Of a stretch of 64,000 nt of DNA, positions 1-64,000 are shown piece by piece. The stretch's first letter is position 1, and the number at the start of each line of letters is the position of its first letter. A model generated the notes under the pieces. The model saw nothing but the letters and a program-made list of their open reading frames with translations. It was not told where the DNA came from and made no database searches. A program made the translations under genes and the position numbers. Origin of the DNA: Candidatus Hydrothermarchaeales archaeon. Lineage in GTDB: Archaea; Hydrothermarchaeota; Hydrothermarchaeia; Hydrothermarchaeales; JAZGAD01. Location of the stretch: the NCBI GenBank assembly GCA_036444275.1, contig JAZGAD010000028.1:1-64000 (forward strand). Reading direction: 5' to 3'.

Positions 1-313
1 CCCTCACCTCTTCGAAAAGTTTTAAGGATATTTTCAGTATTGAATAGATGATTAGGCTCCAAAACAAGATTACATAAATCCATCCCACAATAAAGTTGAT
101 AATTTGACCAGCATCATGAATCAACCATCCTAATAACAGATATAAAGGCATTATTTGCCAAAATCCAATAAAATGTGCTATTTCATAAACGGTAGTTCCT
201 TTTCTTACATAGACTACAATGATAAGTATGAGTATCTCTAAAAAGACGGTTATTCCGATACTAACCCAAAGCAACTTGTCATGAATCAATTTTTTTATGG
301 TATCCCTAATCAT
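1..313 (-). CDS. Hypothetical membrane protein, 3' end runs off the window (absent from ORF track)
   Basis: Manual translation from ATG at 313 gives MIRDTIKKLIHDKLLWVSIGITVFLEILILIIVVYVRKG...WIYVILFWSLIIYSILKISLKLFEEVR, open to base 1; about 3 hydrophobic segments; AT-rich. Confidence 0.65.
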   Translation of the reverse strand, partial: MIRDTIKKLIHDKLLWVSIGITVFLEILILIIVVYVRKGTTVYEIAHFIGFWQIMPLYLLLGWLIHDAGQIINFIVGWIYVILFWSLIIYSILKISLKLFEEVR

Positions 314-364
314 CTTTTTCACACGCCTTTAATTCTACGGATTGAATCTCCTTGTTGTCTGCGG

Positions 365-1837
365 TTAGCCCATCCCATACAAATCCTCAATCTCTTTCTG
401 CTCTTTTTCAACTTGTTCTTTTCTTTCCCTCGACGATTTCTGCCACTCCCCAATTATATCCGGATCACCGCCCTTGAGCTTGCCCTCGAACTTGTCTATC
501 TTAACCAGCGCCGGTATCCTCGTCATCAAGCCCAGAACAACTGCCTCACCAATATTCAGCGACGTCAACTGCGACAGCAAGTCGTCACTTAACCTCTCAC
601 TGGCCTGCTGCACATGCCTCTGATCACTGGGCTCTACCAGACGCATGATTATCGCATTGTTTGCCTGTGAAAGAGAATTCTGATCCAGGCTCTTAGGCCT
701 CTGACTAACAAGACATAAACCCACGCCGAACTTCCTGCCTTCCCTTGCTATGCGGTCTATCCAATACTTCGACAGCGTAGACCTATAGGTCGGAGCGAGT
801 ATATGCGCCTCCTCCAGGATGCAAAACGCTGGAGGCATCTCCTTCTTCTTGCGTCTTCGGAGTACCTTCCGCAGCACATGGCTCACGATCACGTCGGCAT
901 AGTCCTCATCCACACCACCCAGGTCAAAGACGTTGGCCTTACCCTGCTCCAAGGCATCGAGGATATCGGGTGCATGCTCGTTCAAGATGCCGCCATACTT
1001 ATCCCTGAAGTCGTCGAGCTTACCTATCACGCCGGATACAGAATTCTTCTCGGCCGGAGATAGCGCCTTAGCATCCTCATTTTTATTTTCTAAGTATGCA
1101 ATCATCTCCCCTACGAGAGAGGAAGAGCTGGAGCGTATCTTCTTGTCTGCCTCCTTATATGCCTCCCGCAGAAACCGCTCTTGGATGTATGCCTTCTCGT
1201 CTATGTTCACGAGCTTCTTCAACTCATAGAAGGACAGGTAGATGGGATTGAAGCTGGGCGTCACCCTCTTAACAGCTTTAAATTCTGCGTCTACGTACTC
1301 TGAGTGCATGTCGAATATGATGGGCATGCCCTTCAGCTTCAGGATTCCCTCAACGATGATGCTTACTGCATTTGATTTCCCTGCCCCTGTTATAGCTAAA
1401 ACAGCGAGGTGCCGCGTAATCATCTTATTCGCATCTACGCGTACCTCAACATCGGGATGAGCGATAAGCGTTCCAATCCTTATGCTCCCCTCGCCGAATA
1501 TCTTCTTAAGGATCCCGGAGTCGGCTCTCTGCACTTTCGTGCCAGGTGGAGGCGGCGCCTTTGGCATCTCTAGCTTGTCAACGTCGCCCAGTAGGTGGAC
1601 GCTGCCCCGGACGTACTGCTCCTTCACACCCTCAAAGCGGAGGATGCGCTCCACAACACTTGGATCAAGGATGTCTTCGGTAATTGAGGGGCTTCCGCGA
1701 ACCAGGCCTTCTATCATGCCCAGCACGGTTTTGCCATCGTATTCTAAAGTGACATACTCGCCGGATCTGGGCATTGTTTTAGAGATGAAGACTGCCTGCG
1801 TTGGAGATGCTTCCCCTATGCACATACCGAGATCCAC
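365..1837 (-). CDS. herA: HerA DNA-end resection helicase/translocase
   Basis: N-terminal HAS barrel, RHLAVLAITGAGKS Walker A, ILEEAH Walker B, REGRKFG and SQRP motifs; overlaps nurA stop. Confidence 0.93.
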   Translation of the reverse strand: MDLGMCIGEASPTQAVFISKTMPRSGEYVTLEYDGKTVLGMIEGLVRGSPSITEDILDPSVVERILRFEGVKEQYVRGSVHLLGDVDKLEMPKAPPPPGTKVQRADSGILKKIFGEGSIRIGTLIAHPDVEVRVDANKMITRHLAVLAITGAGKSNAVSIIVEGILKLKGMPIIFDMHSEYVDAEFKAVKRVTPSFNPIYLSFYELKKLVNIDEKAYIQERFLREAYKEADKKIRSSSSSLVGEMIAYLENKNEDAKALSPAEKNSVSGVIGKLDDFRDKYGGILNEHAPDILDALEQGKANVFDLGGVDEDYADVIVSHVLRKVLRRRKKKEMPPAFCILEEAHILAPTYRSTLSKYWIDRIAREGRKFGVGLCLVSQRPKSLDQNSLSQANNAIIMRLVEPSDQRHVQQASERLSDDLLSQLTSLNIGEAVVLGLMTRIPALVKIDKFEGKLKGGDPDIIGEWQKSSRERKEQVEKEQKEIEDLYGMG

Positions 1838-2871
1838 TATAATACCTCCCTACCAGTTTTGGCTAGTAGTCCTAATGAGTTGAATATCCCTTGTATATCC
1901 TTATTGGATATAACCACCTTGCGATGTGCTTTCCTCAATAGATAGGGATAGCCCTCGACACTCGTACTTCTAATCTTCTCCAGTATTTGGACTACTTCGC
2001 CTTCGCCTACCTCCCTCGGGATCTCAATGAGTAAGACGCCCTTCCCATCCTCAAGCCTTGCATAGAATGAGGTGAAGACCAGACTGTTGAAGAATTCGTC
2101 GTAAGCAGGAAACTTCCTGAACAACTTGGATACAAGGGGCTCCTGTAAAGGCTCTGAATAGCCGGATTCCTTTACCAATTTTTCAAACACAGCCATATCA
2201 GGCAGCTCACCCATCAGAGAAGTCTTGGAGGAAGTCTTTGAGACGCCCACCAGCTTGCCCATGCCCTTCTCAAAGAGTCTTTCAAGGCAGAATAGATATT
2301 CCAGGTACTCGAGGAAGGCCAGCTTCTCGTGCTTCTTCTCCTTGAATTGCTCTGCGAATCCATGTGCTGCTATCGCTACCCCTATTTCGCCAGCGTGTTT
2401 TTCAAGTTCTGGTAGCAAAGATAAGACCTCTTCCTTTTCTTTGGCGTTCAGTTCAAAATCAAAATCCTTGGGTGTGCCCAGGTCACTGCTCAACGAGCCA
2501 TCGATGAGGAATAGTTCGGAGGTGTCTAGTGCTTGCAGGGACGTCTTAAGCTCGAAGATAGAGCGGTATAGGGCGAGGCGCTGCTCAACGCGATAGGGGT
2601 GGAGAAGGTCTACATCAGAGCCCTCGAATTCCCTTATATTACCATCGTAGACGAGGGCAAGTGCATTGACGGCGTAGAGTACGAAGCTCTTGTAGCACCT
2701 GTAATTTATGCTGCCGTCTTCTGCTCCTATAGTTACCTTTTGCTCTTGGAATTCTGTGCTCCGCCACATTTTGCGTAATTCATCGGCATCCTCTAGATGG
2801 AGTAGCCCTTCAGCTTTAGCTTTCAATGCCTCTCGTTTTTTTGCAAGGACCTCGTAGGTGGTGTCAAGCAT
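1837..2871 (-). CDS. nurA: NurA nuclease
   Basis: AEDGS and LIDGSL acidic motifs, GVSKTS, GYPYLLRKAH C-terminal motif; coupled to herA. Confidence 0.92.
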   Translation of the reverse strand: MLDTTYEVLAKKREALKAKAEGLLHLEDADELRKMWRSTEFQEQKVTIGAEDGSINYRCYKSFVLYAVNALALVYDGNIREFEGSDVDLLHPYRVEQRLALYRSIFELKTSLQALDTSELFLIDGSLSSDLGTPKDFDFELNAKEKEEVLSLLPELEKHAGEIGVAIAAHGFAEQFKEKKHEKLAFLEYLEYLFCLERLFEKGMGKLVGVSKTSSKTSLMGELPDMAVFEKLVKESGYSEPLQEPLVSKLFRKFPAYDEFFNSLVFTSFYARLEDGKGVLLIEIPREVGEGEVVQILEKIRSTSVEGYPYLLRKAHRKVVISNKDIQGIFNSLGLLAKTGREVL

Positions 2872-2880
2872 TCCATCGCC

Positions 2881-2935
2881 TTAAAGTAAATCGCTGCCCA
2901 AGGGATTAAATATTTTTGCTGGTGAGTATAGCTTG
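2881..2935. repeat. 55-bp direct repeat, copy 1 (left end of accessory unit 1; also contains the probable nurA BRE/TATA on the minus strand)
   Basis: TTAAAGTAAATCGCTGCCCAAGGGATTAAATATTTTTGCTGGTGAGTATAGCTTG, 50/55 identical to 3548-3602; followed by GTTAGGC at 2949. Confidence 0.9.
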
Positions 2936-2992
2936 AATGGATAACGAAGTTAGGCGAAATCGAAACGATGAACGAACTGAAAATGAAAGGAT

Positions 2993-3433
2993 TTGATTGC
3001 CTTGCCTGAAAATAATAAACAGCCGGATAGAGATAATTCTGATCAGATAGCCATAAGCCGGAAACGATTAGTTAGAGTATTGTTAATAGTTGCAGGAACC
3101 TTTTTTGTAGGGATCGGAGTTGTTGGAATATTTTTGCCTGTTTTGCCTACTACCCCTTTTCTTTTACTTGCTGCTGCATGCTATGCTAGAAGTTCAGAAA
3201 GATTTTACAATTGGCTCCTAAATAACAAATGGTTTGGAAATTACATTAAGAATTATCGAGAAGGAAAAGGGGTTCCATTAAACGTAAAGGTTTTATCCAT
3301 TTCTTTTTTATGGATAACAATAGGATATTCAGTTGTCTTTGTAGTTCACATTTTTCTACTTAGAATCATTTTGAGTCTAATAGCGATTGGCGTTACTATA
3401 CATATCCTTTCTACTCGAACTTTAAAACAATGA
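2993..3433 (+). CDS. YbaN/DUF454 family membrane protein
   Basis: GIFLPVLPTTPFLLLAAACYARSS and WLLNNKWFG family motifs; AT-rich. Confidence 0.9.
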   Translation: MIALPENNKQPDRDNSDQIAISRKRLVRVLLIVAGTFFVGIGVVGIFLPVLPTTPFLLLAAACYARSSERFYNWLLNNKWFGNYIKNYREGKGVPLNVKVLSISFLWITIGYSVVFVVHIFLLRIILSLIAIGVTIHILSTRTLKQ

Positions 3434-3491
3434 AAATGTGATGATGACATATGCTTGAAATGGTTTCGGAACAGAAAACTTTTACACCTTC

Positions 3492-3546
3492 GCCTAACAG
3501 AGCGTAGCTGGCTACGGCCTACGCGTCACCCAAATGTTGGCTTCGC
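3492..3546. repeat. attC-like left arm, copy 1 (right end of unit 1)
   Basis: Starts with GCCTAAC (RYYYAAC); 46/56 aligned identity with 4451-4506; TTCGCCTAAC (3489-3498) is the exact reverse complement of GTTAGGCGAA (2949-2958). Confidence 0.8.
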
Positions 3547-3547
3547 T

Positions 3548-3602
3548 TTAAAGTAAATCGCAGGGCAAGGGATTAAATATTTTTACTGGTGATTATAGCT
3601 TG
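3548..3602. repeat. 55-bp direct repeat, copy 2 (left end of unit 2)
   Basis: 50/55 identical to 2881-2935; followed by GTTATAT at 3614. Confidence 0.9.
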
Positions 3603-3734
3603 GATAAAATATTGTTATATCAATCAACCCAACTGCCGCTATACGCAGAAATCGAGCCAAATGTTCATAAAGAAGAAGATAAACTTGTGGCATCATAATA
3701 GTTAAATTCGAAGAGAGATATAGGGGAAACTGCA

Positions 3735-4052
3735 ATGAATAAGATTAATGATATCATCAAGGAGTTTAGAGTGGAAATTGAAAAACTCTATGGCAAGAGG
3801 TTAAAGAATATAATCCTGTATGGTTCATGGGCGAGGAATGAAGCTACAGAAGACTCTGATATTGACATGGTTGTAGTTTTCGAAGGAGACATTACACCAG
3901 GGAAAGAGATAGACCGGATGATAGATATTATAACGGAGATAAATCTAAAACATGGAGTTTTGATATCAGTTTATCCTGTATCTGAAATAGACTATCTTAC
4001 TTTGAAAAGCCCATTACTCATGAACGTTCGAAAGGAAGGGGTATCTGCATGA
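3735..4052 (+). CDS. Minimal nucleotidyltransferase (MNT) antitoxin
   Basis: YGSWARNEATEDSDID (GS-x10-DxD); ATGA overlap with HEPN gene. Confidence 0.92.
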   Translation: MNKINDIIKEFRVEIEKLYGKRLKNIILYGSWARNEATEDSDIDMVVVFEGDITPGKEIDRMIDIITEINLKHGVLISVYPVSEIDYLTLKSPLLMNVRKEGVSA

Positions 4053-4435
4053 GGGAGGTAGCATCTCTCATTGAGAGGGCGAACAAGTATCTTAAAAGTT
4101 CCAAGATGCTTCTTGAAGATGGGGATTACGAATCCTCGGTATCCAGAGCGTACTATGCGATGTTTTATTCCGCTGAAGCTATATTACTTACAAAAAATTT
4201 GTCGTTTTCATCTCACAGAGGCGTGATTTCTGCTTTCGGAGAACACTTTGTTAAAACTGATACTTTCCCGAGAGATATGGGTAGGGAGCTTAATCGGGCA
4301 TTTGAGAAAAGGCAGTTAGGAGATTATGAGTACACATTCGTAATATCCCAAGATGAAGCTGAGGAAATACTTGAGGAAAGTAAACATTTCGTAGAGGAAG
4401 TAACCCGATATTTGAAAGAGAGTAAGTTCCTATGA
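4049..4435 (+). CDS. HEPN domain protein, partner of MNT
   Basis: SRAYYAMF, SSHRGVI, FEKRQLGDY motifs. Confidence 0.92.
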   Translation: MREVASLIERANKYLKSSKMLLEDGDYESSVSRAYYAMFYSAEAILLTKNLSFSSHRGVISAFGEHFVKTDTFPRDMGRELNRAFEKRQLGDYEYTFVISQDEAEEILEESKHFVEEVTRYLKESKFL

Positions 4436-4450
4436 AGAACGCATGCAGTC

Positions 4451-4506
4451 GCCCCACCGAGCATATCTGGCTGCCGCCTACGCTTCACTCAAATGTTCGG
4501 CTTCGC
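4451..4506. repeat. attC-like left arm, copy 2, degenerate (right end of unit 2)
   Basis: GCCCCACCGAGCATATCTGGCTGCCGCCTACGCTTCACTCAAATGTTCGGCTTCGC aligns with 3492-3546; starts 16 bp after the HEPN stop. Confidence 0.8.
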
Positions 4507-4653
4507 CTTTTGCACTTCGCTTCGCAATGATAACTAGGATAAGAGAGGACAAAAGGGCCAAGCGATCGATACCTAGGCGAGCTGACGAAGCTCTACAGGA
4601 GGAAATAGCAAGTTTTTTATTTCTGAACGGGATACTTTAGAATGGGTGAATGT

Positions 4654-4923
4654 ATGGCGGAAGAAGAAGTAAAGAAAGAGATGATAGGAAAGGTATTTAC
4701 CTATTTTTCCAATGCGAACGTAGCAGGCATCAAGCTGGAAGGAACCCTGAAGGTTGGAGACACCATCCACATCCAAGGACATACTACTAATTTCGAGCAG
4801 ACGGTAGATTCTATGCAGATAGATAGGGACCCAGTGGAGCAGGCAGGTGCAGGTGCCTCCGTGGGCATAAAGGTCAAAGAAAGGGTTAGGCCCAACGACA
4901 AGATTTACAAAGTTCAGGGCTAG
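4654..4923 (+). CDS. Small translation elongation factor domain II-like beta-barrel protein
   Basis: IGKVFTYFS, LKVGDTIHIQG, QTVDSMQID, VGIKVKERVRPND; GGGTGA SD favours ATG 4654. Confidence 0.85.
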   Translation: MAEEEVKKEMIGKVFTYFSNANVAGIKLEGTLKVGDTIHIQGHTTNFEQTVDSMQIDRDPVEQAGAGASVGIKVKERVRPNDKIYKVQG

Positions 4924-5008
4924 CTACGCTAGGCTGGGCACTTCGCTTTAATTTAATTGCCGCACTTCGTAGGTGCCGGAGTTGGAGAAAGAGTCGAAGA
5001 CGTGGTAC

Positions 5009-5254
5009 TTAGATTGATTTTTCATATTCTGCCATCTCATTTGTTACCCTCCCCTCCATCTCACGCGTGACATTCTCGCTGGTTCTATTCAGGCTCTCTG
5101 CAGTAGCCCTTGTCATCCTTGAGTAGAGGGCGAATACCACGATTGATGCCACTATGATGCCGCCAGCTAGTAATATGTATTCGATGGCACCCTGTGCTTC
5201 TTCCTCGGCTAGGAATTCTCTTACCCTCTCCCTTGCTAGTTCAATCCTCTCCAT
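5009..5254 (-). CDS. Class III signal peptide pilin (orphan paralog of 30484-30714)
   Basis: EEEA/QGAIEYILLAGGIIVAS (Q+1, E+5, hydrophobic helix); sequons NRT and NVT; TTTATAT box upstream. Confidence 0.88.
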   Translation of the reverse strand: MERIELARERVREFLAEEEAQGAIEYILLAGGIIVASIVVFALYSRMTRATAESLNRTSENVTREMEGRVTNEMAEYEKSI

Positions 5255-5415
5255 TTGTCACTAACAAAGTTGCTCCTTATGATATAAATTTGGTTAACAG
5301 ATTTAAATAAATGAGTGTCATTTTAAATCTGGGACAGAACCAGTGGAAGGGACTGACAGTGTTCTTTTAGATCTTGTTCTCGATTGGCTACTAATGCTTA
5401 ATCTTAATCAATAGA

Positions 5416-5454
5416 TTTAAGAAGTAAGTACGTATTTCTACGTATGAGTATGTA
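5416..5454 (+). promoter_or_regulatory. TATA-like box plus three phased TA(C/T)GTA boxes, candidate RHH operator
   Basis: TTTAAG at 5416; TACGTA at 5429 and 5439, TATGTA at 5449 (10-bp period) overlapping the ATG at 5444. Confidence 0.55.
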
Positions 5455-5782
5455 TTCGCTAGAGCATGACCCGAAGACAAAGCTAACTCTCTCCGTAGAC
5501 AAGGATGTTATACAACATGCCAAAGAAGCTGCACAGCAGAGGAAGATTCCTGTTTCAAGGCTTGTGGAGAACTATCTAAAATTTCTAAGCAACCCTGAGG
5601 TTTATTGTTTTAGCTGCGGAGAAAAATTCGAGGCTAAGAACTCGAAGGTATGTCCGAAATGCGGCTGGTTGATTCATGCCGGATGCGAAGCCTGCAGGTG
5701 CACATTGAGTGAAGAAACAGCCTCCGCAGTCTTCTATATGAGGAAGCTCTACGAAGATCTTCTAGGGGGAAGGGTGGAATAA
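5444..5782 (+). CDS. Ribbon-helix-helix (DUF6364-like) protein with Cys-rich Zn-binding domain
   Basis: KTKLTLSVDKDVIQHAKE...VSRLVENYL followed by CFSC, CPKC, H-x2-CEACRC. Confidence 0.8.
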   Translation: MSMYSLEHDPKTKLTLSVDKDVIQHAKEAAQQRKIPVSRLVENYLKFLSNPEVYCFSCGEKFEAKNSKVCPKCGWLIHAGCEACRCTLSEETASAVFYMRKLYEDLLGGRVE

Positions 5783-5806
5783 TATTCCTTGGAGGAGTGA
5801 GGTCCC

Positions 5807-6559
5807 ATGCGTGACGTTCAGAACTACAAAGCGGAACATCAAATCAAGCTCTCCAGAGTTGGGATTTTAAATCTGGAGTATCCTGTGACGATTAAGCGGC
5901 CAGGTAGGGAGCATGATGTCATTCTTGAGGTGAGCATGTCAGTGGATTTACCAGCGGGACAGAAGGGGGCGCACATCTCGAGGTTTATCGAGAATATAGA
6001 AGAGAACTTCAGCTTGCCCCAAGAGACAGAAGGCATTGAGAACCTAGCCAAGAAGATAGCGTTGGAACAGTTGACCAGTCATGAATACGCAGAGAAAGCC
6101 GTGGTTGAGCTAAAAACGAAGAGGGATTATAACAAGAAGGTCTACGAACTCTATGGGAGCTACGACACGAGCAATGGCAGGAAGATGGTGGGAGTAACGG
6201 TCGTGGGAGCTATTGCATGTCCCTGCAGCATGGAATTAACTAAGGGGTTAAGTCATAACCAGAGAGCGATTATTAGTTTGGAGTTGGAGGCTAATGGGAT
6301 AAAGGTGAATGCGGAAGAGTTAGTAGAGATATGTGAGAGGGCTTTTTCTGCACCGGTAAAATTGACGCTCAAGAGACCTAGGGAAAAAGAACTTGTCGAA
6401 AAAATGCATGCTAACCCGATGTTCGTCGAAGATGTGGTGAGGAAGTGCGTCTATGAGGTAAGGGCAGGGTACAAAGGGAGTTACTGCAGGGTGAAATGCG
6501 TCTCCCAGGAAAGCATACACCCCTTCGATGTGTTCGCTGAATGGAGCGGTGAATTATGA
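5807..6559 (+). CDS. GTP cyclohydrolase, FolE2/MptA family
   Basis: DVQ, KGAHISRF, ACPCS, SHNQR, NPMFVEDVVR, ESIH motifs. Confidence 0.9.
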   Translation: MRDVQNYKAEHQIKLSRVGILNLEYPVTIKRPGREHDVILEVSMSVDLPAGQKGAHISRFIENIEENFSLPQETEGIENLAKKIALEQLTSHEYAEKAVVELKTKRDYNKKVYELYGSYDTSNGRKMVGVTVVGAIACPCSMELTKGLSHNQRAIISLELEANGIKVNAEELVEICERAFSAPVKLTLKRPREKELVEKMHANPMFVEDVVRKCVYEVRAGYKGSYCRVKCVSQESIHPFDVFAEWSGEL

Positions 6560-7221
6560 AGGCTGTGGTGATAGTATCAGGAGGCCTCGACTCGACGACA
6601 TTGCTTTACTGGGTATTGAAGCAGGGTTATGAACCGCACGTGCTTAGCTTCGATTACGGGCAGCGGCACAAGAAGGAGCTGGAATATGCGAGGAGGACTT
6701 GTGAAAAGCTGGGAGTTAATCACAAAGTAGTGGACTTAAGGAGTATCCGTGAGTTACTTCAAGGCTCAGCTCTTACTTCGGAGAGCATCAAGGTTCCTGA
6801 AGAGCATTACACCCATGAGGGCCAGAAGATAACCATCGTTCCGAATAGGAACGCGATAATGCTGAACATCGCCATTGGATACGCAGTGAGCATTGGCTCC
6901 GATAAGGTGTTTTACGCTGCCCACTATAACGACAGGGCAATCTATCCGGACTGCCGTTGGGAGTTCGTGCAGAGCATGAATATCACGGCAAAGCTGGCTA
7001 ACGATAATCCTAGGCTTGAGATTGTTGCACCATTTGTTCATACGACCAAGGCCGAGATTGTTAAAATAGGAAGCGAATTAGGGGTGCCCTTCGAGGACAC
7101 ATGGTCCTGTTATAAGGGAAATGAGAAAGCCTGCGGCGTCTGCGGCACGTGTAGGGAGAGGATCGAAGCCTTTCAAATGAACACGCTTCACGACCCAATG
7201 GAATACGAGGTAGAGGTGTAG
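6556..7221 (+). CDS. queC: 7-cyano-7-deazaguanine synthase
   Basis: SGGLDS, DYGQRH, VPNRN, YPDCR, TWSCY...CGVCGTC. Confidence 0.96.
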   Translation: MKAVVIVSGGLDSTTLLYWVLKQGYEPHVLSFDYGQRHKKELEYARRTCEKLGVNHKVVDLRSIRELLQGSALTSESIKVPEEHYTHEGQKITIVPNRNAIMLNIAIGYAVSIGSDKVFYAAHYNDRAIYPDCRWEFVQSMNITAKLANDNPRLEIVAPFVHTTKAEIVKIGSELGVPFEDTWSCYKGNEKACGVCGTCRERIEAFQMNTLHDPMEYEVEV

Positions 7222-7967
7222 TGAAAATGATGATGGCTCCGATTAATGAGATATTCTGCTCGGTACAAGGGGAAGGACCTTACGTGGGCGTGAGGCAGGC
7301 CTTCGTGCGGTTCGAGGGATGCAATTTGAGCTGTAAGTATTGTGATACGCCAGAGGCGAAAAGAGCTGGCCAAAAATGCATGGTGGAAGTAACACCAGGT
7401 AAGAGAGATTTCACGCAACTGGACAACCCGTTGGATAACGAGAAAATAGTAGAGGTAGTCGAGAAATACGGCAAAATACACTCTGTATCCCTAACTGGAG
7501 GGGAACCGTTGTTACATGCGAATTTTATCAGGGATTTAAAGGTGAACGCACCTCTCTATTTAGAGACGAACATGACCCTTCCTGAAAAGGCAGCGCTGGT
7601 TAAGGATCGTGTGAGGTACGTGGCAGGTGATTTTAAACTCAGCGACGCTTTTGACGATTCTTTTGTTTACGACGGTATAAGGGAAGCGACTATTCGAAGT
7701 TATAAAGTTCTGAGAGGAACGAAAGATAGGGACTGCTTCTGCAAAGTCGTGATTCAGAAGGACAGTAAAATGGACGAAGTTCTATATAACGTGGAGCAGA
7801 TTAACGAGTATATCTCGACAGTAGTGTTGCAGCCTTTAACGCCATTCAGCAATGCGCAAAATAAAACATCTATCACCGAGGTCCTGAAGATGCAAGAAAG
7901 ATTAGCGGACATCGTCGAGGAAGTGAACGTAATACCACAGACGCACAAGATTTGGGGGGCATTGTGA
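7221..7967 (+). CDS. queE: 7-carboxy-7-deazaguanine synthase (radical SAM)
   Basis: EIFCSVQGEG, CNLSCKYCDT, TGGEP, IPQTHK. Confidence 0.95.
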   Translation: MKMMMAPINEIFCSVQGEGPYVGVRQAFVRFEGCNLSCKYCDTPEAKRAGQKCMVEVTPGKRDFTQLDNPLDNEKIVEVVEKYGKIHSVSLTGGEPLLHANFIRDLKVNAPLYLETNMTLPEKAALVKDRVRYVAGDFKLSDAFDDSFVYDGIREATIRSYKVLRGTKDRDCFCKVVIQKDSKMDEVLYNVEQINEYISTVVLQPLTPFSNAQNKTSITEVLKMQERLADIVEEVNVIPQTHKIWGAL

Positions 7968-8293
7968 TGAAGCTAGGAATAATCGAGTACATAGACTGCG
8001 CTCACTATCTGCCCGAGCACAAGAGCTGCGGCAAGATGCATGGGCACACCTACAAAATCGAGGTAACCATCGAGGGAGAGAAGAAAGAAGGCATCGTAAT
8101 AGACTTCCATGAACTGAAAGCGCGAGTCAAGGATGTTCTTGGCGAATACGATCACTGCGCCCTCAACGAGATCCTCGAATTTCCAAGCTGCGAGAACCTC
8201 TGCGAGAACATATACGCCAAGCTGGAGAAGAAGCTGGAGTTTCCATTTACCTTGCGCGTGTGGGAAGGCAAGGGTAAGTGGGTTGAAAAATAA
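7967..8293 (+). CDS. queD: 6-carboxytetrahydropterin synthase
   Basis: AHYL...CGKMHGHTY, YDH..LNE, PSCEN; ATG 7967 overlaps the queE stop. Confidence 0.94.
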   Translation: MKLGIIEYIDCAHYLPEHKSCGKMHGHTYKIEVTIEGEKKEGIVIDFHELKARVKDVLGEYDHCALNEILEFPSCENLCENIYAKLEKKLEFPFTLRVWEGKGKWVEK

Positions 8294-8352
8294 ATAACCT
8301 ATCTGACTAAAAAAATTATTTATACACTCCGTTCCTAGCTTCTAAGGGTGAC

Positions 8353-8895
8353 ATGTTCTACTTTCAAACTACGAATAGACACAAGTTCGCAGAGGCGCAA
8401 GAAATCCTCGGTGGCCGCGGTATAGAGATCGAGCGCATACCCAAAGAATATAGAGAAGTCCAGGCCGCTAGACTAGAGGAAGTTGCCCTTCAAGCGCTTG
8501 GAGAAATAGAACGCAAAGGGGTCTTCATAGAGGATTCTGGTCTATTTGTCAAGGCACTAAAGGGATTCCCAGGGGTATATTCAAGCAACACCCTCGAAAC
8601 CATAGGAGTAGATGGGATCCTCAAACTCATGCAAGGCGTGGATAATAGAAATGCAGAGTTCGTCTCCATAATAGGCCTTAAGACAGAAGAGGTAAAGTTA
8701 TTTAAAGGAATAGTGAAAGGTAGTATTTCTCTCGCTACGAGAGGAAACAGCGGCTTCGGCTATGATCCTATATTCGTACCAGAGGGGTATGAAAGGACTT
8801 TTGCGGAAGATATAAAATTGAAGAATGAGATATCGCATAGGCGGAGAGCGCTGGATAAGCTTGCCAATTACATAAAGAAAGGAGAATCAGAATGA
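8353..8895 (+). CDS. rdgB: XTP/dITP diphosphatase (Ham1/RdgB)
   Basis: TTNRHK, EDSGL, GFPGVYS, GFGYDPIF, SHRRRA. Confidence 0.95.
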   Translation: MFYFQTTNRHKFAEAQEILGGRGIEIERIPKEYREVQAARLEEVALQALGEIERKGVFIEDSGLFVKALKGFPGVYSSNTLETIGVDGILKLMQGVDNRNAEFVSIIGLKTEEVKLFKGIVKGSISLATRGNSGFGYDPIFVPEGYERTFAEDIKLKNEISHRRRALDKLANYIKKGESE

Positions 8896-9347
8896 GTAGA
8901 ATGTATTCTAGGAAGAGAGGAAAATCAAGCTCTACAAGGCCCTATAGAACCTCTCCTCCGAAATGGGTTGAATACTCCCAAGATGAAATAGCGGAGATTA
9001 TAGTAAAGCTCGCCAAGAAGGGAGAGCACCCAAGTAAGATTGGAGTAATACTCCGAGACCAATATGGTATCCCGACCACCAAGCTCATGACCCAGCAGAG
9101 AGTGACCCAGATACTAAAGGAGAAAGGGCTAAGTAAGGAGATCCCAGAAGACCTAATGAACCTCATGAAGACTGCTGTCAACCTGGAGAAACACAGAGCC
9201 ACAAACAAAAAGGATATGGTCTCTAAGAGGGGTATGCAGTTAGTGGAGTCCAAGATCAGGAGGCTCGCCAAGTACTATAAGAGGGAGGGAGTACTGCCCG
9301 CAGAATGGAAATACGATTTGAAGGCCGCGAAGTTGCTGGTGGAGTAG
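8892..9347 (+). CDS. rps15: 30S ribosomal protein S15 (uS15)
   Basis: MSRMYSRKRGKSSS, LRDQYGIP, ESKIRRLAKYYK. Confidence 0.97.
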   Translation: MSRMYSRKRGKSSSTRPYRTSPPKWVEYSQDEIAEIIVKLAKKGEHPSKIGVILRDQYGIPTTKLMTQQRVTQILKEKGLSKEIPEDLMNLMKTAVNLEKHRATNKKDMVSKRGMQLVESKIRRLAKYYKREGVLPAEWKYDLKAAKLLVE

Positions 9348-9374
9348 GGCATGGTATTGGTAGAGTAGAGCCAC

Positions 9375-10811
9375 ATGGATGCGATGCTTAAAGACCTGGA
9401 AGAGGCCTCTAAGCTGCTGAAGGAGCACTTGGAAGAGGGGAAGGCGGTAAGGATAGTAACCCACTACGACGCCGACGGTCTTAGTTCTGGAGCGATAGTT
9501 CACAAGTGTTTAGCCCGGCTTGGAGCGAGTGTGCATACAAGGAGTGTTAAACAGCTCGATGAAGATGTGGCCACCGAGATCTTCTCTGAAGATGAAGATA
9601 CCGATGTAATGCTCTTCGTGGACCTAGGCTCGGGGCAGGTAGATACGATAGCCAAGCTACGTAGCTCTTCAACCCCTACGATAATCCTAGATCACCACCA
9701 GTTCAAGGACGAAAATGAAGAACTAATGCATATCAACCCACACCAGTATGGGATAAATGGGGCAAGAGAGATCAGTGGCGCAGGCATGGCATATCTCCTC
9801 GCTAAGGCCATGGACTCAAGGAACATGGACCTATCCGGCCTGGCCGTTGTAGGTGCTATAGGGGATATACAAGACGCAGATGGCAAGCTGATAGGCCCCA
9901 ACAAAGACATCCTAGAAGACGGGGTAAAAGCTGGAGTGGTGAAGGTAGAGAAGGATCTAAGGCTATTCGGGAGACAGACCAGACCACTATACAAGGCCCT
10001 CGAATACACTACTGATCCCTTCATACCTGGCGTGAGCGGGTCAGAGTCAGCATGCATACAATTCCTAAACGACCTTGACATACCGGTGAAAAAAGGCGAT
10101 TCATTCACACTTTTAGTCGATCTAAGCGAGAGCGAGAGGCAGAGACTAGTCACAGCTTTGATTCTGAGGATGATCGAGCACAAAATAGCTCCGGAGCTCG
10201 CTGAGAGCATAGTGGGCGACGTCTACACCCTCGTAAAAGAGAAGGAGAGGACGCCTCTGAGGGACGCCAAGGAGTACGCTACGCTCCTGAACGGCTGTGG
10301 AAAACACGGCAGCAACGGCATTGGAATAGCAGTATGCCTTGGCGATAGAGGAGCCATCTATAAAAAATCCCTAGAGATGCTGATGAAGCACAAGGGATAT
10401 ATCTCCACCTGCTACACATGGCTCTCTGAAAACCTTGACAGAATAAAAGATATGGAATCCCTCTACTACTTCCACGTTGGAAAAGAGATCGACTCCAATG
10501 TGATAGGTACAGTGGCCTCTATGGTGCTCGGCTCAAGACTCCTGGGCTCAATTAAGCCTGTTATAGCCTTCTCTGAGACTGAAGAAGGGGACATTAAGGT
10601 TTCGTCAAGAGGCACAAAGGAGCTAGTAAAAGATGGCCTGAACCTGGGTAAGACCATGGGTTATGCTTCAGAGAAACTCGGAAAGGCAGATGGCGGGGGG
10701 CACGACATAGCAGCTGGAGCTACCATAGAGAAGGGTCAGGAAGAAGAGTTCCTCAGATACGCGAGAGAAGAGATAGAGAGGCAGTTAAATGCTGGCGAAA
10801 GCAAGGGTTGA
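9375..10811 (+). CDS. RecJ/GAN-like DHH phosphoesterase
   Basis: HYDADG, DLGSG, LDHH, GGGHDIAAG; conserved position after rps15. Confidence 0.92.
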   Translation: MDAMLKDLEEASKLLKEHLEEGKAVRIVTHYDADGLSSGAIVHKCLARLGASVHTRSVKQLDEDVATEIFSEDEDTDVMLFVDLGSGQVDTIAKLRSSSTPTIILDHHQFKDENEELMHINPHQYGINGAREISGAGMAYLLAKAMDSRNMDLSGLAVVGAIGDIQDADGKLIGPNKDILEDGVKAGVVKVEKDLRLFGRQTRPLYKALEYTTDPFIPGVSGSESACIQFLNDLDIPVKKGDSFTLLVDLSESERQRLVTALILRMIEHKIAPELAESIVGDVYTLVKEKERTPLRDAKEYATLLNGCGKHGSNGIGIAVCLGDRGAIYKKSLEMLMKHKGYISTCYTWLSENLDRIKDMESLYYFHVGKEIDSNVIGTVASMVLGSRLLGSIKPVIAFSETEEGDIKVSSRGTKELVKDGLNLGKTMGYASEKLGKADGGGHDIAAGATIEKGQEEEFLRYAREEIERQLNAGESKG

Positions 10812-11043
10812 ATTCCGCTATGAAGACCGAGAGACAGCTGAAAAGATAGCCAGATTGCTGGAGATTGACAATCGGGTAGCCCCTAGGAAGTTGAAGCTGA
10901 AGACGTATAGCGAGGGCGATAGGGTGATTACCGTTTTTGAGCACGGAAAGTTGAATACCTTCCTCGCCACAATAGACGATCTGCTGTTCTCTGAGAAGCT
11001 GATAGAAGGATTGATAGGATATGTTGGATCTAAACCTTGTTAG
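10789..11043 (+). CDS. pcc1: KEOPS complex subunit Pcc1
   Basis: Size, DN motif, ATIDDLL helix, synteny rps15-recJ-pcc1-serS. Confidence 0.82.
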   Translation: MLAKARVEFRYEDRETAEKIARLLEIDNRVAPRKLKLKTYSEGDRVITVFEHGKLNTFLATIDDLLFSEKLIEGLIGYVGSKPC

Positions 11044-12304
11044 GAGCGAGCCAGAGGTAGTGAGGAGGGACCTGCAGAAGAGGGGTGCCTTGGATAAACT
11101 CACCCTGCTGGACGAGCTGTTGGAGTGGGACGAAAAAAGAAGAGAACTCATAACGAAGGCCAACAAACTGAAGCACAAGAGGAACATCATCTCCCAGGAG
11201 ATCTCTGAGCTCAAGGCAAGCGGCAAAGACTTCACCCAAAAAAAGAAGGAAATCGAGAAGCTGCCAAGTGAAATCAAGGCCATAGATGAAAAGATCAAGA
11301 AAAGCGGAGAGGAGGTAAGGCAGCGCCTCTATCGTCTGCCGAACTTGCTGCACGAATCAGTTCCAGAAGGCAGTGGCGAGGAGGACAATCAGGAATTGAG
11401 AAAATGGGGTGATAAGAAGGAGTTTGACTTCACCCCTAAGGATCATATTGACTTGAGCCTTGACCTTGGGCTAGCAGATGTCGAGAGGGCTGCCAAGGTC
11501 GCTGGAGCAAGATTCTATTACTTGAGAGGAGATTTAGTGCTCCTGAACTATGCCCTACTCAAATTCTCTTTGGATTTGCTAGAGAAAAAAGGCTTCGTCC
11601 TATATCAGCCACCCTATATGCTCCGCCGGAAAGGGGTGGAGAGTGCCACTGACCTAGCGGACTTCGAGGAGGTAATCTACAAGGTTGAAGGCGAGGACCT
11701 ATATCTTATACCCACTTCTGAGCATCCTTTACTCGCTCTGCACCTAGACGAAATCCTAGATGGTAAAGGCCTGCCACTAAAATATGGTGGGATAAGCCCA
11801 TGCTTCAGGAAAGAGGCAGGGGCTCATGGTAGGGATACCAAAGGTATCTTCCGGGTGCATCAATTCGAGAAGGTAGAGCAGTTCGTCTTCTGCAAACCCG
11901 CAGACTCATGGAAGTTGCATGAAGAGTTGATAACAAACGCTGAGGAGCTTCTTCGAAAGCTGGAGATCCCATACCGAGTTATGAATGTCTGCACGGGTGA
12001 TATAGGAACGGTGGCAGCAAAGAAATACGACCTAGAGGCGTGGCTTCCGGGACAGGCGCGCTACCGAGAGGTTGTATCCTGTAGCAACTGCACTGACTAC
12101 CAAGCAAGACGAGGAAATATTCGCTACCGGGATAACCCTGGAGAGCCAACGCAATTTGTACACACCATCAACAGCACTTTGACTGCGAGCGAGCGAACCC
12201 TGATAGCAATAATGGAGAACTACCAGCAGAAGGATGGAAGCGTGAGGATACCCCATGCCCTTATACCTTACATGAGTGGTAAAGAGGTGATAGAGAAGAA
12301 GTGA
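11021..12304 (+). CDS. serS: Seryl-tRNA synthetase (standard type, not the methanogen type)
   Basis: N-terminal coiled coil, PTSEH, FRKEAG, FRVHQFEKVE, SCSNCTDYQARR. Confidence 0.97.
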   Translation: MLDLNLVRSEPEVVRRDLQKRGALDKLTLLDELLEWDEKRRELITKANKLKHKRNIISQEISELKASGKDFTQKKKEIEKLPSEIKAIDEKIKKSGEEVRQRLYRLPNLLHESVPEGSGEEDNQELRKWGDKKEFDFTPKDHIDLSLDLGLADVERAAKVAGARFYYLRGDLVLLNYALLKFSLDLLEKKGFVLYQPPYMLRRKGVESATDLADFEEVIYKVEGEDLYLIPTSEHPLLALHLDEILDGKGLPLKYGGISPCFRKEAGAHGRDTKGIFRVHQFEKVEQFVFCKPADSWKLHEELITNAEELLRKLEIPYRVMNVCTGDIGTVAAKKYDLEAWLPGQARYREVVSCSNCTDYQARRGNIRYRDNPGEPTQFVHTINSTLTASERTLIAIMENYQQKDGSVRIPHALIPYMSGKEVIEKK

Positions 12305-12450
12305 ATTACTAGGGCAAACAGCCAAGAACGCTGTGACTGAGGATACCCCCATAGATAAAAAAAGTAGTAACTGAATGGAGTCGAGTAATTGAGCACACCT
12401 CATGTGAGTATCAACTTTAAGCCCTTCTTCTCTAATACTCAAGTCGGGTA

Positions 12451-13929
12451 ATGACCATGATAGGGGTACTCACTACGGAGGATTTCAGGGTCATTCTATC
12501 CAATTTGGGTAAAGTAGTAGGCATCGTGAGCCCAGTCTTTCTAGTGCCGTTAATAGCTGTTTACTACTACGGCGAACTAGAGTACATCTGGGATTTCGTT
12601 CTCCCCTTTTTGCTAGCCCTTGTATTGGCTGCCGCCTTGATGTTTCTATTTCGCACCGAGCAGGAGATGCGGATTCGTCATGCCGTTGCACTGACGGCTA
12701 TCAGCTACTTGGTCTTCTCCTTTCTCGGGGCTATTCCAATCCTCAAGGTCTCACCTACCTTTTTAGACGCCCTATTCGAATCAGTCTCTGGATGGAGCAC
12801 TACAGGGCTATCGACGATAGCTGCAAACGCCGATACATTCCCACATTCCATTAACCTCTGGAGGCACCTGATGCAATATATTGGTGGCTTGGGCATAGTG
12901 GTCATGTCCCTCGTGGTCCTTTCAAGAGCTGGCACTGGTGTAGAGAGCACCGTCTTCTATACTGCTGAGGGACGAACAGAGAGGATAGGCGCTAGTATAG
13001 TCTCCACTGTCCGCTCTCTCCTATCCATCTACGTCGTATTCTTCGTCTTTGGAGCTATTGCCCTCAACCTCTTCGGCATGACCTGGTTTGACGCCATCTG
13101 CCACTCTATGGCTGGTTTCAGCACCGGCGGATTTTCGACACATGCAGAAAGCATTGGATTTTTCAGAAGCAATTCCTTGGAGCTGATTACCCTCATAATA
13201 ATGGTGATGGGAGCAACGAATTTTGCCCTCTATTACGTCCTAATCAGAGGCAGAATCAACGAGCTATGGAAGAACCTCGAGATCAGGATCTTTGCCATCT
13301 TATTAGGTGCACTCGCTCTGCCGACCATCCTATGGCTAAATAAGGAGGCTTATCCTGCGTCAGAGGGCTTTAGACTGGGATTCTACCAGATAACCTCGGC
13401 ACTGACCACAACGGGCTGGATGACTGAGCCGAGCGGTAAGATGGCAACCCTATGGGCGCCATTCGCCTTAGGTCTAACCGCCCTAGCCATGAGCATAGGG
13501 GCCAGCACTGGATCCACCGGAGGGGGCATTAAGAGGATGCGTTTTGGGCTCCTGCTCAAGTCCATTCGGTGGAAGGTCCAGGAGACCCTATCCCCTGAAG
13601 CCGCAGTCATAGTCAAGAAGTTTCACCACATTGAGGACAGGATCTTAGAGGACAATACCATGAATGATATCTTCATAATGGTCTCTGCCTATGGGGTTCT
13701 CCTTGTGCTATCGACGCTGATAACCGCTGCATATGGCTATTCCCTCGGCGATTCCTTCTTCGAGGCCTCCTCAGCCTTAGGTACTATAGGCATGAGCTCA
13801 GGGATTACAGGCCTTGGAATGCCCGGAGCCTTAAAGGTGGTTTTCATGATAGATATGTGGGCCGGCCGTCTGGAGGTCCTGCCCGTGTTAGTGTTCCTCG
13901 CCTCCCTAAAGGGCTTGATCATGAGGTGA
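12451..13929 (+). CDS. trkH: Trk potassium uptake membrane subunit
   Basis: Four pore motifs (SGWSTTG, FSTGGFS, LTTTG, LGTIG), GSTGGGIK, AGRLE. Confidence 0.95.
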   Translation: MTMIGVLTTEDFRVILSNLGKVVGIVSPVFLVPLIAVYYYGELEYIWDFVLPFLLALVLAAALMFLFRTEQEMRIRHAVALTAISYLVFSFLGAIPILKVSPTFLDALFESVSGWSTTGLSTIAANADTFPHSINLWRHLMQYIGGLGIVVMSLVVLSRAGTGVESTVFYTAEGRTERIGASIVSTVRSLLSIYVVFFVFGAIALNLFGMTWFDAICHSMAGFSTGGFSTHAESIGFFRSNSLELITLIIMVMGATNFALYYVLIRGRINELWKNLEIRIFAILLGALALPTILWLNKEAYPASEGFRLGFYQITSALTTTGWMTEPSGKMATLWAPFALGLTALAMSIGASTGSTGGGIKRMRFGLLLKSIRWKVQETLSPEAAVIVKKFHHIEDRILEDNTMNDIFIMVSAYGVLLVLSTLITAAYGYSLGDSFFEASSALGTIGMSSGITGLGMPGALKVVFMIDMWAGRLEVLPVLVFLASLKGLIMR

Positions 13930-14566
13930 GATGAGAGAGGAGTTCCTCAAGGTTTTTTCTTCTCGTCAGGACTAGAATCTTATCCCCTGCCTTGAGACTA
14001 GTATCCCCGTAAGGGATCACCCCTTTACCATCTCTGTATATAATTAAGACCCGAGATTCTCTTGGAAACCCCAATTCCCTTATGCGCTTCCCAGCAGCAA
14101 TGCTGCCCTCTTCAATGATGTGCTCCACTATCTCGAAGTCCTCTTCCAGTACACATACCGTCTTTACTCCCCCGATTACGGCATCCCTGAAGGCAGTAGC
14201 CGCAATATATGCTGGTGTAAGTACAACATCAACGCCCAATTTCTCGAATAGCTCTCTATCCCCTCCCCGATTCGCCCTGGCTATGACCTTGCCTACTCCT
14301 TTTATCTTAGCTATCTCGCAGGCCATAAGGTTCGTCTCGTCGCTCCCAGTTAACGCCATGAACACCTCCATATCCATTAATCCAGCATCCTCTAATTCAT
14401 CCACATCGGTTCCATCGGCATTAATAACAGCTATGTCCAAGTCCTCGGCTAGGGCCTCCGCTGCCTTTGCATCCTCTTCGAAAAGCGTTATTTCATGGCC
14501 GTCTTCCCTCAGACGTCTAGCGACCTCGCCTCCTAGACGACTTCCCCCTATTATCATTATGCGCAT
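13919..14566 (-). CDS. trkA: TrkA family RCK regulatory subunit
   Basis: IIGGSRLG Rossmann motif, DETNL, TrkA_C domain; convergent with trkH. Confidence 0.93.
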   Translation of the reverse strand: MRIMIIGGSRLGGEVARRLREDGHEITLFEEDAKAAEALAEDLDIAVINADGTDVDELEDAGLMDMEVFMALTGSDETNLMACEIAKIKGVGKVIARANRGGDRELFEKLGVDVVLTPAYIAATAFRDAVIGGVKTVCVLEEDFEIVEHIIEEGSIAAGKRIRELGFPRESRVLIIYRDGKGVIPYGDTSLKAGDKILVLTRRKNLEELLSHLTS

Positions 14567-14724
14567 ATTCTTGCCTCCTTTTAGTCTACTCCGACATCAG
14601 GGAAAAAGGTACTTCACTTGTATGGGCCCTCCTATGAGGAATGAGTAACAGTTATATATAAGGTTTCTAAAGTAGATACCTCCTAATCCTCTCAACGGTA
14701 TGTGACAAATTTTGGAGACAGTAA

Positions 14725-15327
14725 ATGGCGAGAGCTACGAAAAAGCGGAAAGGAATCGACACCTGGAAGAGCAAGAAGTGGTATGAGATTCTAGCGCCCG
14801 AGATGTTTGACGAGGCCAATATAGGTGAAACCATTGCCTCTGATCCCTCGGAGCTTAAGGGTCGTGTGATAGAAACCACTATGCATGACCTAACGGGGGA
14901 TTTCTCTAAACATCACATAAAGCTGCGATTCCAGATTGTAGATGTGAAGGGAGGTAAGGCATATACCAAATTCGCTGGACAATCCCTCTCAAGGGATTAC
15001 ATGAGGAGCCAGATAAGAAGAAAGACCACCCGAGTGGAGGGTGTTACTGATGTAGAGACCAACGACGGGCAAAAGCTCAGGGTTAAGACCATTGCCCTTG
15101 CAGTAGGTAGAGCGCAAACTGCACAGGAGCGGCTGATTCGTAGGATAATGTCTGAGCGGGTTAGAGAGATTGCTCGATCATTATCTCTAAATCACTTTAT
15201 CCGTGAAGTGGTACTAGGAAAGGTTTCCACGGAGATGTACAGGAGGGCGCAAAAAATTTACCCCATTAAACGTGTGGAAGTAAGGAAGATGAAACTTCTG
15301 GAATCCAAAACGTCGCTTCAAAAATAG
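14725..15327 (+). CDS. rps3ae: 30S ribosomal protein S3ae (eS1)
   Basis: DTWKSKKWY, GRVIETT..DLTGD, IYPIKRVEVRK. Confidence 0.96.
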   Translation: MARATKKRKGIDTWKSKKWYEILAPEMFDEANIGETIASDPSELKGRVIETTMHDLTGDFSKHHIKLRFQIVDVKGGKAYTKFAGQSLSRDYMRSQIRRKTTRVEGVTDVETNDGQKLRVKTIALAVGRAQTAQERLIRRIMSERVREIARSLSLNHFIREVVLGKVSTEMYRRAQKIYPIKRVEVRKMKLLESKTSLQK

Positions 15328-15349
15328 CTGAATTTAAATCGGTGGCACA

Positions 15350-16060
15350 ATGCTATTGGAATTACTGGTATTATCGATCCTTGCATTGACTATATACACG
15401 CGGGGCGTTTTAGATCTGAAGGGCACACTCGTAGCCACTATTCTAGGGGGGGTGATACTCTTCCTAGCAGGCCCCCCTTGGTTCCTCCTTCTCCTGATAT
15501 TCTTATTCATAGGTTATGTTGCCACAAAGTACCGTTATCCCTATAAAGAAGGGCTCCATACCGCTGAGGGAAACATGGGAAAACGGAGCGCCACTAATGC
15601 CCTAGCCAACGGCCTGATACCGACCTTCTTTGCTATCATATGGTATATCACCGGGGGAAAAGCTCTAAGCCCACTCATTGCAGGATATATAGCTTCCATA
15701 GCAACTGTCACAGGGGATACCCTTTCCTCTGAAATAGGGGTTCTGAGCGAGAAGACACCTGTATTGATAACCTCTTTCAAAAAGGTTTCACCCGGCACTC
15801 ACGGCGGCGTATCTTATCTAGGGGAGGTCATAGGTATTCTAGGCACGGCTCTGATAGGTATCTCTGCTTGGCTGCTCGGAATAGCTTCATTGGCTGTGGC
15901 TCTTTCAGTAGCAGTCATAGGAGGCGCCATCGGGTTTCATTTTGACAGCCTATTGGGAGCCATCTTCGAGAGGAAGGGACTTTGCAGCAACGCCACTGTG
16001 AATTTTCTATCCACGATCGCTGGAAGCCTTACAGGTCTATCATTAGCACTAGTCCTCTGA
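15350..16060 (+). CDS. DUF92 (TIGR00297-like) membrane protein
   Basis: RSATNALANG, GDTLSSEIG, PGTHGGVS, DSLLGA..E, NATVN. Confidence 0.9.
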   Translation: MLLELLVLSILALTIYTRGVLDLKGTLVATILGGVILFLAGPPWFLLLLIFLFIGYVATKYRYPYKEGLHTAEGNMGKRSATNALANGLIPTFFAIIWYITGGKALSPLIAGYIASIATVTGDTLSSEIGVLSEKTPVLITSFKKVSPGTHGGVSYLGEVIGILGTALIGISAWLLGIASLAVALSVAVIGGAIGFHFDSLLGAIFERKGLCSNATVNFLSTIAGSLTGLSLALVL

Positions 16061-16118
16061 TCCATATTTGTATGCGGAAAAGTATTTATCGATTCAGGGT
16101 GTAGCTTTTTGAGTAGAA

Positions 16119-17324
16119 ATGAAGGCCCTTATGTTAATCCTTGATGGTGCGGCGGATAGGCCTCTGAGGGATTTGGATGGGAATACACCCTTGGAAGCAG
16201 CTACCGTGCCCAATCTTAACGCCTTAGCCAGCCTAGGCGTAAACGGCCTCTTGGATCCTATCGCGCCTGGGATAAGAGTCGGCTCTGATACTACGCATCT
16301 CGCCTTACTTGGCTATGATCCCTATGAGATCTACTCTGGCAGGGGGCCCTTCGAAGCCCTCGGCATTGGCCTCGATCTAGGGAAAGGCGACATAGCTTTG
16401 AGATGTAATTTTGCCACGGTAAAGGAAGACACAACCGTGTTGGATAGGCGTGCAGGAAGGATAAGCGAGGGGACCCAAAGGCTGGCTGAAGCATTAACTC
16501 AGATTGATTTAGGTCAAGACATAATCTTCAAGGAATCCGTAGACCACCGAGGAGTGCTCGTCCTCCGGGGTAAAGGACGCGAACTCAACCCACGGGTATC
16601 AGATTCTGATCCCCACCGCGTTGGTGAAAAGATACAGCGAGTTGTTGCCCTCGATGATTCAACTGCCGCTAAGGCCACAGCTGATTTGTTGAATGACTTC
16701 TCCGAGAAGGCTAGGAAGGTGCTCAAGGCGCATGAAGTCAACAAGCTTAGGAGGAAAGAGGGGAAACCCCCAGCTAATGCCATCCTCTTAAGAGGCTGTG
16801 GAAAAGCTGTGCCCACCGAGTCCTTCAGAGACAAGTACTGTATGAAAGGTTCATGTATGGCGACAGTGGCGATAATAAAGGGGATAGCCAGAGCAACCGA
16901 CATGGACCTCCTCGATGTTCCAGTAGATTACTCCACACGGGTGAAGCGTGCATTAGACTCCCTGGAAGAATGTGACTTCCTCCTCATGAACATAAAGGAG
17001 CCTGATGAGGCATCTCACGACCACGACCACGAGAAGAAGATGCAACTGATAAAGGAGATAGACTCGGCTGTAGCACCCCTCCTTGACTTCGTAGAGGAAA
17101 ACTACCTCGTAATCCTCAGCGATCACACTACCTCTACGAGCTACGGAGACCACACAGGCGACCCAGTGCCTCTAACCATCGTAGGTCCGGAAGTAAGGAG
17201 CGATGAGATTGAGAAGTTCAATGAACGTTCAGCTGCAAAAGGTGGCCTTGGACGGATACGTGGCCGGGATCTCATGCCCATCCTAGTAGACCTTATGAAT
17301 AAATCAGAGAAGTTCGGAGCATAG
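16119..17324 (+). CDS. apgM: 2,3-bisphosphoglycerate-independent phosphoglycerate mutase, archaeal type
   Basis: DGAAD, TPLEAA, GSDTTH, GRGPFEA, DEASHD, SDH. Confidence 0.93.
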
Positions 17325-17327
17325 GCG

Positions 17328-18695
17328 ATGCCTAGCATAGAGCACATATTCAGGGCCTACGATGTACGCGGGGTATTCAATGTCGAACTTACCGCTGAAA
17401 TAGCTGTTAAGATAGGCGCCTCTTTTGGGACCTATTTAGGGGGCGAGGGCAGAGTCCTTGTAGGACGCGACGTTAGGACGAGCAGTGCTGCCGTAGAAAA
17501 TGCCTTCTCAGCGGGACTTGCTTCCACCGGGGTAGATATAAGCTCTACAGGACTGGTTCCGATACCGGTGGCAAATTTCAAGATTATGAAGGGGGGCTTC
17601 GATGCAGGTGCCTATATAACGGCCTCCCATAACCCACCCGAGTATAATGGAGTGAGACTCAGGCGCTCTGATGGGTCCGGTTATACCGAGGAGAATCAAG
17701 CGGTATGGAATATAGTCCTCAAGGACAAGGTGAAGCTGGCGCGGTGGAACAAGCTGGGCTCAATAGAGCGTATCGAAGCAGAGGAAACTATAGGTGAATA
17801 CAAGGCTTTCCTTTTGGAGAGGATTTCTCTTAAAGACGCCCCCAAGGTGGTACTGGATATAGGCAATGGGTCTGCATATCACGTAGCCCCTCTGCTTCTT
17901 AGTGAAGCTGGTGCAAGGGTAGTAGCTATGAATGAGAAGCCAGATGGTACATTTCCAGGGCGCCCCTCTGAGCCTAACGATGAGACTCTAGGCGGTCTGC
18001 GGAAGAGAGTAGTAGAAGAGGACGCTGCCTTTGGAGCTGGTTACGACGGCGACGGCGACCGCGTGATCTTCGTCGATAATAAGGGTAGGACGGTGCAGAC
18101 CGAGAAGATAGGCATAATCCTAGCGAGAGACCTCTTGAAGAGGAAGAAGGGTGTAGTCGTGGCTAATGTCTCGTGCTCCATGATCGTGGAGGAAGAGATA
18201 GAAAAACTTGGCGGAAGTGTGAAACGTGTGCGCGTGGGCGATGTATTTGTGTGCGAAGCAATAAAGAAATACAATGCACTATTCGCTTTGGAAACGAGCG
18301 CCCACCTCTTCATGCCGGAGTTCTACATCTTTGACGATGCCATCTTGGCTACGCTGTTGCTCACAAAGGCCCTGGCGGAGAGTGGCAAGAGGCTCTCAAC
18401 CCTCGTTGACGAGATCCCCAGCTACCCCTATAAGGAGAGGAATCTCAAGTGTAGTGACGCCGTAAAATTCCAAGTTATGGATGATATCATTGAGAGCTTT
18501 AGAGGCAGGGGATACGAACTTGATATGACAGACGGCGTGAAGGTAAATCTTGAGGACGGCTGGATGCTGCTTAGGCCTTCTAATACTAATCCGCTAATAC
18601 GGGTTGCCGTGGAAGCGAAAAATGAGAGGAGACTGGAGGAATTATTAAAGATAGCTGAGGAGGAATTCAAGAAGGCTGTGGGAAAGGTAGGGTAG
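17328..18695 (+). CDS. Alpha-D-phosphohexomutase (PGM/PMM or GlmM)
   Basis: FRAYDVRG, TASHNP, DGDGDR, RPS.T.P. Confidence 0.93.
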   Translation: MPSIEHIFRAYDVRGVFNVELTAEIAVKIGASFGTYLGGEGRVLVGRDVRTSSAAVENAFSAGLASTGVDISSTGLVPIPVANFKIMKGGFDAGAYITASHNPPEYNGVRLRRSDGSGYTEENQAVWNIVLKDKVKLARWNKLGSIERIEAEETIGEYKAFLLERISLKDAPKVVLDIGNGSAYHVAPLLLSEAGARVVAMNEKPDGTFPGRPSEPNDETLGGLRKRVVEEDAAFGAGYDGDGDRVIFVDNKGRTVQTEKIGIILARDLLKRKKGVVVANVSCSMIVEEEIEKLGGSVKRVRVGDVFVCEAIKKYNALFALETSAHLFMPEFYIFDDAILATLLLTKALAESGKRLSTLVDEIPSYPYKERNLKCSDAVKFQVMDDIIESFRGRGYELDMTDGVKVNLEDGWMLLRPSNTNPLIRVAVEAKNERRLEELLKIAEEEFKKAVGKVG

Positions 18696-18761
18696 TTTTA
18701 AATTGGAATGAAATGATTCTACTAACCAGAACCACTTTAACACATCTGAGATGATTACACG

Positions 18762-20003
18762 ATGAAAGCTGTGATCCTAGCTGCTGGCCGTGGAACCCGC
18801 TTGGAACCGGTGACTTCGGATATGCCAAAATGCATGCTCCCTTTAGCGGGAAAGCCAGTTTTAGAGCATATTCTGAATGGAGTTAGGAGGGCTGGAATAA
18901 AAGAGACTCTGATGGTGGTTGGTTATAAAAAGGACAAAGTTGTGGAGCACTTCGGTGATGGCAAGAAGCTTGGGCTAAAAATCAAATATGTACATCAAAA
19001 GCAACGCTTGGGCACAGCACATGCCATCGGCCTAGTCAAGTTAGACGAGGATTTTTTGGTTCTGAATGGCGACGCCCTGATCTCAGTTGAGGATATCAAG
19101 AAAGTTGCAGACAACCATGACGGCGTTGCTACCTTGGGGGTTAAGAAGGTTGACGATCCGCAACAATATGGCGTTGTGAGACTGGAGGATGGAAGCGTAA
19201 GAGAGATAGTTGAGAAGCCTGCAAAATTCGTCTCAAACATGGCCAACGTCGGCATATATGCCTTCTCTCCAAAGGTCTTCGAAGCTATAAAAAAGACTGA
19301 GAAGTCGGAGCGAGGGGAATACGAAATCACCTCATCGCTACAGCTGTTGATAGACTCTGGCGAGCCGGTCAAAACAGTGGAAATTACTGGCCTATGGAGC
19401 GATATCGGCAACCCCTGGAACTATCTCGATTCCAATCAGGCCCTGCTGGAAGCACTGAAAGGCGAGATAAAGGGCGTAGTAGAAGAATATGCTAAAATTA
19501 AGGGCGAGGTATACCTCGGCGAGAACTCAGTGATAAAGTCAGGCACGTATGTAGAGGGGCCAGTATGTATAGGTGAGAATAGCACTGTTGGTCCAAACGC
19601 CTTCCTCAGAAGCTTCACTACTATAGGGGACCACTGCAGGGTTGGTAATGCCGTTGAGATAAAGAACTCCGTAATAATGGACCACACTTATATACCTCAT
19701 CTCTCCTATGTCGGCGACTCCATTGTGGGAAGGAACTGCAACTTCGGAGCTGGGACGCTAGTAGGTAATCTAAGGCTGGACGAGAAAAGCGTGAAGATGC
19801 GCATACGCGGCGAGCTCAAGGACACTGGGCGAAGGAAGATGGGCTGCATCATCGGCGACAACGTGAAGACTGGATTAAACGTGATGATAAATGCTGGACG
19901 CAAGATAGGCCAGAACAGCATGATCGGGCCGGGTGTAATAGTGTACCATGATGTCCCTGCGAACTCCTTTATTTTGGAGAAGCAAGTGGTGGAAGCGAAG
20001 TAG
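18762..20003 (+). CDS. glmU: Bifunctional sugar-1-phosphate nucleotidylyltransferase/acetyltransferase (archaeal GlmU-like)
   Basis: LAAGRGTR, PK, hexapeptide left-handed beta-helix, HLSYVGDS, NFGAGT. Confidence 0.9.
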   Translation: MKAVILAAGRGTRLEPVTSDMPKCMLPLAGKPVLEHILNGVRRAGIKETLMVVGYKKDKVVEHFGDGKKLGLKIKYVHQKQRLGTAHAIGLVKLDEDFLVLNGDALISVEDIKKVADNHDGVATLGVKKVDDPQQYGVVRLEDGSVREIVEKPAKFVSNMANVGIYAFSPKVFEAIKKTEKSERGEYEITSSLQLLIDSGEPVKTVEITGLWSDIGNPWNYLDSNQALLEALKGEIKGVVEEYAKIKGEVYLGENSVIKSGTYVEGPVCIGENSTVGPNAFLRSFTTIGDHCRVGNAVEIKNSVIMDHTYIPHLSYVGDSIVGRNCNFGAGTLVGNLRLDEKSVKMRIRGELKDTGRRKMGCIIGDNVKTGLNVMINAGRKIGQNSMIGPGVIVYHDVPANSFILEKQVVEAK

Positions 20004-20474
20004 TTATACGTAGTCACAAGTCGAATTAAAGGAATAATTGGTTGTATTTACCCTAGATACAGTGTCTGTAGATGGCCATTCGCCATTGAAAGCATAGTAG
20101 ATGGATTTCAAGGCTTGATTTCTTACCGTGTTTCCAACAGATGAAGAGGTGCACGTGGGGCTATCTTTCATATATTCCGGTACTTCCAAGTATAATCTAA
20201 TAAGGTACGAATCAAGATTGCCCTCTTTTCCTGCAGATTCCAATTCTAATCTATCGATCCTCACTACACCCTCAGGGGTTTCATTCATATCCCCCCCTCG
20301 AAATCCTATCCCTCGCATGCTAGCGCCGAATGTAGCTCCATCTCGCGCTGCGGCCAATGCCTTGTTTAGCTCATTTTGCCTCGTAATATAAGGGAATACA
20401 CTCAAAGCCATAGCTACAAAGAGCCCTACGATGACCACGAATTCAAGAGCAATCTGCGCCTTTTCCTCCTTCAT
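20004..20474 (-). CDS. Minor pilin, class III signal peptide
   Basis: MKEEKA/QIALE plus hydrophobic helix; start moved to ATG 20474; sequons NTT, NYS, NST. Confidence 0.85.
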   Translation of the reverse strand: MKEEKAQIALEFVVIVGLFVAMALSVFPYITRQNELNKALAAARDGATFGASMRGIGFRGGDMNETPEGVVRIDRLELESAGKEGNLDSYLIRLYLEVPEYMKDSPTCTSSSVGNTVRNQALKSIYYAFNGEWPSTDTVSRVNTTNYSFNSTCDYV

Positions 20475-20475
20475 T

Positions 20476-20982
20476 TCAATCGACCCTTGTCCCATTTCGA
20501 TAGATAGCAATATTATCCCAATAAGCGTATATCACCACATAGCTGCCGTTGTTCCTTATAGTGGTCTCGGGATATTGCGATGTTGGATCCACTCGGTCGA
20601 TGTTTAGAGGGATTATAGGTATAGTAGTCGTCCACTCGCTGCCACCCGTCTTCGACATGTTCTTGCTCACATTTATGGTCCTACTATTTAGGTCTATCTT
20701 TAGCGGCAGTATTAGCCCTATCCCAGGAATCGTCAGGTTTTTCATCTCCTTGTAGTCCAGTATCTCTGAGTCCAGCTGCAAACTGAATCCCTCGCCATTG
20801 GCATATACATTGTTTATAGCACTAGCCAATACCTCGCCCATCATCTTAGCTTCACCTGCCTCGCCTACATCTCTAGCGAGATAGTATCTTGCCCAGCTAA
20901 GGTTCACAATAGATGCCAGCACGATAATGGCGGCCCCCACTACCAAGACAGCCTCCAAGGTGATCTGGCCACGTTCGTGCAT
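20476..20982 (-). CDS. Minor pilin, class III signal peptide
   Basis: MHERG/QITLE; sequons NLS, NLT, NVS, NMS, NGS, NGT. Confidence 0.88.
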   Translation of the reverse strand: MHERGQITLEAVLVVGAAIIVLASIVNLSWARYYLARDVGEAGEAKMMGEVLASAINNVYANGEGFSLQLDSEILDYKEMKNLTIPGIGLILPLKIDLNSRTINVSKNMSKTGGSEWTTTIPIIPLNIDRVDPTSQYPETTIRNNGSYVVIYAYWDNIAIYRNGTRVD

Positions 20983-20994
20983 TCTTATCTACCC

Positions 20995-21564
20995 CTAGAA
21001 GCCCGATGGCGGCTCGGCTAGACTTGTATTACATTCGATGCCACTTAGGCTGCTGCTGGTGCTCGAGGTTATATTCTTCCAGTAGAGCGTTATAGAGTAG
21101 CGCTTTCCAATGTCCTCTACAATGGCGTCTTCACCAGCGGCTGAGAAGCTCCAGCCAGTGCCGTAGAGGCTTCTAGTAAAGTTATGTGTCTCTTGCCGCT
21201 TTATAGTCCCATCGGACTTCCTTCTCATGATCAAAACCGTCGTGATCAGGTTGGCACCATCTGGAGAGCATATCCTCGTCGCTATGTGGATTACAGGCAC
21301 AGGTGATGCATTCGTCGTGTTCCCAACGGAACGGAACCCAGGTACGTAAACATCAATGGTCCTCTTTCCTCCTGGTGTGACTACCGTATTTGCGGCTGAC
21401 GCTATCTGCTCAGTAGCATACCTCGCTGCTGAGACAATCTCTATGTCATTAGCCGCAGCTTTAACCCTAAAAGCCATAGGCCATGAGATTCCCACTAAGA
21501 CGACGATGAACATCCCGAAGATTATTATCGCCTCTATAGTAATCTGTCCTCTTTCATTCCTCAT
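20995..21564 (-). CDS. Minor pilin, class III signal peptide
   Basis: MRNERG/QITIE; sequons NTT, NAS, NFT, NIT, NTS. Confidence 0.88.
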   Translation of the reverse strand: MRNERGQITIEAIIIFGMFIVVLVGISWPMAFRVKAAANDIEIVSAARYATEQIASAANTVVTPGGKRTIDVYVPGFRSVGNTTNASPVPVIHIATRICSPDGANLITTVLIMRRKSDGTIKRQETHNFTRSLYGTGWSFSAAGEDAIVEDIGKRYSITLYWKNITSSTSSSLSGIECNTSLAEPPSGF

Positions 21565-22652
21565 CGCAGCAACCCCAATATATCTCCTGATACTAAGGAA
21601 AACAGCAGGCCGAAGAGGATGACCGGTGCGAAAGGCATGCTCTTTTTTACCGTAATCTGATCCTCCAACCTTCCATCTTTCACATATCTTTTTAGGGTAG
21701 TGATTTCTTCCATGGTTAAGCCGGCAGCCCTAGGTACAGCAATCAAAACCCTCTCCTTATGGGCCCTTCTCTCTTCTTTGCTCTTGGCGAGGGCCTTTAC
21801 TCTCTCGATGATGCTCCGCTTATCTCTAACTATCTTTCCATTCTGGATATAAATCTCTTCTGCTATCGATTTCCCTTCACTTAATCCTGTTATCTCAGCC
21901 TCTTCTTTCAGAGCATCCCTCAAGATCTTCAATGTGTTCCAGAGCAACGATAAGAAGGCGAAAAAGAATGCTGCAACGACGAAGTATACCGCCAGTTTTT
22001 CTAGACGGAAGAGGGGATCCTGTGAGATTACGAAAAAGGCGAGCAATAGGCCGCTAGCAGCGTACTTATAGGTATCCTTGACCACTGGTGCATAGAGCAC
22101 TATTAATGCTGGAACTGCGAATATAGGCCTTCCCAACAGCCAACCGAATGTTATAGCCGCCGTCAAGAAGAAGGAGCCCTTAATGTATTCCATGTCTCTG
22201 AGGGGCTTCAAGAATTCTAAGAGGGAGAGTTTAGTGTAGGATACGAGTATCGAATAGAGGAGTAAAAATGGAAAGGCTAATAGAAAGGTGTTGATGAGGA
22301 TGGTTAAAACGAACGGATAGGGAGAGATAGAAGGAGTGAAATAGTTCCTTAAGATGCTTGGGTATCTTGGTAAGAGTGCTGCTAGAAATAGGAATTCCTT
22401 GGCATCTCCAGCGCTCCAGCCGCCGAGAACCCAGAAAAGATAGCCTACGATGAAAATCGCTGAAATGCTTTTCACCAAGGAAGCGAGGAGAGAGATATCC
22501 CTTGAGTAAAGAGCGTATAAAGAGTTGCCAGCTACCCCTATCCCGATGAGAGGAAAGGAGAGTTTATTAGGCACTATCCCCTTTTTCAAGTCGGTCACAC
22601 TCGCTATAGCTACTCCAGCGACAGCTAGTACGATAAAAAATATATCCCACAT
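21561..22652 (-). CDS. eppA: EppA-type prepilin peptidase (A24)
   Basis: SVTDLKKGIVPN, WSAGDAK (GxGD), extra TM segments, C-terminal MPFAP; flanked by QxxxE pilins. Confidence 0.9.
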   Translation of the reverse strand: MWDIFFIVLAVAGVAIASVTDLKKGIVPNKLSFPLIGIGVAGNSLYALYSRDISLLASLVKSISAIFIVGYLFWVLGGWSAGDAKEFLFLAALLPRYPSILRNYFTPSISPYPFVLTILINTFLLAFPFLLLYSILVSYTKLSLLEFLKPLRDMEYIKGSFFLTAAITFGWLLGRPIFAVPALIVLYAPVVKDTYKYAASGLLLAFFVISQDPLFRLEKLAVYFVVAAFFFAFLSLLWNTLKILRDALKEEAEITGLSEGKSIAEEIYIQNGKIVRDKRSIIERVKALAKSKEERRAHKERVLIAVPRAAGLTMEEITTLKRYVKDGRLEDQITVKKSMPFAPVILFGLLFSLVSGDILGLLR

Positions 22653-22654
22653 GG

Positions 22655-22837
22655 CTATCTCTTGAGTTTGGATATACTAAGAGTCCTCTCCGTCTCCACC
22701 CACTCAGCCGTAACATTGGCGAATGCCTGGATAGAACCTCGCAAACTGAAAAAGGCTACCGCAGCTACAACTACCCCTCCAGTTAGGATAACGAATTCTA
22801 TACTGACCTGCCCCGTCTCCTGGCTAACAAAGCCCAT
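22655..22837 (-). CDS. Small pilin, class III signal peptide
   Basis: MGFVSQETG/QVSIEFVILTGG; start moved to ATG 22837; sequon NVT. Confidence 0.82.
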   Translation of the reverse strand: MGFVSQETGQVSIEFVILTGGVVVAAVAFFSLRGSIQAFANVTAEWVETERTLSISKLKR

Positions 22838-22860
22838 TTTATCATTAACTGCAGGACCTA

Positions 22861-22870
22861 CATATAAATA
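22861..22870. promoter_or_regulatory. Probable bidirectional TATA box
   Basis: CATATAAATA lies about 25 nt from both divergent ATGs (22837 minus, 22893 plus). Confidence 0.55.
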
Positions 22871-22892
22871 TCTTGCCATAAATGGTTGTTTC

Positions 22893-23093
22893 ATGCGGAT
22901 AATCCTCCTGGTAGCAGTCTTCTCTATCCTTGCTATAGTGCCCCTTCTCCATCCTGGAGAATTCTATGACAGCCGTGAAAAACTCGCTCCCCTCTTCCGC
23001 TTGGCTGAACTAGATAAGTGCGTTAGGGAAGGGTATTCCCAATGCGGTGGATTCCATATACCTATGGCGGTAGAGGAAGCTTGGAGCGCATGA
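22893..23093 (+). CDS. Small secreted or membrane-anchored hypothetical protein (66 aa)
   Basis: MRIILLVAVFSILAIVPLL N-terminal hydrophobic segment, two Cys; TATA about 25 nt upstream. Confidence 0.55.
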   Translation: MRIILLVAVFSILAIVPLLHPGEFYDSREKLAPLFRLAELDKCVREGYSQCGGFHIPMAVEEAWSA

Positions 23094-23129
23094 AAAAAGA
23101 TATAATGCTTCACTAAATTAAAGTATTCT

Positions 23130-24083
23130 ATGGACCGGATGTCCCTAAAAGAAAAAATTTACAGCAAGAAGACCTTGCTCTCTTTTTCGGTCGCTTTCGC
23201 TATTCTTTATCTCCTACTTATAAAGGTGGATCTCGCTAGAACTCTGGAGATAATGAAGGGTGTTAGGCTGAGAATATATCTCCTCGCAATAGTGGTCTTC
23301 TATACAGCTTTCTTCCTCCGAGGACTGCGGTGGAGCAAGCTATTGGAAAACGCTGGGCTCACTACTCCCTGGAGGGATGCCACTGAGATATTATTCGTAT
23401 CTTGGTTCGCTAATTGTCTTATACCAGCGAAACTCGGTGATGTATACAGGGGCTACTTGCTAAAGAAGAATTATAAACACTCTCTCTCCAAGACTATGGG
23501 TACAATATTTGTTGAACGTGCCTTTGATATTATAGCCATAGTTGTCCTTTTGCTCCTTACGGGATTCATCGCTTTCAAAGGCGGGATGCCCATCACTATC
23601 CTTCGATCCCTAAAGGTAGTAGGGGCCCTATCAATATTCTTGATCCTGATTTTGATTTTTGTGGTCTACCAAGAAGGGTTCATATCAAGGTTCGCCCCTA
23701 AAACGTTAAGAGAAGTCATAGAGAGATTCGAGGAGGGGATATCCCAGTCCTTGAGGCGGCGTAGTCTGCCCATCATCACTGTGTATACCCTAGTAATGTG
23801 GCTTTCGGACGCCTTACGGCTGTTTCTGGTTACGCGGGCGATAGATTTCCCTATCCCTATATCACTATTAATCTTCGTTTCCTTTACCGGGGCCTTGCTT
23901 ACCGCCTTTCCCGGCACTCCAGCAGGCCTGGGTGCTGTTGAGTTAGCCATCGCCGGGCTACTCATCTTGATGGGAGTTACAAAAGAGGTTGCGGTTTCGA
24001 TCGCAATACTTGACAGGCTTATCACCTATTGGAGCTTACTTATCTTTACAGGGACTGCTCATGTACTCAGTAGCAAGACCTAA
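23130..24083 (+). CDS. Flippase-like LPG-synthase TM domain protein (AglD2/UPF0104)
   Basis: RGLRW, FANCLIPAKLGDVYR, ERAFD, PGTPAGLGAVE, DRLITYW. Confidence 0.9.
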   Translation: MDRMSLKEKIYSKKTLLSFSVAFAILYLLLIKVDLARTLEIMKGVRLRIYLLAIVVFYTAFFLRGLRWSKLLENAGLTTPWRDATEILFVSWFANCLIPAKLGDVYRGYLLKKNYKHSLSKTMGTIFVERAFDIIAIVVLLLLTGFIAFKGGMPITILRSLKVVGALSIFLILILIFVVYQEGFISRFAPKTLREVIERFEEGISQSLRRRSLPIITVYTLVMWLSDALRLFLVTRAIDFPIPISLLIFVSFTGALLTAFPGTPAGLGAVELAIAGLLILMGVTKEVAVSIAILDRLITYWSLLIFTGTAHVLSSKT

Positions 24084-24774
24084 ACCTGAACTCTCAGTAG
24101 TTATACCAGCGTATAATGAGGAAGAGCGCATAGAGAGCGTGCTCAGAAACTACGCTGACTTTTACCGGAGCTATGAGATTATTGTGGTATGCAATGGCTG
24201 CAGCGACACAACACCAGAGATAGTTGCCAAGCGGTCGAAAAAAGATCCGAGAATCAAATCGCTGAATTTCGATGAGAAGTTGGGTAAGGGAGGTGCAGTT
24301 ATTGAGGGTTTTAAGGCAGCAAAAGGAGAATTAATTGGTTTTTTAGATGCAGATGAATCTGTTGTTCCAGAGGATTATCTAAAAATAATAGACGCCGTAA
24401 AATCTCTAGGTTTCGATGGAGCTATTGGCTCCCGTGGGGTAGAGGGAGCTGAGATAATTTCGGATCGCTCATTTGCTAGGCAAGCTGCTAGCAAGATTTT
24501 TAACATGTTAGTCAGGAGAATAACGGGTTTGGAATTTTCCGATACCCAATGCGGTGCCAAGGTCTTTAAAAGAAAGCCTTTGGGCAAAGTGAGAGATGCT
24601 ATTTTTTCCGTTGGCTATGAATTTGATGTTGAGCTACTCCTACGGCTGAAAAGGCGGGGGTATAAAATTGTAGAAGTGCCAGTGAAATGGACGCATAGCG
24701 GTAACTCTAAATTTAGCTTGATCTATGCACCTGCGATGTTCTTTGGTCTATTATTACTGCGGCTTAGGAAGTAG
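24061..24774 (+). CDS. GT2 dolichyl-phosphate hexosyltransferase-like enzyme
   Basis: SVVIPAYNEE, GKGGA, FLDAD, IGSR, DTQCGAK, FDVELL. Confidence 0.92.
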   Translation: MYSVARPKPELSVVIPAYNEEERIESVLRNYADFYRSYEIIVVCNGCSDTTPEIVAKRSKKDPRIKSLNFDEKLGKGGAVIEGFKAAKGELIGFLDADESVVPEDYLKIIDAVKSLGFDGAIGSRGVEGAEIISDRSFARQAASKIFNMLVRRITGLEFSDTQCGAKVFKRKPLGKVRDAIFSVGYEFDVELLLRLKRRGYKIVEVPVKWTHSGNSKFSLIYAPAMFFGLLLLRLRK

Positions 24775-24915
24775 AAGCATCACAGCGCATGCTTTTTGGA
24801 TGGTGTAGCTAAAATGGGTGCATTCAGGAAATTCAAATCTAAATTTGATCAATTCGTCGAAGATGTTATTTGATTTAATCCCTTTGAGAATGTAGGGTGA
24901 AAGACTGCTGTGCTG

Positions 24916-26580
24916 TTAGTGATTCTCCAGAGTAATAATATGGTAGTAGTTATCTATTGGAAAAACATTGCTGTTGAGGTTTAGCGCCAGTTTTTTTATT
25001 TCTTTATCACCCACCCAAAACACTAAATGAATAGACTTTTTTCTTACAACAGATTTTTCTATTAAATCGTTTATTATCATGCCCCTATCCTCGTAACCTT
25101 CGGTTGGATTTGGGTAATAAAACATGACTCGGTCGTCTATCACTGCCCTGTCCCAGGGGGAAAATTTTGGTACTATGACGACATCACCCTCATTTGTTAA
25201 ATCCCCCAAAGTGTTATGACTGCGTATTTGATATGATCTTTCCAAATTACCCACTTTGAGTTCGTGGACGTTAAGGAAATTTGAAAATGCAAAGGCGCCG
25301 ATGAACATGAGGACTAGAAGAAAAGATGTTACACGAGACTTCATTTGAATGTGCACTAAACAAAAGATAGATAGTGCAATAGCCAAAGAGAGGGAGAGTG
25401 CTTTGATTTTCATGTATTCAAGGCTCCTTATGGCTATAGTAGGTGAATGCAGATAGGAATACCCTGTGAGGATTAGAAGCGGTAATACCCAAAACCTATA
25501 ATTCTTGTAAAATTTAGTCATGAATCCCGCGCTAAGTAAAGTCATGAATGGTAGAATTGGGAGGAGATATCTCATACTGAAGATCTTCCCGCCGAAGTCT
25601 GGGGATGTGTAGAGCAAGATCGACAGGAGATATATAAGGTTAGGGAATATGAGGGATTTTTTTCTCATGTAGAAAAGACCAAAAAAGGAAGTAACTAGAA
25701 AAGGAGATGATTCCAGGATGGACTTTTGGATAATCCAACGGCCCCATCGATCAATTAGGTATCCACGATAAATCACCATGCCGATAAAATTATTAATGAC
25801 TGTTGAAAAAGAAAATCCGAAGTTCAGACTATGTTGCCCCATTATAGAAGGTGAAACTTGAAGGTTATACCAAAAGATTGCGAGAAGGGTCGCGAGAAAT
25901 ATTGGAACTATGAGGCCGTTGCGTTTTTTCTTCAAGACATACAAAAATAGGATGCCGATAGGTAAAAGCAGATAGAAGGCTGCCAAAAGGGCGATTACGG
26001 AACTTAGTAGGAATAATCCCGGGTTTTTTGCGTTCTCATCGAAGTAGAGCCACGAGACTTGCGCACCTAAGAAACCCAGGGTCACTAAGGCGTGGTGCCA
26101 AAGGCTTGTAGAATGGAAAAGAGAGTAAGTGCCAAAAAGATATAGAAGAACTGATAAAAAACCTGCCTCTCTGTTCCCCCAGATTTTTAAAGATCCATAA
26201 TAAAGCAAGACAAGGGTTAGTGAAGTTATGATGGCATTAGAAATCTGCAACCCCATGAGCCCAAAGATTCTATAGAATGGAGAGCTCATGAGGGGGTAAC
26301 CAATTTCTACTGCTGCATAAATATGTTCTTTGTTGATGGAGAAAGAGGGAGGGATGGCCAGCCGTTCGTCAATGCGTCGACCAATGAAATAGGAGTCAAC
26401 TTCAAGCGAGAAACCCTCTGCAATAGATCTACTCAAGTAAAGATTGGCGTTTTCATCAGTTGAAAATAATCCCGGAGTCATCAGCCCCAAGTAGATTGCT
26501 AGAGAGAAAACAATGATAATGAAGATTACTTTAAGTTCGGATAGAGATTCATTCGATCTAGATATCATTTTCAATCCCAA
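24916..26580 (-). CDS. GT-C fold membrane glycosyltransferase (ArnT/PMT-like)
   Basis: STDE in the first external loop, GYP, many TM helices, RYLLP motif, soluble C-terminal domain. Confidence 0.7.
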   Translation of the reverse strand: MGLKMISRSNESLSELKVIFIIIVFSLAIYLGLMTPGLFSTDENANLYLSRSIAEGFSLEVDSYFIGRRIDERLAIPPSFSINKEHIYAAVEIGYPLMSSPFYRIFGLMGLQISNAIITSLTLVLLYYGSLKIWGNREAGFLSVLLYLFGTYSLFHSTSLWHHALVTLGFLGAQVSWLYFDENAKNPGLFLLSSVIALLAAFYLLLPIGILFLYVLKKKRNGLIVPIFLATLLAIFWYNLQVSPSIMGQHSLNFGFSFSTVINNFIGMVIYRGYLIDRWGRWIIQKSILESSPFLVTSFFGLFYMRKKSLIFPNLIYLLSILLYTSPDFGGKIFSMRYLLPILPFMTLLSAGFMTKFYKNYRFWVLPLLILTGYSYLHSPTIAIRSLEYMKIKALSLSLAIALSIFCLVHIQMKSRVTSFLLVLMFIGAFAFSNFLNVHELKVGNLERSYQIRSHNTLGDLTNEGDVVIVPKFSPWDRAVIDDRVMFYYPNPTEGYEDRGMIINDLIEKSVVRKKSIHLVFWVGDKEIKKLALNLNSNVFPIDNYYHIITLENH

Positions 26581-26583
26581 AAT

Positions 26584-27108
26584 TTACTCGACTTCGGTAA
26601 GGATATAATCGGAGTTTTCGTAAATAATTTTACTTGTGTTTACTTCCCTTCCAAGGTTCTTGGGGTACACTACCATAGTGATGCCGTAACTTTCGAGTAT
26701 GTCGTCGTCCATAGTCTTGAAATAGGCGACAGTAATATTATCTAATCTTAAGTATTTGGCTAAGAGAAAAACTGAAAATACTTGCGCTAGAACTATGAGG
26801 ATTAATACTGCCTTGAAGGAAGCCAGCAAGCTCAAATATTTGAAAGTAACGTAGCGGACTCCTGTAACAAGATAATAAAAGCCGGGAGGGTAATTAGCAA
26901 ATGCTACATACCCATTGTTTATATATTCAGTAAAACCTACAAGTTGGCGAGTCGGCACTAAGAGATTTGCTAGAACCCAGGTCTTTAGATAGTGGAAGGG
27001 AACATCCCAACCCATAGGTATCCCTAGATCCAGCAGATGCCTGGAGAGAAAAATGACGTAAAGAAAGGTTGAAAGTAGAATAAACTTGGATTTAAGTGTG
27101 TCTTCCAT
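26584..27108 (-). pseudogene. Internally deleted GT-C (PTPS-related membrane protein family) remnant
   Basis: N-terminus (GWDVPFH, GY...NYPP) resembles 27355-29022 but joins after about 125 aa directly to a C-terminal-like tail (YGITMVV...IYENSDY). Confidence 0.55.
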
Positions 27109-27354
27109 AAATTATCCCTTCGTTATAGTAGTATTTCTCCTTATTTATACTCATTAGGAGTCAATCAGAAGCTGCAAAAGAATGCCTTCGGGTATAGGAA
27201 GATTTCCTTAGGCGAAAATATATGCCCCGCCTATACACTATATAGAGGTGAATTTCATTGCACCTTTATTCTTTCTTCCATTCAAAGCACTTTCATTTCA
27301 GTTAGCTCCTTCCAATCCAAGCCATTGTATATATTAGTTAGGGGTTGCAAAAGG

Positions 27355-29022
27355 ATGAAGAAGATGTTGAATCCAAGGGTTAGCTTAGGTGTTATCATAA
27401 TATGTACTATCCTCATAGCAATTCCCCTATTCCGCCCAGGATATATAGATACTCATGATGGCAACTACCATCTGTTGCGCCTGATGGATATGCACAGGAG
27501 CATTGAGGATGGTGGTTATTATATCAGATGGCTGCCTGATTTGAACAGCGGGTACGGGAGCCCGATCTTTAATTTTTACCCGCCCTTGGCATACTATGTC
27601 GCAGAATTATTCCACATTGTAGGTCTCGGCTTCATCGATTCTATGAAATCTACTTATTTCATCGGATTTCTTCTATCCGGGATTGCTATGTACATGTTTG
27701 CGAGGGATGTGCTAGGTGAAAAAGCGGGACTTGTAGCGGCTGTAGCTTATATATATGCTCCCTACCACTTGGTAGATGTTTACGTTCGCGGTGCCTTCGG
27801 TGAGTTCCTCTCGTTTGGACTAATCCCACTGGTGTTATGGTCTTTTTACAGACTTGCAAATACGGGGGATAGAAGGTATGCGGTGAGCGCTGCCCTTTCT
27901 TACGCCCTGCTAATAACAACACACAATGTGAATGCACTTATTTTCACCCCGATATTTTTACTTTATATAGTTTTTTTACGCTCGAAAGAAAGGCGTAGGC
28001 ATGACTTCGCCAAGTTCGCTTTTCTGGCAATGTTATATGGCATCGGACTAAGCGCGTTTTACTGGCTCCCAGCGTTATATGAAAGTCAGTTTATACAGAT
28101 TTACAGGACAACCTATGGTTACTTTGGCTATCCTCTGCATTTCGTTTATCCAAAACAGCTATTTTTACCGTACTGGGGCTATGGTTATAGCGTGCCTGGC
28201 ATAAAGGATGAGATGTCTTTCCAAATAGGCACGGCATATGTAATGCTGTCGCTTCTATCTGTGGTGCTCATTAAAAGGGCGGGAGAAAAGCATCGGGTAG
28301 CAAAACCCCACATAACCCTATTTCTAATAATTACGGCTATAGGTATAATGCTCATGCTACCGGCGTCTACGCCTGTATGGGCGCTCTTGCCCTATGTAGA
28401 GTTCATTCAATTTCCATGGCGCATGCTGGGCGTAACGATGCTAACGACCTCTTTTTTATGCGGCGCAACTACACTATTATTCGAAGATAGGCTGAAAGAC
28501 CTGGCAGTCCTATTTTTATTATTGATACTAATCCTTCCCCCATTAGGTTATGCAAAGGCCAATTACACTCATATCAACGAATCAAAGTGGACTCCTGAAA
28601 GAATTTTGGAATCAGGCTATAGCGCTACTGCCCGAAACGATTATTTGCCAATCACTGTCTTGGAAATAACTAATAAATCTGCACCCGACAGGATATCTGT
28701 GATATCGGGAAATGCTATAGTCGAACTTCTTGAACACAGAGCAACTGTATATCGAATTAGAGTACACGCAGATACGAAAGCAGAGATCAGGGTCGACAAT
28801 TACTGGTTCCCAGGCTGGAGGACATATGTGGATGATATGGAGGTCGAGATAAAGGACAATAAGTTCGGTGTCATACAGTTCGAAGTTCCTACTGGCAATC
28901 ATATAGTTTTAATTAGATTTGAAGATACATTCATAAGAAAAGTTGGGAAGGCGGTGTCTTATATGTCCCTGTTGTTGCTTTCTGCTCTCTATTTTTACGA
29001 AAGGGAAACCTCTCGAATATAA
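27355..29022 (+). CDS. GT-C membrane protein (PTPS-related/YfhO-like family)
   Basis: THDGNYH, GYGSPIFNFYPPL, APYH...RG..GE, IQFPWR, YWFPGW; ATG 27355 with TATA upstream. Confidence 0.82.
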   Translation: MKKMLNPRVSLGVIIICTILIAIPLFRPGYIDTHDGNYHLLRLMDMHRSIEDGGYYIRWLPDLNSGYGSPIFNFYPPLAYYVAELFHIVGLGFIDSMKSTYFIGFLLSGIAMYMFARDVLGEKAGLVAAVAYIYAPYHLVDVYVRGAFGEFLSFGLIPLVLWSFYRLANTGDRRYAVSAALSYALLITTHNVNALIFTPIFLLYIVFLRSKERRRHDFAKFAFLAMLYGIGLSAFYWLPALYESQFIQIYRTTYGYFGYPLHFVYPKQLFLPYWGYGYSVPGIKDEMSFQIGTAYVMLSLLSVVLIKRAGEKHRVAKPHITLFLIITAIGIMLMLPASTPVWALLPYVEFIQFPWRMLGVTMLTTSFLCGATTLLFEDRLKDLAVLFLLLILILPPLGYAKANYTHINESKWTPERILESGYSATARNDYLPITVLEITNKSAPDRISVISGNAIVELLEHRATVYRIRVHADTKAEIRVDNYWFPGWRTYVDDMEVEIKDNKFGVIQFEVPTGNHIVLIRFEDTFIRKVGKAVSYMSLLLLSALYFYERETSRI

Positions 29023-30383
29023 ACTACGGCAACTTCATCTCGATATGTCTCTTCCCAATATCTGCTTTCGAGAAGGATTACGTCTAAGGGCTCGCCTATA
29101 GGGATCAGAACGATGCTGACCTCATGTTTATCCAGAACCTCTCTCCACTTAGGTTCAATGCGATGCACGGTGAGGTATTCGTATATAAAATCCCCATACA
29201 TATCTGCCCTTCCATCAATAAAAACCCTATAATTTGGATAGAGGCGCAATATAGCGTAGCCCCCCCAGTGGTATACATTATACATATTCCCGGAATAGTT
29301 GTTTTCTAAAAGAAAGTCTACAGCATTTTCAGGGAACCTATTAGGCTGGGGTGAAGTCGCCAAAGCACTGCCGATTGTGAAATAAGCGTATAGAAAAGAT
29401 ATTGTGCCCAGAATGACGAAGGTATAAAGAAAGCCCCTTAGGAATATCCTGTTAACTCTAATATCGACTCCATCGAGGTATCCTCTTACAGTGCTTTCAG
29501 TATACTTGGCGATTATTGGAGCGCACACTAAGGCGTAAAGGGAGATATTCCTAGTAGCGAAGAGGGAGAGATGGGTGAAGATAATGAGCAAGATGAGGTC
29601 TCTATTACTTACTTTTATTTTAGATTTCGCCAGCGCTATAATACTCAGCAACAGCATAGCTTCATAGGTACTGAACTGATGGAAAATAGGTGAACGCCAT
29701 TCCAGGATGAATTTTGCATGGATGGATTCATAGGCGTACTGAATAGGGTATAAAAGCAGCTTATAGGTGTACGGGTTGAATAAGGAGGCAAATGTACATG
29801 CACCAGTAATATAGACGAGTTTCCTAGATTTTGAGGTAAGAGCATAGATTCCAGTTAATAAAATGCCCAGGATGAAGCCACCATGGAGATTCGCCCAAAG
29901 CAACATCAAAATCGGCAATGTCCAGAGCTTATCTATCCCCTTTGCATATAGATCTAGGATGTAGATATATACCGAGACTAAGGCAAAGGTAAAAATCATG
30001 GGACGCTCTAACCAAGCACCTTTACTCATTTCTATAACCGCTAAAATGAGTAGTATGTTGAAGAAAGGGCTTGTAAAAAATGATGATCTCTTATATAAAA
30101 AGCCGAATGCAATGAGTATAGCTAAGGCTTTTAAAAGCACCAAACCCTTGAAGCCTAATGCTTCGTAGGACAAGAAGAATATTACCTCGGATAGCCACTC
30201 ATGATCAAGCCACTCCGTCCCATAGTTAGTATGGGAAAAGACATCTATGCGGGGTATTTCGCGATTTTCAAGGATGTATCTTCCAGTGGATAGATGCCAC
30301 CAAAGATCGTAGTCAGTTATGGGGCTGATGGAAGTGAGGACAATAATGACGAAAAGGCTCAAAATGGCGAGTTTTTTAATCAT
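28995..30383 (-). CDS. GT-C fold membrane glycosyltransferase
   Basis: DYDLWWHL, HEWL, ERP, LWANLHGGF, NPY, I.EW, WGGY, FIDGRADMY. Confidence 0.78.
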   Translation of the reverse strand: MIKKLAILSLFVIIVLTSISPITDYDLWWHLSTGRYILENREIPRIDVFSHTNYGTEWLDHEWLSEVIFFLSYEALGFKGLVLLKALAILIAFGFLYKRSSFFTSPFFNILLILAVIEMSKGAWLERPMIFTFALVSVYIYILDLYAKGIDKLWTLPILMLLWANLHGGFILGILLTGIYALTSKSRKLVYITGACTFASLFNPYTYKLLLYPIQYAYESIHAKFILEWRSPIFHQFSTYEAMLLLSIIALAKSKIKVSNRDLILLIIFTHLSLFATRNISLYALVCAPIIAKYTESTVRGYLDGVDIRVNRIFLRGFLYTFVILGTISFLYAYFTIGSALATSPQPNRFPENAVDFLLENNYSGNMYNVYHWGGYAILRLYPNYRVFIDGRADMYGDFIYEYLTVHRIEPKWREVLDKHEVSIVLIPIGEPLDVILLESRYWEETYRDEVAVVYIREVSLS

Positions 30384-30422
30384 ATTTTAGCCTAGCGCCC
30401 TCGATTATGTCTTCGCCGTTAT

Positions 30423-30486
30423 AAAAAAGAAAAAAAGAAAAATAAGAACGCCCTATAAATGCTATTTCGCTCGTTCGGCGTTCTTA
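30423..30486 (-). terminator. Hairpin plus U-tract terminator after the pilin gene
   Basis: TAAGAACGCC (30443-30452) / GGCGTTCTTA (30477-30486) perfect 10-bp inverted repeat, followed on the minus strand by about 20 nt of T-rich sequence. Confidence 0.75.
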
Positions 30487-30714
30487 CGACGTCATTCCTG
30501 CTATCTCGTTTGTTATTATGCTTTGCATCTCCGTAGTAGCATTGCCGGTTGAAGCCTCCAGTCTCTCTCCAGCTGTTCTCGTCATCCTTGAGTAGATGGC
30601 GAAGATTACCACGGCTGCCACTATGATGCCACCAGCTAGCAGAATGTACTCGATGGCACCTTGCGCTTCTTCTTCTTTCAAAAATCTCTTTAACATTTTT
30701 TTACTAACCTCCAT
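30484..30714 (-). CDS. Probable major pilin (EpdE-like size)
   Basis: EEEA/QGAIEYILLAGG; 76 aa; own TTTATATA box and strong terminator; sequon NAT. Confidence 0.88.
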   Translation of the reverse strand: MEVSKKMLKRFLKEEEAQGAIEYILLAGGIIVAAVVIFAIYSRMTRTAGERLEASTGNATTEMQSIITNEIAGMTS

Positions 30715-30802
30715 TTCCCGTTATTAAACAGCAAATACACTCGTCTACTATATAAAGTAAATCTTTGCATATTTGTAAACTCTGGGTTTACGAATTTGTT
30801 AA

Positions 30803-31741
30803 TTAGAACATTGCCATCGCCTTTGGCATACCCGTCTTTACTACTATGAAGACGACGTAGGCTATTAGGCCCATTGGCACCATAAATTTGAATCCCTTCT
30901 TCATACTACCGTACATGACAACACCCATCATTAGTGCAGAGCTAACAGCTTGTGCGACCACATAGAAGGTTAAAGCATCAACAACCTTGTATATCTCCCC
31001 TAGGGGGAATTGTCCGCCTAGGTCACTGGTCATGCTAGCCATTACATCCGGTAAGGCAGCGACTACACCCATGACAAACGGCCCTGCCATAAGGGATGCC
31101 ATAGCCAAGAAGGATATCTGCTGGGAAGTCAGGGTCTTTCTTTCTCTCTGGATTGTTCTCACTGCACGCATGTCATCGCTAACCTCGTCGAGGACATCGC
31201 TAATAGGCCCACCGAACTCAACCCCCTCTAACAGGAGGTGCATGGCTCTACTCACTTCTTTGGAGCCAACCTTGTTTGAAAACGCCATAAGAGCATCCTT
31301 AAGGGATCGTCCCCGCCGCATCTCCACCACTATCTGAGCGAATTCTTCTGACAACGGACCGTATTCGGATTCAGATATCTCCTTTATCACACTCTCCAAC
31401 ACGAGCCCGGTTCTTATCGCTACAGACATATGATGAAGGGCGTCTGGAAGCGCTTCCTCTACACTCTCCCTCCTCTTATCAGCCTGCATCCGTGGGATAA
31501 CCATCATTGCGGCTACGGCTCCTAAGAATATTCCAACGCCAACGACAAATGAAATGAGTAAAGACACCACTAGGAAAAGAACTGCGCCAATAAACAGGAA
31601 GATTCCGATCCATTCAACTGCTGAAAATGCTAGATTGGCATTAGCTAGCGACATGTCCAGATCTCGTCGGACCTTGTCAGGCACTAAAAACCGCGGGATA
31701 CGGATCCTCTTTACCACGCCCGTAATTCGATTCTCAGCCAT
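30803..31741 (-). CDS. Pilus platform protein, T2SSF/TadB-TadC family
   Basis: LPDALHHMS...G, YGPLSEEF, GGPISDVL. Confidence 0.92.
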   Translation of the reverse strand: MAENRITGVVKRIRIPRFLVPDKVRRDLDMSLANANLAFSAVEWIGIFLFIGAVLFLVVSLLISFVVGVGIFLGAVAAMMVIPRMQADKRRESVEEALPDALHHMSVAIRTGLVLESVIKEISESEYGPLSEEFAQIVVEMRRGRSLKDALMAFSNKVGSKEVSRAMHLLLEGVEFGGPISDVLDEVSDDMRAVRTIQRERKTLTSQQISFLAMASLMAGPFVMGVVAALPDVMASMTSDLGGQFPLGEIYKVVDALTFYVVAQAVSSALMMGVVMYGSMKKGFKFMVPMGLIAYVVFIVVKTGMPKAMAMF

Positions 31742-31765
31742 CTCTCTATCTCCTTTCTTTTCACC

Positions 31766-32896
31766 TTACACTTTAGGTTCAAACCTCTTTATCATGATGG
31801 ACATATAAACACCGATTCCGAAGAAAGCCATATAGAGTAGCCACATAATCTCAGGCGATATGGGCAGGCCTTTCATTGCTATCCCAAAGGCTATCACCAG
31901 GGTTGTTATAAGCACAGGCGCTACTACGACGGCGAACATGTACATCATGGAGAAGGTATTCAGGATCTGTATGAAGTCTTTGAGCTTCATCCTCATCTCG
32001 GTAGAAACTTCTTCTGCTATGACCTTCAGGGTATTTGCCAAATTACCACCTGTGCGCAGAGTCGAGATTATCTGCCTCGATGCCTTCTTTAGGCCATCAG
32101 ACTCTACGCGCAGATTCATCCTCTCGTAGGCCTCCTCTATGGTGGCACCCCTCTCTATTTCCAATATAGCCCTCTTGAATTCCTCGCTGAGAACACCGTA
32201 ATCACTCATCGATACCGAACGCATAGTTTCCAATAGTCCTGAGCCGGAAGTGAGCTGCGTAGACATGTGCCTGAGAGCGAATGGCAATTCCCTGCTGAAG
32301 CCATCAGACCGCCCTTTCACCTTAGACTTGGGATACATCTTCGCGAATATTAGAGTAAACAAGGCAATAGGCAAAGCAAGAACCAACCCTAAGGCACCAC
32401 CAGAAGCGCCCAGTACAGTGGCCAGGCCAATGCTGAAGACTATGCCGAAAACGACTCCAGTAATAACGCTGACGCCTACAGAAAGTGCTATGTACTTCGA
32501 AGCAGGCATCAAGATATTTGCCCGGTATAAGTCCTCTTGTATATTTGTGAAAAATGAGGACGGCCCAGCAGTATAGCCTGAGAAGAGATCCGAGATAATG
32601 TCAATCAGCCTCGCAGAGAAGGGCACCTTCAGTTCTTCTCTGTCAAGCTGGAATTCCGGCTTAACCTCTTCCTCAATCTCTGTACTAACAGCCTCCTTGA
32701 TCTTGGTGAGCTTCTCCTCCATTGCTTTACGCCTATCGCTATCTGTTTCCTTCTGCCGATCCAACAGGGCCCTTGCTGCTGCATCCTGCTCTTTGAAGAC
32801 CGTGGATAGCTCTGCAGCCCTGCGGTAGGCTCTCTCGGCTCCACTCAACGTGCTCTCTCCAACCCGATCCACAAGCCTCAACAAAATATTCGCCAT
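31766..32896 (-). CDS. Pilus platform protein, T2SSF/TadB-TadC family
   Basis: ELPFALRHMS, YGVLSEEF, TGGNLANTL. Confidence 0.92.
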   Translation of the reverse strand: MANILLRLVDRVGESTLSGAERAYRRAAELSTVFKEQDAAARALLDRQKETDSDRRKAMEEKLTKIKEAVSTEIEEEVKPEFQLDREELKVPFSARLIDIISDLFSGYTAGPSSFFTNIQEDLYRANILMPASKYIALSVGVSVITGVVFGIVFSIGLATVLGASGGALGLVLALPIALFTLIFAKMYPKSKVKGRSDGFSRELPFALRHMSTQLTSGSGLLETMRSVSMSDYGVLSEEFKRAILEIERGATIEEAYERMNLRVESDGLKKASRQIISTLRTGGNLANTLKVIAEEVSTEMRMKLKDFIQILNTFSMMYMFAVVVAPVLITTLVIAFGIAMKGLPISPEIMWLLYMAFFGIGVYMSIMIKRFEPKV

Positions 32897-32899
32897 TTT

Positions 32900-35800
32900 T
32901 TACCTCAGCCCCCCAATCTCGGTGAGCATCTCTTCAGGGTTAGTATAGTACCTATTGAAGACCTTAGCGACTTCAGCTATATGGGTAATATCGTGACCAA
33001 GCATCCATTCTAGCACTGCCTTTCTCCTCCGCATCTCCTCGTTGAATTCTTCCATACTAATCCCCTTGAGCCTCGCTATCTTCTGTTTCAAAATGCTCGG
33101 GGTACCAGTCGGTTTTAGGTCGTCTTGCCTTGGGTCCCATTCATAGACATTGTTGAGAAGCACTCTGTCTTTCTCTACGCCGCCGACTTCAGCAACCTCA
33201 GTTATCCTTCTTAGTGTCGCCCCCTCATGATAAATCTTGTTCTCCATGAGTATAAGATCCAATGCTGGAAGCATGATACTCGGGACATTCATAGGCGGGT
33301 TAGTGAGCCGTGTCACTGTCTCCCTCGCGCTGTTGGAGTGCAAAGTACCCATACAGCCATCATGACCAGTGTTCATGGCTGTAAACAATGTACGTGCCTC
33401 TTCACCTCGCACCTCGCCGACGATTATCCGGTCAGGACGCATACGAAGAGTATTCTTGACGAGGTCATCCATAGTAACCTCTCCCTCGCCTTCTACATTC
33501 GGTGGCCTCGTTTCGAGCCTTACGCAGTGCTCTATAGGTAAACGAAGCTCGGCTGTATCTTCAATGGTTATCACCCTATCGGTGCTGGGTATGAAAGAGC
33601 ATAGGCAGTTCAGCGTAGTCGTCTTGCCGCTTCCGCTTCCACCTGCAACAAGGATATTTCCTGGCTTGATGGCTAGGCCCTCAGCGACGAGCCAGAGGTA
33701 GGCACTTACCTCTGAATTTAAAGTCCTGAAGTTAATCAAGTTCACTACTGTAAGGGGATCTTTCCTGAACTTCCTTATAGTAAGGGTGGGCCCGGCGAGG
33801 GATATAGGGCGTACAGTAGCATTTACCCTTGAGCCATCAGACAACCTCGCATCCAAGAGGGGGGTAGACCGATCTATTCTTCTGCCAACTGAGCTGGCGA
33901 TCTTCTCTATTATTCTCACCGCGTCATCCTCGGTGTCGAAGGAGAGATTCGTCTTGCAGGTGCCGTATTTGCGGTGGTTTACATAGATAGGCTTCTTAGT
34001 TCCCACCATCATGATCTCTTCTAGGGAATCGTCTGCCAGTAGATACTCCAGGATTCCGTAGCCCGTCATGTCCAGAGCGATCATATTGGCTACGTCCTTC
34101 CGTTTGCTTGGTCCGATTGAGGTATATTTCTTCTCCATTATCTCCAAGATTTTAGTAGTGAAGAGCTCCCTAGCCGCCTCCTTGTTCTTCAGGGTAGTGG
34201 GATCCACTTCTATATCGCTTATAGCCTGCTTCTCTATATCCCTAAGGAGTGCTTTTTCCTTCTTCGAAAGAGGCGGGAGGGGTATTATATATCTGAGATT
34301 CTTTTCCGCTCCTATCCTCACTACCTTGTGAGACGGCTCCCGTTCGATGACCTCCTCCATTTGTTCTGTAGATGACTCATCACCTATTATATCCTCCAAG
34401 AAGCTGTATGCGCCCTTCTTCGTTTCTTTCTTGGTCTCCTTATCTTCCTTCTCCCCACTGAATTTGGCCAGCAATTTCTCTGGGGTTGTATAATACTCGT
34501 TTACCACGTGCCCCACGTCTTTGATGCCTCTTAGCCCCTCGCGAATGAGGTATTCCAGTACCTCTTTCCTCCTATTTAATTCCTCCTCCACCTCGCTCAG
34601 TTTAACACCCCTTAATTCAGCTAGCCTAGCCTTGAGAATGCTTGGCGTGCCAGTGGGTTTCACCTTGTCGTCCTTAGGATCCCACTCGAAGATTATATTC
34701 ATCTGAATCCTGCCATCCTCTATGCCGGTCACCTCTGCTATTTCTGTTATCCTCCTCACGGTCTTCCCCTTGTATGTGAACTTATTCTGCATTAGGATGA
34801 GATTCAGAGATGGTATCATCACAACCGGGACACTCATCGGGGCGCTGCTTAGCCTGGTAATAGTCTCCTTGGCGGTATTGGCATGTATGGTTCCAAGGCA
34901 GCCGCTCTGCCCGGTGTTCATAGAGGCTAGGAGCGTCTTAGCTTCGCCCCCCCTGACCTCGCCGACTATTATCCGGTCAGGACGCATACGAAGAGTATTC
35001 TTCAAGAGCATATCCATGTTCACCTCCCCACGGCCCTCGATATTCGGTGGCCTCGTCTCCAGCCTGACCCAGTGCTCCAGTGGCAATTGCAGCTCGGCTG
35101 TGTCCTCAATGGTTATCACCCTATCGGCGCTGGGTATGAAGAGACCCAGACAGTTCAGTGTAGTCGTCTTACCAGAGCCTGTTCCCCCCGAGACAAGGAT
35201 GTTAGCTGGCTTCGCTCCATAGCCATCTACAGCCAGCCATAGGAATGACGCAAGCTCGGGTGTCAGGGTGCCGAAGTTGATTATATCTACAACAGTGAGG
35301 GGATCTGCCTTGAACTTCCTAATGGTGAGAGACGGGCCGTCAAGAGAGACCGGTCGAACAGTGGCGTTTACCCTTGAGCCATCAGACAGCCTCGCATCCA
35401 AGAGCGGCGCACTCAGATCCACGCGCCTCCCGATGGAACGAGCGATCCTGTCAATTATGCCTAGCGCTTCCTCATCTTCATCGAAGATTATGTTAGTCTT
35501 GCACATACCATGCTTCCGATGGTAGACATAGACGCTCTTCTTCGTTCCCACTAGCATTACTTCTTCCAGGGCATCGTCTAGGAGCAATGGCTCCAGGAGC
35601 CCGTATCCTACCATGTCCTGGACTATTAACTCTGCTAGCTCCCGCCTCTTGTGCTGTGGTATCCCTTTTGAATTAGAATCCACTAGCTTCATGACTTCGT
35701 TCAGGAAGACCTTTTTCTTCTTCTCCGGGTCCAAAATGCTCTCTGGATCTATGGTTATCTCTGCAATAGCCTTATTCTCGATCGTTTTAAGGATCTTCTT

Positions 35801-36022
35801 TTCCTTTTCGTCCAGCTCCGGTAAAGAGACCACATAGATAGGAGTCTTCTCATCCTTCTTCCTCACGATCTTGTATCCAAGTCCCTCTTCTATGACCTCT
35901 CCCTCGATCTCCTTCTCGAATTTACTGGCCCTGTCAACTAAGCCGAATAAATCGTATTCCTTTTCAAGGATCTCTCCCCCGTCTATATCCTCTATCCTTT
36001 TGCCCGAAAAACTAGGTGCCAT
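32900..36022 (-). CDS. Pilus assembly ATPase (CpaF/TadA/ArlI family) with two tandem full ATPase modules
   Basis: Two copies each of DARLSDGSRVNA, TIRKF, Walker A (GGTGSGKTT / GGSGSGKTT), TIEDTAEL, LRMRPDRIIVGEVRG, His box and RRITEIAEV/RRITEVAEV. Confidence 0.93.
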   Translation of the reverse strand: MAPSFSGKRIEDIDGGEILEKEYDLFGLVDRASKFEKEIEGEVIEEGLGYKIVRKKDEKTPIYVVSLPELDEKEKKILKTIENKAIAEITIDPESILDPEKKKKVFLNEVMKLVDSNSKGIPQHKRRELAELIVQDMVGYGLLEPLLLDDALEEVMLVGTKKSVYVYHRKHGMCKTNIIFDEDEEALGIIDRIARSIGRRVDLSAPLLDARLSDGSRVNATVRPVSLDGPSLTIRKFKADPLTVVDIINFGTLTPELASFLWLAVDGYGAKPANILVSGGTGSGKTTTLNCLGLFIPSADRVITIEDTAELQLPLEHWVRLETRPPNIEGRGEVNMDMLLKNTLRMRPDRIIVGEVRGGEAKTLLASMNTGQSGCLGTIHANTAKETITRLSSAPMSVPVVMIPSLNLILMQNKFTYKGKTVRRITEIAEVTGIEDGRIQMNIIFEWDPKDDKVKPTGTPSILKARLAELRGVKLSEVEEELNRRKEVLEYLIREGLRGIKDVGHVVNEYYTTPEKLLAKFSGEKEDKETKKETKKGAYSFLEDIIGDESSTEQMEEVIEREPSHKVVRIGAEKNLRYIIPLPPLSKKEKALLRDIEKQAISDIEVDPTTLKNKEAARELFTTKILEIMEKKYTSIGPSKRKDVANMIALDMTGYGILEYLLADDSLEEIMMVGTKKPIYVNHRKYGTCKTNLSFDTEDDAVRIIEKIASSVGRRIDRSTPLLDARLSDGSRVNATVRPISLAGPTLTIRKFRKDPLTVVNLINFRTLNSEVSAYLWLVAEGLAIKPGNILVAGGSGSGKTTTLNCLCSFIPSTDRVITIEDTAELRLPIEHCVRLETRPPNVEGEGEVTMDDLVKNTLRMRPDRIIVGEVRGEEARTLFTAMNTGHDGCMGTLHSNSARETVTRLTNPPMNVPSIMLPALDLILMENKIYHEGATLRRITEVAEVGGVEKDRVLLNNVYEWDPRQDDLKPTGTPSILKQKIARLKGISMEEFNEEMRRRKAVLEWMLGHDITHIAEVAKVFNRYYTNPEEMLTEIGGLR

Positions 36023-36050
36023 TTGACTCCCTATGTATATCGTATTCTTA

Positions 36051-37226
36051 CTATGTAAAAATATTTCTTAACTTAGAGGCTAAGGAAGCTTGCAATGCAT
36101 GGTAATGGAGTACACCCTCAGCTGTCTCATTCGTTTTATAGTCAAAGGAAGCTGTCTCTTTAGAATAGAGCGAGTACTTAGAGTCCCTGCCAACTGCTAT
36201 ACAGGTATTCTCCCGAAGCTCAAGCATTACCCTTCCGCTCACCCTTTCCTGGCTACTATCTATAAAGGCATCCAAGTCCTTCTTCAAGGGTTCAGTCCAC
36301 AGGCCGGCATAGACTAGCTCGCTCCAGGCAGAGCCTACAGCCTCCTTGAATCGGAGCTCCTCCCTAGTCAGCACCAACTGCTCCAGCTGCGTATGTGCCG
36401 TGATGAGGGATATCGCCGCTGGACACTCATATACCTCTCTGGTCTTGATACCCAAAATGCGGTCTTCCACTATGTCTATCCTACCCACGCCGTGTCTCCC
36501 AGCGATGCCATTCATCTCTGCCACTAGATCAGCCGGTGGAAGTTTTTTTCCATTCAACGCCACTGGTACACCAGCTTCAAATGCTATTTCCACGACTTCG
36601 GTCTCAGCTACGGTTACCTTGGTCCACTCAAAGATTTCTTCTGGAGGTGGGTTATTCGGGTCTTCTAGGTCGCCGCCTTCTATGCTCCTGCCCCAGAGGT
36701 TTTCGTCTACACTGTAGGGCTTATCCAAATCCACTGGTATAGGTATGCCTTTCTCTTCAGCATATGCTATGCTCTCTTTTCTGGTGAGATTCAGCTCTCT
36801 AATAGGTGCTATAATTTGCATACCTGGTGCTTGTGACCTGAATACTGTTTCAAACCTGAACTGGTCGTTTCCCTTGCCTGTAGCACCATGAGCTAAGGCA
36901 TCTGCTCCCTCTTTCTTTGCGACCTCTACTACTTTGGATGCTATCAGGGGTCTGGCTAATGCCGTGCTCAAGGGATATCCTTCGTAAAGGGCATTTGCCT
37001 TCAATGCACGGAAAGCATAGTCCCTCGCGAATTCCCCCTTAACATCGAGGGTAACGTGCTTTGCTACGCCCAGCGTCTCTGCCTTCTTTTCAGCTTCTTC
37101 TATGCTCTCTTTTGGTAGGCCTACATCCACAATGACGGTGACGACATCGCATTCATACTTCTCCTTCAAGAGCTCTATACATACACTGGTATCTAATCCG
37201 CCGGAATAAGCTAGCACAGCCTTCAT
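36051..37226 (-). CDS. argG: Argininosuccinate synthase
   Basis: [33 protein letters not shown]. Confidence 0.97.
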
Positions 37227-40200
37227 TATTCTGGCCCTCCAAAATCCTCAAGTCTTAACTCATGGACATGACCCTTATGGTATTCTTCCAAAGAGCGAAT
37301 GCTGACATCACCCCTGGCTACGCTTTCCATAGCCTTAAGCGCTGCTTCAGCCCCAGTGACCGTGGTTATATAAGGTATGTTGAGGTCCACGGCATATCTT
37401 CTGATGTAGAACCCATCGGTATATGGGATCTTCCCTCCTGTTGGGGTATTTATAATCAGGTCTACTTCACGCCGCATCATGGCATCGAGGATGTTAGGGG
37501 ATCCCTCGCTTATCTTCTTCACCAGCTCGGCATTTATGCCCTTCTTATTCAGGGCCTCAATCGTCCCTTCGGTGGCGAGTATCTTGAATCCCAATTCATA
37601 TAATCCTTTTGCTATACTGGAAATCGCCTCGGCATCCTTTTTCTTAACACTTAAAAAGATCGCCCCCTTGCTGGGGAGGATGTTCCCTGCTGCGAGTTCT
37701 GCCTTGAAATAAGCCTTTCCAAAGTCGAAATCTATCCCTATAACTTCACCAGTGCTCTTCATCTCTGGACTCAACACGGGGTCTACACCGGGGAGCTTGG
37801 CAAAGGGAAACACTGCCTCTTTCACCGCTACATGGTGAATCTTGCGCTCGCCCACATAGCCCATCTCCTTCAGGTGTTTTCCCAGCATGACCTTAGCCGC
37901 TACCTTGGCCAGGGGCACACCTATGCATTTGCTCACATACGGCACGGTCCTGCTTGCACGGGGATTCGCCTCCAACACGTAGACCTTACCCTCTTTTACT
38001 GCGTACTGTATATTCAAAAGCCCGACAACATTGAGTTCCTTCGCGAGTGCTATAGTGTATTCCTTGATCTTTCCAACTGCACTTTTATCCAGCGTCTGGG
38101 GCGGTAAGACGCATGCCGAGTCTCCGGAGTGGATGCCAGCATGCTCTATGTGCTCCATAATTCCGCCTATGAAGACGTCCTTTCCATCACTTACCGCGTC
38201 GACATCCACTTCCACAGCTTCCTGTAGGAATTTGTCTACTAGCACGGGGTGTTCCTCGCTCACCTCGATGGCTTCCTCCATGAACTCCTCCAGCTGGGCA
38301 TCATCATAGACTATTTCCATTCCCCTTCCACCCAGAACATAAGAGGGCCTTACCAAGACGGGATATCCCACCCGCTTCGCTATCTCCTTAGCCTCTTCCA
38401 GCGAGTAGCCTGTTCCATAGTCTGCTTGGGGTATACCCAGCTTATTCAGTACCTGGGTGAACTTCTCTCTGTCTTCTGCACGGTCTATATCCCTAGGAGA
38501 GGTACCCAGTATGTTCACACCAGCTCTAGAGAGGGGTACAGCAAGATTCAAGGGTGTTTGACCCCCGAACTGGACTATAACGCCGTCCACTTTCTCCTTT
38601 TCCACGACATTCATTACATCCTCAAAAGTAAGGGGCTCGAAGTAGAGCTTATCCGAGGTATCGTAGTCCGTAGATACCGTCTCTGGATTATTGTTTATTA
38701 TTATCGCCTCTATCCCCTCTTCACGCAACGCTAGTACACCGTGGACACAGCAATAGTCGAACTCTATACCCTGAGCGATCCTAATTGGACCCCCTCCAAG
38801 GAGCAATACTTTCTTCCTCTTGCTTACTTCCACTTCTACCTCGTCGACGCTCTCGTAAGTGGAGTAATAGTATGGAGTCTTGGCCTCAAATTCAGCGGCA
38901 CATGTATCCACCATCTTGTAGGCTGGCCTCGACTTCTTCCTCACCTCTGTTTCGGGCATGCCTAGGAGGTTTGCAAGCTGCCTGTCAGAAAAACCCAGCC
39001 TCTTCGCCTCTTCAATGCTGGCTGATCCATTTTTTAACTCTTTCTCCATACCTAGGATATTTCTAATCTTATGCAGGAAAAACGAATTAATCCCTGTGAG
39101 CTTATTGATTTCTTTGATAGTGATACCTACTTTGAGGGCGTCGTAGATATAGAAGATTCTCTTATCGCTCGGTACCTCCAGGTTTCTCTTTATTTCCTCT
39201 AGATCAATCGCCTCTTTCCTTCCATCAGCACAGAGGCCGAAGCGCTTGATATCCAGAGATCGGATAGCCTTCTGCAGGGACTCCTCAAAGGTCCTGCCTA
39301 TCGCCATTACCTCGCCGGTGCTCTTCATCTGCGTGCCAAGCGTGGTGTCTGCTCCCTTAAACTTGTCAAAGGGCCATCTTGGTATCTTTGTCACAATATA
39401 GTCTAATGCCGGTTCGAAGCTCGCTGGCGTTTCCTTGGTTACGTCGTTGGGTATCTCGTCTAGGGTCATGCTGACTGCTATCTTGGCTGCTATCTTGGCT
39501 ATTGGGTAGCCCGTTGCCTTTGACGCTAGGGCAGAGCTCCTCGAGACTCGTGGATTAACCTCTATCACGTGGTATTCCCATGACTCTGGATTGACCGCGA
39601 ACTGGATATTGCAACCTCCCTCTATCCCTAATGCCCTTATGATCTTCAGGGCGGCGCTCCTCAGCTTTTGATGGTCTTCATCGCTTAGGGTCTGGGCTGG
39701 CGCAACAACTATACTCTCTCCAGTGTGTATGCCCATTGCGTCTAGGTTCTCCATGTTGCACACAGTTATGCAGTTGTCCACAGAGTCCCTCATTACTTCA
39801 TACTCATACTCGTACCAGCCCACGAGGGATTTCTCTATAAGCACTTGATGGACCATGCTTGCTTCCAAGCCCCTCTTAACCACTTGTTCTAGTTCGTTTT
39901 CGTCTTTCGCCGTTCCCCCACCAGTCCCACCTAGGGTGTAGGCAGGACGGATTATGACTGGATAGCCTATGCTCTTCGCAGTTTGCTTCGCTTCCTCAAT
40001 GGATGTAACAGCAGCACTTTCAGGGATAGGTTCTCCTATATCCTTCATGAGCTTGGCAAATAGCTCCCTATCCTCTGCGGTTTTTATCGTATCTACCGAT
40101 GTGCCCAATACTTCTATTCCTTCCTCTGCTAGAGCGCCCATATCAGCTAGCTGCGCCACTAGGTTCAAGCCTGTCTGGCCGCCCATCGTTGGTAGAAGGC

Positions 40201-40453
40201 CGTCTGGCTTCTCCTTCTTTATTATCTTAGCCACTATCTCAGGGGTCAGAGGTTCAAGGTATATTATATCAGCTATTTCACTGTCGGTCTGGATGGTGGC
40301 AGGGTTGGAATTAACTAGGACTACTTTGTAGCCTTCTTCACGGAGTGACTTGCATGCTTGCGATCCAGAGTAGTCGAACTCTGCTGCTTGCCCGATAATT
40401 ATAGGCCCTGAGCCTATCACCATGATCTTTTTGATATCACTGCGTTTTGGCAT
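37226..40453 (-). CDS. carB: Carbamoyl-phosphate synthase large subunit
   Basis: [17 protein letters not shown], duplicated ATP-grasp, [11 protein letters not shown] domain. Confidence 0.98.
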
Positions 40454-40454
40454 C

Positions 40455-41534
40455 TCAAATCATCCCCAAAAATTCATCGAAGAGGTATTCATTGTCTTTT
40501 GGACCTGGATTAGCCTCTGGGTGGTACTGCACCGAGAATATGGGAAGCTCCCCGTGCTGCATTCCCTCTACAGTGTTGTCGTTTAGATTTATCTTGGCGA
40601 CTTTGAAGCCTGTGCCTTCCAATGAGTCTGCATCTACTGCGAAGCCGTGATTCTGCGACGTTATATATACCCTTCCGGTGTCGAGGTCCTTCACTGGCTG
40701 GTTGCTCCCACGGTGCCCGAATTTCAACTTATATGTCTTTGCTCCTACGGCTAGGGCGAGCAACTGCTGTCCAAAGCATATGCCGAAAAGGGGCTTCTCT
40801 TCCAACAGCTTCTTCAGAACCTCGATTGCATATGGTGCTTGCACCGGGTCTCCAGGTCCGTTGGAGACTAATATGCCATCTGGCTCGGCCTCCAATATCT
40901 CTTTAGACGTAGCGAACGCGGGGAATACCGTGACGTCGCATCCCCTCTGCAGCAGGTTTCTAAGTATGCTGAGCTTCATGCCACAGTCCAATAACGCTAC
41001 CTTCTTTCCTTCGCCTGCATACCTCTTTATCTCTTTAGAGGTAACCTTGCTCACTAGGTCTAGCTCTGAGATGTCCTTCTGCTTTCTTGCCTTTTCCAAT
41101 AGTTCCTTTCCGTCTATCTCTGCCGTAGAAGTCTTCAGGGCAGCTTTCATCGTGCCATATTTCCTGATATTGATGGTGAGAGCGCGAGTATCAATGCCGG
41201 CTATGCCTGGTATATCTTGCTCCAGCAGGAACTCGTGTATGGTTTTTTCAGAACTCCTATGACTTGGGATTTCGCATGCTTCTCTCACCACAAAGCCCTC
41301 TGCCTTTATGCCGTCGCTCTCGAAGTCTTCAGCATTAATTCCGTAATTCCCTATCAGGGGATAGGTCAGCATGAGTATCTGACCCTTGTAGCTCGGGTCG
41401 GTTAATGCCTCTTGATAGCCGCACATGCTAGTATTAAAGACCACTTCTCCGAAGACCTCTCGCTCAGCACCGAAGCCTTCGCCTTCTACTATCGTACCGT
41501 CTTCCAAGACCAGAGTAGCCTGTAGACCTTTCAT
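40455..41534 (-). CDS. carA: Carbamoyl-phosphate synthase small subunit
   Basis: LTDPSY, SNGPGDP, GICFG, QYHPEA. Confidence 0.98.
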   Translation of the reverse strand: MKGLQATLVLEDGTIVEGEGFGAEREVFGEVVFNTSMCGYQEALTDPSYKGQILMLTYPLIGNYGINAEDFESDGIKAEGFVVREACEIPSHRSSEKTIHEFLLEQDIPGIAGIDTRALTINIRKYGTMKAALKTSTAEIDGKELLEKARKQKDISELDLVSKVTSKEIKRYAGEGKKVALLDCGMKLSILRNLLQRGCDVTVFPAFATSKEILEAEPDGILVSNGPGDPVQAPYAIEVLKKLLEEKPLFGICFGQQLLALAVGAKTYKLKFGHRGSNQPVKDLDTGRVYITSQNHGFAVDADSLEGTGFKVAKINLNDNTVEGMQHGELPIFSVQYHPEANPGPKDNEYLFDEFLGMI

Positions 41535-41583
41535 TAGCTCACCAAAAGCCTTATATATGATTCAACTACTTAAGATTTGTTAC

Positions 41584-41600
41584 ATATTTGACTCAAATAT
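41584..41600. promoter_or_regulatory. Perfect 8-1-8 palindrome, candidate operator
   Basis: ATATTTGA-C-TCAAATAT between divergent carA and ACT gene; extra half-site ATATTTGA at 41613-41620. Confidence 0.5.
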
Positions 41601-41624
41601 ATAAGCTTTGAAATATTTGATAAA

Positions 41625-42275
41625 ATGAGTGTTACGATTTCCGAGGCTACACACAAGGCCTTGTCAGGATACCCTTACCTAAAAGAGTACTTGGCACTGG
41701 GGATAGTAAATAACAGAGCTTTAGCTAGAAGCCTCCTTGACGAGGTGAAGAAGGATTTGGGTGGAGATGTGAATTTGCAGAGCGTGGTCACTGCTGTACG
41801 TAGGTTCCCGGTATCTAAAGCTAGATCCGGGAAAGATAGGATATCTAGCATCTTGTCCAAGAGCGAGGTGAACCTAAAGTACGACGTCGGTGTCTTGACT
41901 ATGGGACTTGACTCCGAGGTTCTCGAGAGGATGGAGGAACTTCAAGCAACAGTGAGGAATCCACATATGCTTCTACAGGGCATTGAAACCCTCACCATAG
42001 TAGTGGAGGAAAAACAGCTTGAAGGACTAAGAGAAATCTTCGGGAAAAAGGTATTAGACCTCAAGAAGGATTTGGCCTTTATCGTGGTCAAGAGCCCGAG
42101 GGATATTGTAGAGACCCATGGCGTGATTGCATACCTCGGTAATATTCTAGCCCTAGAGGGTATTAATGTTGTGGAGATGATGTCCAGCCACACAGAGACC
42201 TGCTTTATCGTCGACGAAGGAGATGCACTTAAAACAGTTGAGGCTATACGGAGGGAGATAAAGAGGGCTAGATAA
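41625..42275 (+). CDS. ACT-domain protein with N-terminal helical domain, putative amino-acid-responsive regulator
   Basis: GIVNNRALAR...AVRR N-terminus; C-terminal ACT-like GVIAYL...GINVVEMMSS.TE. Confidence 0.75.
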   Translation: MSVTISEATHKALSGYPYLKEYLALGIVNNRALARSLLDEVKKDLGGDVNLQSVVTAVRRFPVSKARSGKDRISSILSKSEVNLKYDVGVLTMGLDSEVLERMEELQATVRNPHMLLQGIETLTIVVEEKQLEGLREIFGKKVLDLKKDLAFIVVKSPRDIVETHGVIAYLGNILALEGINVVEMMSSHTETCFIVDEGDALKTVEAIRREIKRAR

Positions 42276-42449
42276 TACCGGAAACAGGCACCTAAAGAAT
42301 CACGTGGGAAAAAGGTGACAGAACTACTAATGGCAATCAAGCCTCTGCCGACCCACCAAGTGTATAATGGTTTGCACGATAAGCGTGTAAATAATTTATA
42401 TCGCCTATTACTTATTACTCTAAACGTAACATCAGCGTAGCACAAGCAC

Positions 42450-42466
42450 AGAAATTCTTATATACT
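42450..42466 (+). promoter_or_regulatory. BRE/TATA promoter of the ribosomal protein superoperon
   Basis: AGAAATTCTTATATACT about 90 nt upstream of the rpl3 start. Confidence 0.55.
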
Positions 42467-42554
42467 CCTACCTTGGAGTTAAAGTCCACTCCAGTTAGGA
42501 TACAAACAACAAAAATTTTGCGCTGGTAAATAAAATAAGTTAGTGGTGTAAAGA

Positions 42555-43529
42555 TTGGGAAGGCGTCCGCATCATCCTAGGAGAGGCTCCTTGGGCTACA
42601 GCCCGAGGAAGAGAGCTGCATCACCTGTAGCTAGAATCAAATCTTGGGTGAAAGACGACAGGGTGCGGATGCAGGGCTTCGCTGGGTATAAGGCTGGTAT
42701 GACGCACGTTGTGCTGGATGAAGGCACAGAGAAGACCACATCTGCTACAATCATAGAGACGCCTCCAATAAAAGTCTGTGGGATTAGGGCCTACGGCAAA
42801 GACACTTCTGGATTGAAGGTGATCTCTGAGGTATGGGCGGGGGATGTAGATAAAGAATTGATGAGAGTTTTTCCCGTGCCAAAGAAGTTCAAAGGCAACA
42901 TAGAGGATTTAGAGAAAGTCCTATCGGATGCAGAGGAGCTTAGGCTCATAGTCCATACTCAGCCCAAATCAACAGGCATGCCAAAGAAGAAGCCATCGCT
43001 TATGGAATACTGCATCAGTGGGGGCATAGAAGAGGGCTATGAATACGCCAAAGGAGTCTTTGGAAAGGAATTAAGGATCTCTGATATCTTCGAAGAAGGG
43101 GAATTCGTGGATGCGGCAAGCATAACCAAGGGCAAGGGTTTCCAAGGCCCGATGAAGAGGTGGGGCGTGAAACACCTGCCTAGAAAAACCCGAAAGGGGC
43201 ACAGGACAGCCGGTACCTTGGGCCCATGGCACCCAGCTGCGATGATGTGGCGGGTTCCCCAGGGCGGGCAGATGGGCTATCATCAGAGGACAGAGCTGAA
43301 TAAGAGAATCTTGAAAATAGGGGAAAAGAGCGAGGAGGTCACGCCGAAGGGTGGTTTTCTAGGCTACGGCACCATAAGGGGGGACTATGTTGTAATGAAG
43401 GGCTCGATACCTGGACCTAGGAAAAGGCTGATTAGGCTGAGGCCGGCTACGAGACCACCGAAGAAGGTGGAAGGTATGCCAATAGTGGCCTATATAAGCA
43501 CGGAGTCCAAGCAAGGAGCGAGACGGTGA
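42555..43529 (+). CDS. rpl3: 50S ribosomal protein L3
   Basis: PRRGSLGYSPRKRA, GYKAGMTH, KGKGFQG; TTG start. Confidence 0.97.
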   Translation: MGRRPHHPRRGSLGYSPRKRAASPVARIKSWVKDDRVRMQGFAGYKAGMTHVVLDEGTEKTTSATIIETPPIKVCGIRAYGKDTSGLKVISEVWAGDVDKELMRVFPVPKKFKGNIEDLEKVLSDAEELRLIVHTQPKSTGMPKKKPSLMEYCISGGIEEGYEYAKGVFGKELRISDIFEEGEFVDAASITKGKGFQGPMKRWGVKHLPRKTRKGHRTAGTLGPWHPAAMMWRVPQGGQMGYHQRTELNKRILKIGEKSEEVTPKGGFLGYGTIRGDYVVMKGSIPGPRKRLIRLRPATRPPKKVEGMPIVAYISTESKQGARR

Positions 43530-44350
43530 CGAAGCTTAAAGTTTATTCCCTGAAGGGCAAAGCAAAGGCCAAGGAAACGGTAGATCTCCCAGAGGTATTC
43601 AACGAGAAAGTGAGATTGGATCTCATTAAGAGGGCTGTTCTGGCTTCTCAGTCAGCGCGATATCAACCGCAAGGTGTTAACTGGTACGCTGGAAAGCGAA
43701 CGTCCGCAAAGTCCTGGGGTCCCGGCTCCGGGCACGCGAGGGTTCCCAGGGTTAAAGGTACAAGGCATCCTGCAGGGGGTAGAGGTGCTATCGCACCCAT
43801 GGCTGTTGGAGGTAGAAGTGCCCATCCGCCGGTGCCCTTCAAGAAAATTATCAAAAAAATAAACAAAAAAGAGAGAAAGATGGCATTAGCCTCGGCTATA
43901 GCTGCAACTGCATTAACGGAACTCATAGAGAGGAGGGGCCACGTTGTGGACAAACTGCCGCAACTACCCCTTGTTGTAACTGACGAACTTGAGGAATTAG
44001 AAACAGCTGCGGAGACTAGGGATGCCTTTATAAAATTGGGCCTCTGGGGCGATTTGGATAGAGCTAAGAATAGGAAGATAAGGGCCGGGAAGGGCACGAT
44101 GAGGGGCAGAAAGTATAAGCAGAGGAAAAGCGTTCTAATAGTCGTAGCTAATGACAGAGGCATCTCCCACGGCGCATGTAATCATCCAGGCGTCGATGTA
44201 GTTACAGTAGACAGTTTGGGTGTTGAGGATCTTGCGCCAGGCACTCATCCGGGGCGCTTGACCATATATACGAAGTCCGCCTTACAGAGGCTGGATGAGA
44301 GGTATATTCATTCATCAACCATAAGGGAAAAGAAAACTAAGAGCAAGTAG
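43526..44350 (+). CDS. rpl4: 50S ribosomal protein L4
   Basis: ARVPR, RAGKGTMRGR, LAPGTHPGRLT. Confidence 0.97.
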   Translation: MTKLKVYSLKGKAKAKETVDLPEVFNEKVRLDLIKRAVLASQSARYQPQGVNWYAGKRTSAKSWGPGSGHARVPRVKGTRHPAGGRGAIAPMAVGGRSAHPPVPFKKIIKKINKKERKMALASAIAATALTELIERRGHVVDKLPQLPLVVTDELEELETAAETRDAFIKLGLWGDLDRAKNRKIRAGKGTMRGRKYKQRKSVLIVVANDRGISHGACNHPGVDVVTVDSLGVEDLAPGTHPGRLTIYTKSALQRLDERYIHSSTIREKKTKSK

Positions 44351-44363
44351 AGAGGCAGATAAA

Positions 44364-44624
44364 ATGGAACCCATGGAAGTCATAATGCATCCGGAGGTCA
44401 CTGAGAAGGCCATGAAGTTGGTGGAAATTGAGAATAAATTGATCTTCGTGGTAAACCTAAGGTCTACAAAGAGGGATATACAGGAGGCTGTGGAAAAATT
44501 ATATGAGGTTAAGGTCGCTGATGTTAATACGCTAGTAACACCCAAAGGCCTCAAGAGGGCCTACGTGAAGTTAACTCCAGAGTTTAAGGCCGACGAGGTA
44601 GCCGTCAAGATGGGTATATTCTGA
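44364..44624 (+). CDS. rpl23: 50S ribosomal protein L23
   Basis: PEVTEKA, VNTLVTPKG.KRAYVKL. Confidence 0.96.
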   Translation: MEPMEVIMHPEVTEKAMKLVEIENKLIFVVNLRSTKRDIQEAVEKLYEVKVADVNTLVTPKGLKRAYVKLTPEFKADEVAVKMGIF

Positions 44625-44638
44625 TTAGAGGTAGCGAA

Positions 44639-45358
44639 ATGGGAAAACGCATAACAGCTCAAAGACGAGGAAAAGGAACCAGTGTTTATAAGGCTCCATC
44701 CCACAGGTATCTGGATAGAGTAAAGCATCGCCGGTACGATGAAGAGGAAAAAGCGGGAGCAGTAAAGGGGAGAATAGTAGACATCCGTCATGACCCAGCC
44801 AGAAGTGCACCCGTTATGGAAGTTCAATTTGAGACCGGTGAGAAGAGATTCGTCCTTGGTTTGGAAGGTGCAAAGGTAGGAGACGAGATAGCATATGGCA
44901 CCTCAGCAGAGGTTATCCAAGGGAACACCTTACCTCTAAGGTCCATACCAGAGGGCACCCCTATTCATAACGTGGAAAATAGGCCTGGAGACGGTGGAAG
45001 ATTTATCAGGGCTTCAGGTACCTACGGCGTCCTCATAAGCCGGGAGGACCGGAAGACTGTAGTCAAGTTGCCTTCAGGAGGACTGAAATCCCTTGATTCC
45101 AGATGTAGAGCAACTATAGGTATCGTCGCTGGTGGAGGCAGGAGAGATAAACCCTTCCTAAAGGCAGGAAAGATGTGGCATGTCCTTAAACCGACGGCTA
45201 AGTACTGGCCCATAGTCAGGAAGGTCGCAATGAACCCAGTGAGTCACCCCCATGGAGGCGCCTCTGGATCACCTGGAAAACCCACCTCTGTAGCCAGGGG
45301 TACACCCCCAGGTAGGAAAGTCGGTATGATTGCTCCTAGGCGAACAGGGAGGAAGTAG
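44639..45358 (+). CDS. rpl2: 50S ribosomal protein L2
   Basis: MGKRITAQRRG, HDPAR, MNPVSHPHGG. Confidence 0.97.
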   Translation: MGKRITAQRRGKGTSVYKAPSHRYLDRVKHRRYDEEEKAGAVKGRIVDIRHDPARSAPVMEVQFETGEKRFVLGLEGAKVGDEIAYGTSAEVIQGNTLPLRSIPEGTPIHNVENRPGDGGRFIRASGTYGVLISREDRKTVVKLPSGGLKSLDSRCRATIGIVAGGGRRDKPFLKAGKMWHVLKPTAKYWPIVRKVAMNPVSHPHGGASGSPGKPTSVARGTPPGRKVGMIAPRRTGRK

Positions 45359-45379
45359 TTACAATTACAAGTGATTGGC

Positions 45380-45772
45380 ATGGTACGAAAATTCAGTTTC
45401 AAGGGCAAGAGCTTGGAGGAACTCCAAAAGATGCGGATAGATGAAGTTGTAGAGCTCCTGCCATCTAGACAAAGAAGATCCCTGAAGAGAGGCATGACTC
45501 CAAGCCAAAAGAAGTTTCTTCAGAGAGTGAAGAGGGCAAGCAAAGGCGAAAAGATAAAGCTTCGCACCCACTGTAAGGATATAATAATCCTGCCAGAGAT
45601 GGTTGAACTAACCATGGAAGTCTACAATGGCAAGGACTGGTATAGCGTGACGATTAAGCCTGAGATGATTGGACATTACCTAGGCGAATTTGTACTTACA
45701 AGAAGGCGAGTTACTCATGGGATGCCTGGTATGGGTGCTACAAGATCAAGTTTATACATTCCTTTAAAGTAG
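45380..45772 (+). CDS. rps19: 30S ribosomal protein S19
   Basis: RTH, PEMIGHYLGEF, GATRSS; ATG 45380. Confidence 0.96.
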   Translation: MVRKFSFKGKSLEELQKMRIDEVVELLPSRQRRSLKRGMTPSQKKFLQRVKRASKGEKIKLRTHCKDIIILPEMVELTMEVYNGKDWYSVTIKPEMIGHYLGEFVLTRRRVTHGMPGMGATRSSLYIPLK

Positions 45773-45780
45773 GTGATTAT

Positions 45781-46242
45781 ATGGCGCGAGCAGGATATTC
45801 TATTGCATTAGAAGATGAGGAAAAGATCGCAAAGGCCCTTGGAATGGAACTCCGGATATCCCCCAAGTCGGCAGTAGAGATCTGCCGAGAACTGAGGGGA
45901 AAGGACTTATACAAGGCCAAGACTTTGCTAGAGGATGTTGCATCCTTAAAAAAGCCTGTGCCTTTAAGGAGATACAAAAAGGGAGTGGCTCATAGGAGGG
46001 GGCTGGACAAGGCGTATGCAGGGAGATATCCAATGAAAGCAGCTACTCATATCCTGAAGGTCCTAGAAGGTGCTGAAGCCAATGCAGAATACAAAGGCCT
46101 GGATCCAGAGAGCTTGTATATAAAGCATATATCTGCCCAGAGGGGAAGAATAATAAGAGGTTTTCGGCCGAGAGCGCATGGAAGGGCAACCCCCAATGAT
46201 GAGGTTACGACTAACCTTCAAGTGGTTCTAGAGGAAAGGTGA
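45781..46242 (+). CDS. rpl22: 50S ribosomal protein L22
   Basis: ISPK, GRYPMKA, PRAHGRA. Confidence 0.96.
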   Translation: MARAGYSIALEDEEKIAKALGMELRISPKSAVEICRELRGKDLYKAKTLLEDVASLKKPVPLRRYKKGVAHRRGLDKAYAGRYPMKAATHILKVLEGAEANAEYKGLDPESLYIKHISAQRGRIIRGFRPRAHGRATPNDEVTTNLQVVLEER

Positions 46243-46246
46243 TGGA

Positions 46247-47119
46247 GTGACAATAGAGCGGAAAATCATCACTGAGAACCTAAAAAAACTGGGGGTAAAG
46301 GAGTATCTTGAGAAAGAACTGGACCGTGCTGGATGTGGGGAAATAGATATTCAACGAACACCCCTTGGAACACGGGTGATGATACATGCCCAAAGACCTG
46401 GCTTGGTGATTGGGAGGAAGGGGAGTTCTATCAGGAGACTTACAGAGGTGCTCCAGAAAGAATTCGAATTAGATAATCCCCAACTAGAGGTCAATGAGCT
46501 TGAAGTACCTGAGTTGAACGCCAAGATCATGGCTGATAATATAGCATCTGCAATAGAGAGGGGCATCCATTTCAGGCGGGCTGCATATACTGCGCTGCGC
46601 AGGATAATGGAAGCAGGGGCAAGAGGGGCCGAGATACAGATCTCTGGCAAGCTCACTGGAGAACGATCTAAGTCAGTGAAATTCACAGATGGCTACCTAA
46701 AACACTGTGGAGAACCAGCAATTGTATACGTGAAGAAAGGGCTATCCGAGGCATCTCCAAAGCCAGGGGTAATAGGGGTCAAAGTGAAGCTAATGCCTCC
46801 AGGGGTAAAACTCCCGGACGACATAGAATTCATAAATGTAGAAGAGGAAGTAGAAGAGAAGAAGCTCAAGCCTACAGAATTAGATGCAGAAGAGGCCTCG
46901 GTACCTAAGAAGACAAAAGTAAAAAAGATTAAAAAGAGGAAGAAAAAGAAAAAGGAAGCACCCAAGAAAGCCGAGGAAGGAGTAAAGGCCCCAGAGGGCG
47001 CAGTAAAGAAGAAACTAAAAAAAGGAACTAGAAAGAGGAACAAAAGCAGCAGCGACAAAAAAGTGAAAAGAAAATCGAAGAAGAAAAAAGGTGTAGCAAG
47101 TGGCGATACTAAGAAGTGA
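46247..47119 (+). CDS. rps3: 30S ribosomal protein S3 with long Lys-rich tail
   Basis: RPGLVIGRKG KH motif, GARGAEI.ISGKL. Confidence 0.96.
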   Translation: MTIERKIITENLKKLGVKEYLEKELDRAGCGEIDIQRTPLGTRVMIHAQRPGLVIGRKGSSIRRLTEVLQKEFELDNPQLEVNELEVPELNAKIMADNIASAIERGIHFRRAAYTALRRIMEAGARGAEIQISGKLTGERSKSVKFTDGYLKHCGEPAIVYVKKGLSEASPKPGVIGVKVKLMPPGVKLPDDIEFINVEEEVEEKKLKPTELDAEEASVPKKTKVKKIKKRKKKKKEAPKKAEEGVKAPEGAVKKKLKKGTRKRNKSSSDKKVKRKSKKKKGVASGDTKK

Positions 47120-47348
47120 GGAGATTCGAGAACTGACTCAAGATGAGATGCAGGATAAGGTCTTTGAGTTGAGGAATGAGCTCTTAAGGGAGCGTTCCAA
47201 GGTTGCCTCTGGTGGAGTTCCAGAAAACCCTGGTAGAATAAAGGAGATAAAGCGGACCATAGCTAGGATCCTTACCATCGAAAATCTGAAAGACAAAGAG
47301 GTGGTAAAGCAAGAACAGAAGTCAGTAAAGGAGGAAAGGAGTAAATAA
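47100..47348 (+). CDS. rpl29: 50S ribosomal protein L29
   Basis: MAILR, ENPGRIKEIKRTIARILT. Confidence 0.95.
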   Translation: MAILRSEEIRELTQDEMQDKVFELRNELLRERSKVASGGVPENPGRIKEIKRTIARILTIENLKDKEVVKQEQKSVKEERSK

Positions 47349-47654
47349 ATGGCTGTTTGCGAAGTCTGCGGCTTGCCAAAAGAACTTTGCGTCTGTGAGG
47401 ACATAGCCAAAGAGGCCCAGAAGATAAAGGTATTCACCACAAAAAGAACCTTTGGAAAGCTTATGACCGTGGTGGAAGGGATAGATGATAGAGACATAGG
47501 CCTGAAGGACCTCGTTAAAACCCTGAAGACTGAGTGCGCTTGTGGCGGGACTCTCAAGGATAGACGCATTGAACTGCAAGGAGACCATAAGGAGAAAGTT
47601 CGGAAAATGCTCCTGCGGATTGGGTTTTCAGAGGACCGGATAGACGTAAGATAA
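47349..47654 (+). CDS. sui1: Translation initiation factor aIF1/SUI1
   Basis: [26 protein letters not shown]. Confidence 0.95.
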
Positions 47655-47659
47655 TCCTT

Positions 47660-47947
47660 ATGACAGAGATCAAGATCAAGCCGCGAGATTTAATAAGACA
47701 CGAGCTCATAGGACTGCAATGCAGGGTGCTGGACGCGACCGATCCCTCTATCGTAGGGTGCGAAGGTGAAGTCGTGGATGAAACCAGGAATATGCTTATA
47801 TTGAAGAACGACGTTAGAGAGAGGAAAATCCCAAAAAAGGACGCAACTTTTCTATTTGCCTTACCCGGGCGAAAGGTAAAGGTCAAAGGGAAGCTCCTCG
47901 TGGCACGGCCAGAGGACAGGATTAAGAAGCGTATTCTGCGATCCTAG
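47660..47947 (+). CDS. rnp1: RNase P protein component 1 (Rpp29)
   Basis: RHELIGL, G.VVDETRN, RPEDRIK; canonical position. Confidence 0.94.
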   Translation: MTEIKIKPRDLIRHELIGLQCRVLDATDPSIVGCEGEVVDETRNMLILKNDVRERKIPKKDATFLFALPGRKVKVKGKLLVARPEDRIKKRILRS

Positions 47948-47976
47948 AGATTAGATTAGACGAGGTGCAGAGATAG

Positions 47977-48417
47977 ATGGATATCGGTGTAGATGTAGAG
48001 TTACCAAAGAAGAAATGTGAAGATAGAAACTGCCCCTTTCATGGTTCCCTCAAGGTACGGGGCCAAATAATTAAAGGAAACGTTGTAAGCGACCGGATGT
48101 CCAACACTGTTGTGGTGGAAAGGAACTACTTGCATTACCTTAGAAAATATGAGAGGTATGAGAAGAGGAAGTCAAGATACCTAGTCCATAATCCGAGCTG
48201 TCTGGATGTAAAGGTCGGAGATGACGTCAGATTCATGGAATGTAGGGCCCTAAGTAAGGCAAAAAGTTTCGTGGTAATAGAAAAAGCAGGGCCTATAGAA
48301 GAAAAAGAAGAGATAAAAGTAAGTAAAGAAGAAAAGGTAGAAAAAAAGAAAAAAATGGTCAGAAAAACGGGTAAAGTTGCAAAACGAAAAAACGAAAAAA
48401 AGAGTAGGAAGAAATGA
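47977..48417 (+). CDS. rps17: 30S ribosomal protein S17 with Lys-rich tail
   Basis: [20 protein letters not shown]. Confidence 0.96.
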
Positions 48418-48812
48418 AGGCGATTGAAGCTAGGATCAACAAGGCATTACCAGCAGGCGCAAGATTAGATGTTACGGACAACTCTGGGGCAAAGGAAATA
48501 GAAATAATTTCAGTTATAGGGGGAAGTGGGGTGCGGAGGAGGCTGCCCAAGGCTGGAGTTGGCGACTTAGTGGTGGCCAGCGTAAAGAAGGGTACCCCTG
48601 AGATGAGGAAGCAGAAAGTCTATGCAATAATCGTAAGACAGAAAAAGGAGTACAGACGCCCAAATAACATGCGCATCAAGTTTGAGGACAACGCTGCTGT
48701 TATTACAAATGAAACTGGAGAGCCCAAAGGAAGCGATATAAAGGGGGCAGTCGCAAAAGAAGCAGCCGAGAGGTGGTCGAAGATCGCCAGCATAGCTAGC
48801 ATAATCATATGA
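48414..48812 (+). CDS. rpl14: 50S ribosomal protein L14
   Basis: [13 protein letters not shown]. Confidence 0.97.
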
Positions 48813-48824
48813 CGTTATGGAGGG

Positions 48825-49196
48825 ATGAAAATTTCTAAGAAGCCTAGGAAGCAGAGGAAAGCCCTTTACAACGCACCGTTACATAAGAGGCAGAAGCTCA
48901 TCAGCGCGAACCTATCCGAAGAACTCAGAGAAGAATATGATAGGAGGAGTCTAGGTGTGCGGAAAGGGGATACCGTCGAGCTGACTAGAGGAGATTTCAA
49001 GGGGCATAAAGGAAAGGTAGATAGGGTAGACCTCAAGGCTGGGTGGATATATGTGGAAGGAGTATCGGTACAAAAGGCTGATGGGAGCGACCGCTTCTAT
49101 GCAGTGCACCCATCTAATGTTATGTTGGTTAAGCTGGAGATGAAGGACGAAAAGAGGGAGATGGCAACTAGTAAAGAAAACGAAGGCGGATTATAG
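48825..49196 (+). CDS. rpl24: 50S ribosomal protein L24
   Basis: PRKQRK..YNAPLH, KOW motif, HPSNV. Confidence 0.96.
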
Positions 49197-49197
49197 T

Positions 49198-49923
49198 ATG
49201 CATCTTAAGAGATTAGCAGCGCCGAAAACCTGGAAGCTGAAAAGGAAAGAGAAGAAGTTCGTAGTTAGACCGTCATCTGGGCCTCATGGAATCCGAGACT
49301 CTATACCCCTCCTACTGGTATTAAGGGATATGTTGAATTATGCGAAGACAGCTCGAGAGGCTAGAAGGATATTGAATGAGCGGAAGGTAATGGTAGATGG
49401 GAAAGTCAGAAAGGACTACAAATTCCCCGTAGGATTAATGGATGTGCTGGAAATCCCAGCTCTTAAGAAGGCTTGGCTTGTCCTCCTAGACAACAGGGGG
49501 AAATTCATACTTCAGAATCTCCCTAAGTCCAAGGCGAAACAGAAGTTGTACAAGATTTTAGATAAGAGCGTAACTAAAGGAGGGAATATCCAACTGAACC
49601 TCCACGATGGGAGAAACCTCTTGGTGAAGGTGAAGAATCCCAGCTCACCGACGGAGGATACATATAAAACCAAGGATACCGTAGTAGTGGATCTGTATAA
49701 AAAAAATATCAAAGAGGTAATACCCTTCAAGAAAGGTAACTTAGCCCTCGTAACCGGGGGGACGCATAGGGGGGTAGTGGCTAAGATCGAGGATTTTAAG
49801 GTTCTTCGTAGTCCACAGCCAAATATCGTGATTCTAAGTTCCGAAGGGGCGAACTTCGAGACCATAGAGGACTATGTATTCGTGGTAGGGGAGAAGAAGG
49901 CAGAAATCCCAAAGGTGATGTGA
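49198..49923 (+). CDS. rps4e: 30S ribosomal protein S4e
   Basis: [21 protein letters not shown]. Confidence 0.96.
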
Positions 49924-49924
49924 T

Positions 49925-50446
49925 ATGAGCACTGATGAGAATCCTATGAGACAGCTTAAAATCTCTAAAGTCACCGTCAACATTGGGGTTGGAGAAGGTG
50001 GCGAGAAACTGGCCAAAGCAGAGACCTTGCTGGAGAGCCTGACAGAGCAGAAACCCATTAAGACCCACTCCAAAGTCACTAACCCAAGCTTCGAGATAAG
50101 GATTGGGCTACCAATTGCATGTAAGGTAACCCTCAGAGGGGAGAGGACTGAGAAGTTCCTGAAGAAGGCATTAGACGCTGTAGACTTCAAGATCAAAGGC
50201 TCTAGCTTCGATGACTACGGCAACGTTTCCTTTGGCATACGGGAGCACATCGATATCCCCGGAGTCAGATATGACCCAAACGTGGGTATCTTCGGGATGG
50301 ATGTCGCTATAACTATTGAGCGTCCGGGTTATCGCATAAAGAGGAGGAGGATTAAGAAGAAGAGGATTCCAAAGGAGCATGGGATCCCTAGGGAAGAGGC
50401 AATAAATTTCATCCAGGAGAAGTATAATGTTAGCGTGGTTAGCTAA
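49925..50446 (+). CDS. rpl5: 50S ribosomal protein L5
   Basis: NPMR, NIGVGE, GN.SFGI.EHID. Confidence 0.96.
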
Positions 50447-50451
50447 ATGGG

Positions 50452-50604
50452 GTGATTATCATCAAGGGTAGTGTGGGTAAAGGTATTAGGATGTGTAAGC
50501 GGTGCGGTTCCCATGGACCTGTGATAAGGAGATATGGTTTATATATTTGTAGGCATTGTTTTAGGGAAGTTGCTCGAGAGATAGGTTTCAAAAAATATGC
50601 GTAG
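50452..50604 (+). CDS. rps14: 30S ribosomal protein S14 (Zn-ribbon type; absent from ORF track)
   Basis: Manual translation ...[46 protein letters not shown] between L5 and S8; exact start uncertain. Confidence 0.93.
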
Positions 50605-50613
50605 GTGATGAGA

Positions 50614-51003
50614 ATGTTACTGGATCCCTTGGCAGATGCACTTTCAAACATAAAGAACAATGAACGTTCCGGAAGTTTGCTGTGCCTGATAAAACCGGCA
50701 TCTAAGCTTATAACCCAAGTGCTCAAGGTGTTTCAGGAAAACGATTACATCGGAGAATTCGAATTTATTGACGATGGAAGGGCGGGGAAGCTGAAGGTTA
50801 AACTCCTGGGCAACATCAACGAGTGTGGAGTGATAAGGCCTCGGTATCCGGTAGGCAAGAGGAAATTCGAGAAGTTCGAGAAGAGGTACTTACCAGCCCG
50901 CGGTTTGGGAGTTCTTGTTGTCAGCACCCCTCAAGGTGTAATGTCGCACCGAGACGCGAAGGAGAAAGACACTGGTGGAAGGCTGTTGGCTTATGTCTAC
51001 TGA
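50614..51003 (+). CDS. rps8: 30S ribosomal protein S8
   Basis: [24 protein letters not shown]. Confidence 0.96.
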
Positions 51004-51027
51004 CTCTGTTTATTTAAGTGATGCATA

Positions 51028-51576
51028 ATGCCTAAACTGACTAAGATTGAGGAAAGGATAATGATCCCTGAGAACATTGAAGCCAGCTTAGAGGACGGCT
51101 TCATAAAGGTAAATGGTAAAAATGGAAATGCCACTAGAAAGCTCTTCTATCCGGGTGTAGAGATTCGAATAGAGGGAAGAGAGATAGTGATTAAAGCGAA
51201 CTACCCCCGGAAGAGGCAGGTAGTAATGATAGGTACCTTTGCATCTCACATAAGGAATATGATAACAGGCGTAACTGAGGATTTCATGTATAAGATGAAG
51301 GTAGTTTACTCTCATTTCCCAATGACTGTAAAGGTTGATGGAAAAGAACTCTCAGTAGCGAATTACCTTGGAGAGAAGATCCCAAGGAAGACAAGGATCG
51401 TAGGAAACTGCAGTGTCGCAGTGAAAGGTAACGAGATCGAGGTCTATGGGAATGATATAGAGGATGTGGGGCAAACCGCGGCAAACATAGAGCAGCTCAC
51501 CAGGGTTAAGAAAAAGGATTCTAGGGTCTTCCAAGATGGAATTTATCTGGTTGAACGGAATGGAGCGAAGGTGTAA
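51028..51576 (+). CDS. rpl6: 50S ribosomal protein L6
   Basis: YSHFPM, NYLGEK, RVFQDGIY. Confidence 0.96.
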   Translation: MPKLTKIEERIMIPENIEASLEDGFIKVNGKNGNATRKLFYPGVEIRIEGREIVIKANYPRKRQVVMIGTFASHIRNMITGVTEDFMYKMKVVYSHFPMTVKVDGKELSVANYLGEKIPRKTRIVGNCSVAVKGNEIEVYGNDIEDVGQTAANIEQLTRVKKKDSRVFQDGIYLVERNGAKV

Positions 51577-51963
51577 ATGGTAAAAAAAAGTAAAGGGACG
51601 AAGCCCAAGTTCAAGCGGCAAGAGTCTTCCAGGTACAAAAAACTTAAAGGCGGCTGGAGGAAGCCTCGAGGACCTCATAATAAGGTACGGAAATCGCTAG
51701 GAGGTAAACCTATTGCGCCAAAGATAGGCTATCGGGGAAACGCTGTGCAAAGAGGGCTACACCCGTCTGGATATAAGGACGTGTTGGTGTATAATCCCTC
51801 TGTACTTGATGATATGGACAAGGCAAAACAGGCCGTCCGGATAGCGTCTGGTGTGGGAGATAAAAAGGCCAAGAGCATTATGGAGAAAGGAGAAAAATTA
51901 GGTCTGAAGATCCTGAATCCTAGGCTGTTTCCTATAGATGAAGAAGAGGAAGAAGAAGAATAG
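51577..51963 (+). CDS. rpl32e: 50S ribosomal protein L32e
   Basis: PKFKRQ, WRKPRG, RGLHPSG; acidic tail. Confidence 0.95.
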   Translation: MVKKSKGTKPKFKRQESSRYKKLKGGWRKPRGPHNKVRKSLGGKPIAPKIGYRGNAVQRGLHPSGYKDVLVYNPSVLDDMDKAKQAVRIASGVGDKKAKSIMEKGEKLGLKILNPRLFPIDEEEEEEE

Positions 51964-52035
51964 CGTTACTGATGTGGTAGCTTAGGATAAGGCAAATAAA
52001 TTTGAGGATCGGCTGAAAAAAGGAGAATTACGAAA

Positions 52036-52488
52036 ATGGATTTGAAAACCCAGAGAAGAATGGCTGCTTCCATACTTAAAGCTGGCAAGGAGAAAGTCTG
52101 GTTGGATCCCGACGAATTAGAGTCTATAGCCGCATCTGTCACCAAGGATGACATCAAGAAACTGATAAATCAAGGGGTCATTCAGCTCAAAAGAGATGAA
52201 GGAACGAGTAGTTTTTGGAGCAAGAAGAGACGCATTCAGAAAGCAAAAGGCAGAAGAAAGGGTCACGGCAGTAGAAGCGGGGCTAAAGGAGCAAGGTTCC
52301 CGAAGAAGAAAAGATGGATATCTATTATACGGCCTATAAGACAGGTTCTAAAAGAACTGAGGGAGGCTGAGAGGATTGATGGGCCTACTTATCGAAAACT
52401 CTATGTAATGGCCAAAGGAGGCATGTTCAAGTCCAGAGCCCACTTGGATGCCTATTTAAAAGATAATAAAATAATCGAGGAGATCTAA
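52036..52488 (+). CDS. rpl19e: 50S ribosomal protein L19e
   Basis: QRRMAA, VWLDP, GRRKGHGSRSG, AKGG.F. Confidence 0.96.
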   Translation: MDLKTQRRMAASILKAGKEKVWLDPDELESIAASVTKDDIKKLINQGVIQLKRDEGTSSFWSKKRRIQKAKGRRKGHGSRSGAKGARFPKKKRWISIIRPIRQVLKELREAERIDGPTYRKLYVMAKGGMFKSRAHLDAYLKDNKIIEEI

Positions 52489-52491
52489 CGC

Positions 52492-53157
52492 ATGGCAACA
52501 GGACCTAGATACAGAGTTACCTTCAGGAGAAAACGTGAGGGAAAGACTGATTATAGGAAGCGTCTTAAGCTCCTTCTATCTGAAAGGCCCAGGTTTGTTG
52601 TGAGGAAGACCTCTAAGCGTTTCCTGGCCCAGCTGACCGAATACCAGCCTCAAGGAGATATAGTACTAGCATGTAGCGATTCCAAGGAGCTGGCGAATTA
52701 TGGCTGGAAGGGAGGGGGATCGAATCTCCCGGCAGCCTATTTGGTAGGCTTGCTCTGCGGTCAGAAAGCCTTGGAAAAAAAGATAAAACAGGGGGTATTG
52801 GACCTTGGATTAGCAACCCCTATTGCAGGTGGCGGAATTTTTGCGGTTCTCAAAGGAGCTCTCGATGCCGGTTTGGAAATAGCCCACCAGGATACAACCA
52901 TTCCCAACGAAGGTAGGATAAGAGGTGAACATATCGCGAGTTATGGTACCGTATTAGCGGGGGATAAGAAGAAAAGATTCTCGAAATATCTAGGGAAAGG
53001 ATTGGATCCAGAGCATTTACCAAAGCATTTTGAAGAAGTTAAAAAAAGGATCATTGCAGGAAAACAAGGGGTCGTGGGAGTAGGAAAATCAAAGCCGCAC
53101 AAAGGGAAAGAGAAAAACCCAAGACCCACTAAAAGTGGAATGAAAAACTTAAACTAA
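52492..53157 (+). CDS. rpl18: 50S ribosomal protein L18
   Basis: MATGPRY, REGKTDY, NLPAAYLVG. Confidence 0.96.
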   Translation: MATGPRYRVTFRRKREGKTDYRKRLKLLLSERPRFVVRKTSKRFLAQLTEYQPQGDIVLACSDSKELANYGWKGGGSNLPAAYLVGLLCGQKALEKKIKQGVLDLGLATPIAGGGIFAVLKGALDAGLEIAHQDTTIPNEGRIRGEHIASYGTVLAGDKKKRFSKYLGKGLDPEHLPKHFEEVKKRIIAGKQGVVGVGKSKPHKGKEKNPRPTKSGMKNLN

Positions 53158-53169
53158 CGAGGAGATCGT

Positions 53170-53817
53170 ATGAACCTAGAAGATTGGATACCAATGACAA
53201 AGCTTGGGCGGATGGTGAAGGGTGGTGAGATAGCAGATATTAGGGCGGTCTTTAGATCGGATCTACCCCTTATGGAGTCTGAGATCATCGATGTCTTGCT
53301 TCCAGATCTAGAGGATGAAGTTATCGATATAAATCTCGTACAGAAAATGCATAAGTCTGGTAGACGAGTGAGGTTCAGGGCTACGGTCGTTGTAGGAAAC
53401 AAGGACGGCTATGTCGGCCTAGGGGACGCCGTTGCAAAGGAGGTAGGGCCTGCCATAAGAAAGGGAATCAGAGACGCAAAGCTGAACTTAATCGAGGTGC
53501 GGAGGGGTTGTGGAAGCTGGGAGTGCGGCTGTGGCACAGCACATTCAGTGCCATTTGAAGTTACTGGAAGCGCTGGAAGCGTTAGGGTGACATTGTTTCC
53601 AGCTCCTAACGGCATAGGTCTAGCTGTAGGAGATGTCTCTAAGAAGGTACTGAAGCTAGCCGGGATAACTGACGTTTGGTCAAGGACTGACGGTAAGACT
53701 AAGACTACTCTAAATAGTGCCAATGCCACATTAGATGCCCTGAGGAAGACATCTCTAATTAAGATTACAGAAAAGCAGGCGCAGACGGTTGGCCTATTGG
53801 AGGGGAAAACAGAGTAA
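53170..53817 (+). CDS. rps5: 30S ribosomal protein S5
   Basis: [25 protein letters not shown]. Confidence 0.96.
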
Positions 53818-53845
53818 ATGGATACTCGACTAGGTGACTAGGTAT

Positions 53846-54310
53846 ATGAAGAGATTAGCAGTAATAAGGATAAGGGGCAGATCTAAAACTGACCGAAAGG
53901 TGGAGAGTACCCTCCAGATGTTGAGGTTGAGCAGGGTTAACTACTGCGTCCTCCTAGATGACAATGAAGTATATCGTGGTATGCTCAAGAAGGTCAAAGA
54001 CTATATCACCTGGGGAGAGGTGGATGCGAAGGATATCACATCGCTCTTGAAGAATAGAGGAGAGCTCACAGGCGGAATTAGGCTTACTGACTCCTATGTC
54101 AGGAACCAGACAAAATTTAAGTCTATATCAGATTTCTCTAAGGCATTCCTAAAGTTTGAAGCCGAGTTAGAGACTATACCTGGATTAAGACGTTTTTTTA
54201 GGATGCACCCCCCTAGGAGGGGTCATGAGGGTATGAAGAAGACCTTCAAAGAAGGGGGGGCGTTGGGATGTAGGAGTGATATTAAGGGGCTCCTGCACAA
54301 AATGCGGTAG
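53846..54310 (+). CDS. rpl30: 50S ribosomal protein L30 (uL30)
   Basis: AVIRIRG, KDYITWGE, HPPRRG; ATG 53846. Confidence 0.95.
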   Translation: MKRLAVIRIRGRSKTDRKVESTLQMLRLSRVNYCVLLDDNEVYRGMLKKVKDYITWGEVDAKDITSLLKNRGELTGGIRLTDSYVRNQTKFKSISDFSKAFLKFEAELETIPGLRRFFRMHPPRRGHEGMKKTFKEGGALGCRSDIKGLLHKMR

Positions 54311-54343
54311 GCATATCTGTTATGTGAAGAAGAGTAGATAGAA

Positions 54344-54805
54344 ATGGCTAGGAAGAATAGAAAGATCAGGAAACAACGTGGCTCGCGCTCATGCGGTGAA
54401 GGCTCCAATAAGCGGCATAGGGGAGCTGGTAACAGGGGCGGCGTAGGCATGGCTGGGACTCATAAGAGCAAGTGGACCTGGGTCATCAAGCACGCACCAG
54501 ACCACTTTGGACGCAGCGGTTTCAAAATACCCTCTAAAGCGAAACACGTGCTCAATGCAATTAACCTCTGGCAGATAGAGGAGATAGCGAATAAGGCTGA
54601 GGTAATGGGAGAAGAAAAGGAAGCCTTAGGTATAGGCAGAGAAGGGGGTAAGTTAGTAATCGATGTAACCGAGTTTGATTATGATAAGGTCTTGGGAAAA
54701 GGAACGATAACTAGGCCGTTGGTGGTGAAGGCCGGGAGTTTTTCTAAGATTGCAGAGGAAAAGATTAAGGGAGCTGGGGGAAATGCCATCGTGATAGGGG
54801 ATTGA
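54344..54805 (+). CDS. rpl15: 50S ribosomal protein L15
   Basis: [24 protein letters not shown]. Confidence 0.95.
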
Positions 54806-54806
54806 A

Positions 54807-56162
54807 ATGGGTGTACTCCACAGATTCGAGTCCTTCTTGACATCGCTACCAGAAGTGGAAAGTCCGAGATATGCTTTGTCCTTCAAGGAGAGGATGAAGT
54901 GGGTTGCTTTGATCTTGGTAGCCTATTTTCTTCTTACCGAGGTAGCCCTCTACGGTTTGGATCCAACTACTATAGATTTCTTCGGCAATCTAAGGGCTGT
55001 TATCGCCGGAAGCTTTGGGTCGGTAATCACCTTGGGCATAGGTCCTATTGTTACTGCATCTATAATCCTCCAAATCTTAGTTGGTGGGAAGCTCATAGAC
55101 CTGGATTTAACAGAACCCAAGGATCAGGCTATATTCCAAGGCACCCAGAAGGCTTTAGCACTGGGTTTTACAGTATTTGAAGCTGCTACCATGGTGTTAA
55201 TGGGGGCTTTACCGGCGGTGAATAATGATCCCACTATCCAGCTTCTATTAATAGTTCAGCTTACCCTTGGGGGTATTCTAATCATATATCTGGACGAAGT
55301 AGTCACCAAATGGGGATTTGGAAGTGGCGTCGGCCTCTTCATAGTCGCTGGGGTATGCGCCCAGATTATGATAGGCGCCTTGAATTTTCTTCCAGCAACC
55401 CCTGGGGAAGCAGTCCCTGCCGGTAGAATTCCGGCCTTTATCTTCTTCTTGATGAATAACGAAGTGAGATGGGATGTCCTGGTTCCCATTTTGGGTACTT
55501 TTATGGTCTTTGCGCTTGTGGTTTATGTAGAAAGCGTAAGAGTAGAGATCCCTCTCACCTACGGTAGGTTTAGAGGGGCGCGTGGTAGGTACCCCATAAA
55601 ATTCATCTATGCCAGTAATCTTCCAGTAATATTCGCCAGCATCCTAATGGCTAACGTTCAGCTCTGGGCTAGATTGATGGAGGGTGTCGGTTATCCTTTA
55701 CTCGGCACCTTCGTGGCTAACCGCCCTATAAATGGCCTTGCTTACTACATGCAGAGGCCTAACCCCATATACAGCCCGGACTTCCACTTATTCGATACAA
55801 GCGTTTATATCGTAATACTAATAATCCTCTCAGTAATCTTCTCTAAATTCTGGATTGAAACCACAAGTATGGACGCTAAAAGCGTAGCTAAACAACTCCA
55901 GGAGGGCGGGATGGTCATCCCTGGATTCAGAGGGGATATAAGGATAATAGAGAAGGTGCTGAATAGGTATATTCCAGCCATCACTATCTTGGGAGGCGTC
56001 GCAGTGGGAGCATTAGCAGCCTTTGGGGACATGACAGGAGCACTTGGTGGAGGAATGGGAGTACTTTTAGCTGTGGGAATAGTTTATAATATGTATGAGC
56101 AAATGGCTAGAGAACAACTTTTCGAGATGCATCCTTTGCTCAGGAAAATCGTAGAATTCTAG
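54807..56162 (+). CDS. secY: Preprotein translocase SecY
   Basis: LGIGPIVTASII, KWGFGSG, YPIKFIYASN, IPGFR. Confidence 0.97.
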   Translation: MGVLHRFESFLTSLPEVESPRYALSFKERMKWVALILVAYFLLTEVALYGLDPTTIDFFGNLRAVIAGSFGSVITLGIGPIVTASIILQILVGGKLIDLDLTEPKDQAIFQGTQKALALGFTVFEAATMVLMGALPAVNNDPTIQLLLIVQLTLGGILIIYLDEVVTKWGFGSGVGLFIVAGVCAQIMIGALNFLPATPGEAVPAGRIPAFIFFLMNNEVRWDVLVPILGTFMVFALVVYVESVRVEIPLTYGRFRGARGRYPIKFIYASNLPVIFASILMANVQLWARLMEGVGYPLLGTFVANRPINGLAYYMQRPNPIYSPDFHLFDTSVYIVILIILSVIFSKFWIETTSMDAKSVAKQLQEGGMVIPGFRGDIRIIEKVLNRYIPAITILGGVAVGALAAFGDMTGALGGGMGVLLAVGIVYNMYEQMAREQLFEMHPLLRKIVEF

Positions 56163-56177
56163 AGGTGGTGTGTAAAA

Positions 56178-56738
56178 ATGGGAGTAATTGTAGTCACAGG
56201 AACGCCGGGAGCTGGGAAAACTACCGTCTTGGAAGGGGCCCTTAAAAAACGCAAAGGATTTGAGATATTGAACTACGGCGATGCGATGTTCGACTACGCC
56301 AAGAAGAAGAAAATAGTGACGAGTAGAGATGAACTCAGAAAGCAACTGCCAGAGACCCAAAGAGAAATACAGAAGATGGCTGCAAGGAAGATATCCGATA
56401 ATGCAGTGGGAGCATCGATAATAGTTGACACACATTGTACGGTAAAGACACTTAGGGGTTATCTACCAGGTCTGCCCAGATGGGTCTTGGAGGAATTAAA
56501 ACCGGAGAGCATCATTCTAGTGGAGGCAGAAGCAGGAGCGATTGTTGGGCGGAGGGAAAAAGATACATCTAGGCAACGGGACGAAGAGCTTGTTGAGGCT
56601 ATAGCAGAGCATCAGGAGTTGAATAGGGCAACAGCTATGGCGTATGCTATGTTCACCGGTGCCACAGTGACGATTATTAAAAATCGCGATGGCAAACTAG
56701 ACGAGGCTATAGAGGAAATGCTGAAAGTTTTTGGTTAG
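56178..56738 (+). CDS. adk: Archaeal adenylate kinase
   Basis: GTPGAGKTT, RDELRK, DTH, GYLPGLP. Confidence 0.95.
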   Translation: MGVIVVTGTPGAGKTTVLEGALKKRKGFEILNYGDAMFDYAKKKKIVTSRDELRKQLPETQREIQKMAARKISDNAVGASIIVDTHCTVKTLRGYLPGLPRWVLEELKPESIILVEAEAGAIVGRREKDTSRQRDEELVEAIAEHQELNRATAMAYAMFTGATVTIIKNRDGKLDEAIEEMLKVFG

Positions 56739-56748
56739 GTACGTTAAC

Positions 56749-57288
56749 ATGTTCGAATTCATCACAAAACCTATTTTTCTAATCTTTGATTCTACCCTAG
56801 GGCTGTTCTTCCATATCTTTAGAGATAATCAACCTGCGAATGTCCTATTCGGAATCTTCGTTGTCTCGGCTATAGTTTCGGCGCTTATAGTAGTTATTAC
56901 CGCCAAGGTGATAGATCAAAAGAAGATGAAGAAACTTAAGGCTAAGATGTCCAAGATTCAGGATAAACTGAAAGAGGCACAGAAGAAAGGCGACGCCAAG
57001 GAAATGAAGAAGATCCAGAGCAAGATGATGAAGAACTCCAGCGAGATGTGGCAAATGTCTATGAAGCCCATGCTCTATACCATGCTCCCGATTATATTGG
57101 TCTTCACGTGGCTGAAGGAGTATGAATACCTAGCGACCTTCGTAGAGCACCAGGAAGGCTATGTTGTTGCACTGCCTTTTATTTTGCCTAAGTTTGGGGA
57201 TAAATTGGGGTGGTTAGGATGGTATATCCTCTCTTCTTTCGCTACCTCCCCCCTCATAAAAAAGCTCTTCAAGATAGAAGGGCCCTAG
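56749..57288 (+). CDS. EMC3/TMCO1 (DUF106) Oxa1-superfamily membrane protein
   Basis: TM1, Lys/Gln/Met coiled coil, MKPMLYT, GWLGWYI; canonical position after adk. Confidence 0.9.
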   Translation: MFEFITKPIFLIFDSTLGLFFHIFRDNQPANVLFGIFVVSAIVSALIVVITAKVIDQKKMKKLKAKMSKIQDKLKEAQKKGDAKEMKKIQSKMMKNSSEMWQMSMKPMLYTMLPIILVFTWLKEYEYLATFVEHQEGYVVALPFILPKFGDKLGWLGWYILSSFATSPLIKKLFKIEGP

Positions 57289-57353
57289 ATAAGCTTAAAT
57301 GATGGATAAAAGGAGTCGAAAGCTAAATAGAAAAAGACAAGGAGGGATATGCA

Positions 57354-57908
57354 TTGATAGTTACCATTGGAGGGGATATAGGAAGCGGTAAGACCACTGT
57401 TGCTAAGGCGCTGGCCGAAAGGTTTCATATAGAAAACATCTCTGCCGGCGAGGCCTTTCGAGCGATGGCTCAGGAAAGGGGTATGAGCCTGGCCGAGTTC
57501 TCAAAGCTTGCTGAGGAGGATCATACCTTAGATAGAGAGTTGGATAAGAAGCAGGTGCAACTCGTAAAGGCTGCGAAGGATGTAGTGGTAGATGGGAGGC
57601 TCAGCGGCTTACTCTTGCAATCAGAGGCAGACCTTAAGATCTGGCTTAGAGCTCCACTGGAGGTTAGGGCCAAGAGGGTTTCGGGTAGAGAGAAGAAGGA
57701 CTTTAGGCAGGTGTTGGAGGAGACCAGAGAGCGAGAGGAAAGCGAGCTCAAGAGATATAAGGAGATATACCAGATAGACTTGAGAGACCTATCCCCCTAT
57801 GATGTGATCCTGAATACAGAATTATGGGGTTCTGAAGAGATAATAAATATAATAGGAAACATGATATCATTGCTAAGTAAAGGAGCTGGAAGCCATGGAT
57901 GTAGGTAG
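57354..57908 (+). CDS. cmk: Cytidylate kinase
   Basis: GDIGSGKTT, SAGEAFR, DGRLSG, RYKEIY; TTG start. Confidence 0.93.
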   Translation: MIVTIGGDIGSGKTTVAKALAERFHIENISAGEAFRAMAQERGMSLAEFSKLAEEDHTLDRELDKKQVQLVKAAKDVVVDGRLSGLLLQSEADLKIWLRAPLEVRAKRVSGREKKDFRQVLEETREREESELKRYKEIYQIDLRDLSPYDVILNTELWGSEEIINIIGNMISLLSKGAGSHGCR

Positions 57909-58131
57909 AGTTTGCGTTAAGATAGCTGGAAGGGAAGCCGGACAGAAATGCGTAATAGTGGACTGGATAGACGAAAATTTCGTTATCATCGACGCCCCAG
58001 GGGTGAAGAGGAGAAGATGCAATCTCCGGCATCTGGAGCCTATGGAAAGCAAGATCGAAATAAAGCAGGGCGCCACCACAAAGGAAGTTGAAAAAGCCCT
58101 TAAGAAGGCCAAGATTTCCTTGGGCGGATAG
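57895..58131 (+). CDS. rpl14e: 50S ribosomal protein L14e
   Basis: VGRVCVKIAGREAG, VKRRRCN.RHLEP. Confidence 0.95.
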   Translation: MDVGRVCVKIAGREAGQKCVIVDWIDENFVIIDAPGVKRRRCNLRHLEPMESKIEIKQGATTKEVEKALKKAKISLGG

Positions 58132-58132
58132 C

Positions 58133-59137
58133 ATGAAGGATATAGGAGCTGAACATTCAATTTTCAATGGGCGAAAACTACTCCTCAACTCCAAGGCCTC
58201 TACGAACTCTGATTTCGGCTGTCCGCCAGAGGAAAGAGCCGTAAGGGAGTACATACGTTATGGGATGATAAACCTGGATAAACCAGCTGGCCCAACGTCA
58301 CATGAGGTTGTCTCATGGGTAAAGAACATTATGGGGCTCAAAAAGGCGGGTCACGGCGGCACCCTCGATCCCAGGGTTACTGGCGTACTGCCCATTGGCC
58401 TAGAGGAATCCACCAAGATAGTTCAAGCATTGCTGCCTGCTACTAAAGAATATGTCTGCATAATGCGTCTACATGGGGATACCCCTGAGAAGAGGCTGAA
58501 AGAGGTATTTAAGGAATTTACGGGGGAGATACTCCAGAGGCCTCCAGTGAAGAGTGCCGTCAAGAGGCAGCTCCGAACAAAGGTGATCCACCATCTCAAG
58601 CTTCTAGAGGTGCAAGATAGAGATGTCTTATTCACCGTAAAGTGTGAAGCAGGCACTTATATAAGAAAGTTGTGCCACGACGTAGGGGAAGTCCTTGGAT
58701 GCGGTGCACACATGTTGGAGTTGAGACGCACCAAAAGCGGCCCCTTTAAGGAAGAAAGCCTGGTCACACTCCATGACGTGCTCGATGCCTATAGATTTTG
58801 GAAGGATAATGGGAGAGAGGACCTCTTGAAGAGGGTGATAGTTCCGGTGGAAAGTGCCTTAGGTGATACGCCCTTGTTGGCCGTTAGAGATAGCGCTGTA
58901 GATGCTCTGTGTCATGGTGCTGATCTAGCCGTGCCTGGAATAAGCAAGTTAGATGCAGACATAGATGAAGGGGATATGGTGGGAATCCTTACTCTAAAAG
59001 GAGAAATCATTGCGTTAGGAGAAGCAAAGATGAGCACTAAGGACATCCTGCTGGAGAACTCAGGTATAGCTGTCAAGACCAAGAGGGTGATCATGAAGCC
59101 TGGTATCTATCCAAAGATGTGGACGAGCAATGAATGA
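58133..59137 (+). CDS. cbf5: H/ACA RNA-guided pseudouridine synthase Cbf5
   Basis: DKPAGPTSHEV, GHGGTLDP, CEAGTYIRK, PUA domain; ATG 58133. Confidence 0.96.
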   Translation: MKDIGAEHSIFNGRKLLLNSKASTNSDFGCPPEERAVREYIRYGMINLDKPAGPTSHEVVSWVKNIMGLKKAGHGGTLDPRVTGVLPIGLEESTKIVQALLPATKEYVCIMRLHGDTPEKRLKEVFKEFTGEILQRPPVKSAVKRQLRTKVIHHLKLLEVQDRDVLFTVKCEAGTYIRKLCHDVGEVLGCGAHMLELRRTKSGPFKEESLVTLHDVLDAYRFWKDNGREDLLKRVIVPVESALGDTPLLAVRDSAVDALCHGADLAVPGISKLDADIDEGDMVGILTLKGEIIALGEAKMSTKDILLENSGIAVKTKRVIMKPGIYPKMWTSNE

Positions 59138-59720
59138 ACATTATTATACAAGAAAGCCGACTTCAAAGCCAAAGGCCGGTATGATAAAGGTCGTCTTGAG
59201 GGGAAGACATTATACATTTCTTACCTCCAGTGGGGTATTCTCTTATAAGCGTATTGACAAGGGCACCGAGCTCCTAGTGGAGAATATGATAATTCGAGGA
59301 GGCAGAGTCTTGGATTTAGGATGCGGCTATGGTGTCCTTGGAATTGTTGCAGCAGAGTTCGCAGAATATGTGCTTCTCACAGAAATCAATTCACGAGCCG
59401 CGAAATTAACAATGAATAACCTAAAGCTGAATAGTGTAAGAAATGCTGAAGTGAGAGAGGGAAACCTATATGAACCTGTGGGTGAGGAAAAATTCGATGC
59501 AGTCATATGCAATCTTCCTATGGCCGCTGGCCTAGATACGGTCTTTAAGATCATAGATGGATCAAAAGAGCATTTGAAGCGAGAGGGAAGCGCCCAGTTC
59601 GTGGTCAGAAAGGGAGCTAAGAGAGTAGAAGAGAGGATGCTGAAAGTATTTGGGAACACTAGGACTCTAGCGAAGGAAGGTGGGTACAGAGTATTTCTCT
59701 CTACTGCCGGGGTAGCCTAG
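59130..59720 (+). CDS. Class I SAM-dependent methyltransferase (RsmC/MTS-like)
   Basis: EHYY, GVFS...ID.GT.LL, LDLGCGYG; last 4 codons and stop lie inside the tRNA. Confidence 0.88.
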   Translation: MNEHYYTRKPTSKPKAGMIKVVLRGRHYTFLTSSGVFSYKRIDKGTELLVENMIIRGGRVLDLGCGYGVLGIVAAEFAEYVLLTEINSRAAKLTMNNLKLNSVRNAEVREGNLYEPVGEEKFDAVICNLPMAAGLDTVFKIIDGSKEHLKREGSAQFVVRKGAKRVEERMLKVFGNTRTLAKEGGYRVFLSTAGVA

Positions 59721-59788
59721 AGGCAAGGCGCCGGCCTTGAGAGCCGGTTGAGCTCTGCTCATCATGGGTTCAAGTCCCATCCCCGGCG
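59706..59788 (+). tRNA. tRNA-Ser(UGA), no intron, CCA not encoded
   Basis: Acceptor GCCGGGG/CCCCGGC, D stem GCCT/AGGC, anticodon arm CCGGC-CTTGAGA-GCCGG, long variable arm TGAGC/GCTCA, T arm ATGGG-TTCAAGT-CCCAT, discriminator G. Confidence 0.96.
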
Positions 59789-59905
59789 TTCCATAAGAAT
59801 TAAATGGCACACACGATATACCGATATCTGCAGAGGTAAAACAGCTTTCAATCGCTTGACATCTAAATAATTAGAATAGTATCTCTGGATGTAGATGTAG
59901 TAACA

Positions 59906-60241
59906 ATGATTGATGCCTATGACTTTGGAAGGATAGTGATTGATGGCAAGAGATACAATAGGGATGTATTAATCCTAGCAGACAAGGTAAAAGCAGACTG
60001 GTGGAGGAAGGAAGGACACCTACTTCAAATAGATGACCTCGGAGAACTCGTGAAAGAAGAGCTTGAAGTCCTCGTTATAGGCACTGGTTATTCTGGATGT
60101 ATGCAGATTTCGCCAGAGGTCGTAGACTATTTTCATTCGAAGAGCATCGAGTTAGTAGTTAAAAATACGAAGGACGCCTGCAAAATCTTCGATGAACTTC
60201 AGACAGACAGAAAAGCAGCTGCCTTCCACTTAACCTGCTAA
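59906..60241 (+). CDS. Mth938-like (DUF498) protein
   Basis: FGRIVIDG, WWRKEGH, IGTG..G, C-terminal HLTC. Confidence 0.9.
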   Translation: MIDAYDFGRIVIDGKRYNRDVLILADKVKADWWRKEGHLLQIDDLGELVKEELEVLVIGTGYSGCMQISPEVVDYFHSKSIELVVKNTKDACKIFDELQTDRKAAAFHLTC

Positions 60242-60263
60242 TAGCCTCTTGAAGGTGCAACGG

Positions 60264-60926
60264 CTATAGCTTCCGATTTCCACCGCAGAATTTTGTAATA
60301 TAATCCACGGCTACCCTTCTTGTATTTCTCAGTATCTCACCGTCTATACCTGGAACACCGCAGATCAGTAGGAGGACGTTCCGGGTATGCAAGGTGATCT
60401 TTGTAGTATCTGCATCCCGATAGGGGTATATGGCGACAAGCTTTCTTCCATCTGAGACAACCACCTCGTTTCCCTTTAGTATTAACGGCCTGTCCATCCC
60501 TATCCCAAGAAACTCCTCCCCTTCCTCAGCGAGCCTCATAAGCAACTTCCCTTCGATTTTATCACTATCAAAGGCGGCTATAGCTATCTTGGTCTCTATG
60601 GATGCGAGGTTATAGGCATCTACAAGAGTATTGATGGTAGGCAGAGGTTTACCCCTTAAGATGCGCCTAATAAGGGCTTCAGCAGCAGGTCTTACCTTCG
60701 TAGGGTCTATGCCAACGCGCCAAAAGAAGTTGCGATACACCCTGAAGATTGGGAGGTCCTTCAGTTCAGCTAGGTTGTATCTTTCCTTTACTCTCTGAGT
60801 GACCTCCTCCTTAAAGCTTTCAAGATCTCTGTTTTCTCTCTCCACCCTCACTCCCGTAATCTCCTCCACTAAGGCCTTGAGATCAGGAAATTCTTCCTCC
60901 AGCATTGAAGAAATATCTAAAGACAT
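60264..60926 (-). CDS. Stand-alone B3/4 domain protein (PheRS-beta editing-like)
   Basis: GIDPTK.RPAAEALIRR, INTLVDAYN, YPYRDA. Confidence 0.88.
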   Translation of the reverse strand: MSLDISSMLEEEFPDLKALVEEITGVRVERENRDLESFKEEVTQRVKERYNLAELKDLPIFRVYRNFFWRVGIDPTKVRPAAEALIRRILRGKPLPTINTLVDAYNLASIETKIAIAAFDSDKIEGKLLMRLAEEGEEFLGIGMDRPLILKGNEVVVSDGRKLVAIYPYRDADTTKITLHTRNVLLLICGVPGIDGEILRNTRRVAVDYITKFCGGNRKL

Positions 60927-61031
60927 ATAGCTTAGATTTAGTAAACTTGGCCTAATAAATTTCTGGTTTGGATTTTCAAAATAAATCAGAATCTATATAC
61001 CAGCAAGCACTAAAGAGCTGACCTGGACACT

Positions 61032-61367
61032 TCAGCTGGGCACCTCTACTTCCTTCAGGCTGAAAAAAGCCACAGAGTCGCCTATCATGCCGTTGTCCAC
61101 GGAGAACTCAAACCTTATCCTAACCAAATCAAGGAGCCTATCGATATCTTCCGGTTCTAGTACTTCTAATCTCTCGATAATTGCTTCGTAACCGAATTTA
61201 TCCTTAAGCCAAGCGGCACATAATCTCTTCAGTCGCTCCGTCTTCCTATCACTATCTTCAAGGTATTTTATATGAAGGGACGGCACGAACCATCCATCTT
61301 GCTCTACTGCCCTATCCTTAAGCTCTCCCCATTCCTCCTCAGTCAACTGGAGAATATCACTCCCCAT
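61032..61367 (-). CDS. Hypothetical protein
   Basis: 111-aa ORF with GGAGGTG SD; divergent from the HTH gene. Confidence 0.65.
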   Translation of the reverse strand: MGSDILQLTEEEWGELKDRAVEQDGWFVPSLHIKYLEDSDRKTERLKRLCAAWLKDKFGYEAIIERLEVLEPEDIDRLLDLVRIRFEFSVDNGMIGDSVAFFSLKEVEVPS

Positions 61368-61550
61368 TAATCCACCTCCAAAATTGTATTTTCCTATAAT
61401 ATGCTTGGTATATATAATTTTCTATTTGTGTTATTCAATTTCCACTGGAAAAAGATTAAAAATATTAAGAAATTTCAAAATAAAATATGGAAAATCAAAA
61501 TAGTAAGATTAATATAGGGATATATCCAAATAAGTTCTTGCGGTTAGAGC

Positions 61551-61985
61551 ATGCTAGGGAAGGACCGAGAGATAATTAGAAGGCTTATGGAAGATCCAAG
61601 GACAAGTTTCTCAAAAATAGCAAGAGATCTTGGTATTTCCTCAGAGTCAATTAGGCAGAGGGTGAAGCAGATGCGGAGGGAAGGAAAGCTGAAATTTTAT
61701 TGTGTCGCAAATGGCAGGCTGTTCGATAAGCGGAGGATTACCATGATCCTTTCGGTTCCCCTCCATGAAAAAACATTGGTAATAGAGAAGCTGAAGGCGC
61801 TTCCAACTACTCTAGAGATACATTCCGGGGTGCTGAAGGAGGCAGTGATACTGGATATAATCTCTCAAGATTTGGATAAGGATACCCACGAATTGCTGAA
61901 AAATTTAGAGAAGTTAGGCGTTGAAGTAAAGGAGATGTTTGAATCAGAACTGGTTCACTTCGACCCTACAGGGATACTCGACTGA
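61551..61985 (+). CDS. Lrp/AsnC-type HTH transcriptional regulator
   Basis: DREIIRRL..DPR.SFSKIARDLGIS...IRQRVK. Confidence 0.85.
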   Translation: MLGKDREIIRRLMEDPRTSFSKIARDLGISSESIRQRVKQMRREGKLKFYCVANGRLFDKRRITMILSVPLHEKTLVIEKLKALPTTLEIHSGVLKEAVILDIISQDLDKDTHELLKNLEKLGVEVKEMFESELVHFDPTGILD

Positions 61986-62030
61986 AAACAAGTTTGCAGG
62001 TAATATGAATTTTCTTTTCTTATGCGATAT

Positions 62031-64000
62031 CTACATACTGACGCCTGTAGTGTAGACAATAGCGTCGAAAAACACCTTTAAGAATCTGGGGATTTTTAGC
62101 ACAGCTCCGAAGGGCGTTATCTTTATTCCACCTGTTAAGACCATAGCTGTCAATCGTGCTCCAAATACCGGGGCAGCGACAACCAAGTCGACTGGACCTT
62201 CAGCATTCTTCAGCCTGCCTTCCCACCAGTTCCGGAGCTTCATAAGGGAAGCGAAGTCTGCCTTTATGTAGATGTTGTCCCCACTATTACCGGCTCCATC
62301 AGCTATATTGTATCTTGCCCAAGCCAGCTTCCCGTTTTCTGTTCTAAAGGAGAATTCGAATATAGCATCTCCCTTGTGCGTGATCCTAACAGAAGTAGTG
62401 GTATCACTCCATTCCCTGATCGCTTCTTGTATAGCTGGGAAGTTTTCTATGCCCAAATTCAGCTCGTTGATCATCTCGTCTATAATCCCCGCTTCCTGTG
62501 CCTCAAGCCACTTGGCCTTAAGCTCCTCAGCAAGCCTCAGAATCTCAGCGTCAGTAAGAGATACCTTGAGCTTGAGCCTGGGTTTTATACCGTCGATCTT
62601 CAACCTCTCGCCGCCGACACCTCTACTCGACCTAGCCAACTTCCTTTCGATCTTAATTTCCCCTTCCCTACGTCTCATATCCTCTATCCGTCTCTCCTTC
62701 TCCTCCAGCACTTTGAGCCTCTCTTCTCTAATCTCCGCCGCAACATCCTCTGGCATAACTTCAACCTCTACCTCTCTCTCAATTTCACGGGGAAGTGAAG
62801 GCGTCTCTATCGTGGCTACAGCTTCTTCGATTTTCTCCCTAGGGATAGGTGAGGGAGGAGGAGTCGAAGGCATCAATACCATCCCCTCTTCAGTTATCTC
62901 CACATCCGCCCTCAGCATCTTGGCCTTCTTCTTGGTTACTATCTGAGGCGGAGGTAAGCGTATCTCTGGCTTCTCAACCCTTACAGCAGGAGCATATCGT
63001 AAGGGTCTTATGCTAAGGCCTCCCTCGAACTTGTATTCGAAATCATCCTCCCAAATCTTGAGGTCGACATGGTCTGTCTCTACTTCTACCTTTAGAGACG
63101 TGAATTCCGGGAAGGCTTCGCCTGATATCGCCGCGAGATATGCAATCTCAGTGTCGTAGCCCTCTAAGGTGAAGTACAGCTCGTTGATCGACCTCCTCAA
63201 CTCAGCGGCTCCAATACTCCCTGCCTCGTAGGCGTCTATCCTTTCCTTTATCTTTTCTTTCGAGAGGGAATTTACGACATCAGCCCTCTTCTCGATGAGC
63301 TTCTGTAGGCGCACCTTGGTCTGCTCTTTTTCATAGCGCTTGAAGGCAGAGTTTATCTTCTCTGCGAGAGCATCATCCATACTCTTCCACTGTACCTCTA
63401 TATTTACCTCCAGATCCCGGCCCTTCTCCTTCGCTTCCCTCACGAACGGAGGCACAAATGTCTCGAAATAAACGATATTGACGTCATAGGCACTGGTGGT
63501 GCAGACCATGACGCTTCTCACTGCATCTGCCCTCTTGTCATAGGAGTGATACCCTTGGCTCTCGGCTAGAGCTATGCCTATAATGTCCTCTTTTTCTGCT
63601 TTATCTAGGAGGTCATTGAGTTCATCCTTCTTTAGGAGCATGCTATACAGGAATTTCCCTGGCGATATATCCTCCTGGCAGCTTGTCTTTATACCGGAGA
63701 TCATGTTCACCAGCTCCCCTTCGATCTGCTGGTCCCCTGTGGAATAGGAGTCCTTCGCCGCTATAATGCGTGTTAAAACTTCACTCAGATCCTTTTCACG
63801 CTGCTCTCTCCAGAAATGCTCATTAGCCCTCTCGATATCCTTTCTCACACTCTCCCAGTTCCTCCAGCGAATGCTCAGATCCAGTGCGCATTCCTGTCTT
63901 TCCTTGCACCATGCCCCTATACCAGTAATGATGTCATCTTTATCGGATAATAGGTCCCTCCAGTCTGCTATGCTTATCTCGCCGGTCTCATAATCGTACT
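62031..64000 (-). CDS. Large hypothetical protein, 5' end beyond the window; coiled coil, Pro/Glu-rich linker, possible C-terminal SCP2-like domain
   Basis: Frame stays open from the ORF-track GTG at 63848 to the window edge (YDYETGEISIADW...); PPP-rich linker; tail IYIKAD...MVLTGGIKITP. Confidence 0.75.
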   Translation of the reverse strand, partial: YDYETGEISIADWRDLLSDKDDIITGIGAWCKERQECALDLSIRWRNWESVRKDIERANEHFWREQREKDLSEVLTRIIAAKDSYSTGDQQIEGELVNMISGIKTSCQEDISPGKFLYSMLLKKDELNDLLDKAEKEDIIGIALAESQGYHSYDKRADAVRSVMVCTTSAYDVNIVYFETFVPPFVREAKEKGRDLEVNIEVQWKSMDDALAEKINSAFKRYEKEQTKVRLQKLIEKRADVVNSLSKEKIKERIDAYEAGSIGAAELRRSINELYFTLEGYDTEIAYLAAISGEAFPEFTSLKVEVETDHVDLKIWEDDFEYKFEGGLSIRPLRYAPAVRVEKPEIRLPPPQIVTKKKAKMLRADVEITEEGMVLMPSTPPPSPIPREKIEEAVATIETPSLPREIEREVEVEVMPEDVAAEIREERLKVLEEKERRIEDMRRREGEIKIERKLARSSRGVGGERLKIDGIKPRLKLKVSLTDAEILRLAEELKAKWLEAQEAGIIDEMINELNLGIENFPAIQEAIREWSDTTTSVRITHKGDAIFEFSFRTENGKLAWARYNIADGAGNSGDNIYIKADFASLMKLRNWWEGRLKNAEGPVDLVVAAPVFGARLTAMVLTGGIKITPFGAVLKIPRFLKVFFDAIVYTTGVSM

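Follow-up and report, generated by a model that had tools for sequence, protein, structure and literature searches.

A Probable Decayed, Off-Platform Satellite of an Integron-Like Cassette System beside nurA in a Hydrothermarchaeales Archaeon

Cassettes that depart from the usual integron anatomy are known from class 1 and class 2 integrons, in which truncated-attC and delta-attI cassettes make up classes set out by Partridge et al. in 2009 (as summarized in PMC12901181). In the delta-attI type, as described there, the cassette has, in place of the right side of attC, part of the upstream insertion site duplicated up to G|TT, and so comes to lie between two copies of one site. Aberrant exchange at the R'' box is the origin proposed in that source for these "unusual" cassettes. 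Insertion at attG sites near resident promoters, with imprecise excision (at close but different points) rearranging the chromosome, was described by Loot et al. and shown for IntI1, IntI2, and IntI3 in Escherichia coli (bioRxiv 10.1101/2022.09.11.507474). Among archaea, Ghaly et al. (2022; PMC9668308) reported attC arrays in metagenome-assembled genomes, in which attI lies immediately 3' of the integrase gene and toxin-antitoxin pairs are among the cargo; the six archaeal IntIs of that study carry the IntI-specific additional domain.

Here, we report a locus in 64,000 nucleotides (the window) of a Hydrothermarchaeales archaeon (GenBank assembly GCA_036444275.1, contig JAZGAD010000028.1, positions 1 to 64,000). 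The interval between nurA and a small neighboring gene is probably a decayed satellite, away from the platform, of the integron-like cassette system that the same genome carries, truncated, tandemly duplicated, and with its cargo swapped. Though unusual, the locus can be explained as an outgrowth of that system, which is present elsewhere in the genome. It resembles the truncated-attC and delta-attI classes, as PMC12901181 presents them, in that the R'' side of attC is kept and a first right repeat (R1) has behind it L2, which copies the left repeat L1 through its GTTA. In contrast to the delta-attI type, the copied block is not an attI by an integrase but about 75 nt of the resident nurA promoter on another contig, so the locus works like that class without being a member of it. 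It also differs from the bacterial unusual cassettes in its archaeal host, in its Xer-like recombinase, and in that the site is a putative one. The likeness to the attG route is an off-platform cassette at a G(W)T-type point near a resident promoter, whereas, compared with the attG experiments as given in the preprint, insertion is read here from anatomy only and attC is not intact. Vibrio-type sedentary chromosomal integrons likewise have homogeneous attC sites and toxin-antitoxin pairs as cargo, but in the window only two units remain, at a distance from the array.

On the favored reading, the locus is an archaeal record of what befalls an off-platform cassette that lands beside a resident promoter and loses the foldable half of attC, with cassettes and host promoter sequence duplicated together and ending as strain-variable fixed genes. 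It would give the bacterial unusual-cassette classes and the attG route counterparts in Archaea, in a cassette system whose recombinase is Xer-like and not an IntI. Finders based on attC will overlook such remnants, and L and the R.L composite are concrete substrates for probing recognition by the Xer-like recombinase.

Layout and repeats of the nurA locus

The HerA helicase gene herA (365 to 1837, minus strand; Pfam DUF87 [E value, 1e-44], HAS-barrel, and HerA_C) lies 3' of nurA (1837 to 2871, minus strand; Pfam NurA [E value, 6e-33]) in one operon; orthologues of nurA were found in 24/35 genomes of the order. The nurA start codon (2869 to 2871) is 4 nt from L1 (2876 to 2952), which opens with TCGCCTT and has a strict part (2876 to 2938) and a looser likeness up to GTTA at 2949 to 2952. 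The R'-type core GTTAGGCGAA (2949 to 2958, plus strand) is the left boundary of cassette 1, whose cargo is a gene for a DUF454 (YbaN-like) membrane protein (2993 to 3433, plus strand; Pfam PF04304 [E value, 6e-41]). R1 (3488 to 3547, plus strand) is a truncated attC in which the R'' box GCCTAAC (3492 to 3498), the L'' arm, and some of the loop remain and the right arm is absent.

The second unit begins with L2 (3543 to 3617, by repeat comparison), the copy of the nurA promoter block, which ends in the GTTA of GTTATAT (3614 to 3620). Its cargo comprises an antitoxin-like MNT-type nucleotidyltransferase gene (3735 to 4052, plus strand; Pfam NTP_transf_2 [E value, 2e-10] and Polbeta [E value, 1e-8]) and a toxin-like HEPN-domain protein gene (4049 to 4435, plus strand; Pfam HEPN [E value, 4e-22]). 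These adjacent small genes overlap by 4 nt and, from their domain matches, are predicted to form an MNT-HEPN toxin-antitoxin-type pair. R2 (4447 to 4509, plus strand), a diverged copy of R1 with a degenerate R'' box (GCCCCAC), ends in GGCTTCGCCTT. Beyond it, the variable spacer B (4510 to 4641; delimited from the sequence and by-eye comparison with the relative G001) reaches a small resident gene whose product has a fold like that of EF-Tu domain 2 (4642 to 4923, plus strand; Pfam GTP_EFTU_D2 [E value, 6e-8]; also on G001:C163). No Rfam family was matched at 2500 to 5300 with an E value of ≤1.

An earlier sequence-only reading had described two tandem units with matching ends, unrelated AT-rich cargo, and no integrase nearby, and each of these points held. 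The cargos (DUF454 and MNT-HEPN) have GC contents of 34.4% and 38.3%, versus 47.6% for nurA and 46.4% for the window. A repeat search aligned L at 2876 to 2938 and 3543 to 3605 (63 nt; 56/63 identical, 89%), and the 50/55 identity claimed for 2881 to 2935 against 3548 to 3602 was right by direct count. R (about 3488 to 3547 versus 4447 to 4509) is ~82% identical (strict part, 3490 to 3538 versus 4449 to 4497; 49 nt, 82%) and, allowing one 1-nt indel, reaches GGCTTCGC[C/T]TT, R1 itself ending in GGCTTCGC. Identity between R1 and R2 is a mosaic (left 30 nt, 21/30 [70%]; next 21 nt, 19/21 [90%]; last 11 nt, 10/11), and the two have their truncation point and tail in common. The joint of R1 and L2 lies at TCGCTTT, with a junction microhomology of TCGC[C/T]TT.

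As in an integron cassette, unit 1 opens at G|TT with bases complementary to its own R'' box: GTTAGGCGAA at 2949 is the exact complement of TTCGCCTAAC at 3489 to 3498. This pairing of 2949 to 2958 with 3489 to 3498 had been noted from the letters and was verified, and the cores GTTAGGC (2949) and GTTATAT (3614) are present as claimed. The first bases of unit 2 (GTTATAT) do not complement its own R'' box (GCCCCAC).

Chance is excluded as the source of the L/R pattern, and an assembly join is unlikely because the longest exact run common to L1 and L2 is just 19 nt. It would take ordinary terminator and promoter modules, copied by plain segmental duplication or joined in a two-strain assembly chimera, to explain the locus with no integron involvement, and we consider this very unlikely. 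R does end in a GC-rich motif followed by a T run, L does have a TATA box, and the source genome is metagenome assembled, in 61 contigs; but the cargos are unrelated, exact runs of ≤19 nt are too short to mislead a long-k-mer assembler, and three studies have metagenomic contigs that bridge or cover the junction of nurA, L1, and DUF454. Two results given below, the match of R1 to attC left arms (E value, 4.7e-8) and a DUF454 cassette with a full attC elsewhere, also count against it.

L1 holds the BRE/TATA of nurA (about 2904 to 2932, read on the minus strand), and by eye this promoter stretch is identical at 22/29 positions to the region upstream of nurA in G001, with an equal TATA-to-ATG distance. 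On orthology over these ~29 aligned bases, L1 appears to be the resident nurA promoter block and L2 a single copy of it. Further copies of L were found neither in the genome nor in 41 relatives nor, by exact pattern, in genome and metagenome collections (from which the window's own records were possibly excluded).

Cassette system of the source genome

Detection of attC relied on a covariance model, which took over from a home-made regex and stem scan that gave 3 matches and missed known sites when strict and gave 39 matches, versus 48 to 71 in shuffles, when relaxed. Matches occur in 18/35 genomes of the order at an E value of ≤1e-3, and the source genome has 9 at an E value of ≤1. The family is very alike between cassettes and genomes, with a common GCCTAACAGAGCGTATCTGG...CCCAAAT...CAGATACGCTC, and covaries (7 sites; 15 pairs, 6 with compensatory changes; 0/500 shuffles reached the observed values).

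Within this family, R1 (3488 to 3535) matches a hidden Markov model (HMM) of attC left halves (nhmmer E value, 4.7e-8), and an HMM of right halves has no match anywhere in 2872 to 4640; the sequence-only reading was thus correct that only the left arm is present. The next GTT cores past R1 and R2 come only beyond the L copy. The sole covariance-model match in the window (3488 to 3561, 24.3 bits) has an alignment that forces the right half, and R2 alone is weak against the left-half HMM (E value, 0.4) and undetected by the covariance model. The surviving attC parts at the locus are left arms only: the window sites do not combine R'' (RYYYAAC) and R' (GTTRRRY) at two ends, nor do they have the L''/L' pairing of a single-strand hairpin, into which family members elsewhere fold. 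Folding of the R+L junction was no better than in shuffles, and the same holds for L1, L2, R1, and R2 (z scores, −1.4 to +1.3 across these elements). Since a CALIN is defined by at least two attC sites within 4 kb and no integrase, and the window has no complete attC, it would not be called one, in contrast to the CALINs of PMC9668308. Other truncated attC sites (G021:C37 and G004:C70) have no L-like flanking duplication.

Other identities for R and L were considered. The R tail is not a copy of the first nurA codons, the same bases being attC derived in the genome G025, and R as a complete "short attC" ending AAATG|TT is unsupported, as it shows no folding and G025 puts the deletion point inside the loop. 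L seems unlikely to be a decayed attC, with its TCGCCTTAA start pairing over 6 bp with its GTTAGGCGA end: no structure was found, and many 8-mers like CATCGCCT occur in the genome.

The window's contig encodes no tyrosine recombinase, and in the genome PF00589 is matched on contigs C10 and C57 only. On C10, a Xer-like recombinase is followed by ...AACGAGTTAGGCGAAAT and then by at least five attC sites, and G004:C32 has the same layout with an intact recombinase 65% identical; the C10 gene is split by a G-run frameshift in this assembly. The 12-mer GTTAGGCGAAAT has two occurrences in the genome, at window position 2949 and in the attI-like site at C10:47868. TIGR02249 (IntI) scores 144 plus 106 bits in the source genome (G000) and 230 bits in G004, against a cutoff of 265, aligning in two stretches that skip about positions 179 to 232, and the PDB match 2a3v is likewise in two stretches; XerA_Arch scores 237.6 against a cutoff of 220. 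In contrast to the archaeal integrons of PMC9668308, the recombinase is without the IntI-specific additional domain and does not qualify as an integron-platform integrase. By NCBIfam, the C10 recombinase is equally close to XerA and IntI and is not a canonical IntI; it is Xer-like, possibly with a HARP-type N-terminal domain. Because the gene is split and XerA and IntI are equally close, its putative role as the cassette recombinase is drawn from synteny in two genomes.

L gave no alignment with the attI-like regions conserved between G000:C10 and G004:C32. With no recombinase on the contig and L unlike those regions, the window locus has no attI beside an integrase, and L, the nurA promoter block, is not an attI of that platform. 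The two origins offered by the sequence-only reading therefore survive in part: of a decayed integron with a duplicated attI, the integron-type cassettes stand (R1 belongs to the attC family) and L as platform attI falls; of a capture system in trans, a recombinase with attI-like and attC sites on C10 stands; this recombinase is not a canonical IntI, scoring below the TIGR02249 cutoff and being without the IntI insertion. The proposed search for copies likewise divided, returning the R1 attC family elsewhere and no other L.

Relatives and strains

In G001, the closest relative (same family; NurA 59% identical), the small gene is the direct divergent neighbor of nurA at about 125 to 140 nt, versus 1,770 nt (~1.75 kb) in the window, and spacer B at 4597 to 4614 (ATAGCAAGTTTTTTATTT) matches its intergenic region by eye. 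The ancestral state was nurA and the small gene as divergent neighbors, with G001 as the empty site. G001 is the only near comparator because NurA searches of both collections gave no close relative.

Positions 2953 to 3535 are 92% identical in nucleotides to G025:C119, from a genome of another family, in which a complete 90-nt attC (89.5 bits) lies behind the DUF454 gene; this homology begins 4 nt into the GTTAGGC core and extends to the attC loop. The window is also matched by a contig of run X4, starting at exactly 2949. Found in these other contexts, the DUF454 unit is a mobile cassette, bounded on the left by G|TTAGGCGAA and on the right by the R''-L'' arm of this attC family. Unit 2 was not found as a cassette elsewhere; homologues of MNT-HEPN occur in 3 other genomes with no attC nearby (best covariance-model E value, >3).

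Contigs of run X1 are ~97% identical across nurA-L1-DUF454 and join 3482 to 4501 and 3495 to 4572; R1-L2-MNT-HEPN-R2 is therefore absent from the X1 strain. The deletion ends exactly in two CTTCGCCT repeats, and spacer B has a 39-nt indel at 4532 to 4572 in these contigs. The strain evidence consists of X1 contigs joining across; uncovered parts of 3508 to 3843 in runs X2 to X4 were left aside. Presence of the second unit varies between related strains, and the locus, as the earlier reading had anticipated for a comparison across relatives, is variable (G001 with an empty site, X1 without the second unit).

This polymorphism in nature bears on another history, in which different cassettes went independently into one G|TT in two lineages and DNA transfer then allowed a single unequal (microhomology) exchange to join the two alleles in tandem, with no swap of cargo. 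Divergence between L1 and L2 is 11%, against ~97% identity among co-occurring strains, and the junction carries the TCGC[C/T]TT microhomology, both as expected of joined alleles. Against this, R1 and R2 have the same truncation point and tail, which would be unexpected unless R pre-existed, and no allele with MNT-HEPN only was seen; we give this history a small chance of being right.

Proposed history and boundary motif

Under the satellite reading, which we prefer, the cassette would have been put in by the Xer-like recombinase, in trans, at G|TT on the far edge of the nurA promoter, an attG-like secondary site beside a resident promoter. The attC of the inserted cassette would then have lost its right arm, and this loss, we propose, immobilized it. 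Exchange at a 7-bp sequence found at the end of R and the start of L, TCGCCTT, may next have turned the L-cargo-R block into a tandem pair. Later, cargo would have been swapped, with L/G|TT serving as the left exchange point and the attC left arm, which is highly conserved, as the right one. Such a swap would account for an identity of 70% in the left 30 nt of R against ~90% in the rest of R and in L, and this mosaic in R is what suggests it. Shorter metagenome alleles would stem from later deletions between CTTCGCC(T) repeats. These steps and their order are our inference: the X1 short allele may be ancestral or derived and, having no R at all, is predicted by neither L-by-L nor R-by-R recombination. 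Most likely, the two units now persist as fixed passengers, encoding a membrane protein and a toxin-antitoxin pair, and do not form an active capture site. The idea of gene capture at the locus, raised earlier, is unsupported for the present day, and the sites have neither a right arm nor folding.

The boundary motif C[A/T]TCGC[C/T]T lies at 2874, 3488, 3541, and 4501, as well as at 4941, and CTTCGC occurs 6 times on one strand within 2.1 kb, versus 0.285 per kb genome-wide. One motif at all unit boundaries is what would be expected of an active, noncanonical capture site at which L (attI-like, double stranded), the R.L composite, or both serve the Xer-like recombinase in trans, with exchange at the R''-box-like motif. 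Both cargos begin at one point of L, at G|TT; their cores (GTTAGGC and GTTATAT) are those used at the family's attI-like and attC sites; the X1 deletion ends exactly in repeats; and the attI-ORF-attI architectures of class 1 integrons are highly recombinogenic (PMC12901181). We nonetheless judge an active site unlikely, and improbable, too, its corollary that the nurA promoter region is a second working cassette platform: L exists in two copies only across the genome, 41 relatives, and two collections, contains the resident nurA promoter, and is unlike the platform's attI-like region; the folding signal is absent; 8-mers like CATCGCCT have 99 copies in the genome; and the motif enrichment was spotted post hoc. 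There is a slim chance that the nurA block L is a working attI-like site and the junction motif the true exchange point, forming a second, integrase-less mini-platform served in trans. If true, such a mini-platform would stack cassettes beside a DNA repair operon, each with a copy of a housekeeping promoter. The 12-mer GTTAGGCGAAAT has two occurrences in the genome, at window position 2949 and in the attI-like site at C10:47868.

Repeats and cargo at the nurA promoter

Two units, each made of a left repeat (L), cargo and a right repeat (R), lie between nurA (1837-2871, minus strand; herA, 365-1837, minus strand, is on the same side) and a small EF-Tu-D2-like gene. The repeats described in the sequence-only reading were confirmed as real by repeat search and alignment: the L pair spans 2876-2938 and 3543-3605 (63 nt; 56/63 identical, 89%), and the R pair 3490-3538 and 4449-4497 (49 nt, 82%). 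In looser alignments, L extends to the GTTA of GTTAGGC (2949) and of GTTATAT (3614), and R to GGCTTCGC[C/T]TT. The complementarity of GTTAGGCGAA (2949) and TTCGCCTAAC (3489), also part of that reading, is exact. Beyond L1 as seen from nurA, unit 1 carries a DUF454 gene (2993-3433) and unit 2 overlapping MNT (3735-4052) and HEPN (4049-4435) genes; both cargos are AT-rich (GC content, 34% and 38%, compared with 46-48% in nurA and in the window as a whole). A 65-amino-acid open reading frame (4443-4640) across R2 and spacer B (4510-4641), without a Pfam match, is probably no gene.

A motif like the R'' box, a left-arm attC box, occurs at every boundary (CATCGCCTT, 2874; CTTCGCCTA, 3488; CTTCGCTTT, 3541; CTTCGCCTT, 4501), and CTTCGCTTT is found once more past the small gene, at 4941. 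CTTCGC is present six times on one strand within 2.1 kb, compared with 0.285 per kb genome-wide, an enrichment spotted after the fact. R1 and R2 are mosaic relative to each other (left 30 nt, 21/30; next 21 nt, 19/21; last 11 nt, 10/11), and the left part of R1 resembles an attC of relative G025. Together with the high identity of L, this mosaic points to the right part of R plus L as the duplicated block; the attC left arms would have arrived with, or diverged with, the cargo.

The attC family and a recombinase platform in trans

The opening ~22 nt of R1 were found again on contig C10 of the source genome and in several relatives. Outside the window, these copies begin complete elements of 70 to 150 nt (GCCTAAC-A-GAGCGTATCTG...loop...CAGATACGCTC-GGAAC-GTTAT) that fold as hairpins. 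Seven such attC sites align well, with compensatory changes in 6/15 pairs of the shared structure and covariation values reached by 0/500 shuffles. A covariance model built from these seven gave nine matches in the source genome at E ≤ 1: four belonged to the C10 array, C27, C13 and C60 had one site each, C12 had a weak one, and the ninth was window 3488-3561 (24.3 bits). A fifth C10-array site (150 nt) was recognised by eye and HMM. Across the order, the model matched 18/35 genomes (E ≤ 1e-3).

The attC halves were also searched separately with split HMMs. R1 matched the left half (E, 4.7e-8) and R2 did so weakly (E, 0.4), R2 being assigned as a left arm because it is homologous to R1. The right half had no match across 2872-4640, and R1, R2, L1, L2 and R1+L2 folded no better than shuffled sequence; the earlier statement that only the left arm is present is therefore correct.

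More attC left arms without a matching right arm were seen in G021:C37 (L014:1994-2091) and G004:C70 (L015:2428-2537), the former with an AT-rich TTTAAAAATAT stretch in place of the right arm, then GTTAGGA; from these, right-arm decay seems common in the family. On C12 (G000:C12:31788-32412; L023:5788-6412), two 46-nt "short" attC-like sites surround a two-gene pair (putative HicB/HicA, by eye); they keep the R'' and L'' left-arm boxes and have the right-arm box R' but lack L'. They form a further cassette pair of the source genome that is off-platform and partly decayed.

A PF00589 search of the source genome returned two loci, C10 and C57, the latter a distant generic integrase. On C10, an integron-like platform (G000:C10:46762-58455; L022:2762-14455) comprises, all co-oriented, an Xer-like recombinase gene split by a frameshift within a G-run, an AT-rich attI-like region ending ...AACGAGTTAGGCGAAAT, 7.3 kb of genes bounded by GTTAGGCGA...TCGCCTAAC, and an array of at least five attC sites after short open reading frames. 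The sequence GTTAGGCGAAAT occurs in the genome only at the end of this attI-like region and at window position 2949. In relative G004 (C32; L051:544-5587), the recombinase is intact (349 amino acids, 65% identical to that of C10) and is followed by a homologous attI-like region ending GTTATATGAAAT, with two attCs downstream. Two large open reading frames of 473 and 324 amino acids lie there between recombinase and first attC, one of 311 amino acids precedes the second attC, and a housekeeping-looking gene adjoins the array end.

The G004 recombinase scored 237.6 bits against XerA_Arch (NCBIfam; cut-off, 220) and 230 bits against the integron-integrase model (NCBIfam; cut-off, 265), the latter match being split in two and leaving out the IntI-specific insertion. 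In the PDB, it matched IntI4 (2a3v) and XerA best. A HARP-like N-terminus was weakly indicated (17 bits, below cut-off). Close homologues are rare (8/35 genomes at E ≤ 1e-10, only that of G004 close and intact) and XerA exceeds its cut-off in 2/35 genomes; the C10/G004 recombinase may therefore double as the cell's Xer. Archaeal integrons, in the passages of PMC9668308 drawn on here, offer a general parallel but carry canonical IntIs.

Mobile cassette, resident promoter and strain variation

Window 2953-3535 is 92% identical to contig C119 of G025, a genome from another family, where a complete attC (89.5 bits) follows the DUF454 gene. The two are homologous from 4 nt into the GTTAGGC core to a point in the loop of the attC (CCCAAAT, perhaps TGGCT), past which the right arm follows in G025 and L2 in the window. 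A metagenomic contig (run X4) begins to match the window at exactly 2949; the 84 letters ahead of that point are unlike it. These comparisons show the DUF454 unit to be a mobile cassette. MNT-HEPN homologues in three genomes (69-74% nucleotide identity) are similar in the coding region only, and no attC was found near them in these three. In G025, the 11-mer CGTCTGGGAGA opens both the DUF454 cassette and the next unit (L002:376-386 and 1044-1054), a few bases past each GTT core; upstream of the cassette lies a short inverted repeat, GTTTAAC...GTTAAAC, which the covariance model does not recognise.

The single genome from the same family, G001 (NurA 59% identical), has nurA and the small gene as divergent neighbours ~125-140 nt apart, versus 1770 nt in the window; the two loci share the motif ATAGCAAGTTTTTTATT ahead of the small gene. 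The L1 core (~2904-2932) matches the G001 nurA upstream region at 22/29 positions, and on the nurA strand L1 carries a BRE/TATA-like GCAAAAATATTTAATCC 33-34 nt from the ATG, the same distance as in G001. By eye, a comparable BRE/TATA lies ~30 nt upstream of nurA in many of 18 upstream regions, those extracted by a filter from 24 loci. By the G001 match and the shared BRE/TATA position, L is resident promoter DNA, and L2 is a copy of L1. No further L copies were found in the source genome, 41 relatives or two large collections of genome and metagenome contigs. L did not align with the attI-like regions of C10 or G004:C32. The integron flavour of the sequence-only reading was right; its "attI" and "capture array" were not demonstrated. 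That L or R.L is an active recombination site, weighing its repetition before both cargos against these searches, is unlikely.

Contigs of run X1, ~97% identical over nurA-L1-DUF454, join 3482 to 4501, with 4 intervening letters, and 3495 to 4572, with 23 that are B-like, and thus have DUF454 directly before CTTCGCC-B, without R1, L2, MNT-HEPN and R2; an 8-nt repeat, CTTCGCCT, forms both deletion end points. Two more studies (X2, X3) yielded contigs that span the nurA/L1/DUF454 junction at ~96% identity. A joining of two strain alleles, for which such variation would supply the material, is likewise improbable. That the pattern is a duplication without integron involvement, or a chimera of the assembly, is highly unlikely given the R1 attC match and the spanning contigs.

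Proposed history and further junction motifs

In the simplest account fitting all findings, an integron-type cassette would have inserted off-platform at G|TT beside the nurA promoter and its attC would have lost the right arm; [L-cargo-R] would have been tandemly duplicated through TCGCCTT microhomology, and some strains would have undergone deletions between CTTCGCC repeats. Insertion, truncation, L duplication and polymorphism can be read from the sequences themselves. Cargo exchange via L/G|TT (left) and the conserved attC left arm (right) we infer, as we do the recombinase role and the order of events. As far as the cited portions go, attG sites near resident promoters take up cassettes with imprecise excision (bioRxiv 10.1101/2022.09.11.507474), a parallel to the off-platform insertion, and class 1/2 integrons include "truncated attC" and "delta-attI-type" cassettes (PMC12901181), a parallel to the window units.

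Behind the small gene, a stretch at 4925-4975 (CTACGC...GCACTTCGCTTTAATTTAATTGCC) resembles the R-tail/L-head junction (CTACGC...GGCTTCGCTTTAAAGTAAATCGC), and two of the four genomic copies of CTTCGC[CT]TTAA are here; the stretch could be the remnant of a third junction or a module of terminator type. On the bottom strand, the junction motif GCTTCGC (3540-3546, 4500-4506 and 4519-4525, minus strand) becomes GCGAAGC, a DNA mini-hairpin of high stability, and the motif presumably recurs in the loops of complete attCs.
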